From: a virus
Length of the DNA stretch: 64,000 nucleotides
Direction: 5' to 3' (one strand)
Virus record (IMG/VR): IMGVR_UViG_3300021963_000054
Coordinates: 40,952-104,951 of that record
Part shown: positions 1-64,000 of the stretch, piece by piece
Layout of the letters: the number at the start of each line of letters is the position of its first letter
Position numbering within the stretch: position 1 is the stretch's first letter
The notes under the pieces: generated by a model
Told to the model about the DNA's origin: nothing
Databases searched by the model: none
Seen by the model: only the letters and a program-made list of their open reading frames with translations
Program-made: the position numbers and the translations under genes

Positions 1-1
1 T

Positions 2-1441
2 GTTGATTTATTCTTTAAAGCAAAAGATGATGGCAACTTGCCAGTGACAATGCAAATTCGTCCAACGGTAAATGGATTTCCATCTTCTGATTACTGGTAT
101 CCAGAATCTGTTGTGGTTAAATATCCATCACAGATTAATGTGTCTGAATCGCCAAGCGTTTCAATTGCAAGTACAGCTACCAATTTTGAGTTTAGTTTTC
201 CTGTTTATTTGAAACCAGGTCTATACGCACTAATTGTTTTGGCTGATACTCAAGACTACATTCTTTGGCAAGCTGAAAAGGGCGGAACAACTACCAACAA
301 TGAGTATGTTGATAAACAGCCATACATGGGTACTTTGTATAAATCACAAAATACCGCAGAATGGACTCCGTTTATTAATGAAGACTTGATGTTTAGATTA
401 AATCGTTGTGTTTTCACAACAAACAGCACTGCAACATATTACTTAAGAAATGAAGCATTAGGCAGCGTTACAAATTATGATAAATTGAGATTGATTACAA
501 ATTCAATTGTACCAGATGCAAAAGTTACATCGTTGACGCATAGCATCGCAACGACTACGATTTCGGGCGCAAAAGAATCTTCATTTAGAACATTGTCTCC
601 AGGACAAACATATGATTTCTCCAACGATGACTTATATCAAATTGGTTATCGTAGAAAGAAAATGCTCAATGCAAATGATTTTACATTGAAACTTGATATG
701 ACAACAACAAGTGATGCTGTGTCGCCAATCTTCTCATTAGAATCTGCTTATGTTAACATGTGGGAAAACTACATTGATAATGCAGAAATTAATTCTGAAG
801 ACTTCACAATCATTGCCCCAGGCAGTGGTTACAGTAATGCAAACTTGATTACTATCACAAGTTCATCTGGTACCGGAGCAAATGCTAACGTGACTGTTGA
901 CGCAAATGGTAATGTTATTGCAGTTTATGTAACATCGCCAGGTTCTGGTTATTTGGATGACTTTGAAATTTCTTACTATACGCATCCAACAACTCCAGCA
1001 ACAATCGTATTGAATAGCGAATATGATTCTACTGGTGGACCATGTTTAGCACGTTACATTACCAAGCCAGTTAAGTTAGCTGATGGATATGATGCTGGCG
1101 ATTTGCGTGTATTCCTTGGCGCAAACAAGCCAGGATCTTCGGAAGTTTCGGTATTTTATAAAGTATTATCTGATAGTGATGCAACTTCATTTAAGGATAG
1201 ACCATATCAGAAAATGGTATGTATTAATCCTACGGTAACTGCATCGCCAGATACAGAAGGCTTCCGTGATTATGAATATCGCCCATCTGCAACAGTAAAC
1301 GCAATTACATATACTGGCGAAAATGGAGTTACATATGATACATTTAAGACTTTTGCAATTAAAATTGTATTGACCTCCAGTGATCCAGCGATTGTGCCAA
1401 GTGTTAAAGACTTGCGTATCATCGCAACTCCTGCCGAGTAA
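2..1441 (+). CDS. C-terminal part of large baseplate/tail structural protein (DUF4815/VrlC-like), 5' truncated by window
   Basis: Frame is open from nt 2 (VDLFFKAKDDGNLPVTMQIR...). C-terminus FKTFAIKIVLTSSDPAIVPSVKDLRIIA and GSGY repeats are typical of this T4-like structural protein. Confidence 0.75.
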   Translation, partial: VDLFFKAKDDGNLPVTMQIRPTVNGFPSSDYWYPESVVVKYPSQINVSESPSVSIASTATNFEFSFPVYLKPGLYALIVLADTQDYILWQAEKGGTTTNNEYVDKQPYMGTLYKSQNTAEWTPFINEDLMFRLNRCVFTTNSTATYYLRNEALGSVTNYDKLRLITNSIVPDAKVTSLTHSIATTTISGAKESSFRTLSPGQTYDFSNDDLYQIGYRRKKMLNANDFTLKLDMTTTSDAVSPIFSLESAYVNMWENYIDNAEINSEDFTIIAPGSGYSNANLITITSSSGTGANANVTVDANGNVIAVYVTSPGSGYLDDFEISYYTHPTTPATIVLNSEYDSTGGPCLARYITKPVKLADGYDAGDLRVFLGANKPGSSEVSVFYKVLSDSDATSFKDRPYQKMVCINPTVTASPDTEGFRDYEYRPSATVNAITYTGENGVTYDTFKTFAIKIVLTSSDPAIVPSVKDLRIIATPAE

Positions 1442-1443
1442 TC

Positions 1444-1677
1444 ATGCTTGTGAAAGTTGAAGGTACCAATTTTATTAAAGATACCGGCACAAACGCCCTG
1501 TTGATGACGGGGCGGAATGCTTTGGTAGAAAATGAAGCAAGGAAAAAACTTGCCGATAGGATGAATGGCAAAAATAATGAGATAAATAACTTGAAGAATC
1601 AAGTGGAAGAATTGTCTTCGGATATGAAGGAAATTAAGTCCCTACTAAACGCATTGTTGAAACAGAGTAAAGAATAA
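1444..1677 (+). CDS. small coiled-coil virion-associated hypothetical protein
   Basis: 77 aa with heptad C-terminus (INNLKNQVEELSSDMKEIKSLL); its stop overlaps the next start (TAATG). Confidence 0.75.
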   Translation: MLVKVEGTNFIKDTGTNALLMTGRNALVENEARKKLADRMNGKNNEINNLKNQVEELSSDMKEIKSLLNALLKQSKE

Positions 1678-4600
1678 TGTCAATTAATAACATTACACGA
1701 ACAAATACGATTGATGAATGGCGCATCCAGACAAATCAATCTGCGACCGAACTTAATAAAATAGAGACTGGAAATTATGATAAATTTTCTGGCTCTCTTA
1801 ATATTGCATGTACCGCAGTTTTATCCATTACCGCTCAAGGAACTCCGCTTCAAGTTTCAAATAATGCACTAATTGGCACTCAACTTACCGTCGGTAAAGA
1901 TATTATTTTAGGTTCAGAAATATCTCAAACCGGTAATTTGTCAGTTGGCAATACAGTTTATATTTACGGTGGTGCAACGGCACTTTATGTTGCAAACAAT
2001 GTAATATCTAATGGCAGTCTTCTTGTTAGAAACACAATCACAACAAACAATGTAACCGTAAATTCAAACGTAGTTGTTGTGGGTACAGCAAACGCAGGAT
2101 ATTTAGGTGTAGCAAATAGTGGTTATGTTGGCACAACTTTAACTGTTATTGGAAATACAGCAGTTGGTAATTTGACAACCGCAAACTCAGTTGTTGCAGA
2201 CAATGGTCGCTTTAGTAATAACGTAACTGTAGAACATATCATAGCGGCTAATTCTGTTGTATCTTATGGCGCTAGAATAACCAATAACACAATTACAGGC
2301 AATTTAAATTCAACATCTGTTGTAGCTGATAATGCAAGAATCACAGCAAATGCTACAGCAACAGAAATAACTGTCACAACTCTAAATGCAACAAATGCTA
2401 GAGTGTCGGGAAATGCAAACGTTGCACACCTAACATCTTCTGGTTCTGTTGTTGCTGATAATGCAAGAATCACAGCAAATGCTACAGTTGCACACCTAAC
2501 ATCTTCTGGTTCTGTTGTTGCTGATAATGCAAGAATCACAGCAAATGCTACGGCAACTGAAGTAACTGTGACAACTTTAAATGCAACTAATGCTAGAATT
2601 TCAGCAAACGCAAACGTTGCACATCTAACATCTTCCAGCTCTGTTGTTGCAGACAATCTAAGAATAACAAGTCCAACTGCTTCTGCTAACATCAGCGGTA
2701 ACGTTATTGCCGGAAACGTAAATACACAAGGTATGGTGTATGCTGGTTCTTTAGTATCAGGTAAGACAGATGTTGGCGCATTAACTGTAACATCTTTAAG
2801 TACAGGTGGAGAGGCAACGGTTGGCGATTTAAATGTAACTGGCGATTTTGTATTGTCTGGTAGCATTGTTTATGATGCAGATATATTAACAATTAGCACT
2901 GCATCACCAATAACAACTACCGGAGAAGCATACTTTGGTGTATTCAGAGGAAATGATAAAGGCGGTGTATCTGGTGGATCTGGTGGCGCATCAGCAAATG
3001 CCAACGCATATATTCGCTGGAGTTCATCGGCTAACAACTGGCAAATTCGTGATGTATTCAATTCAGATTCCACAACAACATATTCCAAAATACTTACCGC
3101 AAATCTAATTACAACAAGTACTGCATCGGTAAGTAACAATGATTTTGCGTCTTCATGGTTAATGAAAAACTATGTTGATAATGCAAATACAAATCTAAAA
3201 AGTTACGTAGACACAAGTGCTATTCAAACAGCGGCTGCAAATGCTGGATTACTTGGTATCAATTTAAGCGCAAACATTGGTGCCGCTAGAATTGCTGATA
3301 CCGCAAATTCTGGTTTGGGCGATATCATTGTAATGGGTCGTGCTAATGGCGCATTTGGTGTTGCTAATCTCGCATCAAATACATTCAACGGAACATCAGG
3401 TTCTGCGGCACCAAGTAACGGCATAATTTCGTTTACAAGCACGAATGGTGTCACATTAGTCGGTGCGTCTAATACCATTACTGTTAATACGCCACAAGAT
3501 GTAAGAACAACGGCAAGTCCAACATTTAGCGGATTGACACTAACCAATGCTCTTCCTACATCACAAGGTGGTACAGGAGCAACTTCACCTGGCGGTGCGC
3601 TAACGAATTTATTACCAGCTGGCGGAACATCAGGATATGTTTTAGCGACTAGCGGATCAGGAACTTATTACTGGGCCGCTGGTGGTACTGGAGGTGGTGG
3701 TAGTGCAACTCCCGGTACAACAATTGTTTCAACGAGAACAACACCAACTGTTAATGCATCACAAAGAATATTCGCAACACCTATCTATCAAACTGGTACA
3801 GGTCAGTTAAGAGTTTTTATCAATGGTGTTAGACAGTTTGCATCCGAATATACTGAAGGCGCAAATAACTTAACAGGTGTGGCATCAGTATCATCAAATG
3901 GTTATTTTTCAACAACATCAGCAACTTCAACTCTTGTTGCTAACGCGGCTCTTGCGATTACTGGAACATTAACCGGAACAGGAACAATTACATCGTATGT
4001 TTCCGGAAAAACATATTATATAAGCAACATAAATGGCAATTTCTTCTCACTATCCGAAACTGTAGGTGGTGCGGCTATTACAACAACAGCAGGCACAACA
4101 ACTGGTCTTTCATTCACGACTGGACATAATGTAACATTAACAACTGGAACAAGTGCTGGTGATGCAATTTTACTTGAAGTTGATGCATACACGGTGAATC
4201 CTTATTACGCAAATAACATAGCATATGGACCTGTAACTGGCGAAATTGCCGCATCAGCAAATACCATTCAGTTGGCTATTGACAGTTTGGAATCAAGAAA
4301 GATTACAACAACAGCGGCACAAGCAAACGTTGGTGCTGGTCTAATTACAGTTACAAACGCATATCAAGCCAACGTTGGTGCGGCTAGAATTTCTGATGTA
4401 GCAACACTTCAAGCAAATACTGGTGCATTAAGTATTGGTTTAACTAATGAAATTTCTGGTAGACAAGCAAACGTAGGTGCGGCTGTAATCTCAGTCACAA
4501 ATGGTTATCAAGCAAATACAGGTGCAGTAAACATTGGTTTAAGTAACGAGATAACGAATAGACAAGCAAATACTGGTGCAGTAAACATTGGTTTAAGTAA

Positions 4601-5279
4601 CGAGATAACGAATAGACAAGCAAACGTAGGTGCGGCTGCAATTACTGTCACAAATGGTTATCAAGCAAATACTGGTGCAGCCTTAATTACTGCATTAAAT
4701 GCAAGTAACATTTCTTCGGGTACATTACCATCGGGTAGAATTTCTGGTTCTTATACTGGTATAACTGGCGTTGGTACACTCACAGCAGGGACTTGGAATG
4801 CCACTAGCATTAGTACAACATACACAGATGCTAAAGTAACTTCTGTTGCTAGTAAGACTGGAGCGGTTTCATTGGCGCAAGCGGACATTTCGGGATTAAC
4901 AACCGCCAGCAGTCCAACATTTGCTGGACTAACTATAAATGGCTCAATTACTGCTACTGGTGATATCACAGCTGGTTACTCGGATGATAAACTAAAAACA
5001 AGATTGGGTAATATTGAGAATGCTCTTGATAAAGTCTCGGCTATTTCAGGATTCTTCTATGAGCCAAATAAAACAGCACAAGATTTAGGTTTTGAAGTTA
5101 AGAGAGAAGTTGGTGTATCTGCACAAGAAGTTCAAGCAATTATGCCAGAAGTTGTTGTTCCTGCTCCAATAGATAATCAATACTTAACTGTTTACTATGA
5201 AAAACTTATTCCTCTGTTGATTGAAGCTATTAAAGAATTGAGAGCAGAAGTTGAAGAAATAAAAGGACAAATTAAATGA
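1677..5279 (+). CDS. long tail fibre protein with C-terminal intramolecular chaperone (peptidase S74-like) domain
   Basis: 1200 aa, N/T/A/G-rich beta-helix-like repeats and QANxGA repeats. C-terminal YSDDKLK...ALDKVSAISG...VGVSAQEVQAIMPEVV...YEKLIPLLIEAIKEL autocleavage signature. Confidence 0.85.
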   Translation: MSINNITRTNTIDEWRIQTNQSATELNKIETGNYDKFSGSLNIACTAVLSITAQGTPLQVSNNALIGTQLTVGKDIILGSEISQTGNLSVGNTVYIYGGATALYVANNVISNGSLLVRNTITTNNVTVNSNVVVVGTANAGYLGVANSGYVGTTLTVIGNTAVGNLTTANSVVADNGRFSNNVTVEHIIAANSVVSYGARITNNTITGNLNSTSVVADNARITANATATEITVTTLNATNARVSGNANVAHLTSSGSVVADNARITANATVAHLTSSGSVVADNARITANATATEVTVTTLNATNARISANANVAHLTSSSSVVADNLRITSPTASANISGNVIAGNVNTQGMVYAGSLVSGKTDVGALTVTSLSTGGEATVGDLNVTGDFVLSGSIVYDADILTISTASPITTTGEAYFGVFRGNDKGGVSGGSGGASANANAYIRWSSSANNWQIRDVFNSDSTTTYSKILTANLITTSTASVSNNDFASSWLMKNYVDNANTNLKSYVDTSAIQTAAANAGLLGINLSANIGAARIADTANSGLGDIIVMGRANGAFGVANLASNTFNGTSGSAAPSNGIISFTSTNGVTLVGASNTITVNTPQDVRTTASPTFSGLTLTNALPTSQGGTGATSPGGALTNLLPAGGTSGYVLATSGSGTYYWAAGGTGGGGSATPGTTIVSTRTTPTVNASQRIFATPIYQTGTGQLRVFINGVRQFASEYTEGANNLTGVASVSSNGYFSTTSATSTLVANAALAITGTLTGTGTITSYVSGKTYYISNINGNFFSLSETVGGAAITTTAGTTTGLSFTTGHNVTLTTGTSAGDAILLEVDAYTVNPYYANNIAYGPVTGEIAASANTIQLAIDSLESRKITTTAAQANVGAGLITVTNAYQANVGAARISDVATLQANTGALSIGLTNEISGRQANVGAAVISVTNGYQANTGAVNIGLSNEITNRQANTGAVNIGLSNEITNRQANVGAAAITVTNGYQANTGAALITALNASNISSGTLPSGRISGSYTGITGVGTLTAGTWNATSISTTYTDAKVTSVASKTGAVSLAQADISGLTTASSPTFAGLTINGSITATGDITAGYSDDKLKTRLGNIENALDKVSAISGFFYEPNKTAQDLGFEVKREVGVSAQEVQAIMPEVVVPAPIDNQYLTVYYEKLIPLLIEAIKELRAEVEEIKGQIK
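2421..2552 (+). repeat. 66-bp in-frame tandem duplication (VAHLTSSGSVVADNARITANAT x2) within a wider ADNARIT repeat tract
   Basis: 2421-2486 and 2487-2552 are identical except for the last base. Confidence 0.9.
4320..4679 (+). repeat. 8 QAN(V/T)GA repeats with 15/18-residue spacing, including a 54-bp tandem duplication
   Basis: 4509-4562 and 4563-4616 differ at 1 nt; motif spacings are 15,15,18,15,18,18,15. Confidence 0.9.
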
Positions 5280-6457
5280 CAACAAAAGTCACAGGTTCAG
5301 TTTTAGCGGATACCGCAGTTAGTGCGGGAACTTATGGCGGTACACAAACCCTTAAAGCATTTACTGTTGATGCACAAGGCAGAGTTACATATGCCGCAAA
5401 CATAACTTCCGGTGTTATTACTGCTGGAACAAGAGGACAAGGCGCAGATATTATTGTTCCAACAATTCAGTATAATGCATTGGGTCAAATTGTTGCGGCT
5501 ACAAATACTACAATTCGCACAGCAACAACTTCTGTTACTGGTGTTGTTCAATTAGCTGATTCTGTTTCTAATACAAGTACTACAGCGGCCGCAACAGCAA
5601 GTGCAGTAAAAGCCGCTTTTGATGCGGCGGCTTCAAATGCGTCAACTGCGCTATCTTCCGCACAAGCAAATACGGGTGCTGTAAATATTGCACTAAGTAA
5701 TGAAAGTTCAAGTAGACAAGCAAACGTAGGTGCAGTTGCCATTTCAGCCAAAAATGCTGATAATCTATCATCTGGTACAGTTGCATCTGGTAGAATTTCT
5801 GGATCATACACTGGCATAACTGGAGTTGGAACTTTAACTGTAGGATCAATACCATACGCAACAAGTGCTGGTAGCGCAAGTTCAGCAACAAATGCAACAT
5901 ATGCAACAAGTGCTGGTAGTGCAACAAATGCATCTGCGGCTACAAATGCAACATATGCAACAACAGCGGGCAGTGCAACTTATGCTTCAAGTTCTGGTGG
6001 AACAAGTAGCGTTGCTTGGACTAATGTAAGTTCAAGACCATTTCAATTAGTTAGTAGTGGTAGTTTTGCTATTACGGGCACAGATACATTTTATACATTA
6101 GCATCACGCCAATCATTCTTTCAAGACCAAGCTGGTATATTCATGTTATCTGTTTCTTGGGATTATAATTTTTCATATTTCAGAGGCGCATATATCATAG
6201 GGGCAACATATGGTTTAAATCAATTGGGATCAGTTTGGTATTTTCCACAACCCAACACCGGCTATCATTTAGGTTTTCCTGGCTCATATGGCGAATACGC
6301 AAGATTATATTACTATAATGCCGGCGTAGGTTCAACACAAGAATTTAGAATATATTTACAACAAACTACAGCTTACTATTATGGATCAATTCCTGGCGGT
6401 AGCGGAAATTGGTATCTACATAGAATTACTGATGGTTATGGCGGATATATTGGTTAA
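5276..6457 (+). CDS. tail fibre / receptor-binding-like protein
   Basis: 393 aa with fibre repeat ATTSVTGVVQLADS, ATYATSAGSA repeats and an aromatic-rich C-terminal head; shares SSGT..SGRISGSYTGITGVGTLT with the upstream fibre. Confidence 0.75.
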   Translation: MTTKVTGSVLADTAVSAGTYGGTQTLKAFTVDAQGRVTYAANITSGVITAGTRGQGADIIVPTIQYNALGQIVAATNTTIRTATTSVTGVVQLADSVSNTSTTAAATASAVKAAFDAAASNASTALSSAQANTGAVNIALSNESSSRQANVGAVAISAKNADNLSSGTVASGRISGSYTGITGVGTLTVGSIPYATSAGSASSATNATYATSAGSATNASAATNATYATTAGSATYASSSGGTSSVAWTNVSSRPFQLVSSGSFAITGTDTFYTLASRQSFFQDQAGIFMLSVSWDYNFSYFRGAYIIGATYGLNQLGSVWYFPQPNTGYHLGFPGSYGEYARLYYYNAGVGSTQEFRIYLQQTTAYYYGSIPGGSGNWYLHRITDGYGGYIG

Positions 6458-6466
6458 GGATAAAAA

Positions 6467-6913
6467 ATGGAAATAATTTACGAACTAGATTCCGGATGCA
6501 TTGTTAACAATGAATCTGAACAATATTTGACAAACGCTGGAGCAAGAGGTGCACTAGGAACAATAACAATATTACAAAATATTCCAACGGAAGAACTTGT
6601 TTTATATACAGTAAACACTACTACAAAGAAGATAGTTAAAGTTGTTAACTCACTACAAGAGAAAGAACATTTAACTTATTTGGATGGAGCAAGAGCCGTT
6701 CGTAGTATGATGTTATCACAAACAGATATTTTGATGGGGCAATCGGATAGACTATCTCTAACGGAAAAAGAAGCATTGGAACAATTCAGACAGGATCTTA
6801 GAGATTTCAATAAAGATTTGGAATTAAACGAGAATCATCATTCGGGCGCAAAAATACAATTAGTTTTGCCTGAAGTACCTGAAGTTCTTAAAAAATATAA
6901 GTTATTCTATTAA
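6467..6913 (+). CDS. putative tail fibre assembly chaperone
   Basis: 148 aa directly after a fibre gene; R..R..ML..TD...FRQDLRD..LPEVP resembles the Tfa-type YRQALRD motif. Confidence 0.55.
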   Translation: MEIIYELDSGCIVNNESEQYLTNAGARGALGTITILQNIPTEELVLYTVNTTTKKIVKVVNSLQEKEHLTYLDGARAVRSMMLSQTDILMGQSDRLSLTEKEALEQFRQDLRDFNKDLELNENHHSGAKIQLVLPEVPEVLKKYKLFY

Positions 6914-6922
6914 AGATAAAAC

Positions 6923-7255
6923 ATGGCTGCATTTTCAGAAATCGTTATAGAGCAAGGCGCAACATTCAACACTACAATTAATGTTGAAGATACAGCTGGA
7001 GCCGCAATTAATCTTTATGGTTATACTGCAAACTCCATGATGCGTAAATCATACTATTCCTCAAGCGCAACAACAATTACATCTACAGTAACTGGCACAG
7101 CAAATGGTGAAGTAACCCTTTCCGTAACTGCGGCTAATACTGCGGCATTAACTCCCGGAAGATATGTGTATGATGTTATCATTACATCTCCAACTTCCGT
7201 TGTCACACGGGTTGTTGAAGGAATTGTTACTGTTCTACCTTCAGTTACGAGGTAA
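6923..7255 (+). CDS. conserved T4-like structural protein (IEQGATF family)
   Basis: 110 aa with IEQGATF...GRYVYDV...RVVEGIVTV.PSVTR, a beta-rich family recurrent in T4-like tail regions. Confidence 0.7.
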   Translation: MAAFSEIVIEQGATFNTTINVEDTAGAAINLYGYTANSMMRKSYYSSSATTITSTVTGTANGEVTLSVTAANTAALTPGRYVYDVIITSPTSVVTRVVEGIVTVLPSVTR

Positions 7256-7257
7256 TT

Positions 7258-7512
7258 ATGGTCACAGCTAGAATCAATACTCCAGGAGTGATTGGTAAAG
7301 TTGCTGTTCGCCCAAATCAAAGAACAACAATTGCAGATCCAAAGTTTATTCCTAAACCAAATGTTGGTTTAGTTGAATTGTATGATACCACAGTTGATGC
7401 TCCGGAAGAGGGCGATGTTATCGCATATGTGGCTAGCACAGGAAAGTTTGAGAATCAGCCACTCGGTAACGTAAGTGTTCAAGTTCCAAGGATAAATGGC
7501 GGAGCTTTTTGA
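7258..7512 (+). CDS. small structural protein ending in INGGAF
   Basis: 84 aa, L.EL.DT....EGDVIAY....GKFEN fibre-linker motif, C-terminal GGxF. Confidence 0.65.
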   Translation: MVTARINTPGVIGKVAVRPNQRTTIADPKFIPKPNVGLVELYDTTVDAPEEGDVIAYVASTGKFENQPLGNVSVQVPRINGGAF

Positions 7513-7523
7513 CTTACCAAATT

Positions 7524-7531
7524 CATAAATA
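7524..7531 (+). promoter_or_regulatory. T4-type late promoter variant (CATAAATA)
   Basis: 7/8 match to TATAAATA in an intergenic gap upstream of a structural gene. Confidence 0.55.
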
Positions 7532-7566
7532 GAAGAATAAGAAGATTCCACAATTAAGGAACGATA

Positions 7567-9216
7567 ATGGCAAATACAGTAATCCAGTTAAAATATTCCA
7601 GCATAACCAACAAACCGCCTACACTTAATGTAGCGGAACCAGCATACTCTAGTGTATCCGAAACTCTTTGGATTGACAATGGAACTGGTGTCGTAGCGAT
7701 TGGCGGTAAAGCATATACTGACAAAATTGATGCGGCTGCCTCAGCGGCGACAGCTAACGTTCTTGTTAAGAGAGATACTACAGGTAACGCATCTTTCAAT
7801 TACATCACTGCTAACATTGTTGGTAGCATTTATGGTAATGCAACAAGTGCAGACAAATGGTATACTCCTAGAGATATTGGTGTTTCCGGTGATGCAACAG
7901 GTATCGTTTCTGTTGACGGTACAGCAAACGCTAATATTCCATTAGTTCTTTCCAACTCTGGTGTGGCTGCTGGAAATTATGGTGGTGCAACAAATGCCGC
8001 AGTAATTTCTGTAGACACAAAAGGTCGTGTAACATACGCGGCTAACGTTCCGATTTCTTCTACACTAAACTTCTCGGGCGATATTGGTGCGGCTCCAGGA
8101 ACATTATCTCTAATCTCCGATACCCTAACAATCAAGGGCAGTCTAAACGGCGGTATCAGTACCAATGCTGTTGATGCAAACAATACAGTACTTGTTAATG
8201 TTGATAATACTGTTCTTAGAAATTCTGGAAATCAATTTATCTCCGGCGACTTGTCATTAACAGGAAGTTTGTTTGTTGCTGGTAATACCACAACAGTGGA
8301 TACTACAACAATATCAACAGCAGACTCTTTAATTAGACTAGGCGCAAATAACACAGTAAGCGATGTTCTAGATATTGGTTTCTATGGCAAAGCAAATACA
8401 GGCACAGAAGTAACTCATCACGGTCTTGTTCGTAGAGCAGGAACTGGTAATGACTTCTTCTTGTTCAAAAATTTAAATACTGATCCAACAGCAAACGTTC
8501 TTGCTACAGGTTCAGTAACGGCTGCTAATACCGCAACATTAAGGGCTAACCTAACTGGCGGTATGATTTCCGCTCTTGCTAATACTATTGGTGTTGTTGA
8601 CGGTGGTACTGGCGCAGGCACATTTGCGACTGGTAGCATTCTAGTTGGTGATGGAACAAACTCATTAAAAGTACTAGCTAATACCGGTACAGCAGGAGCA
8701 TATGGTTCTGCATCTAATACATTAATTGTTACCACAGATGCGTATGGTCGTGTGTCAGCTATTACAAATAGTGCAATTCAAATTGATGCTTCAAACATCG
8801 TATCTGGTAATTTAGCAATTAATAGAGGCGGCACAAACAACGATTCTTACACAACTGGTGCCGCAGTATTCTATGATGGTACTGCAATTAAGACATTAGC
8901 AAATACTGGCACAGCAGGAACTTATGGTTCAGCATCTTATGTTCCTGTGGTTACAACTGATGCTTTAGGTCGTGTTTCGGGTGTAAGCAATACTGCAATC
9001 AATATTGATACAAGCGCAGTCGTTTCCGGCACACTAGGTATCGCAAGAGGCGGTTCAGGAGCATCTTCATTCTCAGTTAAAGGTGTTATCGTTTCTGATG
9101 CGGCATCAACAACTGGTGCATTGTCTGCATTGACTTCACCAACCGAAGGTCATCTATTACAAATTAATTCATCTGGAGCACCAACTTTTGCACACCTAAA
9201 TGGTGGAACATTCTAA
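7567..9216 (+). CDS. tail fibre-like protein with Mtd-N-like N-terminus
   Basis: 549 aa: MANTVIQLK..PPTLNVAEPAY N-terminus, repeated AG.YG.A....V.TD..GRV units, C-terminal LNGGTF; RBS AAGGA. Confidence 0.7.
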   Translation: MANTVIQLKYSSITNKPPTLNVAEPAYSSVSETLWIDNGTGVVAIGGKAYTDKIDAAASAATANVLVKRDTTGNASFNYITANIVGSIYGNATSADKWYTPRDIGVSGDATGIVSVDGTANANIPLVLSNSGVAAGNYGGATNAAVISVDTKGRVTYAANVPISSTLNFSGDIGAAPGTLSLISDTLTIKGSLNGGISTNAVDANNTVLVNVDNTVLRNSGNQFISGDLSLTGSLFVAGNTTTVDTTTISTADSLIRLGANNTVSDVLDIGFYGKANTGTEVTHHGLVRRAGTGNDFFLFKNLNTDPTANVLATGSVTAANTATLRANLTGGMISALANTIGVVDGGTGAGTFATGSILVGDGTNSLKVLANTGTAGAYGSASNTLIVTTDAYGRVSAITNSAIQIDASNIVSGNLAINRGGTNNDSYTTGAAVFYDGTAIKTLANTGTAGTYGSASYVPVVTTDALGRVSGVSNTAINIDTSAVVSGTLGIARGGSGASSFSVKGVIVSDAASTTGALSALTSPTEGHLLQINSSGAPTFAHLNGGTF

Positions 9217-9238
9217 ATTATAATGAAAGGATTTTATT

Positions 9239-9799
9239 ATGGATGTGAGATTACAAAATGCTTATGTAGAGGTTTTGCTTGGCAATTTTATGGAAGTTGT
9301 CAAGCAGAATTTAATGTTTCAAGCACAAATTGAAGTAAATAAGAATAGTTTACAAGAAGCAGAAGATTCAGTAAGAAGATTAAAAGAAGTTTCTGAAGCG
9401 AATATAACATATCAATCTCAACTTGTTGAAAAAGATAAAATTATAAATGAGTTAACGAGCGAAAGAAATAACCTAAAAAGTTCTTCAGGAAATAATGATT
9501 CTTTGAAACAAGAAAAAGATAGATTGCAAAGTGCAGTCAATGACTACATGAGACAATTAAAATCTGCACAACAAGAAGTATTGACGGTTAAGAGTGAATC
9601 TCAAAATGTTTTATTACAAAACAATAATCGGATTGAAGAACTCACTAAATATGTTGCAAGATTGGAAACTGTAGTTCCGGCAAACAAACTTAAAAAAGTT
9701 AAACTTGGTGAAGTTATTCAACCTGATACTTCAGAGATTACAGTTGAAGAACCTGTTCTTCCAATTGATGATGTTGTGAAATCTGGCGGAACATTCTAA
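9239..9799 (+). CDS. coiled-coil protein ending in KSGGTF
   Basis: 186 aa, E/Q/K/L-rich heptads; RBS AAGGA. Confidence 0.75.
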   Translation: MDVRLQNAYVEVLLGNFMEVVKQNLMFQAQIEVNKNSLQEAEDSVRRLKEVSEANITYQSQLVEKDKIINELTSERNNLKSSSGNNDSLKQEKDRLQSAVNDYMRQLKSAQQEVLTVKSESQNVLLQNNNRIEELTKYVARLETVVPANKLKKVKLGEVIQPDTSEITVEEPVLPIDDVVKSGGTF

Positions 9800-9809
9800 G
9801 ATTCGGTAA

Positions 9810-10919
9810 ATGGCAAATACAGTAATTCAATTAAAAAATTCGGGAGCATCAGGTAATACACCAAGCACATTAGCGCCGGGTGAATTGGCTATTAACTATG
9901 CCGATGGTAAACTGTATTATGGTAATCAAGTAAATACTCCAATTCTATTTGATGTTATAACTGAGCCTACCGGACTAAATCAAGAAATTCAATTTAATGA
10001 TTCTGGTGCATTTGGCGCATCAGCAAATCTAAAATTTGATAAAACAACAAAAACTTTAACTACCGATAAAATTGTTTCGGCGAATATTGAAGTTTCATCA
10101 AACTTAGTTGCTGATAATGTAATTGCACATACAGCATTGTATGTTGGCATTGCAGATATTTCCCACACTCCTCTAGCGAACTCATTAGGGTACTTCACAG
10201 GAAATTCTTCTCCGTATGTTCAAGTAAACATTGAGAATATTGATCCAGATGGTTCGGCTGATTGGGTTGCTACTGCTGACGTTGGTAGCGATTCAACATT
10301 CTACACAGACGTAGGTATTCAAAACTCAGGCAATTCAGATGGAACAATTAAACCACTAGATGGTTATTTGTTAGTACAAGGTAACACAGGTCAAATTGGT
10401 GGCAATCTTATAATTGGTACCATCTCTGGAACACCAGGGCAAGAAATTCGTGTTGTCGTTGATGGCAATGAAGATGCGAATGTAGTCTTAAAAATTAATT
10501 CTTCTGGTTTGCAGATGGTCAGAGGTGATATCACAAGTAATGTCACCACAAGAATTAGTAACGTTTCAAACTCAGCATTTGCACAAGCAAACTTAGCATA
10601 CAACGCAGCCAATTCCGCAGTAACGACAGGACAAGCCAACGTAGGCGCAGGATTAATTGTTGTTACTGGAAGAACAAATTTAGCATACGATAAAGCAAAT
10701 GCCGCATATGATTATGCTAATACACTTATAACAGGTGGTGCTTCTGGTGATTATTTTCCAACAAGTTCATATGGTTTCGTGTCTCAAAGTATAATTGCTC
10801 TTGTTTCGGATGACACATTCATACAGGGAGAATTAACTGGACCAGTTTATGATTGTTCAGATAATCCAATAACTCCCGAAGGCTTTTACTTGGAAAAAGA
10901 CCTTGGCTATTTAACGTAA
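9810..10919 (+). CDS. tail fibre-like protein with Mtd-N-like N-terminus
   Basis: 369 aa: MANTVIQLKNSG...PSTLAPGELAINYADGKLYY, IQFNDSGAFGAS linker, QANLAY repeats, ends DLGYLT. Confidence 0.7.
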   Translation: MANTVIQLKNSGASGNTPSTLAPGELAINYADGKLYYGNQVNTPILFDVITEPTGLNQEIQFNDSGAFGASANLKFDKTTKTLTTDKIVSANIEVSSNLVADNVIAHTALYVGIADISHTPLANSLGYFTGNSSPYVQVNIENIDPDGSADWVATADVGSDSTFYTDVGIQNSGNSDGTIKPLDGYLLVQGNTGQIGGNLIIGTISGTPGQEIRVVVDGNEDANVVLKINSSGLQMVRGDITSNVTTRISNVSNSAFAQANLAYNAANSAVTTGQANVGAGLIVVTGRTNLAYDKANAAYDYANTLITGGASGDYFPTSSYGFVSQSIIALVSDDTFIQGELTGPVYDCSDNPITPEGFYLEKDLGYLT

Positions 10920-10927
10920 CATAAATA
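10920..10927 (+). promoter_or_regulatory. late promoter variant (CATAAATA)
   Basis: Immediately after a stop codon, upstream of the 10951 gene. Confidence 0.55.
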
Positions 10928-10950
10928 GATTGATAATTTAAGGATATTAA

Positions 10951-12759
10951 ATGCCAACGCAATTACAGTTAAGAAGAGGAAATACAGCGCAGACTGCAAC
11001 ATTTACTGGAGCAGTGGCTGAGATTACCGTTGACACAGATAAGAAAACAGTTGTTGTTCACGACGGCACAACAGCTGGTGGTTTTGCTCTTGCTTTAGAA
11101 TCAGCACAGTTAGACCAATTTGCATTCACAAAAGCAAACTTAGCATTTGATAGAGCAAACTCAGCATTTGCTCAAGCAAATGCAGCCTATGATACAGCTA
11201 ACACAAAATTCAATTCTGCTGGCGGTACAATTTCTGGTAATGTAATCGTAACTGGTAACGTAACTCCAACAACAGATAATGTTTACAGTTTAGGTTCAGC
11301 AGGAAATCGTTGGAAAGATTTGTTTGTTGGACCAGGTTCAGTCAACATTGATGGTATTGTTATCGGAAACACTGGCGGGAATATTGTAATTAGTGGCGCA
11401 TCTGATTTTGTTTTTCAACCCACAGGTGGCGCACCTTCAGTTTCTACTTCCGGTAGTGCTAACATCGCACTCAACGCATTCAATCAAGCTAACTTAGCAT
11501 ACAATCAAGCAAACGTTTCTTATGGTTCTTTTGCACAAGCTAATCTAGCATACAGTCAAGCAAACTCTGGAACTGGTATTGCAGTTTCCGCTTTTGCACA
11601 AGCCAACTTAGCTTATACCGCGGCTAATAATGCTGTAGACACTTGGGTTAGAAATCAAGCTAACACAGCATATGACCAAGCAAATAATGCATTCGCTCAA
11701 GCTAATCTAGCGTTTACGGCTGCAAATAATGCTGTAGACACTTGGGTTAGAAATCAAGCTAACACCGCTTATAATAGAGCAAACTCAGCATTCGCACAGG
11801 CTAACCTAGCTTACGATACAGCAAATGCCGCATTGCCAAAACTTGGTGGTACAATTACTGGTGACTTGACTGTTTCTGGTAACTTAGTTATTTCTGGTAA
11901 TACAACAACACTTAATGTTTCTTCATTGGCTGTTACTGATACTGTTATCCGATTAGGTACAGATAATCAAACCGACCTACTAGATATCGGTTTTGTTGGT
12001 CACTACGCTAATACGCCAAATAATCACACAGGTTTGATTCGTAAATTTAGCGATGGCAAATATTACTTGTTTGATAATTTGCAAACAGATAATGAGCCAA
12101 CTAATATTGTTGATATTGCAAACACAAGAGTTGCAACACTAAGCGCAAATCTAATCACGAACGTAATCTCATTGCGTGGACTTGATCCATTAGAATATTC
12201 AAATACAATTTATACTAATGCACAAGCAAATACAGGCAATGCAGTAATTACATTAACATCTGCTTATCAAGCAAACGTCGGTGCTGGACTTATTACTGTA
12301 ACATCAGATTATCAAGCAAACGTAGGTGCAGGTCTAATTACCAAGGTTGATAAAGCTGGTGATGTAATGACTGGCGGTTTGTCTGCTAACGGCGCAATAA
12401 TTGGCTCAAGTTTGACAGCAAACACTACAGCAACAATTAATACGAATGCTGTTTATGAATCTACTGCTGTAACAACTGCGGCCAATACTCAATTTACATT
12501 AGATTCATTTTCAACAACTGCATATCGTTCAGCTAAATATCTCGTTCAGATTTCTAGCGGTTCATCATATGAATTACTAGAAATGACTTTGATCCATGAT
12601 GGAACGACTGTGTATTTGTCTCAGTATGGTAACATTAAAACTGGTGCAACATTAGGTGTATTTGACGCTACAATTTCAACTGGTACTTTAAGTTTGTTAG
12701 CTACACCAAACAATGCAGTAACTACGTTCAAGACAGCTATAACTCTGATACCGACATAA
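10951..12759 (+). CDS. tail fibre protein with major-tropism-determinant N-terminal (Mtd_N)-like domain
   Basis: MPTQLQLRRG..FTGAVAEITVDTDKKTVVVHDG.TAGG; AFAQANLAY coiled-coil repeats (99-bp period repeat at 11626/11725); C-terminal YRSAKYLVQ..HDGT..QYG domain. Confidence 0.75.
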   Translation: MPTQLQLRRGNTAQTATFTGAVAEITVDTDKKTVVVHDGTTAGGFALALESAQLDQFAFTKANLAFDRANSAFAQANAAYDTANTKFNSAGGTISGNVIVTGNVTPTTDNVYSLGSAGNRWKDLFVGPGSVNIDGIVIGNTGGNIVISGASDFVFQPTGGAPSVSTSGSANIALNAFNQANLAYNQANVSYGSFAQANLAYSQANSGTGIAVSAFAQANLAYTAANNAVDTWVRNQANTAYDQANNAFAQANLAFTAANNAVDTWVRNQANTAYNRANSAFAQANLAYDTANAALPKLGGTITGDLTVSGNLVISGNTTTLNVSSLAVTDTVIRLGTDNQTDLLDIGFVGHYANTPNNHTGLIRKFSDGKYYLFDNLQTDNEPTNIVDIANTRVATLSANLITNVISLRGLDPLEYSNTIYTNAQANTGNAVITLTSAYQANVGAGLITVTSDYQANVGAGLITKVDKAGDVMTGGLSANGAIIGSSLTANTTATINTNAVYESTAVTTAANTQFTLDSFSTTAYRSAKYLVQISSGSSYELLEMTLIHDGTTVYLSQYGNIKTGATLGVFDATISTGTLSLLATPNNAVTTFKTAITLIPT

Positions 12760-12789
12760 TAAAATTCATAAACAAAGGGATAGTGAACT

Positions 12790-14745
12790 TTGGCAACAAC
12801 AAGATTATCAACAGTAATTGGTAACGTCATTGTAGGCGCTACTGGACCTACGGGTCCAACAGGTCCCACTGGTCCTACACCATCAATTGGCGGTTCAAAC
12901 ACTCACATTCAATTCAACAATAGTGGTTCTTTAGGTGGATCTTCTAGTTTAGTTTGGAATGGTACAGGGTTGAGTGTTGCAGGAGATATATTTGCAACTG
13001 GCAATAAAATTATAGGTATTAACGGCACAGGAGTTGCTGCCGGTACTTTTGCTTTTAGAAATTCTTCGGGTGTACAAAAGTCTGCTATTGGTTCATATTA
13101 CAATATTGCGAATGAGGGGAACCTTGAGTTTATAAATGGCACAACCACTAGTATGGTGCTTAATTCTAGCGGTAACTTGGGTATTGGGACAAGTTCGCCT
13201 CAAGGCTCATTAGATGTTACGGCTACAGGTGCAACAGTTAATCAATTTTTGACTGGCGGCGGTGGTAACAATTCAGTAACAGGCATTTTTAGAATTGGCT
13301 CTGGCTCGGGTAGAGGTGCGAGTATCCAAGGCTTTCGTGGTGCATCTTCTAATATCCACAGCCTAGATTTCTACACATACAATTCCGCTGATGTTTTTGG
13401 TATGCGCCTTGATTCCAGCGGTAACTTGGGTATTGGTACAAGTTCTCCAGCGGCTGATTTAGAAATTAAACGAACAGGAGCAGTCAATGTTAAATTACAA
13501 GTAACTAGTGCTTATGAATCTGCATTATGGCTTGTAAATGGAGGAGGCTCTGAAGTAAGTGTTATTAACGCTGGAGGTAGTAATATACTTTCGTTTCGCA
13601 CTAACAACACCGAGCGTATGCGTATCGACTCCAGCGGTAACGTAGGATTAACAACATCTGCATATACTCTTGGCTCCTTGTTGCAATTGGGTCGAGTATT
13701 TTCTTTTGCTCAAGATATTAACAGTGGATATTTAGGCGCTGGCTGGGTTGGTGGGTCAGCGCCAACTTTTGCAGTCACGGGCAATTATGCAGTACGTGAA
13801 TATTTTGATAGTGCCCTAGGTACAATAGTTTGGCAGACGGCGGGAACAGGCACGGCAGGAAACGCAGTTGGTTTTGCCACAAGAATGACTCTCGATAACG
13901 CTGGTAACTTGGGTATTGGCACTACAACACCTTCAACTGGTAAATTTAGTGATGCGTCATATGCGTTTCTAAATCAATCTGCAAGCACTAGCACAGGCAC
14001 AAATATTTTTGCCAGCAATTCTGATAACTCAAAATATATTGGCTTATGGAGCGGACATTCAGGGGCAGAGCCTGCAATTGGTGTTAAGACTGGAAATGCA
14101 TTTACATTTGGTAAATGGGCGGCAATAAACGGAACTGGTGGTTTTACCGAAAATATGCGTATCGACTCTAGTGGCTCATTATTATTAGGTACAACAACTA
14201 ACCCAACATCTGGCAGTTTTCCTCGTCCCACTTTATCAATAAAACAGTTGAATGATTCAGGTAGCGGGTACACCGCTATGCATATTGAGGCATTTGGGGA
14301 TCAGTCAGTGCTTGGTATTGGTTATAACGGCGATGTTTTTGCATTTAGTACGTCATACCGCGGCACAGGAGCTTACCGAGGTATATCTTTCAACACAAGT
14401 GGTACTGAAAGAATGCGTATCGACACCAGCGGTAACTTTAGCATTACTCAAACACCTGGTAAATACACAGTTGACGTAACTGGAGGAGCTACCAGTATTG
14501 CTAACGGCGGCACAGTTGATTTTCCTAGTGCGTCAGGAATGCTAGTAGTGAATAATTGGTTAAATGGAGCCGTAACACTATACCTTTGCGGTGGCGGATC
14601 AGTAACTGTAGTTTCAAACGTCATTGCTCAAGCTGGATCTTTTGCTTATAACAGTGGTATTGGTGGGTATACTTGGACTAATAATGTTTATGGTGGAACT
14701 GCTACATTTGGGTTCTTCTTTGTCCGAACAAGAACAACAGCCTAA
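12790..14745 (+). CDS. mosaic tail fibre protein (short collagen plus ERMRIDSSGN repeats)
   Basis: 651 aa, TTG start; GPT triplets; six M(R/V/T)(I/L)(D/N)xxG(N/S) repeats separating variable modules. Confidence 0.75.
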   Translation: MATTRLSTVIGNVIVGATGPTGPTGPTGPTPSIGGSNTHIQFNNSGSLGGSSSLVWNGTGLSVAGDIFATGNKIIGINGTGVAAGTFAFRNSSGVQKSAIGSYYNIANEGNLEFINGTTTSMVLNSSGNLGIGTSSPQGSLDVTATGATVNQFLTGGGGNNSVTGIFRIGSGSGRGASIQGFRGASSNIHSLDFYTYNSADVFGMRLDSSGNLGIGTSSPAADLEIKRTGAVNVKLQVTSAYESALWLVNGGGSEVSVINAGGSNILSFRTNNTERMRIDSSGNVGLTTSAYTLGSLLQLGRVFSFAQDINSGYLGAGWVGGSAPTFAVTGNYAVREYFDSALGTIVWQTAGTGTAGNAVGFATRMTLDNAGNLGIGTTTPSTGKFSDASYAFLNQSASTSTGTNIFASNSDNSKYIGLWSGHSGAEPAIGVKTGNAFTFGKWAAINGTGGFTENMRIDSSGSLLLGTTTNPTSGSFPRPTLSIKQLNDSGSGYTAMHIEAFGDQSVLGIGYNGDVFAFSTSYRGTGAYRGISFNTSGTERMRIDTSGNFSITQTPGKYTVDVTGGATSIANGGTVDFPSASGMLVVNNWLNGAVTLYLCGGGSVTVVSNVIAQAGSFAYNSGIGGYTWTNNVYGGTATFGFFFVRTRTTA

Positions 14746-14753
14746 GGAAAAAA

Positions 14754-15026
14754 ATGGAATATACTGTCAACAAGATTCAAGACCAATCATTTGGATATAA
14801 TATTTCAATGGAACATTTGGGGAAAAAAATTAACTTTAATGTTTTTTGTGCAAACAGTGAAACTGAAATTCCCGAATTGGTAGCCCATCACCTTGCTTTT
14901 TTAGAAGCACCCGTTCCTGTATATCAGACTGAACCCCAAGTCTCTAGTTTACAAACTTTACTAGAACAACAACAAGCACTCATCACCCAACTGCAAGCCG
15001 ATGTAGCGGCGCTTAAAGGAGCATAA
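14754..15026 (+). CDS. small fibre partner/chaperone-like protein with C-terminal coiled coil
   Basis: 90 aa ending LLEQQQALITQLQADVAALKGA, like the coiled-coil tail of S74 chaperones. Confidence 0.6.
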   Translation: MEYTVNKIQDQSFGYNISMEHLGKKINFNVFCANSETEIPELVAHHLAFLEAPVPVYQTEPQVSSLQTLLEQQQALITQLQADVAALKGA

Positions 15027-15032
15027 ACAATG
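14967..15032 (+). repeat. 66-bp direct repeat, copy 1 (copy 2 at 19041-19106)
   Basis: 63/66 identical; spans the gene 3' end, RBS AAGGAG, stop and next ATG. Confidence 0.95.
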
Positions 15033-15071
15033 TCAACAATCACATGGAACATCAGCGACAAGACTATATAA
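15030..15071 (+). pseudogene. 13-codon N-terminal remnant (MSTITWNISDKTI*) of a small tail-associated gene
   Basis: Good RBS; resembles the start of the 21298 ORF (MRTIVWNVS); truncated exactly where the 37-bp repeat begins. Confidence 0.6.
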
Positions 15072-15094
15072 AATATGGCATCTAATCAAGACTT
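15058..15094 (+). repeat. 37-bp exact repeat of cassette leader and start (copy 2 at 21645-21681)
   Basis: acaagactatataaaatatggcatctaatcaagactt at both sites; the 20-nt coding part is also at 23736. Confidence 0.95.
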
Positions 15095-16064
15095 CATCAT
15101 AAAGAATGGGCTAACAGTTGGCTCATCGCAAGTGATTGCAGCCAATGGTCGTTGGGTTGGTGCCAACACAGGACTTATTGGTCCACAGGGAAGTGCTGGT
15201 CCTGCAGGTCCTCAAGGCGCTCAGGGAGCAACTGGTCCACAGGGAGCGGCTGCACCTTGGACAGTAATTACAACAAACACTACTGCAACATCAGGTCAAC
15301 AATTAATTGCAAATACTTATACTGGTGGATTCATAGTAACATTACCAGCTTCACCTTCAGTTGGTAATGTAGTTAGAATTACCGATGGTTATGATTGGTC
15401 AGTAAATAATTTAACTATTGCGGGTAATGGAAGTACAATTGAAAATTCAGTTAATGATTTGTTAGCTGACGTTAGAGGAACAACAATTGAACTTGTTTAT
15501 GATAGTTATACATGGCAAGTTGTATCAACGATTGGTCCAACAGGACCTACCGGCGCAACAGGACCAACGGGTCCAACAGGTCCGCAAGGAGCACAAGGAC
15601 CAGGCGGACCAACTGGACCTACTGGCGCACAAGGATTGACTGGTTCTACTGGACCAACAGGACCGCAAGGTGCCCAAGGCGCACAAGGTCCTACTGGCGC
15701 AACAGGACCAACTGGTGCTCAAGGTGCTCAAGGTCCAACAGGAGCAACAGGTCCGACAGGCCCAGCTGGACCACAAGGATCTACTCCACCAATTAATGGT
15801 TCAAACACGAATATTATTTTTAATAATGCTGGCACTTTAGCTGGCTCTAATAATTTTACATGGAATGGTTCAAAAGTAACTGTAACCGGTGAGAATCATG
15901 CGAATGTTCATGTAGCAACAAATGGAATTGTAGTGAACAGTTTAAATGTAGCAACTAGTTATACAATTGCGGCTGGCTATTCCGGCACATCAGCTGGACC
16001 AATTACCGTGAATTCTGGCGCAACAGTTACTATAGCGTCTGGTTCACGCTGGGTAATAGTTTAA
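15075..16064 (+). CDS. collagen-like fibre protein with T4 gp10-like adaptor domain
   Basis: [13 protein letters not shown] anchor, two G-X-Y tracts flanking a [26 protein letters not shown] domain, C-terminal [22 protein letters not shown]. Confidence 0.75.
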
Positions 16065-16072
16065 GGAAAAAA

Positions 16073-17341
16073 ATGAGTTCAATTGTTGTTTCAGGTGATA
16101 CAAGCGGCGCAGTAACATTAAATGCACCAACGGTTGCGGGTACGGTAACTGTAACATTACCGTCTACTACTGGCACGATGCTAACAACAGCATCAACAAC
16201 GGGCATCAGCGGTAGCGCAATATCTTCGGGTACTGTTGCAGAGGCTTATGGCGGCACAGGCACTACAACGGGCTACTACGGCTTCAAGAACCGCATCATC
16301 AATGGTGGCATGACAATTGACCAGAGAAATGCTGGTGCTCTTGTAAGTGGTGCTTTAGCTGGCTCATACGTTTTGGATAGATGGAAGTTTTGGGTTAATG
16401 GAGGCGGCGGTTCTGCCGCTTATACTGTTCAGCAATCAACAATTTCACCAGCTGGTTTTACAAACTCAATTGCTATTACACAAACAGCTTCCCATTCGCC
16501 AATTACCACTCAGTATAATGCAATTGCTCAATATATTGAGGGATATAATGTTGCAGATTTTGGGTGGGGCGAGGCTGGAGCAACTGCCGTTACTTTATCT
16601 TTTTGGGTTCGCAGTTCTTTAACAGGAACATTTGGGGGTGCTGTATCAAATTCAAGTCAAGCTAGGTCGTATCCATTCACATATACCATTAGTTCTGCAA
16701 ACACTTGGGAATATAAAACAATCACAATTCCTGGAGATACTACTGGCACTTGGATCAAAAATAATGGCGCAGGTATTCTTTTATTTTGGCAACTTGGCGT
16801 TGGCTCAACATATCTGGGTACTGCTACAGGCGCTTGGCAGGCAGCTACATATCTTGGTGCAACAGGTGCTACACAAATCACCGCAACAAACGGAGCCACC
16901 TTCTACATCACAGGTGTCCAGTTGGAAAAAGGCGCAACAGCGACTAGCTTTGACTACAGACCATATGGGACTGAGTTGCAACTTTGTCAGCGATACTTTC
17001 AAAGTTTTTCATACACAGGCGGAACAATGATTGCTACTGGCAGTACATTTGGAACAAGTACTGGAGCGATTCCTTTTAGTTTTTATTTCCCAATGCGTAC
17101 AACGCCCTCAACAATAACACTTCCAGCAGTGGGAAACACTAGTGGGCAATGGACAGTTTTAACTCCCGCAGGAGGTTTTCCGGGGACATTTGGAACGATT
17201 ACCCTTAACAGCGCAGGCCAAAATAACATGAGGTTAAATTTTGATGGTTATACAGGAGTTTATGCTTCCTCTGGTCAGGCGGCATTTCTGTACGCTTGTG
17301 GCTCAACGACTACGGTTGTAACTGCATCTGCGGAGTTGTAA
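16073..17341 (+). CDS. tail fibre/receptor-binding protein with carbohydrate-binding-like jelly-roll
   Basis: FKNRIINGGMTIDQRN...TLSFWVRS...GVQLEKG..ATSFDYRPYGTELQLCQRYF family motifs. Confidence 0.7.
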   Translation: MSSIVVSGDTSGAVTLNAPTVAGTVTVTLPSTTGTMLTTASTTGISGSAISSGTVAEAYGGTGTTTGYYGFKNRIINGGMTIDQRNAGALVSGALAGSYVLDRWKFWVNGGGGSAAYTVQQSTISPAGFTNSIAITQTASHSPITTQYNAIAQYIEGYNVADFGWGEAGATAVTLSFWVRSSLTGTFGGAVSNSSQARSYPFTYTISSANTWEYKTITIPGDTTGTWIKNNGAGILLFWQLGVGSTYLGTATGAWQAATYLGATGATQITATNGATFYITGVQLEKGATATSFDYRPYGTELQLCQRYFQSFSYTGGTMIATGSTFGTSTGAIPFSFYFPMRTTPSTITLPAVGNTSGQWTVLTPAGGFPGTFGTITLNSAGQNNMRLNFDGYTGVYASSGQAAFLYACGSTTTVVTASAEL

Positions 17342-17343
17342 TC

Positions 17344-17508
17344 ATGTACAAACTAATAAACACACAAACACCAAACGGCTTGCAATTGAGTGATTACGCT
17401 TTGCGATTATCTGATGGCGCTTTTGTCAATAGAGAAAACAACGAAGAGTATCTAAAATGGCTTGCAGAGGGCAACACGCCTGAACCAGCGGACGAAGGAA
17501 CAGCATGA
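17344..17508 (+). CDS. small fibre-associated protein (54 aa)
   Basis: ATG 2 nt after the upstream stop; RLSDGAF...EYLKWLAEGNTPEPAD motif. Confidence 0.7.
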   Translation: MYKLINTQTPNGLQLSDYALRLSDGAFVNRENNEEYLKWLAEGNTPEPADEGTA

Positions 17509-19034
17509 CAACAACTATTAATGCAGATACCACAAACGGCGTTAAGATAACATCTGATACATCAGGCGTTTTAGGTCTACAAACTAATGGTAATACAGCC
17601 GTTACAATTAATGGAAGTCAAAATGTGGGGATTGGGACTACAACACCAGATATTTTTAGCCGTGGTTATGGAAGAACTGTTGGAATCAATGATTCTGGTT
17701 CAAGTGGTGCGGTTTTACAAATAAATTCTGCATCTTCATATTCTGCTTTAGAATTAGGTAGAGGCGGTGTAAGAAAAGCATTTTTTACAGCACAATCAAC
17801 TGTTACGGAATTAGGAAACTTAGAGGCTGTTCCGTTAGCTTTTTATACTAACAGCGCAGAGCGTGCCCGTATCGACTCCAGCGGTAACTTGGGTATTGGG
17901 ACTACAAGTCCAGATGCAAAACTAGATGTAACTTCTATAGGTACTGCATCAGCGTACACAGTCACGGCAGTTATTCAAGACGCACAATATCCTGCAAGTG
18001 GCAACTCAACACTTGAATTTAATGGGTTTATTGGTGGTAATGGTTATCGTTCTGGCATTGGCTCTATTGGTGGTCAACAACTTGCTTTTTACACTCCAAG
18101 CACTTTTGGTGTTGCTCCAACAGAGCGTGCCCGTATCGACTCCAGCGGTAACTTGCTGGTGGGGACTACGACAGCAAGTGCAAACTTTTATGTTTATAAC
18201 GCTCCTGTTTCGTATGCAGGATTAAATACAACGGCAATTTTTAGTTCGTCAGCATCGCAATCAACAGGTACAGGTGGTTTGATAGCTTTTGAGGGCAAAT
18301 ACACCTCTGGCGGTTCTCTTGCTAATTTTGCGGCTATTGGCGGGTTAAAAGAAAATTCAACCGATAGTAACTATTCTGGTTACCTTGGTTTCTATACTCG
18401 CTTAAATGGTTCTTTACCGGCAGAGCGCATGCGGCTGGACTCCAGCGGTAAATTGCTTTTGGGTGTTACATCTGGAACAGGATTGTCTGTTGGTGATTTT
18501 GCCATGGCGAATGGTAAGGCTATTCGTTTTAGAAATGCCGCTGACAGCGCATATATAAGTGCGTTTGAGTTTAATACATCAAATGGTTTAGACATAGGAA
18601 AAAACGGTTCTTTGGCCACTATTACTTTTGGTATTAGTGGTATTGGTGAGGTGAGCCGATTTGACACCAGCGGTCAATTGCTGGTAGGGACTACAACATC
18701 TGCGGGTGCTGTATCCAATACCAAAAGAATAGTTGGTGGGTCATTTAGTTCGTTTAATGGTGTATTAACTTCAGTAAGCAGTGGTGTCGCATACACGATG
18801 TTTACCATGACTGCTGACTTTACATCTTATTTGGTTACAGTTTCTGCTTTAGTTTCTACTGCGGCTTATTCAGAAACTGCAATAGTCCATTTAAACAATA
18901 CCTCCGTAAATGTAATAGTAATTGCCGGGGGGTCTGCTATTACAATCCAAAATACAGGTATGGCTGTACAAGTTTACCAAAGTTCAGGTGCAACAGTATC
19001 AGAGTTAATATGGTCTGCAATACGAATAACTTAA
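17505..19034 (+). CDS. mosaic tail fibre protein with ERARIDSSGN repeats
   Basis: 509 aa; 35-bp exact repeat at 17857-17891 and 18121-18155. Confidence 0.75.
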   Translation: MTTTINADTTNGVKITSDTSGVLGLQTNGNTAVTINGSQNVGIGTTTPDIFSRGYGRTVGINDSGSSGAVLQINSASSYSALELGRGGVRKAFFTAQSTVTELGNLEAVPLAFYTNSAERARIDSSGNLGIGTTSPDAKLDVTSIGTASAYTVTAVIQDAQYPASGNSTLEFNGFIGGNGYRSGIGSIGGQQLAFYTPSTFGVAPTERARIDSSGNLLVGTTTASANFYVYNAPVSYAGLNTTAIFSSSASQSTGTGGLIAFEGKYTSGGSLANFAAIGGLKENSTDSNYSGYLGFYTRLNGSLPAERMRLDSSGKLLLGVTSGTGLSVGDFAMANGKAIRFRNAADSAYISAFEFNTSNGLDIGKNGSLATITFGISGIGEVSRFDTSGQLLVGTTTSAGAVSNTKRIVGGSFSSFNGVLTSVSSGVAYTMFTMTADFTSYLVTVSALVSTAAYSETAIVHLNNTSVNVIVIAGGSAITIQNTGMAVQVYQSSGATVSELIWSAIRIT

Positions 19035-19037
19035 TTT

Positions 19038-19100
19038 ATGCAACAACAAGTCCTCATCACCCAATTGCAAGCCGATGTAGCGGCGCTTAAAGGAGCATAA
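19038..19100 (+). pseudogene. 20-codon remnant (MQQQVLITQLQADVAALKGA*) of chaperone C-terminus
   Basis: Nearly identical to the last 19 codons of 14754..15026; supplies the RBS for 19104. Confidence 0.65.
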
Positions 19101-19103
19101 ACA

Positions 19104-20966
19104 ATGGCAATCACGCTAGACGGTACTACAGGAATAACTACGCCAGGATTGTCCTTGGCTATTGAGAATTTTTCCACAACGGGCAACACTACGCTTGGTG
19201 ATGCAAGTACCGATACTCTTAATGTGGGTAATGGCGGTTTGGTAAAAGATGCAAACGGCAATGTAGGTATTGGGACTACTTCTCCAGTACTAAGACTGCA
19301 TGTATCTGAATCAAACGGTTCTGGAGCTATGCAACTTGGATCTAACACTGCCAGTCAATATCAATACATTAATTTTGGTGGTGCAAGTGGCGGACAAAAC
19401 GCCTGGCAGATAGGTAAAGCAGATGCTAGTGGTTCAATTGTTCCATCTCAGGGATTTTATCTATATGACTTTAAAAATTCTGTAACTAGAATGGTTGTTG
19501 ACACATCGGGTAATGTAGGTATTGGGACAACCTCAGCCTCCGCATCTTATGGCAGACTTACTGTTGCAGGAACAGGAATTTCAATTACACCGGATACAAG
19601 TGCCAAACTGCAAATAGGTAGGTATAGTGCAGGTGCCCCTTTCAGTTATATTAAGATGGGGTCAACATCGTCAGGTTTAAAAATTACTGACCCTGCTGAT
19701 TCAGTAGATTTGATAACCCTCACTGCTAACGGTGACTTCGGTATAGGGACCAGTGCGCCGACGGGTAAATTAACGGTTGATCCGGGTTCTACCTCTGGCA
19801 CACGAATTGACGGATTACATCTACCTAAAAACCTTACTGCACAAGCAAATTATTTGGCTTGGCAACAGGGTGTGAATGGATGGCGGGTGGGTATTGTATA
19901 TAACGATAACACTTACCCCCTGGCTTTTTACTACGGAGCATCAACTCCTACAGCATCATCCCCAGGCACCGAATTAATGAGAATAGATTCCGACGGTAAC
20001 TTAGGGGTGGGTGTTACACCTAATGGAGTATCACTAGGCGGCAGCTACAAATTGCTTTCACTTGGAAAGTCCGGGGGATCCGGGATTTTTATGGGGCAGA
20101 CGGATCTAACTACTGCTGGTTCATATTCCGCTCAATTTTTAGGTAAGACAATCGGAGCTTCTGGGTATCAAATACACGGAGGGATGGTGATTGGAGCAGA
20201 GGGATCATCTAGCACTAATGCTACTGGACTAGTAACATTCTATACAGCAACTGGTGGAACCATTTTAGAACGTATGCGAATAGATTCAGGTGGTTTTGTT
20301 GGTATAGGCACTACTGCATCTTACAGCTCGGTATGGGGCGCTGATTCATGGCAACTAAACATAGGCGGGTCAAGATCCTATAGTTCTCTTATTCTTGGTA
20401 ATACTAGTCGTTTCTATTCAATGGGTGCTGGTGCTGGTTATCATTATATGTCTTATGACCATACAGCGGCAGCACACAACATAATAGTAAATACTACCGG
20501 AGTAGTTGCCTTAAGAGGAGGCGCCTACTCCACAGCCACGGGTGTAGGCATCGCTTTTCCTCCAACTCAAGTCGCATCAACTGACGCAAATACACTGGAT
20601 GATTATGAAGAGGGGACTTGGACACCAGCCATTTCTGGTTTTACGTTAACTGTACCCCGCGCCAACTATACAAAAATTGGTAGATTAGTTACCGTATCTG
20701 CCACATTAACCACATCAAGTGGTAGTGGTTCAGGCTCTGTGGCTATTACTAATCTTCCTTTTCCAGGAGCTATTGGGGAATTCACCGGTGCTGTAATGTT
20801 AAATAACATAGCATATACCGGTGATCCAGTTTTATACTGTTACCCCCCAAATTCATTTTTCGAAATTTATTTAAGCACTAGCAATAGTTCGTGGGTGACT
20901 TTACAAAAAAATGTTTTGGGGTCGTCCAGCTCCATTATTTTTAGTATTACCTACACCACACCTTAA
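19104..20966 (+). CDS. mosaic tail fibre protein with ANTLDDYEEGTWTP C-terminal domain
   Basis: 620 aa, repeated GNVGIGT units, C-terminal DDYEEGTWTP...YTKIGRLVTV domain. Confidence 0.75.
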   Translation: MAITLDGTTGITTPGLSLAIENFSTTGNTTLGDASTDTLNVGNGGLVKDANGNVGIGTTSPVLRLHVSESNGSGAMQLGSNTASQYQYINFGGASGGQNAWQIGKADASGSIVPSQGFYLYDFKNSVTRMVVDTSGNVGIGTTSASASYGRLTVAGTGISITPDTSAKLQIGRYSAGAPFSYIKMGSTSSGLKITDPADSVDLITLTANGDFGIGTSAPTGKLTVDPGSTSGTRIDGLHLPKNLTAQANYLAWQQGVNGWRVGIVYNDNTYPLAFYYGASTPTASSPGTELMRIDSDGNLGVGVTPNGVSLGGSYKLLSLGKSGGSGIFMGQTDLTTAGSYSAQFLGKTIGASGYQIHGGMVIGAEGSSSTNATGLVTFYTATGGTILERMRIDSGGFVGIGTTASYSSVWGADSWQLNIGGSRSYSSLILGNTSRFYSMGAGAGYHYMSYDHTAAAHNIIVNTTGVVALRGGAYSTATGVGIAFPPTQVASTDANTLDDYEEGTWTPAISGFTLTVPRANYTKIGRLVTVSATLTTSSGSGSGSVAITNLPFPGAIGEFTGAVMLNNIAYTGDPVLYCYPPNSFFEIYLSTSNSSWVTLQKNVLGSSSSIIFSITYTTP

Positions 20967-21031
20967 CCACAAAATTTATTAGCCTGAATGGATTATTAGC
21001 CGGGCACTAACCCAACTTTAAGGAAATTAAA

Positions 21032-21301
21032 ATGTCATTAACAAAAGCGACCTCAATAGACCAAATCACCGTCACTGAGAACGGCATCGTTCTCTATCGT
21101 GAAGCCACCCGCATCATGGAAGATGGCACTGAACTAAGCAAGACCTATCATCGTTCAAGCCTCACGCCGGGGCAAGACTTGACGGGTATCCCTGCCAATG
21201 TCGTTGCAATCTGCAATGCGGCCTGGACTGCTGAAGTCATTGCGGCTTATCAAGCGCAAGTGGCTGAACAAGCGGCACAATTTCAAGGAGCGCCAGCATG
21301 A
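21032..21301 (+). CDS. small fibre-associated protein
   Basis: 89 aa MSLTK..IDQITVTENG..EDGTELSKTYHR..ICNAAWT; RBS AAGGA. Confidence 0.75.
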   Translation: MSLTKATSIDQITVTENGIVLYREATRIMEDGTELSKTYHRSSLTPGQDLTGIPANVVAICNAAWTAEVIAAYQAQVAEQAAQFQGAPA

Positions 21302-21630
21302 GAACCATAGTCTGGAATGTGTCGGCAATGAACTGTTATCCCCAAGCAGAGGGACAAACAAATGTCGTATTCACCGTTCACTGGCAATGCAACGGCACTC
21401 AAGAGCAAGATGGCAAGACATACAACGGATCTGTCTACGCAAGTTGTGGTGTGACTTACGCCGCTGGATCAACATACATACCATATGCTAACTTAACAAA
21501 AGAAGATGTTCTTGGTTGGATTTGGGCATCTGGCGTGGACAAGGACGCTACAGAAGCGGCCGTACAACAACAGATTGACACAGCAATTAATCCACCTTCG
21601 ATTACTCCAACCTTGCCTTGGGAAAATTAA
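21298..21630 (+). CDS. small tail-associated protein (TW...VVFTVHW...PYANLT..VLGWI...LPW family)
   Basis: 110 aa, paralogous to 25213..25578; ATGA overlap with the previous gene. Confidence 0.75.
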   Translation: MRTIVWNVSAMNCYPQAEGQTNVVFTVHWQCNGTQEQDGKTYNGSVYASCGVTYAAGSTYIPYANLTKEDVLGWIWASGVDKDATEAAVQQQIDTAINPPSITPTLPWEN

Positions 21631-21661
21631 AATCCTATTTTTTAACAAGACTATATAAAAT

Positions 21662-23191
21662 ATGGCATCTAATCAAGACTTTATTGTAAAAAACGGTTTA
21701 ACAATCGGCAGCTCACAAGTAATTGCCGCTAACGGTCGTTGGGTTGGTGTCAGCACAGGATTAATTGGTCCTCAAGGCGCACAGGGAGCCCAAGGTTCTC
21801 AAGGCGCAACAGGACCGACCGGACCTCAGGGAGCACAGGGAGCAACAGGTGGAACTGGTCCCACTGGTCCTCAAGGCGCTCAAGGTGCAACTGGAGGAAC
21901 TGGACCAACTGGACCTCAAGGTGCTCAAGGAGCACAAGGTCCCGCTGGACCAACTGGACCACAAGGCGCACAGGGAACACAAGGCGCACAAGGAAGTGCT
22001 GGACCTCCTGGTCCTACTGGTGCACAGGGACCAACTGGCGCACAGGGACCAACTGGTGCTCAAGGTCCGACAGGTGCTACAGGACCAACAGGTCCAAGCA
22101 GCTGGTCAGCAATACCTGCTGGTACTAGAACCAACTATGATTTAAAATTTCAACCCAACAATGCTGACTATGCAGGATTTCAGTTTTTAAACGATGCTGG
22201 CTCGGGAGCTGGGTATCTGTTAGTTCGGTCTACTTCATCCGATAGCTTTCCACCCTATACAGCGGGCGGAATAACGCTTGTTTCAGACGTTGGCGGGTTA
22301 AACTTTTTTGCGAGAAGTGGAACCCAACTTGTAAGGATGGGGACGGGAAGCACCGAAACCTTTAGGCTCGAATCAAATTATTCACTGTCTATCAACAGCT
22401 CCCGTGCACCAATCTTCTACGACTACAACAACACTGGGTATTACACTGACCCAGCCAGCACGTCAAATATGTATAATATAACTGTTCGTTCTGGCAGTCC
22501 ATACGCAGCCGTTACAGATTTAGGATATGTATCTCCTATACAAGTCAGCGAAACAGGAACAGGAACAAACTCAGACCGATATGTTCCGATGATTTCAGGA
22601 ACATCAACATCTTCTTCAGGTTATAGACAACATACTGTTTTTGGTTCTTTAAGAGGTTCTGTTTGGGGTTCCGCTTTTATTGCAGTTGGTGGTAACGACT
22701 CTTATCCGACTGTAGCATACACTTTTCACTATACTGGATATGGAACTGCTCCAGATTCTTGGAGAGCACCAATCTTCTACGACTCCAACAACACCGGGTA
22801 TTACACTGACCCAGCCAGCACATCAGTTTTGAATGGACTAACAGTTGGTGGTGGAACTATTGCAACAACATCAGGCTCTCCTTCATACTATATGGCTAGA
22901 GCATGGGTAAATTTTGACGGTGCGGGAAGCATCCGGGCGCAAGTTAACGTGTCATCAATTTCTAAAAGTACTACAGGTACGTACCAAATAAATTTTGCAA
23001 CTGCAATGCCAGATGCAAACTACGTAATGTCATATTCAAATAGCTATTTGTCGCCCGCATCTAACTCAAATGCTCCAGGCGGTGCGGCGGCGCCATACAC
23101 GGCTTCGGTCGGAAGTGTTTGCTCTTACCAATCACAAGCGGTAGGAAATTTAACTGATAATACTTATCAGTTGGTAGTAGTTTATAGATAA
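21662..23191 (+). CDS. collagen-like tail fibre protein
   Basis: [13 protein letters not shown] anchor, about 36 G-X-Y triplets, two [19 protein letters not shown] repeats, C-terminal ARAWVNFDG domain. Confidence 0.8.
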
Positions 23192-23201
23192 GGAAATTAA
23201 T

Positions 23202-23501
23202 ATGAATAAAAGAATAATTTATCCGAACGATAATGGTGGTTTAGTACTTGTTATTCCAGCGCCAAATTGTGGATTAACAATAGAACAAATTGCCGCTAAA
23301 GATGTTCCTAATGGAAAACCTTATAAAATTTTAGAAGCAAGTGATGTTCCAGAAGACCATAATTTTTTTGACGCTTGGGAAGCAGATTTTTCTACCTATG
23401 ATGGTCATGGAGAAGATTATGGTATTGGTTCACTCAATGCTGTAGTAGGATGGAATAATGATGGATCACCGATGTTGAGAGTTGGGGAAATAATACAATG
23501 A
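23202..23501 (+). CDS. fibre-associated small protein
   Basis: 99 aa RIIY....G...VIPAP..LTIEQIAAKDVP.G.PY.I...DVP.D..F.DAW motif; RBS AAGGA. Confidence 0.7.
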   Translation: MNKRIIYPNDNGGLVLVIPAPNCGLTIEQIAAKDVPNGKPYKILEASDVPEDHNFFDAWEADFSTYDGHGEDYGIGSLNAVVGWNNDGSPMLRVGEIIQ

Positions 23502-23746
23502 TTACTATTAATATTGACAAAGCAAAAAATATTGCTCACGAAAAACGTAGAATTGCCAGGGCTGCTGAATTTACTCCTTTAGACATTAAAGCAACTATTC
23601 CATCGGAATCAGTAGTCGCAGAGGCAGCTAGACAAATTATTAGAGATAAGTATACTGAGATACAAATAGGAATTAATTCTTCTGCCACCATTGATGAAAT
23701 TAAAAATGAGATGGATAAATTTTCAGATAAATTAAATGGCATCTAA
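23498..23746 (+). CDS. fibre-associated small helical protein
   Basis: 82 aa [25 protein letters not shown]; ATGA overlap. Confidence 0.7.
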
Positions 23747-25151
23747 TCAAGACTTCATCGTAAAGAACGGCCTCACAATAGGCAGTTCACAAGTAATTGC
23801 AGCCAATGGTCGCTGGGTTGGTGCTAACACAGGACTTTTTGGTCCTCAAGGCGCAACAGGACCTCAAGGCGCACAGGGAGCAACTGGTCCAACCGGCGCT
23901 CAAGGTCCTACTGGTCCAACTGGCGCACAGGGAGCAACTGGTCCCACTGGTCCTACTGGTCCACAAGGCGCACAGGGTCCAACAGGAAGTACTGGACCAA
24001 CTGGACCTCAAGGAGCACAAGGCGCACAGGGAGGTGCTGGACCAACAGGACCTCAAGGAGCACAGGGACCAACTGGCGCTACGGGACCAACGGGACCCAC
24101 TGGACCTTCTGGCGCATCAATCTTAGGATCAAGCAATACTTGGACAGGTGGAAATTACTTTCGTTCTAATTTGGGAGCAACTTCCGGAAGTTTAAATAGT
24201 CCACCTTTACAAGCATATTCAGATAGCAATAACTCTGCTTTTATGTCTTTTCACAAAGGTGGAGTATATGCAGTAAACATGGGACTGGACTCCGATAACA
24301 TATTGCGTATTGGTGGTTGGTCTGCTTCAGCGAATCGTTGGGAATTGGATATGTCTGGAAACAATTGGGCAGCCAGTTCGTTCAGAGCAACAAGCTGGTA
24401 CTACTCCAGTGACACCGCATATGGATTTATCGGGACTAACGTATATGCAGATACAATTAATTCTGGCGTGGGTGGCGACCAATTAGAATTATGTTATTAC
24501 AGAGGTTCATTTACTTCTTCATCTGGTAGTATGCGAGCACCTTTGTTTTATGATAGAGATGACACTGGATATTATCTTGATCCAAATACTACAAGCGATT
24601 CTGCATTGAGAATTCGTGGCGGTGCTTTACATGGTCCAAATCCTACTTGGGGATCTTACCTTTTAGTTGGCGGTGATGGAAGACAGAATTATACTAACAG
24701 CGGTTCAGTAGCATCTGTTTGTTCAACAAATGGCAATTTGCACATGGATGCAGCCTCTGGTTATCAAATGTACTTAAACTATTATGATGGCGACGGAATT
24801 AACTTTGGTAATGGCGCAAATGGTGTTCACAGCACCTTATCTAGCGCAGGTAACCTTGCATTGGGCGGGACAGTAACGGCCACAAACCTTATCGGACAGT
24901 CTCAAACTTGGCAAAATGTGGTGGGCAGCAGGGCGGCAGGCACCTTGTACACCAACAGCACATCACGTCCAATAACCGTAATAATTTGCTGTGCTTATGG
25001 GCAAAGTAATATGACTGTGTATGTTGACAGTGTGGCGTTTCTTGTAACAGGTCCATATGGAAACAGCGTAATTTTGTCTGCAACACTAATTGTTCCACCA
25101 GGATCTACATACAAGGCAGATAGTGTAAGTTATTGGATGGAACTTCGCTAA
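23736..25151 (+). CDS. collagen-like tail fibre protein
   Basis: Third [13 protein letters not shown] paralog; about 30 G-X-Y triplets; AFMSFH..G.YA.NMGLD.DN and RAPLFYD modules; C-terminal [17 protein letters not shown] domain. Confidence 0.8.
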
Positions 25152-25170
25152 ACTGATATGATTAATTGAG

Positions 25171-25178
25171 TATAAATA
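25171..25178 (+). promoter_or_regulatory. T4-type late promoter TATAAATA
   Basis: Exact consensus upstream of the 25213 gene and the oxygenase/GT cluster. Confidence 0.75.
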
Positions 25179-25212
25179 AACCACTGACCCGCCAACATTT
25201 TAGGAGAAAATA

Positions 25213-25578
25213 ATGGCTATTACATATACCTGGAAAGTCACCAGTCTAAAAACTAAGAACGAAGGATCCAATCAAAACGCAGTTGTGCAAACATACTGGC
25301 AAAAGATTGGTACTGATGAAAATGGTAACGTAGGAACATTTTCTGGTGCAACACCATTCACATCAACAACTATGCCTGAAGGAAATCTTTTTGTTCCATT
25401 TGAAGAATTAACCGAAGAAGTTGTTCTTGAATGGATTAAAGATGTTGTCGTTGGTTCTTATGAAGCGCATGTGAATGGAAAAATTCAAGAGCAGATTGAC
25501 CAGCATGTCAATCCTGTTTCCGAAGCACAAATGCCATGGGCACCCGCTTCTAATACAGCACCAGGAATACCCACATAA
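25213..25578 (+). CDS. small tail-associated protein (paralog of 21298)
   Basis: 121 aa MAITYTWKV..VVQTYW..FVPFEELTEEVVLEWI..MPW; RBS AGGAG. Confidence 0.8.
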   Translation: MAITYTWKVTSLKTKNEGSNQNAVVQTYWQKIGTDENGNVGTFSGATPFTSTTMPEGNLFVPFEELTEEVVLEWIKDVVVGSYEAHVNGKIQEQIDQHVNPVSEAQMPWAPASNTAPGIPT

Positions 25579-25630
25579 AAGACGAGATATATATTAGATA
25601 GTTTATTAATTCATTATAAAGGAGTTTGAC

Positions 25631-25834
25631 ATGAATGATATGATGCAACCACAACAAGAAGAACAACAAGTTACACTAACGCTTAAGACAAGTTGGTTAA
25701 ATGTTCTTATAGCTGGCTTGGAAGAAATTCCACACAAGTTTAGTAGACCAGTTATTGATTCTATTTCTCAACAAGCAAGAGCGCAGTTAGAAAACAAACC
25801 TCAAGGACCATTAGCATCTAAAGTAATTAATTAA
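25631..25834 (+). CDS. hypothetical protein
   Basis: 67 aa, RBS AAGGAG. Confidence 0.7.
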   Translation: MNDMMQPQQEEQQVTLTLKTSWLNVLIAGLEEIPHKFSRPVIDSISQQARAQLENKPQGPLASKVIN

Positions 25835-25836
25835 TT

Positions 25837-26409
25837 ATGAACGGCGAATGGGCTTACTTCAAAAGTAGATTTACCAAAGAGCAATGTGATTTCATTTTAG
25901 ATGAAGGTCTAAAGTTACCTTCTAAAAAAGCATCTATGGGTGTTTCAGATGAAATTGTGGATGATGATTACCGAAGAAGTGAGATTCGGTTTATTCATCA
26001 AGAACCCAAATTCCAATTTCTCTTTGATGAGATTTGGAAAATGGCAATTCAAGCAAACCACGACTTCTTCAATTTTCATATTAGCAGATTAAGTTTTGTA
26101 CAACTTGCTGAATATTCATCCGAATATCAAGGCGAATATAAAAGACACCATGATGTGTTTTGGATGAATGGTGATCCACACTTTCATAGAAAACTTACAT
26201 GTGTAATCCAGTTGACTGATCCGACAACTTATGAAGGTGGTGATTTTGAGATGTATGACTTGTCGCAAAATTCTCCAGATAAGGAAGAAATACGACAACA
26301 AGGTACGGCAATATTTCTTCCATCTTTCATAAGTCACGCAGCCTTGCCAGTGACAGAAGGAACAAGACATTCATTAGCAGTATGGATGGAAGGTCCTAAG
26401 TGGAGATAA
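25837..26409 (+). CDS. 2OG-Fe(II) oxygenase (prolyl-4-hydroxylase/PKHD-like)
   Basis: Y..HHD, RKLTCVIQL...YEGG, G...FLPS...H...PVT.GTR.SL..W.EGP (HxD...H...R-x-S triad). Confidence 0.9.
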   Translation: MNGEWAYFKSRFTKEQCDFILDEGLKLPSKKASMGVSDEIVDDDYRRSEIRFIHQEPKFQFLFDEIWKMAIQANHDFFNFHISRLSFVQLAEYSSEYQGEYKRHHDVFWMNGDPHFHRKLTCVIQLTDPTTYEGGDFEMYDLSQNSPDKEEIRQQGTAIFLPSFISHAALPVTEGTRHSLAVWMEGPKWR

Positions 26410-26410
26410 T

Positions 26411-26965
26411 ATGAAAACAAATATGATTGTGGTTGATGAGTTCTATAATAATCCAAATGATGTAAGAGAGTTTGCTTTAGCACAAGAGTTTGGTGTTACT
26501 GGTAATTGGCCAGGTTCTAGAACAAAAACTTTTATCAATGAAAGCACAAAAGAAACCATACAAAAAATACTCCAAGATGTATCTGGAAATGTTACAGACT
26601 GGCAAGCAAATGATGGTTATACAGGAAGTTTTCAACTAACAACTTCAATGGATAGAAGTTGGATTCATGCTGATTCATACAACACTTGGGCAGGCGTTTT
26701 GTATTTGACTCCTGATGCTCCACTATCTGGTGGTACAGGAGTTTTTAGATATAAGAAAACAGGAAGCATGACAGAAGATGGCACAGATTTATCCGGCGTC
26801 ACACAAGATATGACTAAGTGGGAACTTGTTGATAGAGTTGGAAATGTTTACAATAGATTAGTATTGTATCGTGGAAACAATTATCATATGTCTTTAGATT
26901 ACTTCGGCAAAGACAAAGAAGATGGTAGACTGTTTCAACTATTTTTCATAACAACAGAATATTGA
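26411..26965 (+). CDS. 2OG-Fe(II) oxygenase-like protein (DUF6445-like)
   Basis: VVDEFYNNP..VR, WIHAD, WAGVLYL, GGT, NVYNRLVLY, YH, GRL.QLFF. Confidence 0.8.
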   Translation: MKTNMIVVDEFYNNPNDVREFALAQEFGVTGNWPGSRTKTFINESTKETIQKILQDVSGNVTDWQANDGYTGSFQLTTSMDRSWIHADSYNTWAGVLYLTPDAPLSGGTGVFRYKKTGSMTEDGTDLSGVTQDMTKWELVDRVGNVYNRLVLYRGNNYHMSLDYFGKDKEDGRLFQLFFITTEY

Positions 26966-26966
26966 T

Positions 26967-27722
26967 ATGAAAATATGCAGAGTTATCTTTTCTACAAACA
27001 GACCAGAATTCTTAATACCGACTTTAGAATCACACCAAAAGTATATTGACTTTGGTGACCATGAAGTTTATGGCATATTCATAGATGACTATCCAAAAGA
27101 TAGAGATGATAAACTTATTGTAGAGTTAGCCAAAAAATATGGATTCAATGAAGCAGTTCTTCATACAGAGAATCTTGGTTTAACACCAACTTGGACAGAG
27201 TTATGGAATTATCTAGCCACACAAGATTATGATTACATCTGGCACCATGAGGATGATGTAGTCTTTGGTGCACCAATCAAAATACAAACTCTGATAGATT
27301 TTCTGGAAGAAAACAAAGAGTTTTGTCAAGTCAATCTAAAGCGAAATCCATGGTATGATTTTGAATTGAACAAACCAGCAATCACATGGGAAGACAAATT
27401 CTTTAGGGAGTACCGATATGATGTTAGGGATGACTATTTCTGGACAATGGCATCATTGTATCCAGCTTGGGTAACAAAAGAGCCAGTAAAAGAAGTTGAA
27501 GATTGCAATTTGGCTGAATATCCAGTGATGAAATATTTCAAAGAGCAATATAAGATGAAGATGGCCATTCTTAAGAATCAAGACGGAAGCAATCTTGTGG
27601 AACATATTGGAGTATATTCCCAAGGCAAAAGAGTGCTTGAGGGTGAGCCAGGATGGGAAGGTTTTAAGTGGTTTGATCCTAATAAAAAATATGATTCCAA
27701 GACTGGTGCCTTAATAGTATAA
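26967..27722 (+). CDS. GT-A (family 2-like) glycosyltransferase
   Basis: FST.RPEFL..TL.S, FIDD, NLG, YDYIWHHEDD (DxD-like), VEHIG. Confidence 0.75.
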   Translation: MKICRVIFSTNRPEFLIPTLESHQKYIDFGDHEVYGIFIDDYPKDRDDKLIVELAKKYGFNEAVLHTENLGLTPTWTELWNYLATQDYDYIWHHEDDVVFGAPIKIQTLIDFLEENKEFCQVNLKRNPWYDFELNKPAITWEDKFFREYRYDVRDDYFWTMASLYPAWVTKEPVKEVEDCNLAEYPVMKYFKEQYKMKMAILKNQDGSNLVEHIGVYSQGKRVLEGEPGWEGFKWFDPNKKYDSKTGALIV

Positions 27723-27725
27723 ATA
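27718..27725 (+). promoter_or_regulatory. T4-type late promoter TATAAATA
   Basis: Exact consensus overlapping the GT stop codon, upstream of gp13. Confidence 0.75.
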
Positions 27726-27751
27726 GATAATAAAACTATTGGGAACTATAA

Positions 27752-28708
27752 ATGGCTAAACCCACAACTAGAGCAACTTTCAAAGACTACTGCCTACGCA
27801 GATTGGGTCATCCAGTAATCCAAATCAATGTGGATGATGACCAAGTTGAAGACAGAATTGATGATGCGCTACAATTCTTTGAAGACTATCATTTTGATGG
27901 TTGCGAACAATTGTACATGAAGCATCAAATTACCCAAGCAGACATTGACCGCAGATGGATTTATTGCCCAGATCCGGTCATTTTTGTTACCGGCATTATA
28001 CCATTTGACCAGTCATCTTCCTCAGTCAATATGTTTGACTTGCGCTATCAGTTGCGTTTGCACGATTTGTATGACTTCACATCGGTGTCTTATGTGTCAT
28101 ATGAAATTACCATGCAACACATCCGCACATTGAATCTACTATTTTCCGGAACACCATTGTTTAGATTCAATCGTAAACAAAATAAGATTTTCTTAGATAT
28201 TGATTGGGGTAAAGATTTACAAGTTGGTCAATACGTTGTTGTGGAATGTTACCGCGCATTAAGACCAGACACAGTTACTTTGACCGGAACTTTGACTGGT
28301 ACAACAAGTAGCAACACTATCACAGGAACAGCAACAATATTTGACCAAGAAGTTCTTGAAAATGACTTTATCACACTATCTGATGGTCAAGAAGTTCAGA
28401 TTCGTACAATCAATTCTCCAACAAGTATTACCATTGCTAACAGTTTATCGGCAAATATTACCGCAAACACAGCAACAAAAGCTGGCGTTTCGGATGTTTG
28501 GAATGACAAGTTTTTGAAGACTTATGCTACAGCAAAAATTAAGTATCAATGGGGTACTAATCTTTCTAAGTTTGCGGGCATTCAAATGCCTGGTGGAGTA
28601 ACACTAGATGGTCCAAGAATCATGCAAGAAGCACAAGCTGAGTTGGACAAACTAGAAGAAGAAATGTACACCATCAGCAGTATGCCTAGCGAAATCTTTG
28701 TGGGCTAA
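27752..28708 (+). CDS. gp13: neck protein gp13
   Basis: YCLRRLGHPVIQINVDDDQVEDRIDDALQFF..YHFDG; QWGTNLSKF.GIQMPGGVTLDG. Confidence 0.92.
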   Translation: MAKPTTRATFKDYCLRRLGHPVIQINVDDDQVEDRIDDALQFFEDYHFDGCEQLYMKHQITQADIDRRWIYCPDPVIFVTGIIPFDQSSSSVNMFDLRYQLRLHDLYDFTSVSYVSYEITMQHIRTLNLLFSGTPLFRFNRKQNKIFLDIDWGKDLQVGQYVVVECYRALRPDTVTLTGTLTGTTSSNTITGTATIFDQEVLENDFITLSDGQEVQIRTINSPTSITIANSLSANITANTATKAGVSDVWNDKFLKTYATAKIKYQWGTNLSKFAGIQMPGGVTLDGPRIMQEAQAELDKLEEEMYTISSMPSEIFVG

Positions 28709-28710
28709 AC

Positions 28711-29619
28711 ATGCCAACGAATTTTTATTTTAATAATTTTCCATTACACCAAATAACTAGTGAGCAATTACTAGTAGAAGATTTGGTGATTGAAGCTATG
28801 CAAATACATGGCATGGATGTTTATTATCTACCACAGACTTCCAGAGACCAAGTAGACATGCTCTATGGTGAAGACACATTAAAAGAATTTCGTAGTGCTT
28901 ATGGAATTGAAATGTATCTTGAGAATGTTAGCGGCATGGATGGTGAAGGCGATTTCATATCAAAGTTTGGCTTAGAGATTAGAGATGAAGTAACTTTGTT
29001 AATGTCCCGCAGAAGATTTGCATCTCTAGGAACATCTTTAGTTAGACCAAGAGAGGGTGATTTAATTTATATTCCTCTACTAAGAAATTTCTTTGAGATA
29101 TCGTTTGTGGAACATGAAAACAATCAAGCGATGTTCTACACATTAGGTCGTGGTCGTGGTGGTAATGTTTATGTGTATGCATTGAAACTAAAACAATTTG
29201 TCTTTAGTGAAGAAATTATTTCTACTGGCGTTGATGAAATTGATGACCAGATATTTGATAGCTACAAACGTGCATCGTTGCCTATTGCAAATACTACAGT
29301 ATTTCCGGCAGGAACTGGTTCTTTTGTTCCTGGCGAAATCATATATCAAGGTTCTTCATTAGCAACAGCAAACGCACAAGCTATTGTTCATTCTTATACT
29401 GCACATTCATCCGTCAGCATTATTCGTGTACAAGGATCTTTTGCTACTGGCAATGTTCGCGGCAACACAAGCAATGCTTTGAGAAGTGCCATAACTTACA
29501 ATGATGATACGCAAGTTGGTAATAGCATCTTTGAAGATATCGCAGACAATGTTAGAATAGAAACTGAAGCCGATGGAATATTGGACTTCACGGAACATAA
29601 TCCATTTGGTGAAGCCTGA
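28711..29619 (+). CDS. gp14: neck protein gp14
   Basis: EQLLVEDLVIEAMQIHGMDVYYLP, SKFGLEIRDE, PREGDLIY.P, FTEHNPFG. Confidence 0.92.
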   Translation: MPTNFYFNNFPLHQITSEQLLVEDLVIEAMQIHGMDVYYLPQTSRDQVDMLYGEDTLKEFRSAYGIEMYLENVSGMDGEGDFISKFGLEIRDEVTLLMSRRRFASLGTSLVRPREGDLIYIPLLRNFFEISFVEHENNQAMFYTLGRGRGGNVYVYALKLKQFVFSEEIISTGVDEIDDQIFDSYKRASLPIANTTVFPAGTGSFVPGEIIYQGSSLATANAQAIVHSYTAHSSVSIIRVQGSFATGNVRGNTSNALRSAITYNDDTQVGNSIFEDIADNVRIETEADGILDFTEHNPFGEA

Positions 29620-30620
29620 TGTTAAATAACTCACACTTTTATAATAGAACAATTCGTAAAGTAGTAGTTGCTTTTGGCACACTATTCAACGATTTGTTAT
29701 TGGTAAGATACAATAAAGCTGGAACAATTGAGCATGAGAGAATGCGTGTTCCTCTTTCCTATGGCGCAAAAGAGAAATATGTTACCAGATTGATATCTGA
29801 TCCAACACTAACAAAATCTATTGCAACATATGTGCCAAGAATTTCTTTTGATTTGGTTGGATTAGAATACGATTCATCCAGAAAATTCAATTCAATCAAT
29901 AGAAACTTTTCTACAAATGCTTTGACGGGTGCAGTATCCGCACAGTACGCACCAATACCTTACAACTTTGAATTTGAGTTAGCTATCTATGTTAGAAACA
30001 CAGAGGATGGTACACAAATTCTTGAGCAGATATTGCCATACTTCACACCAGACTTTACTGTGACTGTGGATTTAATACCTTCATTAGGTAGAAAATATGA
30101 TATGCCAGTCATTCTTAATTCTGTGACACCACAAACAGAGTATGAAGGTGATATGTCTACGACTAGACTTATCATTTGGAACTTATCTTTTACTGTAAAA
30201 GGATATATTTTCCCACCAGTAAGCACCGTTGGTTTAATTGAACAGGCAAACACGAACATCTACACCGATTCAAGAAACACCCTATCGCAAAAAGTATATG
30301 TTGATTATGCTAATGGTTCTGGTGTTTTAGTTACAGGTGAAGTTGTTAGAAGTTCATCCAAAAACAAAACAGGGACTGTTGTGTACTTTGCAAATAATAG
30401 CGGAGGCACATTAGTAGTGTCAGACTTAAATGAATTACTTGAAGAAGATGATGTGATTGTTGGTGATTATTCTAATGCTACATATACAATAAATACCGTA
30501 GATTTGAATCCACTAAAAACAGTTTCAATTATAACTGTACCAGATCCAGTAACAGCAAATTCGGATGAAGATTTTGGATTCTCAGAAACGATTACAGAAT
30601 TTCCAAGTACATTGACTTAA
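29619..30620 (+). CDS. gp15: tail sheath stabilizer/terminator gp15
   Basis: FYNRTIRKVVVAFGTLFN, VPLSYGAKEK, PRISF, QILEQILPYFTP. Confidence 0.92.
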   Translation: MLNNSHFYNRTIRKVVVAFGTLFNDLLLVRYNKAGTIEHERMRVPLSYGAKEKYVTRLISDPTLTKSIATYVPRISFDLVGLEYDSSRKFNSINRNFSTNALTGAVSAQYAPIPYNFEFELAIYVRNTEDGTQILEQILPYFTPDFTVTVDLIPSLGRKYDMPVILNSVTPQTEYEGDMSTTRLIIWNLSFTVKGYIFPPVSTVGLIEQANTNIYTDSRNTLSQKVYVDYANGSGVLVTGEVVRSSSKNKTGTVVYFANNSGGTLVVSDLNELLEEDDVIVGDYSNATYTINTVDLNPLKTVSIITVPDPVTANSDEDFGFSETITEFPSTLT

Positions 30621-30634
30621 AATAGGAAGTCTAA

Positions 30635-31576
30635 ATGACAAAAAAGTTTTCTCAATTAACCGCAATCTCTAATGTTGGAGACACACCAGGAAATGTTATA
30701 TTTTCTATTTCCAACACGGCAAGCGGAACATCAAATACTATATCACTCATTTCATTACGCACATATCTTGATTCTACATTTGCAACAGATATCGCATCAC
30801 AAGCAAACGTTGGCGCTGGTCTTATTACAGTAACCGCAGCCGGTCAAGCTAACGTTGGTGTTGAAGTGGCTGCAAGGTCAGCAAACGTTGGCGCAGGTAG
30901 AATTGCGGATGTTGCTTCTGGTCAAGCAAACGTTGGTGCTGGTATCATTACTGTAACTTCCGCATACCAAGCAAATACTGGTGCAGCCGCTTTAGCAGGT
31001 CAAGCAAACGTAGGCGCTGGACTATTAGCATATCAAACTACATCACAAGCAAACGTTGGTGTTGCTATTGCAGTCGGTCAAGCAAACGTAGGCGCTGGAT
31101 TAATTACTACTAAAGCTAATTATGAAGCTAACGTCGGTGCAGCCGCTTTAGCAGGTCAAGCAAACGTTGGTGCAAGTGTTGTTATATTAACCAATAATCT
31201 TGGTAATGCATTCAATCAAGCTAACAGCGCATACACAGCGGCTAATACTGCATTGAACATTTCACAGAACATTAGAATTCAAGATTATACACTACAATTA
31301 ACTGACCGCGGCGGGCACATCTATAGTACCAATACACAAGTTCAAACAATTACAATTCCTAATTCTGGTGTTGTTGCATGGCCTACTGGCACAGTAATTG
31401 ATATCGTGTTGAATGGTACTGGTAGAATTAATGTTGCAACATCAAATGATGTTACTCTTTATGTTGCTAACAATTCAACAGTAAAAGGATATGCAAACGT
31501 TTACTCATATGGTTGGGCTACACTATTAAATGTTGGAGCAAATACTTGGTTCATCAAAGGGCAGGGCGTAGATTGA
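30635..31576 (+). CDS. fibre-like protein with 10 xANxG repeats (possible neck/collar appendage)
   Basis: 313 aa; repeat spacing alternates 15/11; C-terminal YTLQLTDRG..TITIPN..WPTGT..TWFIKG adaptor-like domain. Confidence 0.65.
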   Translation: MTKKFSQLTAISNVGDTPGNVIFSISNTASGTSNTISLISLRTYLDSTFATDIASQANVGAGLITVTAAGQANVGVEVAARSANVGAGRIADVASGQANVGAGIITVTSAYQANTGAAALAGQANVGAGLLAYQTTSQANVGVAIAVGQANVGAGLITTKANYEANVGAAALAGQANVGASVVILTNNLGNAFNQANSAYTAANTALNISQNIRIQDYTLQLTDRGGHIYSTNTQVQTITIPNSGVVAWPTGTVIDIVLNGTGRINVATSNDVTLYVANNSTVKGYANVYSYGWATLLNVGANTWFIKGQGVD

Positions 31577-31956
31577 AAACTAATGAAAATCTATCCAACA
31601 TCTTTGGAGTTCAACCACTCGCAGAAGACGAATCTTCTTTGATTGAAATTGTTCCAACAGATGTGGACTCAGACTTTGAATTTGCAAGAAACAACATTCG
31701 TGAGTTAGCCGAAAAAGGTAAAGTTGCTGTAGATAATATTCTTATGGTAGCAAAAGCAACGGATCATCCAAGAGCATATGAAGTTGCGGCCACATTAATT
31801 AAGAATATGTCTGACATTAATAAAGATTTGCTTGAGTTGCAGAAGAAGAAAAAAGAGTTGTCACCAGTTAAAGAACAGACTGTGGTGAATGTGGACAAAG
31901 CAGTATTCGTAGGCTCAACAAGAGATTTGATTAAACAAATTAAACAGGTAGGATAA
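31573..31956 (+). CDS. gp16: terminase small subunit gp16
   Basis: DFEFARNNIRELAEKG..A.ATDHPRAYEVAATLIK..VFVGST.DL; probable TTG start overlapping the upstream TGA. Confidence 0.88.
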   Translation: MKTNENLSNIFGVQPLAEDESSLIEIVPTDVDSDFEFARNNIRELAEKGKVAVDNILMVAKATDHPRAYEVAATLIKNMSDINKDLLELQKKKKELSPVKEQTVVNVDKAVFVGSTRDLIKQIKQVG

Positions 31957-31957
31957 A

Positions 31958-32392
31958 ATGGAACAACTAATCCAACAACTAAAGGTAATCTTGGGCACCA
32001 ATTTTGCTTTGTATCTAAAATCACATGGCTTTCATTGGAATATTGAGGGTGCTAATTTTCCACAGTATCATGGATTCCTTGATGAATTCTATAATGATGT
32101 TTGGGCACAAAACGATGTTATTGCTGAACACATTCGTCAGTTAGATTCATATGCGCCAGGTTCATTAGAAAGAATGTTGGAATTGGCTGACTTGGAAGAA
32201 TCACAAAACATTCCTATGGCACTTGCTATGATGACAGAATTGAAACGTGATAATGATAGATTCATCATACATCTACGTGCGGGTATTGTAGCCGCTGAAC
32301 AAGCAGATGAACCAGCAGTTGGTAACTTCTTGCAAGACTTGCTAGGCGCACATCAGAAAAAAGCATGGATGTTAAGAAGCATTATTAAGTAA
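31958..32392 (+). CDS. dps: Dps/ferritin-like DNA protection protein
   Basis: LYLKSHGFHWNIEG..F..YH..LDE.Y...DVIAEHIRQL...HQKKAWMLRS Dps ferroxidase signature. Confidence 0.88.
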   Translation: MEQLIQQLKVILGTNFALYLKSHGFHWNIEGANFPQYHGFLDEFYNDVWAQNDVIAEHIRQLDSYAPGSLERMLELADLEESQNIPMALAMMTELKRDNDRFIIHLRAGIVAAEQADEPAVGNFLQDLLGAHQKKAWMLRSIIK

Positions 32393-34026
32393 TGTCAATT
32401 GGTGGTTATTTAGGTAATCCAAAGTTAAAACGTTCTGGTGTACAAGTTGAGTACACCAATGACCAATTAATTGAGATTACTCGGTGCATTAAAGACCCAG
32501 TCTACTTCATTAAGAATTATGTAAAGATTGTTAACGTAGACTTGGGTCTCATTCCTTTTGATATGTGGAACTTTCAAGAGGAGATGGTTCGTGGTTTCCA
32601 TAATAATCGCTTCTCTATTGCTAAGATGCCACGACAGGTTGGTAAAACAACCACCACAGCTGGTTATATGCTTTGGGCAGTTTTGTTTACAGATGACTAC
32701 AAGATTGCGATTTTAGCGAACAAAGGCGACTTAGCCCGTGACATTCTTGGTCGTATCAAATACTCATATGAATATCTTCCATTGTGGATGCAACAAGGCA
32801 TTATGGAATGGAACAAAGGAAACATCGTTCTTGAGAATGGTTCTGAGATTTCAGCTTACGCAACAAACGCATCTGGTGTTCGTGGAGGAACATACAATCT
32901 AGTATTCTTGGATGAGTTTGCTTTCGTTCCACAAAACATCGCAGCCGAATTCTTTACTTCCACTTATCCGGTAATCTCGTCTGGTAAAACTACAAAAGTT
33001 ATTATCGTTTCAACGCCGCATGGATTGAATCAGTTCTATAAGATGTGGACTGATGCAGTAGAACAACGTTCATTGTATGTACCATTTGAAGTTCACTGGT
33101 CTATGGTGCCAGGAAGAGATGCCGCTTGGCGTGAAGAAACGATTAGGAACACCAGTGAAGAACAGTTCAGGCAAGAGTTTGAGACTGAGTTTATCGGTTC
33201 TTCAGCTACATTGATTCCTGGTGCTAAACTGAAGATGTTAGCGTTTAATAATCCAGTAGAAAAAGAAGAATACTTAGACATTTACGAAGCACCTAAGCCA
33301 GGTCATACTTACATGGCGATTGTAGATTGCGCTGAAGGTGTAGGCCTGGACTATTCCGTATGCTCAATTGTAGACGTTACCGAATTACCATACAAACATG
33401 TAGCCAAGTTTAGAGACAATAAACTGTCAGCGTTTATCTTTCCAACTTATGTTTACAACCTAGCTAATAGATATAATCGTGCTTGGATATTGGTAGAAAC
33501 AAATAGTGTTGGACAACAAGTCGTTGATATTTTACATTATGATTTGGAGTATGAAAACATCTTCCGAATTGAAAGCCATGATATTAAAGGTCAGCACATT
33601 GCCAGCGGATTCAAGAAGGGTGCAGCCTATGGTGTCAAAACATCCAAGACAGTCAAAAAGATTGGTTGTTCCAACTTAAAAACTCTAATAGAAACTGACA
33701 AACTCATTACTACAGACTTTGACACCATTGCGGAGCTAAATACCTTTGTAAGAGATAAAGATTCTTATAAAGCCGAAGAGGGCAACAATGATGATATTGT
33801 AATGACTTTGGTGCTTTTTTCATGGTTGTCAGCACAAAGTTTCTTCAAAGAGATAACAAATTCCGATGTTAGACAAAGACTTTTAGAAGAAAGAAACATC
33901 CAAATGGAAGAAGAATTACTGCCGATAGGCATTTTGGATGACGGCTTAGAAGAAGAAAAACATTTTGATGGAGAAGACCTCTGGACTGTAACAAAACGCA
34001 GAGGATATCTTTCGTCAGCTTTATAA
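32392..34026 (+). CDS. gp17: terminase large subunit gp17
   Basis: YLGNPKLK, PRQVGKT (Walker A), FLDEFAF (Walker B), VSTPHG, FRQEFE, NDDIVM nuclease motif. Confidence 0.96.
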   Translation: MSIGGYLGNPKLKRSGVQVEYTNDQLIEITRCIKDPVYFIKNYVKIVNVDLGLIPFDMWNFQEEMVRGFHNNRFSIAKMPRQVGKTTTTAGYMLWAVLFTDDYKIAILANKGDLARDILGRIKYSYEYLPLWMQQGIMEWNKGNIVLENGSEISAYATNASGVRGGTYNLVFLDEFAFVPQNIAAEFFTSTYPVISSGKTTKVIIVSTPHGLNQFYKMWTDAVEQRSLYVPFEVHWSMVPGRDAAWREETIRNTSEEQFRQEFETEFIGSSATLIPGAKLKMLAFNNPVEKEEYLDIYEAPKPGHTYMAIVDCAEGVGLDYSVCSIVDVTELPYKHVAKFRDNKLSAFIFPTYVYNLANRYNRAWILVETNSVGQQVVDILHYDLEYENIFRIESHDIKGQHIASGFKKGAAYGVKTSKTVKKIGCSNLKTLIETDKLITTDFDTIAELNTFVRDKDSYKAEEGNNDDIVMTLVLFSWLSAQSFFKEITNSDVRQRLLEERNIQMEEELLPIGILDDGLEEEKHFDGEDLWTVTKRRGYLSSAL

Positions 34027-34029
34027 AAA

Positions 34030-34037
34030 CATAAATA
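34030..34037 (+). promoter_or_regulatory. late promoter variant (CATAAATA)
   Basis: Intergenic, upstream of gp18. Confidence 0.6.
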
Positions 34038-34081
34038 GATAATACGATTTAGTTCTATAATAATAAAAAGGAGAACACAAA

Positions 34082-35752
34082 ATGGCTTTCCAATTATCAC
34101 CAGGAGTTAATATCTCCGAAGTAGATTTGACAACAGTTGTTCCTTCTGTTGCAACTACGATTGGTGGTTTAGCCGGCGCTTTTACATGGGGTCCAGCTAA
34201 TGAAATCACTATCATTAGCAACGAAACGCAACTTGTAGACAGATTCGGTAAACCAGACGCTAATACATTCCAGACATTCTTTACCGCTGCCAACTTCTTA
34301 TCATATGGAAGCGACTTGAGAATTGTACGTGCTGTAGGAGCAGGCGCTAAAAATGCGACAGCAAATTCATCAGCTACAACTGTATTGATTGAAAACATAA
34401 CAGATTACGAACAAAACCATTCATCAAATGGCACATCAGCTTTCCATGCTAAGTGGGCAGGCGCTATTGGCAATTCAATTCGTGTTGAAATGGCTGACAG
34501 TTCTTCATACTCTGGTTGGACTTCATACAAAGCTGAGTTTGATTCTGCACCAGCAACTTCAACATACGCTTCTCAGCGTGGTTCTTCAAATGATGAATTA
34601 CACGTTATTGTTGTTGACGTAACAGGTAGAATTTCTGGTACTGCAAATACAGTTCTTGAAAAATGGGGTTACGTTTCTAAAGCAAGCGATGCTAAGAATT
34701 CAGATGGCTCAAGTAACTACATTAAAGATGTTATCAATTCTAGATCCAAATACATTTGGTGGGCTGGTAATTTAGCCGCAAACTGGGGTACAGCCGCAAC
34801 TGGTGCAGTTTCATATACTACAGTAGCAACAGCATATGCTTCAACTTTAACTGGTGGTATTGATGATACTCCTGTAGCAGCCAATACAAATACCGCGTAT
34901 GCTAAGTTTGCGAATCCTGATGCAGTAGATGTTTCTCTATTGATGGCAGGTGCTACAAGCGGCACAACAGTACCAAACTATTTGATTGCTCTTGCTGAGA
35001 CACGTAAAGATTGTATGGTATTTGTTTCACCAGAACAAGATGATGTTGTAAACAATTCTGGCTCAGAATCTACAACAGTAATTACTACCGCAGGTACATA
35101 TACCAAGTCTTCATACGCAGTTATGGATTCTGGCTACAAGTATCAATACGACAAATACAATGACGTATATCGTTGGGTACCATTGAACGGCGATATCGCT
35201 GGTCTTTGTGTTCGTACAGATAATGAACGTGATCCATGGTTCTCACCAGCTGGACTAAATCGTGGCGTTATCAAGAACGTTGTTAAACTTGCTTGGAACC
35301 CAACCAAAGCTGAACGTGATGAATTGTACAAAGCTGGTGTAAATTCAGTTGTTACATTCCCAGGCGAAGGCACAATACTATACGGTGACAAAACTCTATT
35401 GAATCGTCCAAGTGCGTTTGATAGAATCAATGTTCGCCGCTTGTTTATCGTTCTAGAAAAGTCTATTGCTAAAGCAGCCCGTTCTTCATTGTTCGAATTC
35501 AATGATGAATTTACAAGAGCCGCTTTTGTTAATATTGTAGAACCATTCTTGCGTGATGTACAAGGTCGCCGCGGCATCTATGATTACCGTGTTGTTGCTG
35601 ATACCACAAATAACACAGCAGAAGTTATTGACCAAAATCAATTTGTTGGCGATATTTACATCAAACCCGCTCGTTCTATCAACTTCATTCAATTGAATTT
35701 CACCGCTGTTCGCACTGGTGTAGCATTTGAAGAAATTGTTGGAAGAGTTTAA
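34082..35752 (+). CDS. gp18: tail sheath protein gp18
   Basis: MAFQLSPGVNISEVDLT, WGPA, PWFSPAGLNRG, FDRINVRRLF, IKPARSINFIQLNF. Confidence 0.96.
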   Translation: MAFQLSPGVNISEVDLTTVVPSVATTIGGLAGAFTWGPANEITIISNETQLVDRFGKPDANTFQTFFTAANFLSYGSDLRIVRAVGAGAKNATANSSATTVLIENITDYEQNHSSNGTSAFHAKWAGAIGNSIRVEMADSSSYSGWTSYKAEFDSAPATSTYASQRGSSNDELHVIVVDVTGRISGTANTVLEKWGYVSKASDAKNSDGSSNYIKDVINSRSKYIWWAGNLAANWGTAATGAVSYTTVATAYASTLTGGIDDTPVAANTNTAYAKFANPDAVDVSLLMAGATSGTTVPNYLIALAETRKDCMVFVSPEQDDVVNNSGSESTTVITTAGTYTKSSYAVMDSGYKYQYDKYNDVYRWVPLNGDIAGLCVRTDNERDPWFSPAGLNRGVIKNVVKLAWNPTKAERDELYKAGVNSVVTFPGEGTILYGDKTLLNRPSAFDRINVRRLFIVLEKSIAKAARSSLFEFNDEFTRAAFVNIVEPFLRDVQGRRGIYDYRVVADTTNNTAEVIDQNQFVGDIYIKPARSINFIQLNFTAVRTGVAFEEIVGRV

Positions 35753-35778
35753 TAAATAGAGAGATAGGAGAAACTTAA

Positions 35779-36324
35779 ATGGCATTTAACATTAACGAAT
35801 TCCGCTCTCAGATGCAGGGAGATGGAGCACGCCCAAATTTATTTGAGGTAACGCTTCCATTCCCAGCATTCTCATTGCCAGGAAATGCACAAACTAAATT
35901 AAGTTTTATGTGCAAGACTGCTCAACTACCTGGTTCAACACTAGGTACTGTACCAGTTCAATACTTTGGTCGTGAATTAAAATTTGCGGGAAATAGAACC
36001 TTTCAAGATTGGTCTATTACAATTATCAATGACGAAGATTTTGTCATTCGTAATGCATTTGAACGTTGGATGAATGGCATTAATAGCCATAATTTGAACG
36101 TTCGTAATCCAGCAGCCGCTTCCCAACTAGGCTATAGCGTAGATGGTGAAGTTCGTCAGTATGGTAAAGCTGGTTCCATTTTGAAGAAGTACAAATTCAT
36201 TGGTGTATTCCCAACTGACCTTTCAACAATTGATGTTGATTGGAGTTCCAATGATACAATTGAAGAATTTACTGTAAATCTTACCTATCAATGGTGGGAA
36301 TCAGTAGAGGACCTAGTAGTCTAA
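35779..36324 (+). CDS. gp19: tail tube protein gp19
   Basis: GARPNLFEV, CKTAQLPGS, GRELKFAGNRTF.DW, IEEFTV...YQWW. Confidence 0.96.
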   Translation: MAFNINEFRSQMQGDGARPNLFEVTLPFPAFSLPGNAQTKLSFMCKTAQLPGSTLGTVPVQYFGRELKFAGNRTFQDWSITIINDEDFVIRNAFERWMNGINSHNLNVRNPAAASQLGYSVDGEVRQYGKAGSILKKYKFIGVFPTDLSTIDVDWSSNDTIEEFTVNLTYQWWESVEDLVV

Positions 36325-36326
36325 GT

Positions 36327-36356
36327 AAGGGGGGAGCCCAGGCTCTCCTCTTTTTT
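36327..36356 (+). terminator. rho-independent terminator after gp19
   Basis: GC-rich ggggagcc/ggctctcc hairpin followed by a T-run. Confidence 0.75.
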
Positions 36357-36377
36357 ATAATGTAAAGGAAAATCAAA

Positions 36378-38045
36378 GTGGCTATAAAACTATTCGGCTT
36401 CACACTCGGTGAAAAAGATATTGTTCAGAAAGAAAAACCTGAACAGGCTTCGTTCGCCCTTCCGACGGAAGCATTGGACGATGGCGCCGTTACGATTACA
36501 CAAAATGCCCACTATGGTACATATGTTGACTTAGAAGGTGCAGTTCGGAATGAATTAGAATTAATTACCCGCTATCGTGAAATGTCCAATCACCCAGAGT
36601 GTGATATGGCAATTACTGAGATTGTAGATGAAGCAATCAGTCACGATGATAAAGGTAAAGTTGTTGATATTGTTCTTGATGAATTAAAACAACCAGAGAC
36701 AATCAAGAAAAAAATTAGAGAAGAATTTGATAACGTATTATCAATGTTAAACTTCTCAAACTTAGCAGATGATATCTTCCGTCGTTGGTACATTGATGGA
36801 AGAATTTATTTTCATATCATTGTAAACGAAAAGAATCCTAAAGAAGGCATTCAAGAATTGCGATATATTGATCCACGCAAGATTCGTAAAGTACGTGAGG
36901 TACAAAAAGGTCGTGACTTAAAGACTGGCGCAGATGTTATTAAGTCTATGGCGGAATACTATGTCTACAATGACAAAGGTACTACAGCACAAAATTATAC
37001 AGCAAGCGTTAATTCTGGATTAAGAATTGCACCAGATGCAGTTGTTAATGTGAATTCTGGAATGATGGATGCAAAGAATACATTCGTTATTTCATATCTA
37101 CACAAAGCAATCAAGCCACTCAATCAATTACGTATGATTGAAGATGCGATTGTTATCTATCGTGTTTCAAGAGCACCAGAACGTAGAGTATTTTACATTG
37201 ACGTAGGTAATTTACCAAAAGGTAAAGCTGAACAATACTTGCGTGATGTTATGGTTAAGTATAAGAACAAAGTTGTTTATGATGCTAACACTGGTGAATT
37301 GCGTGATGACCGCAAACACATGTCCATGCTTGAAGACTTCTGGTTACCACGCCGTGAAGGTGGTAAAGGTACAGAGATTACTACATTACCAGCTGGTCAA
37401 AATCTTGGTCAAATGGAAGATGTACAATACTTCCAAAAGAAACTATTGCAATCATTGAATGTTCCATACTCAAGACTGGAACCACAAGGCGGTGGTATGG
37501 TCGGTCTTGGTAGAACAACAGAAGTTACCCGTGATGAATTAAAGTTTAATAAGTTTGTTGTTAAGCTACGCAACAAGTTTTCTCAGGTGTTTGACCATGC
37601 TCTTAAGATACAACTATCATTAAAAGGTATTTGTTCACAAGAAGAATGGGAAGAATTTAGAGAAGATATTTTCTATGATTATATAAAAGATAATAACTTT
37701 ACAGAGTTACGTGATGCTGAATTACTGCAACAAAGATTACAAGCACTTGGACAAATTGATCCATATGTTGGTCGTTACTACTCACAAGAGTGGGTAAAGA
37801 AAAATGTTCTTCATTTGACAGATGACCAAATGGAAGAAATGCAAAAGCAAATTGATTCTGAGCCTGAGCCACAACCACTTGGACCAGATGGTCGCCCAAT
37901 GCAACAAGATATGCAACAACAAGACCAAGCTACACCAGAACAATTTCCACCAGAAGATAACGTGACAGAAAATGGCTCTGCTGAATCTCCAACACCAGAA
38001 TTAGATAGTGTGGTAAAGAGATTTGGAAGAGTAATAAATAGGTAA
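36378..38045 (+). CDS. gp20: portal vertex protein gp20
   Basis: GTG start; RRWYIDGRIY, RAPERRVFYIDVGNLPKGKAEQYL, EDFWLPRREGGKGTEITTLP. Confidence 0.96.
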   Translation: MAIKLFGFTLGEKDIVQKEKPEQASFALPTEALDDGAVTITQNAHYGTYVDLEGAVRNELELITRYREMSNHPECDMAITEIVDEAISHDDKGKVVDIVLDELKQPETIKKKIREEFDNVLSMLNFSNLADDIFRRWYIDGRIYFHIIVNEKNPKEGIQELRYIDPRKIRKVREVQKGRDLKTGADVIKSMAEYYVYNDKGTTAQNYTASVNSGLRIAPDAVVNVNSGMMDAKNTFVISYLHKAIKPLNQLRMIEDAIVIYRVSRAPERRVFYIDVGNLPKGKAEQYLRDVMVKYKNKVVYDANTGELRDDRKHMSMLEDFWLPRREGGKGTEITTLPAGQNLGQMEDVQYFQKKLLQSLNVPYSRLEPQGGGMVGLGRTTEVTRDELKFNKFVVKLRNKFSQVFDHALKIQLSLKGICSQEEWEEFREDIFYDYIKDNNFTELRDAELLQQRLQALGQIDPYVGRYYSQEWVKKNVLHLTDDQMEEMQKQIDSEPEPQPLGPDGRPMQQDMQQQDQATPEQFPPEDNVTENGSAESPTPELDSVVKRFGRVINR

Positions 38046-38058
38046 TAAAGGAGTAATT

Positions 38059-38250
38059 ATGGACACAAGACAATTTATAGATTTGCTTGGCGCTGGTCAA
38101 AGTGCCGAAGCTAAGAGTGCTTTAGAAGAATTGATTTCTGCAAAAGCATTTGAGGCACTAGATGCAAAGAAACAAGAAATTGGTTCAACACTATTCAATG
38201 GTAAAGAACAAGAAGTTGCTGTTGAAGTAGAAACACAAGAAGAACAATGA
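38059..38250 (+). CDS. prohead core protein (gp67-like)
   Basis: 63 aa helical protein right after gp20, preceded by AATAAATA and AAGGAG. Confidence 0.65.
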   Translation: MDTRQFIDLLGAGQSAEAKSALEELISAKAFEALDAKKQEIGSTLFNGKEQEVAVEVETQEEQ

Positions 38251-39140
38251 AATCTTTACAAGAATTTAAAACTGTCATTGAAGAAGAAAAACAAGACTTC
38301 ACTAAGTTTGATGCGCTAGTTCGTGCAGGCTTGGCTAACAAAGCACAACTTCAAAGATTACATCAAATTCTTGGCAAAATGTCTGAGGAGAAACCAAACT
38401 TTTCTCCAGCAGACCGTGCTATTATACAAAACATGTTTACCAAAATGGTAGATATGATTACCAATAATCCACAGATGTATCGTACTGCACGTAAGGCAGT
38501 ATCAGAAGGCGTATTAGATACAGCAGATTTCAAACTTGATGTTACTGGTAGAAAAGTAAAAGCACACAGAGTTAAAGTTGGTGATGCTATGAATACATTA
38601 CCAGCAGATAACATTAAAGAAGAAATAGAAATGATTGGTGAGGATCTTCGGAATGAGCCACCATTTGTTTTGCTTCTAAAGAGAACCGCAGTACGTTTGT
38701 ATCCTGGTAATGTTAGAGTTGCAACATACCATAATCAAAAGTTGAATAGAGATTTTGCTATTCCGTTTTCAATAACAGGCACTGGTGATATTCAATCTGA
38801 AGAAGTTAGCAATGACGAATTCAAAGACCAGATTAAAAAAACACAAGACAAGTCAACTGGTAAAGTAAAAGCCGATGTAGCTAAAGGCGCAGTTCAATCG
38901 GTATCAATTGACGAAGCAGTTATGGATATACTTCACAAGATTGTGGCAGGTAAGTCTGCACAGTCGGTAAAGTTTGCCACTGGCGAAACTCGTAAAGTTG
39001 ACCATTATACAGCATCAGCTTTGACACAAGTTCATAAAGCATTGAATGATGATAATAAAAAGAAGTTTGCTGATATGGTACATAAATCACCAGCACATTT
39101 TTCAAAAGCGTCTGAGTTTGCTTTCAGCAAAGTTAAATGA
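38247..39140 (+). CDS. hypothetical head-associated protein
   Basis: 297 aa in the prohead operon; MKSLQEFK start and several (I/V)xE sites. Confidence 0.65.
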   Translation: MKSLQEFKTVIEEEKQDFTKFDALVRAGLANKAQLQRLHQILGKMSEEKPNFSPADRAIIQNMFTKMVDMITNNPQMYRTARKAVSEGVLDTADFKLDVTGRKVKAHRVKVGDAMNTLPADNIKEEIEMIGEDLRNEPPFVLLLKRTAVRLYPGNVRVATYHNQKLNRDFAIPFSITGTGDIQSEEVSNDEFKDQIKKTQDKSTGKVKADVAKGAVQSVSIDEAVMDILHKIVAGKSAQSVKFATGETRKVDHYTASALTQVHKALNDDNKKKFADMVHKSPAHFSKASEFAFSKVK

Positions 39141-39568
39141 AACTAGTTGATTTAATCTTTGAAGGTAAACTTGTAGAAGCGAAAGAAGAACTTTTTACTC
39201 GCTTGAATGAAGTTGCATCTAAAAGATTAGAAGAAATAAAACGTACCGTTGCGGCAGATATATATGAAGAAGTTGAAGTGCTTGATGAAGCAAACATTCA
39301 ACGTATGGGCAGAATCCAAAAGATTCGCCGTAGAATTAGACGCAACGCAAAGGGAAGAATTATTGTTCAACGTAACGTAAGACGTTCAGCAATTAAAGGT
39401 TTTAGAATTTCTGGTAATACTGTTAAGAGAATTCCTGCAATGGCAAGAATTCAAAAAGCTAGAAAGTTAAAGAGATATTGGAAAACTAAAGGTAGAGCAA
39501 AGTTGAATAGAACATTACTAAAAAGAAAAATGTCTTTGCGCCGCCGCACCTCAATGGGAATAAAATAA
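39137..39568 (+). CDS. prohead core protein (gp68-like), highly basic C-terminal half
   Basis: 143 aa, K/R-rich, ends KRKMSLRRRTSMGIK; located upstream of gp21. Confidence 0.65.
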   Translation: MKLVDLIFEGKLVEAKEELFTRLNEVASKRLEEIKRTVAADIYEEVEVLDEANIQRMGRIQKIRRRIRRNAKGRIIVQRNVRRSAIKGFRISGNTVKRIPAMARIQKARKLKRYWKTKGRAKLNRTLLKRKMSLRRRTSMGIK

Positions 39569-39569
39569 A

Positions 39570-39947
39570 ATGGCATTTGAAATACTAAACGCAGCCCGTT
39601 CAAAATCAACAATTCGTGTCGTTGGTGCAAGTGCCAATGTCCGTATTAATTTGAACCAGCTTTCAACTAATACTCAGAATGAGATTATTACATCTGCGGC
39701 AATCAATCAGTTTCACTGGTCAACATCTGGTGTGATTGAAGTTTATCGTGGTAATGATGCAACTGGAACATTGGTATTGCAAACATTTGGCGAAGGTTCA
39801 TTGCCACTTTCTGCATTTGATATTTCTGTTGCAAACACGGCAACAGCAAACCTTTATATCGTTAATACGGGAGCAGGTACTGCAATTATTGGATTGACAA
39901 AGCAAGCAACTTATGTAAGAGAACCAGATACAGGATTCCTAGTATGA
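39570..39947 (+). CDS. hypothetical structural protein
   Basis: 125 aa beta-rich ORF between the gp68-like gene and gp21. Confidence 0.65.
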   Translation: MAFEILNAARSKSTIRVVGASANVRINLNQLSTNTQNEIITSAAINQFHWSTSGVIEVYRGNDATGTLVLQTFGEGSLPLSAFDISVANTATANLYIVNTGAGTAIIGLTKQATYVREPDTGFLV

Positions 39948-40594
39948 AACTAATTACAGAAACAATTGAAGACGTTCAGTATATTACTGAAACAAAAGAA
40001 AACGGAAAGAAAAACCTTTACATTGAAGGTGTCTTTCTAGTTGGAGAACAAGCCAATAAGAATCGTAGAATGTACAAGATGGATACACTACGAGAAGAAG
40101 TTGGCCGATACAATCAAGAATACATTGCAACTAATCGTGCATTGGGCGAATTAGGTCATCCAGATACACCAACATTAAATCTTGAACGTGTATCCCACAA
40201 AATCATCTCTCTCAAAGAGAATGGTAATGTATTCATTGGTAAAGCACAAATTCTTGAAACACCTTACGGTAACATTGTGAAGAATTTTATTGATTCTGGA
40301 GTAAGTCTAGGTGTTTCCTCAAGAGGTATGGGTTCTTTGATTCCTGGTGAAGACGGAATTAATATTGTCGGCAACGACTTTCGTTTGGCTACGGCCGCAG
40401 ATATTGTTGCTGATCCGTCAGCACCAGGTGCATTCGTAAACGGCATCATGGAAAACAAAGAATGGTTATTTGTTGAAGGACGTTTTGTTGAAGTCGATAT
40501 CGACAGAACAAAACAAGCAATTCAAAGAGCCCCAAGAAAAGATGTTGAAAAAGTGGCTATTCGCCTCTTTGAAAATTTTCTATCAAAACTTTAA
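39944..40594 (+). CDS. gp21: prohead protease gp21
   Basis: MKLITE, LYIEGVF, RALGELGHP, GVSSRGMGSL, DIVADPSAPGAFV. Confidence 0.96.
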   Translation: MKLITETIEDVQYITETKENGKKNLYIEGVFLVGEQANKNRRMYKMDTLREEVGRYNQEYIATNRALGELGHPDTPTLNLERVSHKIISLKENGNVFIGKAQILETPYGNIVKNFIDSGVSLGVSSRGMGSLIPGEDGINIVGNDFRLATAADIVADPSAPGAFVNGIMENKEWLFVEGRFVEVDIDRTKQAIQRAPRKDVEKVAIRLFENFLSKL

Positions 40595-40598
40595 TTAT

Positions 40599-40606
40599 TA
40601 TAAATA
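40599..40606 (+). promoter_or_regulatory. T4-type late promoter TATAAATA
   Basis: Exact consensus upstream of gp22-gp23. Confidence 0.8.
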
Positions 40607-40630
40607 AATATACACAAAAGGAGATTCCTA

Positions 40631-41647
40631 ATGGCTACAAATAAACTTTTTGAGGCGGCTGCTGAGATTCTTGCATCAGGCAAGGGTAAGAATGCTATGC
40701 CTCCAGAAAAGCTACCTGGCGAACAAGTTGATGCTGGTGGACCAACCCCACAAAATGCAAAACAAGACGATGACTCGCACAAAATTACTCCCGCATCAAA
40801 GAGTGCTACAGCACCTGCGACTAAGCCTTCTGCGGCTTCTGCTAAACAAGAAGAAGTAGAAGTTGAGGGCGAAGTTGTTTCAGAGGAACAAGTTGAAGAA
40901 GTTGAACTAAATCTTTCCGAAGATATCAACGCCTTGTTTGCTGATGACAACACAATCTCAGAAGAATTCAAACAAAAAGTTACCACAATTTTTGAAGCCC
41001 GTGTCCTTGACCGCGTTAAACAAATTGAGGAAGAAACTGAATCTCGCTACGCATCTATGCTAGAAGAAGCAGTTGAAGCAGTTAAAGAAGACTTGACCGA
41101 AAAAGTAAATGACTATATTGCTTATGTGGTTGAGCAGTGGATGGCAGACAATGAAATTGCAATCGAAAAAGGCATTCGTGCTGAATTGACAGAAGATTTC
41201 ATCTCTGGTCTACGTAATCTATTTGCAGAACACTACATTGATGTTCCTGCTGAAAAAGTTGACCTCGTTGACGAAATGGCTACCAAGATTGATGAATTGG
41301 AAGGCAAGTTAAACGAGGAAGTTGAGCGTTCAGTACAGTATCGTAAAGAACTAGTTGAGGCTCACAAAGTAGAAGTTACCCGTGAAGTATGTGAAGGTTT
41401 GACCGACACTCAAGTTGAAAAAATTAAAGCACTTGCAGAGAGTGTAGAGTTCTCCACAGAGGAAGAATACAAACAAAAACTTGAGACAATTCGTGAAAAT
41501 TATTTCCCTTCTGGTGTAAAGAAGGCTGATGAAGCCCAACTTCACGAACAAGTGTCTGACGATGTTGATACCAAGAAACAACAAGTTTCTAGCGATGCAT
41601 TCGTTAACTCTATTGTTCAATCAATTTCAAAAACAACCCGATTCTAA
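40631..41647 (+). CDS. gp22: prohead scaffold protein gp22
   Basis: SEEFKQKVTTIFEA, YVVEQWMADNEIAIE.GIR.E, LFAEHYIDVP, KLETIRENYF. Confidence 0.93.
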   Translation: MATNKLFEAAAEILASGKGKNAMPPEKLPGEQVDAGGPTPQNAKQDDDSHKITPASKSATAPATKPSAASAKQEEVEVEGEVVSEEQVEEVELNLSEDINALFADDNTISEEFKQKVTTIFEARVLDRVKQIEEETESRYASMLEEAVEAVKEDLTEKVNDYIAYVVEQWMADNEIAIEKGIRAELTEDFISGLRNLFAEHYIDVPAEKVDLVDEMATKIDELEGKLNEEVERSVQYRKELVEAHKVEVTREVCEGLTDTQVEKIKALAESVEFSTEEEYKQKLETIRENYFPSGVKKADEAQLHEQVSDDVDTKKQQVSSDAFVNSIVQSISKTTRF

Positions 41648-41669
41648 TATAAACCAAGGAGAACTCTAA

Positions 41670-43004
41670 ATGTATCTTTCCGAAGACCTACAAAAAAAAT
41701 GGGCGCCTGTTCTAGAACACGCTGACCTACCAAAAATTACTGACCCATACAAACGTGCTGTTACAGCATTGGTACTTGAGAACCAAGTACAAGCTATGGC
41801 TAAAGAAGCTGGCATTCTTAACGAAGCCGCACCAACCAACTCAGCTGGTACTGGTGGTTTCGGTACTGGCGCAACCGCAACTGGACCAGTTGCTGGTTTT
41901 GACCCAATCCTTATCAGCTTGGTTCGCCGTTCACTACCTAACCTAATCGCTTATGATATCTGCGGTGTTCAGCCTATGACTGGCCCAACAGGCATGATTT
42001 TCGCAATGCGTTCTATGTACGGTACTGACCGTGTGCCTTCAACTGGTACCGAAGCATTCTTCAACGAAGCTAATACGACTTTCTCTGCACCAGGCGGTTC
42101 GCTTGCACAGCAAAGTTTTGGTATGAAGTCTTCTACATCTGACCGTCCATATGGCGTGTTTGATGCTAATACTTCTACCGGTCTTGCTACAGCATCTGGT
42201 GAAGGTGACGCACTTGCTGAAATGGGCTTCTCAATCGAGAAAGTTACCGTTACAGCTAAGACCCGTCAATTGAAAGCTGAATACTCAATGGAATTGGCAC
42301 AAGACTTGAAAGCAGTTCATGGTCTTGACGCTGAAACCGAATTGAGCAACATTCTTTCTTCTGAGATTCTTGCTGAAATCAACCGTGAAGTTCTACGTAC
42401 AATCTATACAGTTGCTAAAGTTGGCTGTAAAGTTGGTACAACCACAGTTGGTACTTTTGACCTTGACACCGATTCTAACGGTCGTTGGATGGTTGAAAAA
42501 GTTAAAGGCTTGGCATTCCAATTGGAACGTGAAGCTAACACCATTGCTAAGACAACCCGTCGTGGTAAAGGTAACGTGATGATTTGTTCTTCTGATGTTG
42601 CTTCTGCTCTTGCAATGGCTGGCATCCTAGACTATTCATCAGCACTACAAGGTCAAGTTAACCTAACAGTTGACGATACCGGTAACACCTTTGCTGGTAC
42701 ATTGTTTGGCCGTATCAAAGTGTATATTGATCCATATTTCGGCGCTAACTCTACTTCTGAGTTCGCAGTTATGGGCTTCAAAGGTTCTAACGCTTATGAT
42801 GCTGGTCTATTCTACTGCCCATACGTTCCTCTACAAATGGTTCGTGCAGTTGATACCACAACCTTCCAGCCAAAAATTGGCTTCAAGACCCGTTACGGTC
42901 TAGTTGCTAACCCATTTGCAGAAGGCACAACCCAAGGTTCTGGTGGTTTGAACGTAGGTGCAAACTTCTATTACAGAGGATTTAAAATCACGAATATAAT
43001 GTGA
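41670..43004 (+). CDS. gp23: major capsid protein gp23
   Basis: KWAPVL, DPILISLVRR..PNLIAYDICGVQPMTGPTG, ELAQDLKAVHGLDAE, FQPKIGFKTRYG. Confidence 0.97.
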   Translation: MYLSEDLQKKWAPVLEHADLPKITDPYKRAVTALVLENQVQAMAKEAGILNEAAPTNSAGTGGFGTGATATGPVAGFDPILISLVRRSLPNLIAYDICGVQPMTGPTGMIFAMRSMYGTDRVPSTGTEAFFNEANTTFSAPGGSLAQQSFGMKSSTSDRPYGVFDANTSTGLATASGEGDALAEMGFSIEKVTVTAKTRQLKAEYSMELAQDLKAVHGLDAETELSNILSSEILAEINREVLRTIYTVAKVGCKVGTTTVGTFDLDTDSNGRWMVEKVKGLAFQLEREANTIAKTTRRGKGNVMICSSDVASALAMAGILDYSSALQGQVNLTVDDTGNTFAGTLFGRIKVYIDPYFGANSTSEFAVMGFKGSNAYDAGLFYCPYVPLQMVRAVDTTTFQPKIGFKTRYGLVANPFAEGTTQGSGGLNVGANFYYRGFKITNIM

Positions 43005-43034
43005 TTATAACCCCACATTAAGATGGGGATTTAC

Positions 43035-43060
43035 AGAGGGAACTTAGGTTCCCTCTTTTT
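43035..43060 (+). terminator. rho-independent terminator after gp23
   Basis: agagggaac-ttag-gttccctct followed by tttt. Confidence 0.85.
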
Positions 43061-43101
43061 GTTTATGTTTTACATAAAGTTATTAAATTATAAATAAGAA
43101 T

Positions 43102-43659
43102 ATGATTAAACACAAACATCATATCATACCGAGACATGCGGGTGGAACCAACCATCCATCAAATCTAATTGAATTGACTATAGAAGAACATGCAGAGGCA
43201 CACAGAATCTTGTATGAAGAATATGGTAGAAACGAAGATAAGTGGGCATGGTTAGGTTTGTCTGGTCAAATAGGTAAAGATGAAATATTAAGGCAAATTG
43301 CTATGGCACAAAAAGGTGTAAAGAAACCAGAAGGATTTGGTGAAAAGATTAGTGCATTCAGAAAGACATTTAAGTATTCAGAAGAATCTAAAAAGAAAAT
43401 GAGTGATGCTAAAATAGGTAAATCTATTTCAGCGGAACAAAAAGAAAAAATAAGACAATCAAATATAGGTAAAAAACAAACTGATTATCAAAAACAAAGA
43501 GCCTCAGAAACAAGACAAAAAAAATATATGTTGACTAATCCAGATGGTGAATCATTTGAAGTATTGAATTTATCAAAATTTTGTAGGGAAAACGGATTCA
43601 ACCAAGCAAATATGTGTATGTCAAGGATTAAAGGATGGACTTGTAAAAAGATTATATAA
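43102..43659 (+). mobile_element. free-standing HNH homing endonuclease with NUMOD3-like repeats
   Basis: HKHHIIPRHAGG...SNLIELTIEEHAEAH, SEESKKKMSDAK.G repeats; very AT/K-rich; flanked by TATAAATA boxes at 43089 and 43655. Confidence 0.85.
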
Positions 43660-43667
43660 ATATACGT

Positions 43668-44207
43668 ATGGCAACTACACCAACATCTAGCACTCCACTA
43701 AATCAGAATTTTTTACACCCAAATAAGTTTCAATTAACTTTTTCACGGGTGCCAAACATTCAATATTTCTGTCAAGCGGTATCAGTACCAGGCATATCTA
43801 TGGGAGAAGTACCAGTATCTACACCATTCGTAGAAAAGTATTCTCCTGGTGAAAAAGCAATTTATGATATGCTCAATGTTACATTTGCTATTGACGAAGA
43901 AATGCGTTCATGGATTGAGATACACGATTGGATTCGTGCTATGACATTCCCAGAAGACTTTGAACAATACAGAGAATTGCCTAGATTATCTAAAAATTTT
44001 GGTAATCCAAAGACGCCACAATTTTCTGACGCAACACTTACCATATACTCATCTGCATTTACACCACTTTACAGATTTAAGTTTGTAGATGTATTTCCAA
44101 CATCACTGGCATCTTTCATGTTAGCATCACAAGATACACCAGAAAATATTCTAACATCTGATGCATCTTTCAGATATACCTACTACACTATTGACAAAAT
44201 GTTTTAA
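43668..44207 (+). CDS. gp3: tail completion/tube terminator gp3
   Basis: NFLHPNKFQL..RVPNIQYFCQ.V.VPGI, F.IDE.M..W.EIHDW, DATL.I, FPTSL. Confidence 0.9.
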   Translation: MATTPTSSTPLNQNFLHPNKFQLTFSRVPNIQYFCQAVSVPGISMGEVPVSTPFVEKYSPGEKAIYDMLNVTFAIDEEMRSWIEIHDWIRAMTFPEDFEQYRELPRLSKNFGNPKTPQFSDATLTIYSSAFTPLYRFKFVDVFPTSLASFMLASQDTPENILTSDASFRYTYYTIDKMF

Positions 44208-44219
44208 TTGATGTATACT
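44191..44219 (+). promoter_or_regulatory. sigma70-like early promoter for uvsY-uvsW
   Basis: TTGACA-17-TATACT. Confidence 0.75.
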
Positions 44220-44238
44220 CCTACAAGGAGGAATTGTA

Positions 44239-44673
44239 ATGACTAAACTTGAAGAATTGATGAATGAATGGGCTAAAGATTCCCAGATTGATAGAACTGA
44301 GCCAGGTAAAGCACTAATTGATATACCACAGCTTCATAGCAAGTATCTGAACATTCTATCACGCCACAAGTTGCTTTGTAAAGAAGCTGACTTCAAATAT
44401 TCCCGGATGAAGAAAATTAAATGGGAATACTATACTGGTAAGATGGGCGATGATGATTTGCAGAAGTATGGCTGGGCACCATTTCCATTCACAATCAAGT
44501 CTGAAATTACCACATACATGGAAGCAGATGAGGACTTGAATAAATTCATAGCATCTAGAATGATACATGAAGAAATCGTTAATTGCTGTGAGTTGATTTT
44601 GAAAGAACTACATAGTAGAACATTTCAACTTAAATCATTTATTGATTGGGAACGGTTCGTTCAAGGTGTCTGA
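44239..44673 (+). CDS. uvsY: recombination mediator UvsY
   Basis: W.KDSQID, IPQLHSKYL, WEYYTGK, Y..ADEDL, RTFQLK..IDW..F. Confidence 0.9.
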   Translation: MTKLEELMNEWAKDSQIDRTEPGKALIDIPQLHSKYLNILSRHKLLCKEADFKYSRMKKIKWEYYTGKMGDDDLQKYGWAPFPFTIKSEITTYMEADEDLNKFIASRMIHEEIVNCCELILKELHSRTFQLKSFIDWERFVQGV

Positions 44674-46132
44674 TTTAATTATTAGTAAAGTGAACGAGGC
44701 TTATATAAAACTAGAGTGTGAGAAAAGCCTCGCTCAAGAAATATCTGACCATTTCACATTTCATGTGCCGGGTTATCAATTTACTCCAGCGTACAAGAAT
44801 AGATTGTGGGATGGTAAGATACGTCTTCTTGATTTAAGAACATACTGCATGTACTATGGTTTGATACCATACATACAAAAGTTTTGTGATGATAGAAATT
44901 ACAAGATATATTATTACCCAGAAGTTAACTTAACCAACAACTTCTCAATTAAAGAAGCAGAACAATTTGTTTCTACATTAAATTTACCTATTGTTCCAAG
45001 AGATTATCAACTATCATCTTTTGTTCATGCAATAAGAAACAAACGTTCATTGCTTCTTTCACCAACTGCATCGGGCAAATCTCTTATTCTTTATTTGATT
45101 CTACGCAAGATTCAAGATGAAGACCACAAGAAAGGTTTGTTGATTGTACCAACAACATCTTTGGTAGAACAGATGTACTCAGATTTCAAATCATACGGAT
45201 ATGATTCGGAAACAAACTGCCATAAACAATACGCAGGTAAAGATAAAAACACAGACAAGTTTTTAACCATCACAACTTGGCAATCTATCTACAATCGTGA
45301 ACCAGAATACTTTGAACAATTTGATTTTGTTCTTGGTGATGAAGCACATCAATTCAAAGCTAAATCATTAGCTACAATTATGGGTGGTCTTACAGAAGCC
45401 AAGTATCGTATAGGTTGTACTGGTACACTTGATGGTACACAAACACACAAACTTGTACTTGAAGGTTTGTTTGGTGCTGTGTTGAAAGTAATAACTACCA
45501 AAGAATTGATTGACAACAAACAACTTGCAGATTTCAAAATAAAATGTCTGATACTCAAATATCCAGAAGAAGTATGTAAGCAAGCTAGGTCTTGGGACTA
45601 TCAATCCGAGATAGAATACATAGTTATGAATGCACAAAGAAATGCATTCATTAAAAATTTAGTTTTGTCATTAAAAGGAAACTCTCTAGTTCTCTTTCAA
45701 TTGGTTGAGAAACACGGTAAAGAATTGTTTAAGTTGATAGACGCTGAAAAGGGAAATCGTAAAGTATTTTTTGTTTACGGAGATACAGATGTTGAAGTCA
45801 GAGAATCAATTCGTGCTATTACAGAAGAAGAAAATGATGCTATTATTGTGGCATCTTATGGCACTTTTAGTACTGGCGTTAACATTCGCAACCTACACAA
45901 CGTCATCTTTGCTTCTCCATCTAAATCTCGCATTCGCAATTTGCAGTCCATTGGTCGTGGATTACGAAAGGGCGACAACAAAGAATCAGCAGTCTTATTT
46001 GACATTTCAGACGATTTTAGAATAGGCAAGTTTACCAATTTTACCTTGAAACATTTTGTGGAACGTGTTAAAATATATGAAGATGAGAAGTTCACTTACA
46101 AGTTTTACAACATAGAGTTAAAAAATGCATAA
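44666..46132 (+). CDS. uvsW: DNA helicase UvsW
   Basis: PRDYQ, SPTASGKS, DEAH, GTFSTGVNI, QSIGRGLR; probable GTG start at 44666. Confidence 0.95.
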   Translation: MSDLIISKVNEAYIKLECEKSLAQEISDHFTFHVPGYQFTPAYKNRLWDGKIRLLDLRTYCMYYGLIPYIQKFCDDRNYKIYYYPEVNLTNNFSIKEAEQFVSTLNLPIVPRDYQLSSFVHAIRNKRSLLLSPTASGKSLILYLILRKIQDEDHKKGLLIVPTTSLVEQMYSDFKSYGYDSETNCHKQYAGKDKNTDKFLTITTWQSIYNREPEYFEQFDFVLGDEAHQFKAKSLATIMGGLTEAKYRIGCTGTLDGTQTHKLVLEGLFGAVLKVITTKELIDNKQLADFKIKCLILKYPEEVCKQARSWDYQSEIEYIVMNAQRNAFIKNLVLSLKGNSLVLFQLVEKHGKELFKLIDAEKGNRKVFFVYGDTDVEVRESIRAITEEENDAIIVASYGTFSTGVNIRNLHNVIFASPSKSRIRNLQSIGRGLRKGDNKESAVLFDISDDFRIGKFTNFTLKHFVERVKIYEDEKFTYKFYNIELKNA

Positions 46133-46541
46133 CGAAATAAAAATTCTAAGATTACAAGATGGCGAAGATATTATAGCCTCGTATCATATAGATGAAAGCA
46201 AAATGGTGGTGATGAATAATCCTATGACTTTGTTCTTTAAGAGAATCAGTTCTGGCAAGTCTATGGTTATGATGGCACCATGGTTGCCTTTAGAATTGAT
46301 TGGTGAGAATACAGCTAGAGTATATGAGACTAGCGTTCTTACGATGATTGAGCCTAAGAAGTCGCTCGTTGATTACTACCTGAGTGCTGTTGAAGAATCT
46401 AATGAATTGATTCAGATGAGTGCAGACGCTATTGATGAAGCGTTGCTTAATGAGTGTGATGATGATTATGATGAAGACGATGCTGAGTTTGAGCAAGTTC
46501 AAGAGTCAATTAAAGAAACCAAGAAGAACTTATTACATTAA
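46125..46541 (+). CDS. conserved hypothetical protein between uvsW and gp55
   Basis: IKILRLQDGEDII..NPM..PWLP Sm-like N-terminus, acidic tail ending LLH. Confidence 0.75.
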   Translation: MHNEIKILRLQDGEDIIASYHIDESKMVVMNNPMTLFFKRISSGKSMVMMAPWLPLELIGENTARVYETSVLTMIEPKKSLVDYYLSAVEESNELIQMSADAIDEALLNECDDDYDEDDAEFEQVQESIKETKKNLLH

Positions 46542-46561
46542 TTGCAGACCCCACAGGGTGT

Positions 46562-46590
46562 ATTGTACGCACGACACTGGCGGTTGTCAA
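46562..46590 (-). promoter_or_regulatory. antisense sigma70-like promoter upstream of gp55
   Basis: Minus strand reads TTGACA-17-TACAAT. Confidence 0.65.
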
Positions 46591-46608
46591 GTGTTATTTT
46601 AGGAAATA

Positions 46609-47172
46609 ATGATGAAAGAGAAACACTACGTTAACAATGCCGATTTTTTGAAGGCATTGATAGACTATAAAACTGCATGTGATGCAGCCAAAGCAGAAAG
46701 TAAGGATGATCCTATAGTACCAAACTATATCGGTGAATGTTTCCTAAAAATTGCTAACCATTTATCACGCAAACCAAACTTCATATCGTATTCTTTCCGA
46801 GAAGAAATGGTATGCGATGGTATTGAGAATTGCATAATGTATTTTCGGAACTTTGATCCAACAAAGTCTTCCAATCCATTCGCATATTTTACCCAAATCA
46901 TATACTTTGCTTTTCTAAGGCGCATTCAAAAAGAAAAGAAACAACTCTATGTAAAGTATAAAGCTACTGAACAGTTTGGACTTCTTGATGAAGGCGAAAT
47001 GTATGAAGATGTGGATGGTAACATGAAACAATTTGTTTTGTATGACAATCTTTCCGAATTCATTCAAACATTTGAAGCAAAGAAAAACGAAAAGAAGAAA
47101 ACAAAACTAAAAGTACTTGATAAATTCCTAGAAGAAGATATCATAGACGAACAATTACCTGACAAAAATTAA
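46609..47172 (+). CDS. gp55: late-transcription sigma factor gp55
   Basis: HYVNNADF, YIGECFLKIA.HLS.KPNF..Y, DGIENC, NPFAYFTQIIYFAFLRRIQKEKKQ. Confidence 0.96.
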   Translation: MMKEKHYVNNADFLKALIDYKTACDAAKAESKDDPIVPNYIGECFLKIANHLSRKPNFISYSFREEMVCDGIENCIMYFRNFDPTKSSNPFAYFTQIIYFAFLRRIQKEKKQLYVKYKATEQFGLLDEGEMYEDVDGNMKQFVLYDNLSEFIQTFEAKKNEKKKTKLKVLDKFLEEDIIDEQLPDKN

Positions 47173-47185
47173 TTTATGGAGTATA

Positions 47186-47638
47186 ATGATGCTAGTATTG
47201 CCTGATAATATGATTGGTAAGCCTGTTGGTTTTACTTGTTCCACTTTTGATTTGCTACATGCTGGTCACATTCTGATGTTAGCCGAAGCAAAATCAATCT
47301 GTGATTACCTAATTGTTGCGTTGCAGATGGATCCATCAATTGATAGACCAGAATCTAAAAACAAACCAGTTCAGTCTATTGTTGAACGATATGTCCAACT
47401 TTCCGCTGTTAAATTTGTAGATGAAATTATTGTGTACCAGACAGAGAAAGATTTGGAAGATATGTTGATGTTCTTGCCAATTACAATACGAATTATTGGT
47501 GAAGAATACAAAGACAAAGATTTTACTGGTAAACAAATTTGTGAAGATAGAGCAATTAAAATTTTCTACAACCAACGCAGACATAGTTTTTCAACAACCG
47601 AATTACGTAAGAGAGTGGCTAATAAAAGTACACTATGA
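47186..47638 (+). CDS. cytidylyltransferase (TagD/glycerol-3-phosphate CT-like)
   Basis: GFTCSTFDLLHAGH (HxGH), KNKPVQS..ER, VDEI..Y, R.HSFSTT.LR; start may be 47189 or 47210. Confidence 0.88.
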   Translation: MMLVLPDNMIGKPVGFTCSTFDLLHAGHILMLAEAKSICDYLIVALQMDPSIDRPESKNKPVQSIVERYVQLSAVKFVDEIIVYQTEKDLEDMLMFLPITIRIIGEEYKDKDFTGKQICEDRAIKIFYNQRRHSFSTTELRKRVANKSTL

Positions 47639-48705
47639 AGATTGCTTTAATTAATGATACACATGCTGGCGCACGTGGTGATAGTTTATTGTTCAATGAG
47701 TTCTTTTTTAAATTCTGGGAAGGTACATTCTTTCCATACCTAAAAGAGAATAACATAACTCAGATTGTGCATCTTGGTGATGTAGTTGATAGACGCAAAT
47801 TTATCAACTACGTCATTTTGAATTCTTGGCGTAAACGATTCTTTGATGTGCTTGAAAAAGAAAACATCAAGATGGATATCATCGTTGGTAACCATGATGT
47901 GACATACAAGAACACAAACGAAATTAATGCTATGCATGAATTGTTTGATAGGTATGATAACATCAATGTGTTTATTGATCCTGTTGAAAGAACTTATGAT
48001 AGTCTTCCAATCGCATTGGTACCATGGATCAATTCATCCAACTACGAAAATTCACTTCAGTTTTTGCGTGATACAAAATCGGAAATTGTTTTTGGGCACT
48101 TTGAGATTTCTGGTTTTGAGATGGACAGAGGTAATGTTTGTCATGCTGGACTAGATAAGAAAATCTTTGACAGATTTGATATGGTTCTATCTGGACACTT
48201 TCATCACAAGTCTTCGGATGGTACAATTCATTATCTTGGTAATCAATACGAAATTACCTGGACAGATTACAATGATCCGAGAGGCTTTCATATCTTTGAT
48301 ACCGAGACAAGAGAGTTGACATTCGTTTCAAATCCGTGTAGAATGTTCTACAAGATTAGCTATGATGATGAATCACAATCGTTTGAGTACTGGAAAGCAT
48401 ATGAATTCTCGGTACACAAAGACACTTATGTTAAAGTGGTTGTGGTAAACAAAACAAATGCTTATCTTTTTGATTATGTGCTTGAGCAATTAAACAAAGC
48501 TGGTGTATCCGATGTGGCTGTGGTAGAAGATTTTTCTGATACCACAATAGATGATGACCAAGAACTAGTTGACCAAGCGGAAGATACCATGACTATTCTT
48601 TCCAAGTATATTGATGGGTTGACACTTGATGTAGATTCTGATAAACTAAAGAATCTAATGCGTGAGTTATATGTTGAATCTTTGAATGTTGAAGTGACTG
48701 AATGA
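47635..48705 (+). CDS. gp47: recombination endonuclease gp47 (Mre11-like)
   Basis: DTH.G, LGDVVDRRK, GNHD, SGHFH, YLGN.YE.TW.D. Confidence 0.95.
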   Translation: MKIALINDTHAGARGDSLLFNEFFFKFWEGTFFPYLKENNITQIVHLGDVVDRRKFINYVILNSWRKRFFDVLEKENIKMDIIVGNHDVTYKNTNEINAMHELFDRYDNINVFIDPVERTYDSLPIALVPWINSSNYENSLQFLRDTKSEIVFGHFEISGFEMDRGNVCHAGLDKKIFDRFDMVLSGHFHHKSSDGTIHYLGNQYEITWTDYNDPRGFHIFDTETRELTFVSNPCRMFYKISYDDESQSFEYWKAYEFSVHKDTYVKVVVVNKTNAYLFDYVLEQLNKAGVSDVAVVEDFSDTTIDDDQELVDQAEDTMTILSKYIDGLTLDVDSDKLKNLMRELYVESLNVEVTE

Positions 48706-50414
48706 TTTTTTTCAAAGCGATAAAATTTAAGAACTTTCTATCCACTGGTAATTACTTCACAGAAATTAATCTGTGTAATAGTACCAACACACTGGTAGTA
48801 GGAACAAACGGCGCCGGTAAGTCTACCTTGCTTGATGCGCTGTGCTTTGTTTTGTTTGGAAAACCATTTCGTTCTATCAATAAACCACAACTGGTAAACT
48901 CAATCAATCAAAAAGATTGTGTGGTTGAATGTGAGTTTAGTATCGGAAGCAAGAATTTTAAGATTGTTCGTGGTATCAAACCAAACATCTTTCAAATTTA
49001 TGTTGATGGTGAAATGTTGAATCAAGATGCGGCTGTAAAAGACTACCAAGAACACCTAGAGAAATTTATTCTCAAACTTAATTATAAGTCTTTCACACAG
49101 ATTGTCATTCTCGGTTCAGCATCTTTTGTGCCATTCATGCAACTATCTGCGGCTGACCGCAGAGCAATCATTGAAGATTTGCTGGACATTCAAATCTTTT
49201 CTACCATGAATAGTTTGTTGAAAGATAAACACTCAATCAATAAAGAAACTGTTCAGAGTAACAAGCATGAATTAGACTTGTGTTCCAATCAACACAAATT
49301 GGTAGAAGAACATACAGAAAAAATCAAAAAGACTACCGATGAATTGATTGTAAGCAAAGAGTTGGAAGTAGCGAATGTTTGGCTTGAGATTGATTTGGTG
49401 CAAACCGAAATTCAATCAATGAACACACAAATTGTAGAGTTGCAAAAAGCAATAGAAGACAAAACTGTGGTGAATGACAAACTCAAAAAATTGAACCAGT
49501 TTGAAACTCAGATTGAAACCAATCTGTCCAAGTATCGTAAAGACATAAACTTTTTCCTAAATAACGATGACTGCCCAACATGCAGACAAAGTATCCAACT
49601 AGAGTTTAAAGATAATCAAGTAAAAGATTTGAATGATAAAGCTGAAAAGTGTACACATGGTTTGTCCAAACTAGAAGCTGACATTCTAGCACAACAAAAC
49701 AGATTGAATGAGATTACCAAAATTTCTAGTGAGATTCAAGTCAAGCAAGTTGCTGTTGCATCCAATAACTCCACTATTGTGGAATTAAATAAGTACATAG
49801 GTAAATTGCAAAAAGAGATAGGAGTATTGTCATCATCCAAGGAAGACTTGTCCTCGGAGACCAATAAACTTCTCGCATTGAAAACACAATTAGAGCAACT
49901 AGAATCCAAAAAGAAATTGTTAATAGAAGAAAAAACATATCTTGAAGCCGCCTCTCTGTTGTTAAAAGATACTGGTATCAAAACAAAAATTATTAAACAG
50001 TATTTGCCTATCATAAACAAGTTGGTAAATAAGTATCTAGCATCGCTGGATTTCTTTGTCAATTTCAATCTTGATGAATCGTTCAAAGAAACAATCAAGT
50101 CACGCCATCGTGATGAATTTAGTTATGCATCGTTTAGTGAAGGTGAGAAACAGAGAATTGATATGGCACTTATGTTGACATGGAGAGCAGTAGCAAAACT
50201 TAAGAATTCTACCAATACTAATTTGTTAATTTTGGATGAAGTGTTTGATAGTAGCCTAGATAATAATGGAACTGAGTACTTGATGACAATTCTACAGATG
50301 CTTGAAGATGTTAATCTATTTGTGATATCACACAAGGGTGACATACTGCAAGATAAGTTCCGAAACTTAATTCGGTTTGAGAAGGTAAATAATTTTTCAA
50401 GGATAGTAAAATGA
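48702..50414 (+). CDS. gp46: recombination ATPase gp46 (Rad50-like)
   Basis: GTNGAGKST, CPTC zinc hook, FSEGEK, LILDEVFDSSLD, ISHK. Confidence 0.96.
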   Translation: MIFFKAIKFKNFLSTGNYFTEINLCNSTNTLVVGTNGAGKSTLLDALCFVLFGKPFRSINKPQLVNSINQKDCVVECEFSIGSKNFKIVRGIKPNIFQIYVDGEMLNQDAAVKDYQEHLEKFILKLNYKSFTQIVILGSASFVPFMQLSAADRRAIIEDLLDIQIFSTMNSLLKDKHSINKETVQSNKHELDLCSNQHKLVEEHTEKIKKTTDELIVSKELEVANVWLEIDLVQTEIQSMNTQIVELQKAIEDKTVVNDKLKKLNQFETQIETNLSKYRKDINFFLNNDDCPTCRQSIQLEFKDNQVKDLNDKAEKCTHGLSKLEADILAQQNRLNEITKISSEIQVKQVAVASNNSTIVELNKYIGKLQKEIGVLSSSKEDLSSETNKLLALKTQLEQLESKKKLLIEEKTYLEAASLLLKDTGIKTKIIKQYLPIINKLVNKYLASLDFFVNFNLDESFKETIKSRHRDEFSYASFSEGEKQRIDMALMLTWRAVAKLKNSTNTNLLILDEVFDSSLDNNGTEYLMTILQMLEDVNLFVISHKGDILQDKFRNLIRFEKVNNFSRIVK

Positions 50415-50998
50415 ATGATAATGATATTTTAGTTATTGATACTGGAGCAAAAGCTCCAACCAAAGTTGTAGAAGAACAGATTCTTCCACTGTCTATTTTA
50501 ACAGAAGGTAATCCAATTCTAAAAACACCAGTTGAAGAATTTGATATGTCGCAAGTCATGCAACCAGAAATTCAAAAATTTATTAAGCAGTTGAAGTTGA
50601 CAATGAAAACCTACAATGGTGTTGGACTGTCAGCGAATCAATGTGGTTTTAAGTTTAGAATGTTTGTTATTGGTACAGACCAATTTCAGATGACTTGTAT
50701 CAATCCAAGAATTATTGATGTTGATGGTGAACCAAAACTAATGCGTGAAGGTTGCTTGTCATATCCAGCGTTGTTTGTTGGCGTACCTAGATATGAAGGT
50801 ATTCTTGTACATTACTATGATGAATACTCACAGCCAAAAGAATTGTGGTTGCGTGGTATTACCGCACAATGTTTCCAACATGAATTGGAACATCTTGATG
50901 GTAAAGTATTTCTTGAAAGAGTTAAGCCTCTTGCTATGCAGATGGCAAGAAAACGTCAAACTAAATTGATTAAGAAGATTGTAAGGAAATCAAAATGA
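50411..50998 (+). CDS. def: peptide deformylase
   Basis: GVGLSANQ, EGCLS and QHELEHL motifs. Confidence 0.92.
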   Translation: MNDNDILVIDTGAKAPTKVVEEQILPLSILTEGNPILKTPVEEFDMSQVMQPEIQKFIKQLKLTMKTYNGVGLSANQCGFKFRMFVIGTDQFQMTCINPRIIDVDGEPKLMREGCLSYPALFVGVPRYEGILVHYYDEYSQPKELWLRGITAQCFQHELEHLDGKVFLERVKPLAMQMARKRQTKLIKKIVRKSK

Positions 50999-51366
50999 GC
51001 GATATAAAAGTTCAAGAAACAACTGAGTATGAGAGTTGTCTTGATTTTGAGAGTGATGATATCAATGATGTTTCTAAATTTATGGATGGTGAAGAAACAC
51101 AAGAAGAAAAACTTCCTATAGTTGAAGTTGATGATTCGTTGCTTACCAGAGACCAATTCTTCAAGAAGTATTGGAAAGGTATGCCGACTTTTGACCAGAA
51201 TGATAATCCACCTTGGAAACAACTTTATGTTAACTTCCGAAATGAAGAAGATTATCTAGCATTTGCTAAGTTGATTGACCAAGCACTATCAGATAAGAGT
51301 AAAAGTATTTGGTATCCAAAACTTGACGTAGAAGAAAACTCATTGAATCGTTGGATTGTAGAATGA
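50995..51366 (+). CDS. hypothetical protein coupled to the downstream glycosyltransferase
   Basis: 123 aa with WKGMP.F.Q, V.F..EEDY..F..LI.Q, KSIWYP; ATGA overlaps on both sides. Confidence 0.75.
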   Translation: MSDIKVQETTEYESCLDFESDDINDVSKFMDGEETQEEKLPIVEVDDSLLTRDQFFKKYWKGMPTFDQNDNPPWKQLYVNFRNEEDYLAFAKLIDQALSDKSKSIWYPKLDVEENSLNRWIVE

Positions 51367-52268
51367 TTAACCCTAAGTATCCAGTTTATATTATCTCTAA
51401 AGGTCGGCATGAATCCATGTTGACTTCTCGGTCACTCGCTCGTATGAAAGTTCCTCATTACATTGCAATTGAACCACAAGACCTAGACAACTATGAGAAA
51501 GCATTGGATGAATTTAAGATTCGCCCATATGTTACATTGCTAGTTGCGCCATTCAGTAATCATGGCGATGGTCCTGGTCGTGCTAGAAATTGGTGTTGGG
51601 ATCATGCGATTGAAATTGGTGCAGAAAAGCATTGGGTACTAGATGATAACATTTCTGATTTCTACCGTTTGAATCAGAACAAACGATACCGTGTAGAATC
51701 TGGTGCTATCTTCCGAGCCGCAGAAGATTTTGTTGACCGCTTTGAGAATGTGCCAATCTCTGGCTTTCAGTATCGTTTCTTCATTGCACCAAATTCAAAG
51801 TATCCTCCTTTCGTAACTAACACACGAATCTATTCTTGTTTGCTTATCTCTAATGATTGCAAACATCGTTGGCGTGGTAGGTACAATGAAGATACTGATA
51901 TCTGTCTCCGCGTATTGAAAGATGGTGATTGCACTATTCAATTCAATGCATTCTTGCAAGGTAAAGCGGCTACACAAACAGTTAAGGGTGGTAACACCGA
52001 AGAATTCTATCATAAAGAATTTGCTGACCAAGACGAAAACTTTAAGAAGACTGGTTACAACAGTAGTGGCACAATCAATAAGTCTCAGATGCTTGCAGAT
52101 ATGCATCCAGATGTTGCAAGAGTTGTTTGGCGTTATGGTCGTTGGCATCATTATGTTGACTATAATCCATTCAAGGTAAACAAACTGCGAATGAAAGCTG
52201 ATGCTGTAATTCCAGAAGGCAACAACGAATATGGAATGAAGTTGATTCGTAATTGGAAAGCAGATTGA
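51363..52268 (+). CDS. TET-associated/GREB1-like GT-A glycosyltransferase (candidate DNA base glycosylation)
   Basis: YPVYIISKGR, ARNWCWDH, HWVLDDNI, RIYSC.LI, WRGRYNEDTD.CLRVLK.G, KGGNT. Confidence 0.75.
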   Translation: MINPKYPVYIISKGRHESMLTSRSLARMKVPHYIAIEPQDLDNYEKALDEFKIRPYVTLLVAPFSNHGDGPGRARNWCWDHAIEIGAEKHWVLDDNISDFYRLNQNKRYRVESGAIFRAAEDFVDRFENVPISGFQYRFFIAPNSKYPPFVTNTRIYSCLLISNDCKHRWRGRYNEDTDICLRVLKDGDCTIQFNAFLQGKAATQTVKGGNTEEFYHKEFADQDENFKKTGYNSSGTINKSQMLADMHPDVARVVWRYGRWHHYVDYNPFKVNKLRMKADAVIPEGNNEYGMKLIRNWKAD

Positions 52269-53122
52269 TGAGTATTGTTGATGAAATAGGCAAAGAGAGT
52301 CTAAAGCGGTATCTTGAAAACTGTGCTAAGGTTGCAGACATAGATATTGAGGCGGCATTCAAAGTCACATTGAATTGTATGAAAGCGCATGATGGCGCAA
52401 TCATACCAGATGATGATATGCGTCAAATGAAAGACCTTGAGAACAGATGGTATGCATCATTGGAAACAGGAACGCCAGACTATTCTGTTTACTCTGATGC
52501 TTATTATTTCTGCGAAGTGTGGATGTGTTGGACAAAATACTCTAGAAGGTATCTCAAAGAAATCAATGCGCCAAAGTCTATGTTTGGTAAAAGTATAGTT
52601 GAATACATTGGTAATGTTGACAATGTGGTTGACTTGGGATGCGGTTTCGGTTATACTACAGTTGGTATGAAAGAATTGTTTCCCAACTCCAATGTCTATG
52701 GTACAAATCTAAAAGATAGTTACCAGTACAAGATGGCAACAGAGTTGGGTGACAAACACAATTTCAAAATCATTGAGAATCTTACTCAAGTTGAAAAGCC
52801 AGGAACAAGTTTGTTTTTTGCTTCCGAGTACTTTGAACACTTTGACAGACCGATTGAACATTTGATTGATGTGATTGAACAAGGCTCACCAACTTATATG
52901 TTGATTGCTAACACATTCAACGGAAGAGCCATTGGTCACTTCAATCAATACAAAGATTGTACCGAAGTCTATGATGGAAAACAAATGGGAAGATTGTTCG
53001 GAAAAACACTCAGAAAATATGGATACGAAAGTGTTAACACAGATTGTTGGAATAATAGACCAGCTTTTTGGCAGAGAAAAGATAGTTGTTTTTTAACAAC
53101 AGAGAACTTTAGTAATACTTGA
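52268..53122 (+). CDS. class I SAM-dependent methyltransferase
   Basis: VVDLGCGFG motif I, ASEYFEHF..P..HL; TGATG overlap with the GT gene. Confidence 0.8.
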   Translation: MSIVDEIGKESLKRYLENCAKVADIDIEAAFKVTLNCMKAHDGAIIPDDDMRQMKDLENRWYASLETGTPDYSVYSDAYYFCEVWMCWTKYSRRYLKEINAPKSMFGKSIVEYIGNVDNVVDLGCGFGYTTVGMKELFPNSNVYGTNLKDSYQYKMATELGDKHNFKIIENLTQVEKPGTSLFFASEYFEHFDRPIEHLIDVIEQGSPTYMLIANTFNGRAIGHFNQYKDCTEVYDGKQMGRLFGKTLRKYGYESVNTDCWNNRPAFWQRKDSCFLTTENFSNT

Positions 53123-53146
53123 CATTCGTTCTGGTCCTGATATACT
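53119..53146 (+). promoter_or_regulatory. sigma70-like early promoter
   Basis: TTGACA-16-TATACT with extended TGn. Confidence 0.65.
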
Positions 53147-53171
53147 TGTATCTGTAGTTAGAAGGAACATC

Positions 53172-55496
53172 ATGCAGTTTACCCAAGAATCCAAATCTCA
53201 ATTAGCCAAGTTGATGGCTACCGAAAACCTCACCGTTGAACACCGAAAAGTATCTACGGCTTCCTTTAATCTTAAGGACCGTGTTCTTACTCTCCCAATC
53301 TGGAATGATATGTCTGGCGAAATGTATGATTTACTTACCGGGCATGAAGTTGGTCACGCATTAGAAACGCCAGAAGAAGGTTGGCACAATGCCGTCATGG
53401 GCACTGGCAAATTTGATAAGAATTTCAAAAACTTCCTTAATGTGGTTGAAGATGCCCGCATTGAGAAAAAAGTCAAACGCCGTTTTCCCGGCTTGCGCCA
53501 ATCGTTTGTCAAAGCATACGGTCAACTATTAGAAAAAGATTTTTTCGGTATCAAGTATCGTAATGTGAATGCTTTGCCTTTCATTGACCGCTTGAACCTT
53601 TACACTAAAGGTGGTGTCTCCCTCGGCATTCAATTCAACAATGAAGAAACCAAAATGTTAGCCGATGTTGAATCGTGCGAAACGTGGGAAGATGTTGTCC
53701 GTATTACCGAAGCAATTTTTGACTATTCAAAAACCGAACAAAAAGAATTGCAACAAGAAAAAATTCGCCAACTGAATTCATTCTATGATGATGAAGATGG
53801 CGATTATGAAATGGACATGGACAGCAATGATGATTCTTCCAATGATGAAGAAGAAAATCAGAAAGATGGTCAGTCACAAGATGGTGAAACTGAAAAAGAA
53901 TCATCCGATGGTGAAGATACAGAAAAATCTGAATCTGGTAAATCAGATTCCGACTCGGAAGAAACATCAGAAGAACAGCCAGAAAAAAGCAATACCATTG
54001 AACGTGATAAAGAATCACATGATAGTACCAGTGAAAATTCTGACTTTGAACCAGTTTGTGAAACCGATGAAAAGTTTCGTGAAAACGAAAGTCAATTGTT
54101 GGACAGGTCTTGCAAAGAATATCTGTATGTGAATTTGCCAACACCTATCTTTTCAGAAATTCTTACACCATACAAACGTGTGCATGAATTGATGGAAAAC
54201 TTTTGGAATGACCGCCTTGACAATCGTAAAGATATCCAAAATAATTTGCTCCGCGATTTCAAAAACAAGAATGACCGGTATGTTTCTTTGCTTGCAAAAG
54301 AATTTGAAATGCGTAAAGCCGCATCAAAATTCTCTCGCCAAAAAGTTTCTGAGACTGGTGATATTGACGTTAGCCGTATCTATAAATACCAAGTTGATGA
54401 CAATATTTTCCGCAAAGCTACCTTTGTACCAAAAGGCAAATCGCATGGTTTAGTTTTGTTGCTTGACCGTTCAGGTTCAATGCAAAGCAATATGTCTTCA
54501 TCATGGGAACAAATTTTGGTTCTCGCAATGTTTTGCCGCAAAGTGAATATTCCTTTTGTTGTTTATGGTTTCGGTAATGATGATAGTACTTTTCAACATG
54601 ACCATGGTCGTTTTAATCATAGGTCATTTTCAGAAAATGTAAACGAATTGTCTGGTTCGAATGTTTTCTTGCGTGAGTATTTGAATTCTAAAATGAGTGC
54701 AAGTGAATTTACTCGGTGTACCAAAAATATTCTGGCTTTGGCTAGCAGTTATGATTATCGTAATTATCGTAGATTTTCAACACCTAGTTCTGAAACTTTA
54801 TCAAATACTCCAATGACGGAAGCAATGATTGCATTGAAGCCTTTGACAGAACAATTCCGTAAAGTGAACAATCTTGATATTGTTAATACTGTTATCATGC
54901 ACGATGGTGATGCCGACAGAATTGGCGCTGTGGTTGGTGAACGTACTGACTACAATGGTAAATCATATCTTGGAAGAACGGGTATCGGTAACGATACATA
55001 CAACCTTGTGTTGCGTGACAAGAAAAATAAATTTGAAGAATTGATGCGTAGTGAATCTGGTGAATGTCCGGTTCGTGAATCAGTTTTCAACTGGTATCGC
55101 AAAACTACTGGTTCAAAGATTATCGGTTTCTACATTGCTGGTACAGGCAACGGTCTCCGTGCTGGCATTGAACGCCGTTACATCAATGAAAAGGGTGAAA
55201 CTTTGCGTGATGTTTATGATGGCGGTTCCAATGATTCATACTATCAACGTAAAGAAGCGGCTAAACAACTTGCCCAACAAGTCAAAGCGGAAAGATTCAT
55301 AGAATCTAAAAATTTTGGCTACAATAAATTCTTTATTATTCCTGGCGGTGATGACCTTGATGTTGAAAACGAAAGTTTACAAGTTAGTGGTGATGTTACT
55401 GCTGGTAAACTAAAGAGTGCATTTATGAAAATGAATAAGAAGAAACAAGTAAGCCGCGTCCTAGTCAATCGCTTTATCGGCGAAATTGCTGTGTGA
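53172..55496 (+). CDS. metallopeptidase-like + vWA domain protein (CobT-like partner of MoxR ATPase)
   Basis: HEVGH (HExxH), NVVEDARIE, acidic linker, LLLDRSGSM MIDAS, NTP, HDGD. Confidence 0.88.
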   Translation: MQFTQESKSQLAKLMATENLTVEHRKVSTASFNLKDRVLTLPIWNDMSGEMYDLLTGHEVGHALETPEEGWHNAVMGTGKFDKNFKNFLNVVEDARIEKKVKRRFPGLRQSFVKAYGQLLEKDFFGIKYRNVNALPFIDRLNLYTKGGVSLGIQFNNEETKMLADVESCETWEDVVRITEAIFDYSKTEQKELQQEKIRQLNSFYDDEDGDYEMDMDSNDDSSNDEEENQKDGQSQDGETEKESSDGEDTEKSESGKSDSDSEETSEEQPEKSNTIERDKESHDSTSENSDFEPVCETDEKFRENESQLLDRSCKEYLYVNLPTPIFSEILTPYKRVHELMENFWNDRLDNRKDIQNNLLRDFKNKNDRYVSLLAKEFEMRKAASKFSRQKVSETGDIDVSRIYKYQVDDNIFRKATFVPKGKSHGLVLLLDRSGSMQSNMSSSWEQILVLAMFCRKVNIPFVVYGFGNDDSTFQHDHGRFNHRSFSENVNELSGSNVFLREYLNSKMSASEFTRCTKNILALASSYDYRNYRRFSTPSSETLSNTPMTEAMIALKPLTEQFRKVNNLDIVNTVIMHDGDADRIGAVVGERTDYNGKSYLGRTGIGNDTYNLVLRDKKNKFEELMRSESGECPVRESVFNWYRKTTGSKIIGFYIAGTGNGLRAGIERRYINEKGETLRDVYDGGSNDSYYQRKEAAKQLAQQVKAERFIESKNFGYNKFFIIPGGDDLDVENESLQVSGDVTAGKLKSAFMKMNKKKQVSRVLVNRFIGEIAV

Positions 55497-55516
55497 CATT
55501 TTTACAACACCACCTA

Positions 55517-55545
55517 TTGACAAGGTGGTGTTTCCCTGTTATAAT
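55517..55545 (+). promoter_or_regulatory. sigma70 promoter with -35 in the loop of a 10-bp inverted repeat
   Basis: TTGACA-17-TATAAT; arms aacaccacct/aggtggtgtt at 55506-55532. Confidence 0.8.
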
Positions 55546-55579
55546 TGTTTTATTGATTGATTGAAATGGAGTTTATATT

Positions 55580-56761
55580 ATGCGTAAGGTGAATGTTTCT
55601 GCCCGTGAGAAGTTTATTTCTTTGGCTCTTGCTACGGGTAAAAGTGTCTTGAATGTGGAAGATATCTGGTCAATTTGTAATGAAGCCGATTTGAAATATC
55701 CACAATGGTTCACAAAAGATCCAGAAAATCGTGCTGGTCGCGGACTATATAAACTACCAACTAATGTTTCCGTAGTTAATTTGGCTGCCCAAGTATTACC
55801 CATGAAGAAAACCGAATCCGCACCTGTTGCGCCTGTCGCACAAAACCGAATCGCTAATGTATCTACCGACCTTGAGACTGGTAATCTAGTCCCTCAAGTG
55901 TACAAAAATTATGTACCCTTTGGCAACTATGAAGATTTGCTGGCTATCGTAAACAGTAAACAATTCTTCCCCATCTTTATCACTGGTCAATCTGGCAACG
56001 GTAAAACAATGTCCGTTGAACAAGCCTGTGCCAAAGCAAAACGCAAATTCGTTTGTATCTCAATGACACCAGAAACCGATGAAGGCGATTTGCTCGGTAA
56101 CTTTGTTTTGATTAACGGTCAGATGGAATGGCGTGATGGTCCCGTTACTACAGCCGCACGACAAGGTGCCGTTTTGTGTATTGATGAAATTGACTACGGC
56201 GCACAAAACTTGTCCTGCTTGCAACGGGTACTAGAAGGTAAGCCTTTCATGTTGAAGAAAAAAGGTGAGGTTGTTTATCCAGCCGAAGGCTTTACGATTG
56301 TTGCCACTGCAAATACAAAAGGTAAAGGCTCCGAAGATGGTCGCTATATGTTCACCAACGTATTGAACGAAGCCTTCTTGGAAAGATTCTTGAATACTTA
56401 TGAGCAAGAGTTTCCTCCTGTTGCAGTTGAGAAGAAAATCATCAAAAAAGAATTGACCACCGCTGGTCGTACCGATGATGAATTCGCCGAGAAACTTGTT
56501 ACATGGGCTGATGTTATTCGCAAAACATTCTCCGAAGGTGGTGTTGATGAAATTATCTCCACTCGCCGTCTGGTACACATTTGCAAAACATATGGTGTGC
56601 ATGGTGACCGAATGAAAGCGGTATCTTTGTGTTTGAATCGTTTTGATACCGATACCAAAATGTCTTTCCTTGACTTATACACCAAACTTGATGCGCCTGC
56701 CAAAGAAGATCCTGTAAAATCAGTACCGCCATCAAAGTATGAAGAAGAAGTACCATTTTAA
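55580..56761 (+). CDS. MoxR/CobS-like AAA+ ATPase
   Basis: GQSGNGKT, LCIDEID, ATANTKGKGS.DGR, LNEAFLERF, ISTRRL. Confidence 0.92.
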   Translation: MRKVNVSAREKFISLALATGKSVLNVEDIWSICNEADLKYPQWFTKDPENRAGRGLYKLPTNVSVVNLAAQVLPMKKTESAPVAPVAQNRIANVSTDLETGNLVPQVYKNYVPFGNYEDLLAIVNSKQFFPIFITGQSGNGKTMSVEQACAKAKRKFVCISMTPETDEGDLLGNFVLINGQMEWRDGPVTTAARQGAVLCIDEIDYGAQNLSCLQRVLEGKPFMLKKKGEVVYPAEGFTIVATANTKGKGSEDGRYMFTNVLNEAFLERFLNTYEQEFPPVAVEKKIIKKELTTAGRTDDEFAEKLVTWADVIRKTFSEGGVDEIISTRRLVHICKTYGVHGDRMKAVSLCLNRFDTDTKMSFLDLYTKLDAPAKEDPVKSVPPSKYEEEVPF

Positions 56762-56785
56762 TTAATACGTTTACCACTAAGAGTA

Positions 56786-56814
56786 TTGACTTACTCTTAG
56801 TGGTTTGCTACAAT
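56786..56814 (+). promoter_or_regulatory. sigma70 promoter with -35 in the loop of a 13-bp perfect inverted repeat
   Basis: TTGACT-17-TACAAT; arms accactaagagta/tactcttagtggt at 56773-56804. Confidence 0.75.
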
Positions 56815-56821
56815 TATGAAT

Positions 56822-56864
56822 CTTGAGAACGACCACCTCTCAAGTGTATATCCAAAGTGTGGTT
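56822..56864 (+). ncRNA. candidate H-type pseudoknot in the 5' leader of the wHTH gene
   Basis: Stem cttgaga/tctcaag; loop GACCAC pairs with downstream GTGGTT. Confidence 0.5.
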
Positions 56865-56882
56865 TTATTATGGAGTTTTATT

Positions 56883-57164
56883 ATGTCTAAGATGACTACT
56901 AAAGAAAAAATGCTTGCCGTTTTGAGCAAGACTGATGGTTACAATACCTTCACCACGGCTCAGGCACGGGCACGTTTCGGCATTACTAATGTGTCCGCAC
57001 GTATCAACGAATTGCGTGAAGATGGACATGCAATTTACACCAACAGCAAAACACTTGCTAATGGTCGTAAAATTTCCTTCTACCGCCTTGGTCAGCCAAC
57101 CAAGCGCATGGTTGCAGAAGGCATCAAAGCCCTACGTGCAAAGGGTGTTAGCACTTTTGCCTAA
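56883..57164 (+). CDS. winged helix-turn-helix DNA-binding protein
   Basis: ATG after GGAG; TTAQARARFGITNVSARINELREDGHAIYT...FYRLG. Confidence 0.8.
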   Translation: MSKMTTKEKMLAVLSKTDGYNTFTTAQARARFGITNVSARINELREDGHAIYTNSKTLANGRKISFYRLGQPTKRMVAEGIKALRAKGVSTFA

Positions 57165-57184
57165 TCCCTAGGCTCTTGCTAAGA

Positions 57185-57221
57185 AGGATGTGATATATAC
57201 TTGTATCACATCCTCTTTTTT
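57185..57221 (+). terminator. terminator hairpin with TATACT in its loop
   Basis: aggatgtgata/tatcacatcct 11-bp stem followed by a T-run. Confidence 0.7.
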
Positions 57222-57232
57222 ATGGATAAATT

Positions 57233-58048
57233 ATGGAAATAAAAGTTAAAATTGAAGACTTGAAAAAGCACAAATTGTTTGTTGCTACACCAATGTACGG
57301 TGGTATGGCACATGGCATGTATCTTAAGGCTTGCCTTGATTTGCAAGCACTCATGTCCAAATATGGTGTTGAAACACGATTTTCGTTTTTGTTCAATGAA
57401 TCATTAATCACACGGGCTAGAAATTATTTGGTAGATGAATTTCTCCGCTCTGATTGTACCCATCTACTTTTTATTGATTCTGATGTTCACTACAATCCAC
57501 AAGATGTAGTTGCACTCTTAGCACTTGATAAAGAAGTTATTGGTGGACCTTATCCCAAGAAAGCTATCAACTGGAACAACATCGCACTTGCCGCACGTAA
57601 ACATCCAGATTTAGCACCACATGAATTGGAAAATCTTGTTGGTGATTATGTTTTTAATGTCGTTAGAGGCACTCAACAATTCTCTGTGACTGAACCACTA
57701 GAAGTTTTAGAGATTGGTACTGGCTACATGATGGTCAAGCGAGAAGTGTTTCCAATCTTGGAAGAAAAATATCCTCAATTGCGTTACAAACCTGACCACG
57801 TTGGGCAAGCACACTTTGATGGTTCAAGATACATTCATGCATACTTTGATACCGTGATTGATACACTTGATAGTGCAACAGGCGGTGGCTCTGAAAGATA
57901 TCTAAGTGAAGATTATATGTTTTGCCAACTATGGCGCAAAACAGGTGGTTCAATCTACTTGTGCCCATGGATGAAGACACAACATATCGGTACATATCCT
58001 TTCACGGGTAACCTATCTAAGATTGCTGAATTGACAGGAAAATTATAA
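57233..58048 (+). CDS. GT-A fold glycosyltransferase-like protein
   Basis: FVATPMYGG, NESLITRARN, LLFIDSD (DxD), GTGYM.VKR, YLSEDY.FC, HIG. Confidence 0.75.
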   Translation: MEIKVKIEDLKKHKLFVATPMYGGMAHGMYLKACLDLQALMSKYGVETRFSFLFNESLITRARNYLVDEFLRSDCTHLLFIDSDVHYNPQDVVALLALDKEVIGGPYPKKAINWNNIALAARKHPDLAPHELENLVGDYVFNVVRGTQQFSVTEPLEVLEIGTGYMMVKREVFPILEEKYPQLRYKPDHVGQAHFDGSRYIHAYFDTVIDTLDSATGGGSERYLSEDYMFCQLWRKTGGSIYLCPWMKTQHIGTYPFTGNLSKIAELTGKL

Positions 58049-58404
58049 TGCCAAATATCTGGAAAGCACAAATTGATGTTGTAAAAGCATCACAGACTGC
58101 TACTACAGGTGGTCGTAAATTTGACGGAAACAAACTAGAATACGGTTTGATTCCGCCACTTGCCCAACAAGAAATGGTACGGGTTCTTACTTTCGGTGCT
58201 CAAAAATATGAAAGAGACAACTGGAAAAGAGTACCCGATTCCAAACGCAGATACTTTGATGCGTTGGAACGCCATATCTGGGCATGGAAAATGGGTGAAA
58301 CATTAGACCCAGAATCAGGTATACATCACTTAGCGCATGCCATGTGTTGTTTATCCTTTTTGTATGAGCATGATGTTAAGTATTCGCTTGACAATGCTGA
58401 ATGA
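58048..58404 (+). CDS. dATP/dGTP diphosphohydrolase (DUF5664-like)
   Basis: GRKFDGNK..Y.LIP, V.TFGAQKY..DNW, A..RH..AW..GE..DPESG.HHLAHA.CC..FL. Confidence 0.85.
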   Translation: MPNIWKAQIDVVKASQTATTGGRKFDGNKLEYGLIPPLAQQEMVRVLTFGAQKYERDNWKRVPDSKRRYFDALERHIWAWKMGETLDPESGIHHLAHAMCCLSFLYEHDVKYSLDNAE

Positions 58405-58416
58405 ATGTTGTATAAT
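58388..58416 (+). promoter_or_regulatory. sigma70-like promoter for the gp45 operon
   Basis: TTGACA-17-TATAAT. Confidence 0.8.
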
Positions 58417-58439
58417 TAAATTTTTTTGGAGAGTATATT

Positions 58440-59123
58440 ATGAAATTGTCTAAAGACACCTTGACCGTATTGAAAAACTTTGCCTCTATCAATGATGGTA
58501 TCATGTTCCGTAAGGGTAGCGTATTGCGTACCTGTGATGCGTCTAAACAAGTTTTGGCTGAAACGACAATCAGCGAAACGATTGATGAAGATTTCGGTAT
58601 CTATGATTTGAATAAATTTCTTGCAGTCTTAGGGTTGCATCAAGATAATTCACAGTTGCAAATTGATACATCAACTAAGTCTGCGATTATCAATGACACC
58701 AGTGGTCGTAGTAAAATCACATATCGCATTTGTGATGCTACTATGATTAAGAATGCATCGGATAAATCTGTTAAGATGCCAGAGCCTGAAGTAACTTTCA
58801 ATATCTCTCAAGCAGATTTGGAATTTATCATGCGGTCAGCCGCTACTCTTGTTACTCCTCACATTTCAGTAACATCTGACGGTAGCAAAATCTATGTCTC
58901 AGCACTTGATGACAAGAACACATCTACACACAGCAATCAACTTGAAGTTGGCGTTGGCAATGGTAAGAAATATAAAATGTTGTTTAAGACTGAGAACATG
59001 AAAATGATTCCTGGTTCATACGAGATTTCTATTTCTTTCAAAGGTATTGCACACTTTAAGAACACCACAAAGCCATTGCAATATTGGGTTGCTACAGAAC
59101 TCGGTTCAACCAGCGAAGGTTGA
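58440..59123 (+). CDS. gp45: sliding clamp gp45
   Basis: MKLSKDTL.VLKNFASIN, FGIYDLNKFL, EN.KMIPG.Y, YWVA.E. Confidence 0.95.
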   Translation: MKLSKDTLTVLKNFASINDGIMFRKGSVLRTCDASKQVLAETTISETIDEDFGIYDLNKFLAVLGLHQDNSQLQIDTSTKSAIINDTSGRSKITYRICDATMIKNASDKSVKMPEPEVTFNISQADLEFIMRSAATLVTPHISVTSDGSKIYVSALDDKNTSTHSNQLEVGVGNGKKYKMLFKTENMKMIPGSYEISISFKGIAHFKNTTKPLQYWVATELGSTSEG

Positions 59124-59158
59124 TTTGATTTTTTTGAATTTTTTATTATGGAGTTTTT

Positions 59159-60091
59159 ATGCAACATTTATTGTGGACCGAAGCACATCGTCCCAAAACT
59201 ATTGAGGAGTGTATTCTACCAGAACGTCTGAAAAAGCCGTTTCAAGAATATGTAAACTCGGAAAAGATTCCACACCTGTTACTATCTGGCGGTGCAGGTG
59301 TTGGAAAAACTACAGTTGCGAAAGCAATGTGTAATCAGATTGGTGCTGACTACATTATGATTAATGGTTCAGATGAATCGGGCATTGATGTTTTTCGTAC
59401 CAAGATTAAAGACTTTGCATCGTCAATGTCATTCACTGGCGGTCGCAAAGTTATTATCATTGATGAAGCTGACTATCTAAATCCAAACTCAACGCAACCA
59501 GCTTTGCGTAATGCAATGGAAGAATTTGCATCTAACTGTTCTTTCATCTTTACATGTAATTTCAAGAATCGTATTATTGACCCACTACATAGTCGGTGTG
59601 CAGTTGTTGACTTTACATTAAAGAATGATGAAAAGACAAAGATGGCTGGGCAGTTTTTCAAGCGCATCCAGTCAATTTTGCAAAGTGAAAATGTTGAGTA
59701 TGAAGACAAGGTAATTGCTGAATTAGTCAAGAAACACTTTCCCGACTTTCGGCGCATCTTGAATGAGTTGCAACGCTATTCACAGTTTGGTAAGATTGAT
59801 GTTGGTATTCTTGCACAGATTGGTGATATATCAATTGCAGAAATCACCAAGCACTTGAAGAACAAAGACTTTGGTGCAATTCGTAAATGGGTTGCTACTG
59901 CTGACTTTGATGCCGCAACATTGTATCGTAAACTGTATGATAGTCTTTATGAAGTATTGCAACCACAAAGCATACCTCAAGCGGTTATTATTCTAGCCGA
60001 CTATCAATACAAGCAAGCATTTGTTGCTGATGCTGAGATTAACACCGTTGCCTGTTTGACTGAACTTATGGTAAGTGTGGAGTTTGTATGA
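59159..60091 (+). CDS. gp44: clamp loader large subunit gp44
   Basis: RPKTIEECILP, GGAGVGKTT, IIDEAD, PLHSRC, FPDFRR.LNELQRY. Confidence 0.96.
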   Translation: MQHLLWTEAHRPKTIEECILPERLKKPFQEYVNSEKIPHLLLSGGAGVGKTTVAKAMCNQIGADYIMINGSDESGIDVFRTKIKDFASSMSFTGGRKVIIIDEADYLNPNSTQPALRNAMEEFASNCSFIFTCNFKNRIIDPLHSRCAVVDFTLKNDEKTKMAGQFFKRIQSILQSENVEYEDKVIAELVKKHFPDFRRILNELQRYSQFGKIDVGILAQIGDISIAEITKHLKNKDFGAIRKWVATADFDAATLYRKLYDSLYEVLQPQSIPQAVIILADYQYKQAFVADAEINTVACLTELMVSVEFV

Positions 60092-60273
60092 GTGATTTTG
60101 AAGTACACCCAATTGGAACATCTACTGAGATTAAATATTCAAGAGAATTAGTTAAAGCAATTGAGCAGATTACGTACCAATATGGAGACGGTATCGTGCC
60201 TAAGTCTGTTTTCAATGCATATTTGAAACTAAAACAACATTATGCGATTCAGATTGCAACAGAAAATCTATGA
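60088..60273 (+). CDS. hypothetical protein
   Basis: 61 aa, ATGA-coupled on both sides. Confidence 0.65.
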   Translation: MSDFEVHPIGTSTEIKYSRELVKAIEQITYQYGDGIVPKSVFNAYLKLKQHYAIQIATENL

Positions 60274-60560
60274 TAATAGATTTATTCAAACCTACTATTG
60301 ACTGGATCAAAGATGACTATCGTTCTAATCGCATTCGTTTTGCTGTTGAGTTGCTGGCTTGGGCTATTAGTATTGGCTGCTCAATCACCATGGCACTCAC
60401 TGTCCCAAGTCCTCCTCTTCTGGCTCTGTATCCTGTGTGGATTGCTGGTTGTGCCATGTATGCTTGGGCTAGTTATACTCGGAAATCATTTGGGATGCTT
60501 GCTAACTATCTATTGTTGACTACCATTGATACAATTGGTTTGTTTAGGATGCTGACATGA
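60270..60560 (+). CDS. small membrane protein (about 3 TM helices)
   Basis: 96 aa with three hydrophobic segments; ATGA-coupled. Confidence 0.7.
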   Translation: MIIDLFKPTIDWIKDDYRSNRIRFAVELLAWAISIGCSITMALTVPSPPLLALYPVWIAGCAMYAWASYTRKSFGMLANYLLLTTIDTIGLFRMLT

Positions 60561-60940
60561 ACCCATTTGATTATGTAAACCAAATTCTGCAAGGTAAAAA
60601 GCAGTTGATTGTTGATGACTTTACAGAAAAGTCCTATGAGCCATTTCTAGTGAATCGTGCGCTTTCCTACCACAAGGATTGCATCATGTACGCCAACGAA
60701 ATGAATCGTAGGTCTCTCCTAGACAAAAAACTACAGAATGACTATTTACTAAATATAGTTAGGTCCAAGAAAAGACCTTTCAATAAGTGGGTTAAGGCTG
60801 AAAAAAGTGAAGATATAGCATGTGTTAAAGCATACTTCGGTCTGTCCGATTCTAAAGCCCGTGAAGCCTTACGACTACTTAGTGATGAACAAATCCAAGA
60901 ATTAAAAGAAAAAACCGATATCGGTGGATTAAGGAAATGA
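60557..60940 (+). CDS. gp62: clamp loader small subunit gp62
   Basis: PFDYVN.I, Y.PFLVNRALS...D...ANEMN, KRPFNKW.K, KAREAL.LL. Confidence 0.93.
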   Translation: MNPFDYVNQILQGKKQLIVDDFTEKSYEPFLVNRALSYHKDCIMYANEMNRRSLLDKKLQNDYLLNIVRSKKRPFNKWVKAEKSEDIACVKAYFGLSDSKAREALRLLSDEQIQELKEKTDIGGLRK

Positions 60941-60941
60941 A

Positions 60942-61343
60942 ATGGTCGACTTATCAACCTTTGTTGAGGTAACACTAAACGAACACGATGACTTCTTAAA
61001 AGTAAGAGAAACACTAACCAGAATTGGTGTATCTTCACGTAAAGAGCGGGTTCTATACCAGTCTTGCCACATCTTACACAAACGCGGACAGTACTATATT
61101 GTACACTTCAAAGAACTATTCGCACTAGATGGTAAACCTTCTAGCATCATAGATAACGATATTGAAAGACGGAATGCTATTGCTAAACTATTGGAAGAAT
61201 GGGGTCTAGTTAAGATTGTTAATCCAGAAATTATGGTAGACAAGATTGCTCCAATCCATCAAATTAAGATTATATCTTACAAAGAAAAAGATGAATGGGA
61301 ATTAGTTAGCAAATATAACATTGGAAAGAAATCTCAAGAATGA
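60942..61343 (+). CDS. regA: translational repressor RegA
   Basis: DDFLKVRETLTRIGVSSRK..LYQSCHILHK.G.YYIVHFKELF.LDG. Confidence 0.96.
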   Translation: MVDLSTFVEVTLNEHDDFLKVRETLTRIGVSSRKERVLYQSCHILHKRGQYYIVHFKELFALDGKPSSIIDNDIERRNAIAKLLEEWGLVKIVNPEIMVDKIAPIHQIKIISYKEKDEWELVSKYNIGKKSQE

Positions 61344-61355
61344 TTGAGGTAAACT

Positions 61356-61541
61356 ATGAAAAAAGTGAAAGAAAAAATTACAGAGTTGAAAAACATCTAC
61401 ACTGGTGAGATTGTTTGCACCAGCAATTTGTATGAGAAAAGAGTGGATAGCACAATGACATTTATTCAAGTTTACAAACCGGAAGAACCACAAAGAAAAT
61501 ACTTCGTAAATGGTGCGGCCTTCGTAAAGTTGCATAAATAA
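61356..61541 (+). CDS. hypothetical protein
   Basis: 61 aa with RBS GAGG. Confidence 0.65.
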   Translation: MKKVKEKITELKNIYTGEIVCTSNLYEKRVDSTMTFIQVYKPEEPQRKYFVNGAAFVKLHK

Positions 61542-61544
61542 CTG

Positions 61545-61664
61545 TACCCACCTTAGGGCTGTTTGATGCTACGGTATAAGGCGTCCGTGTAATTACACCT
61601 CCAACACGATAGTTTGGACCAGTATAAGGTAAGCTGGAGTTACGCCTTCGGGGTAACATTTTTT
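61545..61664 (+). ncRNA. candidate multi-stem/pseudoknotted leader RNA upstream of hsp20
   Basis: GC-richer 150-nt intergenic region with several helices and a C(UUCG)G hairpin, after a CATAAATA box at 61533. Confidence 0.5.
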
Positions 61665-61666
61665 AA

Positions 61667-61692
61667 CTTGCTTTTAAAAGGAGAACTTTATG
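61667..61692 (+). promoter_or_regulatory. ROSE-like RNA thermometer hairpin sequestering the hsp20 SD
   Basis: CUUGCUU pairs with AAGGAG leaving a bulged G, the ROSE U(U/C)GCU hallmark. Confidence 0.6.
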
Positions 61693-62136
61693 ACATTAAG
61701 ATTCACACATCTATATCCTTCCGTTGTTGGCTTTGACCGACTACTTGATACATTTGATACTATGCTAACGGAAAAACCTACCACTTTCCCTCCACACAAC
61801 ATCGTTAAGGTTGATGAGAATAACTATCTCGTTGAACTTGCTGTTGCTGGCTTCAATGAAAGTGAAATCACTATTGAGGTGTTGAAGAATACTTTGACAA
61901 TCAAAGGTGAAAAAGAAAACCTTGGTGACGGTAGACAGTATATGCACCGCGGTATTGGCACACGTTCATTTAAGAAAACTGTGACGTTGGCTGATACTGT
62001 GCAAGTTGATGGTGCAAGTTTGGAGAATGGTATTCTTACTGTAAAGTTAGTCAATGTTGTACCAGTTGAAAAATTACCGGTAAAGATTGCTATCAATACT
62101 GTAAGTAAGCCACAACTTCTTCAAGAAAAAGTTTGA
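61690..62136 (+). CDS. hsp20: small heat shock protein Hsp20 (IbpA-like)
   Basis: VGFDRL, FPPHNIVK, ELAVAGF, HRGIGTRSF, A.LENGIL.V.L. Confidence 0.95.
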   Translation: MTLRFTHLYPSVVGFDRLLDTFDTMLTEKPTTFPPHNIVKVDENNYLVELAVAGFNESEITIEVLKNTLTIKGEKENLGDGRQYMHRGIGTRSFKKTVTLADTVQVDGASLENGILTVKLVNVVPVEKLPVKIAINTVSKPQLLQEKV

Positions 62137-62198
62137 TTATTACCTAAAAAATCTGCCTTCTTGTGTTATAATAAGCACTTGAAGGCAGAAAGTAAACT

Positions 62199-63083
62199 AT
62201 GAAAATTGCACTAGCATCTGATGTACACCTTGAGTTTGGTGAAATCTCTTTTGAGAATACCGAGAACGCTGATGTTCTTATTCTCTCTGGAGATATTTGC
62301 GTGGCTAGAGATTTGATGAAAAAAGATGATATTGGATTCTTTGATGCGAATGTTCGTTCACAAATTTACCATAAATTCTTTAGTGAATGCGCTGAAAGAT
62401 TTCCGCATGTCATTTATATTATGGGGAACCATGAACACTATAACGGTGATTATCGGCACACTCTTACAACTTTGCGTGATAGGCTGTCTTATATACGCAA
62501 TCTTCATATCCTAGACAAAGATACTTTTGTTCTTGATGATGTAACATTCATCGGTGGTACTTTGTGGACAGATATGAACAAAGAAGATCCAATCACTCTC
62601 ATGCAAATGCCAGGTATGATGAATGACTTCCGTTGTGTGGACAACAGTCACCGCATGGTAAATTTTAAATCATACGAACAGATCCATGGTGTAGACAATA
62701 GAGAAAATCCCATCTTCAAACAACGTGCGGCTCGTTTCACACCAGAAGATGCTGTTGAAGACCATAAGCAAATGATGGACTACATTCGCATTATGATTGA
62801 AGGTAAATGGGACCAAAAGTTTGTTGTTGTTGGTCATCATTCACCAAGCAAACAATCAACACATCCTAGATACAAAGAAGAATTGATTATGAATGGTGGC
62901 TATAGTTCCAATTTGGATGATTTTATCATAGACCATCCGCAAATTAAACTATGGACTCATGGTCATACGCATGAAGACTTTGACTACATGATTGGTAGCA
63001 CAAGAATTGTTTGTAATCCACGTGGTTACATTCGTTACGAAGACCGTGCAGATAGATTTGAACTTAAATTTTTGGAGATTTGA
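62199..63083 (+). CDS. calcineurin-like metallophosphoesterase
   Basis: SDVHLEF, LSGDI, GNHEHY, GHH.P, HGHTH, NPRGY. Confidence 0.9.
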   Translation: MKIALASDVHLEFGEISFENTENADVLILSGDICVARDLMKKDDIGFFDANVRSQIYHKFFSECAERFPHVIYIMGNHEHYNGDYRHTLTTLRDRLSYIRNLHILDKDTFVLDDVTFIGGTLWTDMNKEDPITLMQMPGMMNDFRCVDNSHRMVNFKSYEQIHGVDNRENPIFKQRAARFTPEDAVEDHKQMMDYIRIMIEGKWDQKFVVVGHHSPSKQSTHPRYKEELIMNGGYSSNLDDFIIDHPQIKLWTHGHTHEDFDYMIGSTRIVCNPRGYIRYEDRADRFELKFLEI

Positions 63084-63084
63084 T

Positions 63085-63255
63085 ATGAAACCTGGTCCTA
63101 ACTTTAAAATTAATCGTAGTGTTAAACGCCGTATGGCTACTATGGTTAATCCATTTGAGAGGCATTTGTATAAGAATGCTATGATTCAAGCACAACTTAT
63201 TGGAAACAAGCCTGTTGTGCATGAGAAGAAAAACAAAAACAAAAACGGAGAATAA
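63085..63255 (+). CDS. small basic hypothetical protein (56 aa)
   Basis: ATG at 63085 after GGAG: MKPGPNFKINRSVKRRMA...YKNAMIQAQL. Confidence 0.65.
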   Translation: MKPGPNFKINRSVKRRMATMVNPFERHLYKNAMIQAQLIGNKPVVHEKKNKNKNGE

Positions 63256-63257
63256 TA

Positions 63258-63707
63258 ATGTCAGTAACATTAAAAAATCTTGAGAGCGCATTGGCTGGTG
63301 AATCAATGGCTCATATCAAGTATCGGTATTTCGCTAAGATTGCTATGGAAGAAGGGTATGAGGAAGTTGCCAAACATTTTTGGCACACAGCAGACCAAGA
63401 ACTTCTACATGCATGGGGTCATCTAGAATTGTTGATTGGTAAGCCTTCTACCAAAGAATGCTTAGAAAAAGCAATTGAAGGTGAGACTTATGAGTTTACA
63501 GAAATGTATCCACAGTTTCAAGCTATTGCTGAACGTGAAGGTAACATTGAAGCGGCTAAAGAAGCCTATGAGCAAATTGAAGAATCAAAAAAACATGCGG
63601 AACAATTCAAAGCAGTTTTAGCTAAGGCAGAAAAACGATTCAATGCTTTGAAGAAAGTTGAAGAACGCCATGCAAATGCATATAAACAAGTATTGGAGGC
63701 ACTATGA
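63258..63707 (+). CDS. rubrerythrin (short form lacking the rubredoxin domain)
   Basis: NL..ALAGES.A..KY.YFA..A..EG, E..HA, GE.YE...MYP.F...A..EG, E...HA. Confidence 0.9.
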   Translation: MSVTLKNLESALAGESMAHIKYRYFAKIAMEEGYEEVAKHFWHTADQELLHAWGHLELLIGKPSTKECLEKAIEGETYEFTEMYPQFQAIAEREGNIEAAKEAYEQIEESKKHAEQFKAVLAKAEKRFNALKKVEERHANAYKQVLEAL

Positions 63708-63838
63708 AACCAGATTACGTATGCGTAGTATGTGGTCATGTCCACGATGAAGAAACTGAAGGCAAGTGGGAAGATTTGCCAGAAGACTTTCTATGCCCAG
63801 AGTGTGGTGTAGGTAAAGAAGATTACGAAGTCGTATGA
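63704..63838 (+). CDS. rubredoxin (44 aa, not in the ORF track)
   Basis: MKPDYVCVVCGHVHDEETEGKWEDLPEDFLCPECGVGKEDYEVV: two CxxCG knuckles; ATGA overlap. Confidence 0.9.
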   Translation: MKPDYVCVVCGHVHDEETEGKWEDLPEDFLCPECGVGKEDYEVV

Positions 63839-64000
63839 AACAAAAATTTCGTGATGCGTATATGAAGGTGGCGGAGACATTCGCAGGATTGTCAACGGCT
63901 CGTAGACTTCATGTTGGTGCCATTGTAGTCAAAGACGATAGAATTATATCTATTGGCTACAATGGTATGCCATCAGGTTGGGATAACAACTGTGAAGATA
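63835..64000 (+). CDS. dCMP deaminase, N-terminal part (3' truncated by window)
   Basis: YMKVAETFAGLSTARRLHVGAIVVKDDRIISIGYNGMPSGWDNNCE. Confidence 0.88.
   Translation, partial: MKQKFRDAYMKVAETFAGLSTARRLHVGAIVVKDDRIISIGYNGMPSGWDNNCED

Follow-up and report, generated by a model that had tools for sequence, protein, structure and literature searches.

How the products of adjoining tail-fibre genes with matching end motifs are put together is the question raised by this locus, a region from an uncultured T4-like marine phage in which five such genes lie side by side (IMG/VR record IMGVR_UViG_3300021963_000054, positions 40,952 to 104,951; this whole stretch of 64,000 nucleotides is referred to below as the window, and coordinates count from its first letter). 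Marine T4-like phages carry many fibre genes, and their long-fibre genes have no recognisable similarity to T4 gp34–37. From the sequences of the protein termini, we consider it probable that the motifs are head-to-tail docking joints of one composite tail fibre, operating by predicted contacts between a short C-terminal peptide (the ‘plug’) of one protein and an N-terminal ‘cap’ of the next.

Terminal motifs of the fibre cassette

Reading along the plus strand, on which all genes described here lie, the cassette opens with a conserved gene for a 110-amino-acid protein (6923–7255) that matches phrog_1084 (2.4e-26) and phrog_3304, ‘L-shaped tail fiber protein assembly’ (1.1e-21). Its homologue sits directly 5' of the adaptor gene in seven relatives (L002, L010, L012, L014, L015, L027 and L028), and its counterpart in Pelagibacter phage HTVC008M, gp061, adjoins an adaptor-like gene downstream; the protein is possibly an anchor or collar for the fibre. 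The adaptor itself (7258–7512; 84 aa) ends in ...PRINGGAF*, with the plug INGGAF at 7492–7509, and has no N-terminal cap. It finds no relative in Pfam, PHROG or the PDB, and belongs to a family of 842 homologues at E<=0.001, from which alignment A7 was built.

Fibre A (7567–9216; 549 aa) starts MANTVIQLKYS and ends ...HLNGGTF*, with a MANT-type cap at 7567–7716 (cap-profile match, E 5.9e-21) and the plug LNGGTF at 9196–9213; its orthologues range from 430 to 754 aa and keep the ..F.HL.GG[TS]F end. There follows a coiled-coil connector (9239–9799; 186 aa) ending in ...VKSGGTF*, the plug KSGGTF lying at 9779–9796. This protein is built from a conserved N-terminal head (MDVRLQNAYVEVLL..), a coiled coil of variable length, a proline-containing tail and the plug; an alignment of 28 sequences (A3) has M1, Y9, L142, G183 and F186 invariant, and the coiled coil spans 154–267 aa among orthologues. 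Residues 30–145 contain no proline at all, and their 3.5-residue hydrophobic periodicity was reached by 0 of 500 shuffles. Neither Pfam nor PHROG holds a family for the connector, and its Atlas neighbours are viral hypothetical proteins only.

Fibre B (9810–10919; 369 aa) starts MANTVIQLKNS and ends ...KDLGYLT*, with a MANT-type cap at 9810–9959, in which 13 positions are invariant across 28 sequences (alignment A4), and the plug DLGYLT at 10,899–10,916; orthologues run from 163 to 1071 aa and retain a D[YLF]G.[LVI] end. Last comes fibre C (10,951–12,759; 602 aa), which starts MPTQLQLRRG, carries an Mtd_N cap at residues 6–41 (10,966–11,073) and ends ..ITLIPT, with no plug; its orthologues (354–1742 aa) have diverse C-terminal parts, and we propose that it is the distal, receptor-binding member. 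The gaps between successive genes, from the adaptor to fibre C, are 54, 22, 10 and 31 nt. The same five-gene cassette recurs in many diverged IMG/VR phages, with the termini kept and the bodies varying in both length and sequence.

Most of these features had been picked out in an earlier note on this DNA, which described three consecutive proteins with a shared end, two MANTVIQLK starts each placed directly after a GGxF-ending gene, and bodies unrelated to one another. The translations agree on all of this, as does the DNA for the shared ends (INGGAF, LNGGTF and KSGGTF); the bodies comprise a coiled coil in the connector and a tail-fibre PHROG match in fibre A, with adaptor and connector assigned to no family. 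Among 119 genes called crudely across all 104,951 bases of the record, GGxF ends are confined to these three ORFs, against 0.03 such ends per record expected from amino-acid composition (three in succession, P ~3e-9). The peptide is also kept far beyond this phage, the best 120 of the 842 adaptor homologues, down to ~30% identity, all ending [GA]G.[FY] with x free (120/120). This invariance covers just 4–6 residues.

The arrangement of the pieces follows a chain logic, and it holds: the adaptor has a peptide only, the middle members have a cap or head together with a peptide, and fibre C has a cap only. Under the reading that we favour, the five proteins would be segments produced individually and then coupled head to tail in the order of their genes, giving a linear fibre of adaptor, A, coiled-coil hinge, B and C that would be comparable to the long tail fibre of T4, the 110-aa protein possibly anchoring it. 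The plug would comprise the five or six C-terminal residues of the protein encoded upstream, present in three copies if that protein is trimeric; the socket would be the first ~45 residues of the downstream protein, forming a small beta-rich cap like those that top the Mtd trimer and begin T4 gp37. Two flavours of plug may be distinguished: [DN]-G-G-x-[FY]-COOH, which precedes either a MANT/K-x-S cap or the connector's helical head, and D-[YLF]-G-x-[LVI], which precedes R-R-G (true Mtd_N) caps. Where plug touches cap, as we suppose it does, the invariant terminal aromatic and the free carboxylate would occupy a pocket of the cap, perhaps against a conserved basic residue, with the GG pair allowing a tight approach of the backbone and the variable x facing solvent. 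The joint between fibre A and the connector is a guess, since the plug of fibre A precedes a coiled-coil head rather than a cap.

Relations of the N-terminal caps

A profile of the cap domain, run over the record, finds exactly three caps: those of fibres A, B and C. The earlier note had labelled all of them Mtd-N-like, a description that stands for fibre C and fits the other two less well. Fibre C, which follows the DLGYLT end of fibre B as the note had said, is a true Mtd_N protein, matching Pfam PF18454 with 51.7 bits (E 8.4e-14; cut-off 26.3; 57.5 bits in a six-frame search) and, through residues 1–78, the PDB entries for Mtd (1YU0/1YU2; E 5e-15). The MANT-type domains of fibres A and B lie outside that family, with no match to PF18454 at E<=0.1; 3 of 31 related caps do match, the best at E 0.0096, which is below the cut-off. 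Aligned profile to profile (hhalign, A6 against A5), MANT caps and Mtd_N are in register across 41 columns with a probability of 38% and E 3.3e-4, a weak link.

The MANT caps do match T4 gp37. A profile made from fibre B caps alone reaches gp37 residues ~7–47 at E 1.1e-5 among 4785 ORFs, and a mixed cap profile finds the gp37 N-terminus at E 2.3e-9. A tblastn search with the fibre B cap retrieved gp37 starts from hundreds of T-even records, at weak E-values only, and a scan of genome contigs returned one truncated match. AlphaFold2 monomers were too weak to fix a fold, given the low pLDDT (66 for the MANT cap; 58 for the adaptor, with its plug below 50) and the non-significant Foldseek rows against the PDB, headed by phage HylP, the A-1(L) fibre and Mtd, all at E>0.3.

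We also asked for the joint itself. When three copies of the fibre B cap (A4) were predicted in complex with three copies of the C-terminal 82 residues of the connector (A3), the score was 0.41; one unrelated control scored 0.61, and the prediction therefore weighs on neither side of the question of binding. In the copy of the PDB searched there is no solved complex of plug and cap, the T4 joint included, and no entry for T4 gp36; for Mtd_N caps it offers isolated Mtd only, and for MANT caps nothing real. The gp37 N-terminal query matches there just a gp34 chain, through query residues 98–150, which lie outside the cap, and RecA.

Pairing of plugs with downstream starts

As a check on its idea that a GGxF or DxG peptide is followed by an Mtd-N-like domain, the earlier note had put forward gene-order statistics. 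Our count takes in 449 unique adjacent gene pairs, classed by regular expression and derived largely from one conserved cassette. Behind GGxF ends (n=92) the next gene starts with a K-x-S cap in 48 cases, a coiled-coil head in 24 and an R-R-G cap in 2; the remaining 18 were unclassed, and inspection by eye showed 13 of these to be caps and 3 to be coiled-coil heads that the expressions had missed. D[YLF]Gx[LVI] ends are succeeded by an R-R-G (Mtd_N) cap in 32 of 35 pairs and by a K-x-S cap in 0 of 35. Other ends have a cap next in only 10 of 322 pairs, with a coiled-coil head in 2 more. Viewed from the cap, 39 of the 48 unique genes lying 5' of an Mtd_N gene end D[YLF]G.., as against 2 of 476 background ORFs.

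The association is thus far from random, also across diverged phages, and to that extent the note's rule is borne out; it fails at one of the four joints in the window, where the GGTF of fibre A precedes the helical head of the connector. Finer subtypes of plug follow the downstream start from lineage to lineage, NGGxF going with LNVAEPA caps, K[SD]GG[ST]F with SG..GN caps and HL.GGTF with coiled-coil heads. The two-flavour code is not strict: T4 combines DFGYY with a K-x-S-type cap, and two of the relatives (L103 and L106) combine LDGGTY(S/N) with an R-R-G cap.

Most of these pairs come from a single conserved cassette, and so they lack phylogenetic independence; conserved synteny could by itself yield adjacency of plug and cap. 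This leaves room for the termini being independent folding or trimerisation caps, which would co-occur through one syntenic fibre operon with plug and cap never touching, an explanation that we rate as unlikely. On this view the peptide would start or finish the trimer in the manner of the fibritin foldon, and the N-terminal domain would close off the opposite end. Fibres commonly require C-terminal trimerisation elements, a need that speaks in its favour. T4 fibritin, with its foldon, and gp37 are examples (PMC3004832). The invariant stretch here is restricted to its handful of residues, and in the connector it sits on a proline-rich tail of variable length, an odd setting for a folding nucleus. 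Independent folding elements also sit poorly with the distribution of the parts, the adaptor and connector having the peptide without an N-cap and the distal fibre the reverse, which is what a chain needs; and the partners at the equivalent position of T4, gp36 and gp37, are known to bind.

Equally improbable in our estimation is that the peptides are docking tags used out of gene order, the GGxF ends binding a common acceptor (the 110-aa protein, a baseplate protein outside the region or an assembly chaperone) or any cap at all, giving branched or alternative fibres. Four plugs are set against three caps in the record, a count that is provisional since the record is ~61% complete; no cap lies downstream of the fibre A plug, three near-identical GGxF plugs could compete for one cap, and other phages are known to have branched fibre systems (PMC13730344). 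Against a shared acceptor, a given subtype of plug keeps to one kind of N-terminus downstream from lineage to lineage, and the T4 genes 34-35-36-37 lie in the order in which their products are arranged along the fibre.

Recombination linkers at the DNA level, through which modules would be shuffled with no role for the encoded peptide, are the explanation of the shared gene ends that has the least to commend it, and we reject it: within this genome the GGTF ends of fibre A and the connector do share gg(t/c)ggaacattctaa (14 of 15 nt identical) and the MANT starts agree at 25 of 27 nt, but relatives write the invariant Gly, Gly and Phe freely with all synonymous codons (GGT/GGC/GGA/GGG and TTT/TTC), which points to selection on the peptide and not the DNA, and the x position, the flanks and the intergenic spacers (-17 to 70 nt) vary as well, placing the conservation at the level of the protein.

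Comparison with known fibres

Docking in series at plug–cap joints, the reading that we prefer, has its closest parallel in T4, where the gp36 trimer binds to gp37 in its N-terminal region (PMC3004832). There, gp36 ends ..VQDFGYY and gp37, after a spacing of 8 nt, starts ..IQFKRS..GELAINL; in the window, fibre B ends DLGYLT 31 nt 5' of the cap-bearing fibre C, the same joint at the level of motifs. The T4 long tail fibre is likewise assembled head to tail from several distinct proteins whose genes lie in order, as we propose for the window. T4 differs in having one such joint as against three or four putative ones in succession here, and no GGxF ends (gp34 closes with ..EWVE and gp35 with ..FREV); the place taken in the window by a coiled-coil connector is filled in T4 by gp35, a monomeric kneecap. 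There is no homology between the bodies either, tblastn against the phage collection giving no match.

BPP-1 is a podovirus-like temperate phage, and a retroelement diversifies the C-type-lectin fold that forms the body of its Mtd. Fibre C matches Mtd strongly through its first 50 residues, and the BPP-1 tail-fibre gene Bbp9, which ends ..ADLGGIA, lies directly 5' of mtd, whose product is located at the fibre ends (PMC2408619). This is a single joint, unlike the proposed series in the window, and the body of fibre C is unrelated to that of Mtd; no retroelement was seen next to 10,951. In HTVC008M, the one phage of the collection reached by tblastn with Mtd_N at E<=1e-3, gp063 ends ..VDLGSVA and is followed by an Mtd_N protein. 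For the fibre genes as such, neither megablast nor tblastn found a match in cultured phages.

The earlier note had likened the joints to donor-strand complementation in pili, with the peptides captured as strands. Chaperone-usher pili use an extension at the N-terminus as donor; it fills out an Ig fold that is otherwise incomplete, and a dedicated chaperone and usher take part. The resemblance of the window to this goes no further than the broad notion of one subunit being completed or occupied by a terminal peptide of another; the peptide here is C-terminal, and its proposed acceptor is a trimeric N-terminal cap. Pfam and PHROG scans of the region's nine or ten proteins found no pilin, chaperone or usher family, and with none of its defining features present we reject a pilus-like mechanism, strand capture having been pure conjecture. 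There are also solved cases of a fibre docking onto a short segment of another protein: podophage A1002 has multi-protein, chain-like fibres (PMC13730344), and the long tail fibre of A-1(L) is anchored by a C-terminal loop of the wedge protein gp32 (PMC10966104). Other proteins and motifs are involved in both, with no GGxF or D-x-G-x-hydrophobic code described, and our literature searches found no published description of a code of plugs and caps.

If the motifs are indeed connectors, the proximal, distal and hinge proteins of such fibres could be deduced from sequence, the atomic basis of the gp36–gp37 joint in T4 could be tested by mutating five residues, and receptor-binding modules might be exchanged between phages at defined joints; the free swapping of fibre bodies with assembly preserved would also be accounted for. 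Rather more speculatively, and with somewhat less than even confidence, we suggest that a general plug/cap code, readable in sequence, may set the order of fibre proteins across many tailed phages, T4 gp36–gp37 and BPP-1 Bbp9–Mtd among them, with at least two largely orthogonal flavours preventing mis-assembly and the coiled-coil head as a third acceptor that would form a flexible knee. Were this so, the order, length and branching of fibres would be predictable from genomes, and fibres could be re-wired by five-residue swaps.

Among the relatives, all Mtd_N caps stand at the start of their ORF. We looked for in-frame fusions of a plug with a following cap, and the sole internal cap-like segments, in fibres of L014 and L062, have no preceding plug; a cap with no adjoining plug gene exists in the giant protein of Synechococcus phage S-CAM7, an observation that speaks against the docking reading. 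At the other extreme of size, some relatives encode proteins of 65–78 aa that are little beyond a cap and a plug (for instance L014:7217-7453).

End motifs of the fibre cassette

The source record, IMG/VR IMGVR_UViG_3300021963_000054, is linear, 104,951 bases long and of an estimated 61% completeness, the window being its bases 40952–104951; nearly every gene of the record lies on the + strand. As its major capsid protein is 63–64% identical to counterparts in T4-like cyanophages (e.g. P-TIM40, S-WAM1), we take the phage to be an uncultured T4-like marine myovirus.

Working along the cassette in gene order, we see in both translation and DNA that three successive ORFs—a small ‘adaptor’ (7258–7512), ‘fibre A’ (7567–9216) and a coiled-coil ‘connector’ (9239–9799)—end in a GGxF peptide (INGGAF, LNGGTF and KSGGTF respectively), as the earlier note had described. 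Both ORFs starting MANTVIQLK, fibre A and ‘fibre B’ (9810–10919), do indeed lie directly downstream of a GGxF-ending gene; fibre B itself ends DLGYLT and is followed, again as described, by a protein (‘fibre C’, 10951–12759) in which residues 1–50 form a genuine Mtd_N domain (Pfam E 8.4e-14; PDB Mtd E 5e-15). Across the whole record GGxF ends are confined to these three ORFs (chance expectation 0.03; three in a row by chance, P ~3e-9), and there are exactly three N-terminal ‘cap’ domains. The 186-aa connector is a coiled coil, proline-free between residues 30 and 145 and with a heptad periodicity matched by 0/500 shuffles; a proline-containing tail then terminates in the GGxF peptide.

The MANT-type caps (‘K-x-S’ type) fail the Pfam test for Mtd_N (‘R-R-G’ type), to which hhalign links them weakly (probability 38%); a fold search with an AF2 model of moderate quality returned HylP, the A-1(L) fibre and Mtd, rows that fit thematically, all non-significant.

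Conservation and pairing in relatives

Relatives gathered from IMG/VR with three queries (the fibre B protein, the 84-aa adaptor and the Mtd_N cap) comprise 109 loci. Their cassette opens with a 110-aa protein, followed by an adaptor of 65–90 aa ending [ND]GG.F; fibre A, running from MANTVIQLKYS..LNVAEPA to F.HL.GG[TS]F; the coiled-coil protein, its conserved head being MDVRLQNAYVEVLL, MGNEKYLNYYVEIL or MSVEFSNAYQE and its end K[SD]GG[ST]F or DGS[ST]F; fibre B, running from MANT.[IL]QLK.SG..GN.P..L..GEL to D[YLF]G.[LVI]; and fibre C, starting M.TQ.Q.RRGNTAQT (Mtd_N). A similar cassette is present in Pelagibacter phage HTVC008M. The bodies vary greatly (fibre B 163–1071 aa, fibre C 354–1742 aa; large insertions in the coiled-coil protein), the termini being kept throughout. 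Some lineages carry extra 65–78-aa proteins with little beyond a cap, MANT[TV]IQILRSY.., and a C-terminal ‘plug’, [VI]DGG[GN]F (L014:7217–7453, which runs from MANTTIQILR to IDGGNF; L094:784–984; L104:1219–1416; L071:1163–1360); these look like minimal extension links. They sit between a 74-aa LDAG[FE]F protein and fibre A.

The shared gene ends might instead be DNA recombination linkers, and paralogous ends within this genome are almost identical in DNA. Across relatives, however, all synonymous codons occur for the invariant glycine pair and the Phe, at least eleven different residues are found at x, and the best 120 of 842 database adaptor homologues, down to ~30% identity, all end [GA]G.[FY]; plug conservation is thus at the protein and not the DNA level, which argues against such linkers.

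Plugs are also matched to what follows them. The D[YLF]G.[LVI] end closes 39/48 unique genes directly upstream of Mtd_N genes, versus 2/476 other ORFs. We classed 449 unique adjacent gene pairs by regular expression, the pairs being phylogenetically non-independent, so that the counts represent one conserved rule rather than many independent origins. After 92 GGxF ends the next N-terminus is a K-x-S cap in 48, a coiled-coil head in 24 and an R-R-G cap in two, with 18 classed as ‘other’, 16 of which are by eye regex misses (13 caps, three coiled-coil heads); D[YLF]G ends precede an R-R-G cap in 32/35 and a K-x-S cap in 0/35, and the remaining 322 ends a cap in only 10 and a coiled-coil head in two. 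Orthogonality between the two plug–cap flavours is incomplete: T4 joins DFGYY to a K-x-S cap, and two relatives join DGGTY(S/N) to an R-R-G cap. In the latter (L103:4773–4976 and L106:4773–4976), an exception to the two-flavour pairing, a 67-aa protein with the R-R-G-type cap MAARVKLRRGT and the end LDGGTYS or LDGGSYN precedes a further R-R-G cap. In Synechococcus phage S-CAM7 (L114:8992 onward, MT586120.1) a cap stands without an adjoining plug gene, on a giant protein of >4000 aa. This cap, at the N-terminus, is of K-x-S type (MISSETKILLKRSG..GELGINYYDGKVY); the upstream genes are unrelated and none has a plug end.

A probable chain of docked fibres

The adaptor carries a plug without a cap, fibres A and B combine a cap with a plug, the coiled coil pairs its head with a plug, and fibre C, variable in its C-terminal part, bears a cap without a plug: the distribution that a linear proximal-to-distal chain requires. 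The same pair of motifs recurs at known joints. In T4, gp36 ends ..VQDFGYY and gp37 starts MATLKQIQFKRS..GELAINL, and the gp36 trimer attaches to the N-terminal part of gp37 (PMC3004832); a profile built from window-type fibre B caps alone matches this N-terminus at E 1.1e-5 among 4785 ORFs, and a mixed cap profile at E 2.3e-9. BPP-1 has mtd directly after the tail-fibre gene bbp9, which ends ..ADLGGIA, Mtd being located at the tail-fibre ends (PMC2408619), and in HTVC008M gp063 (..VDLGSVA) precedes the Mtd_N protein gp064. PDB searches found no solved structure that includes gp36, a partner-bound gp37 N-terminus or a peptide-bound Mtd_N cap.

Taken together, the sequences make docking joints the best explanation of the paired ends, and a probable one; the earlier note's proposed mechanism, capture of the peptide as a strand by analogy with pili, found no support. 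Its rule that each plug meets an Mtd_N-like domain covers three of the four joints, because a coiled-coil head comes after the fibre A plug; from gene order, our guess is that this head is the acceptor. Multi-protein head-to-tail fibres are already known from T4; the plug/cap pair and its generality appear undescribed in the literature searched.

A candidate anchor gene and neighbouring fibres

The 110-aa protein (6923–7255, + strand; phrog_1084, and phrog_3304 ‘L-shaped tail fiber protein assembly’) may serve as the anchor or collar of the chain. In relatives its gene always lies immediately upstream of that for the adaptor; a sequence search of the PDB gave no relative. The HTVC008M counterpart is gp061 (L111:3612–3950). 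The adjacent gp062 (L111:3975–7037) fuses an adaptor-like N-terminus (MAIKAKITSTNSAG..VSVTV) to a 1020-aa fibre ending ..ERALFSF, not GGxF, so the adaptor can be the start of a long protein.

After fibre C lies a 651-aa fibre (12790–14745, + strand, TTG start) with the N-terminus MATTRLSTVIGNVIV and then collagen-like GPT triplets. This N-terminus resembles that of the adaptor, MVTARINTPGVIGKVAV; a second type of N-terminal attachment motif may be common to both, with the 110-aa protein or the baseplate as its possible target. Three collagen-like fibres in the same region (15075–16064, 21662–23191 and 23736–25151, all + strand) start alike, with MASNQDFI(I/V)KNG, and then diverge, forming another, distinct family with an N-terminal anchor in common. 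A 1200-aa fibre (1677–5279, + strand) matches long tail fibre distal subunit PHROGs over its C-terminal 160–470 residues (E to 1e-22); downstream of it are a 393-aa fibre with a Phage_fiber_2 repeat and a 148-aa protein weakly like tail-fibre assembly chaperones.
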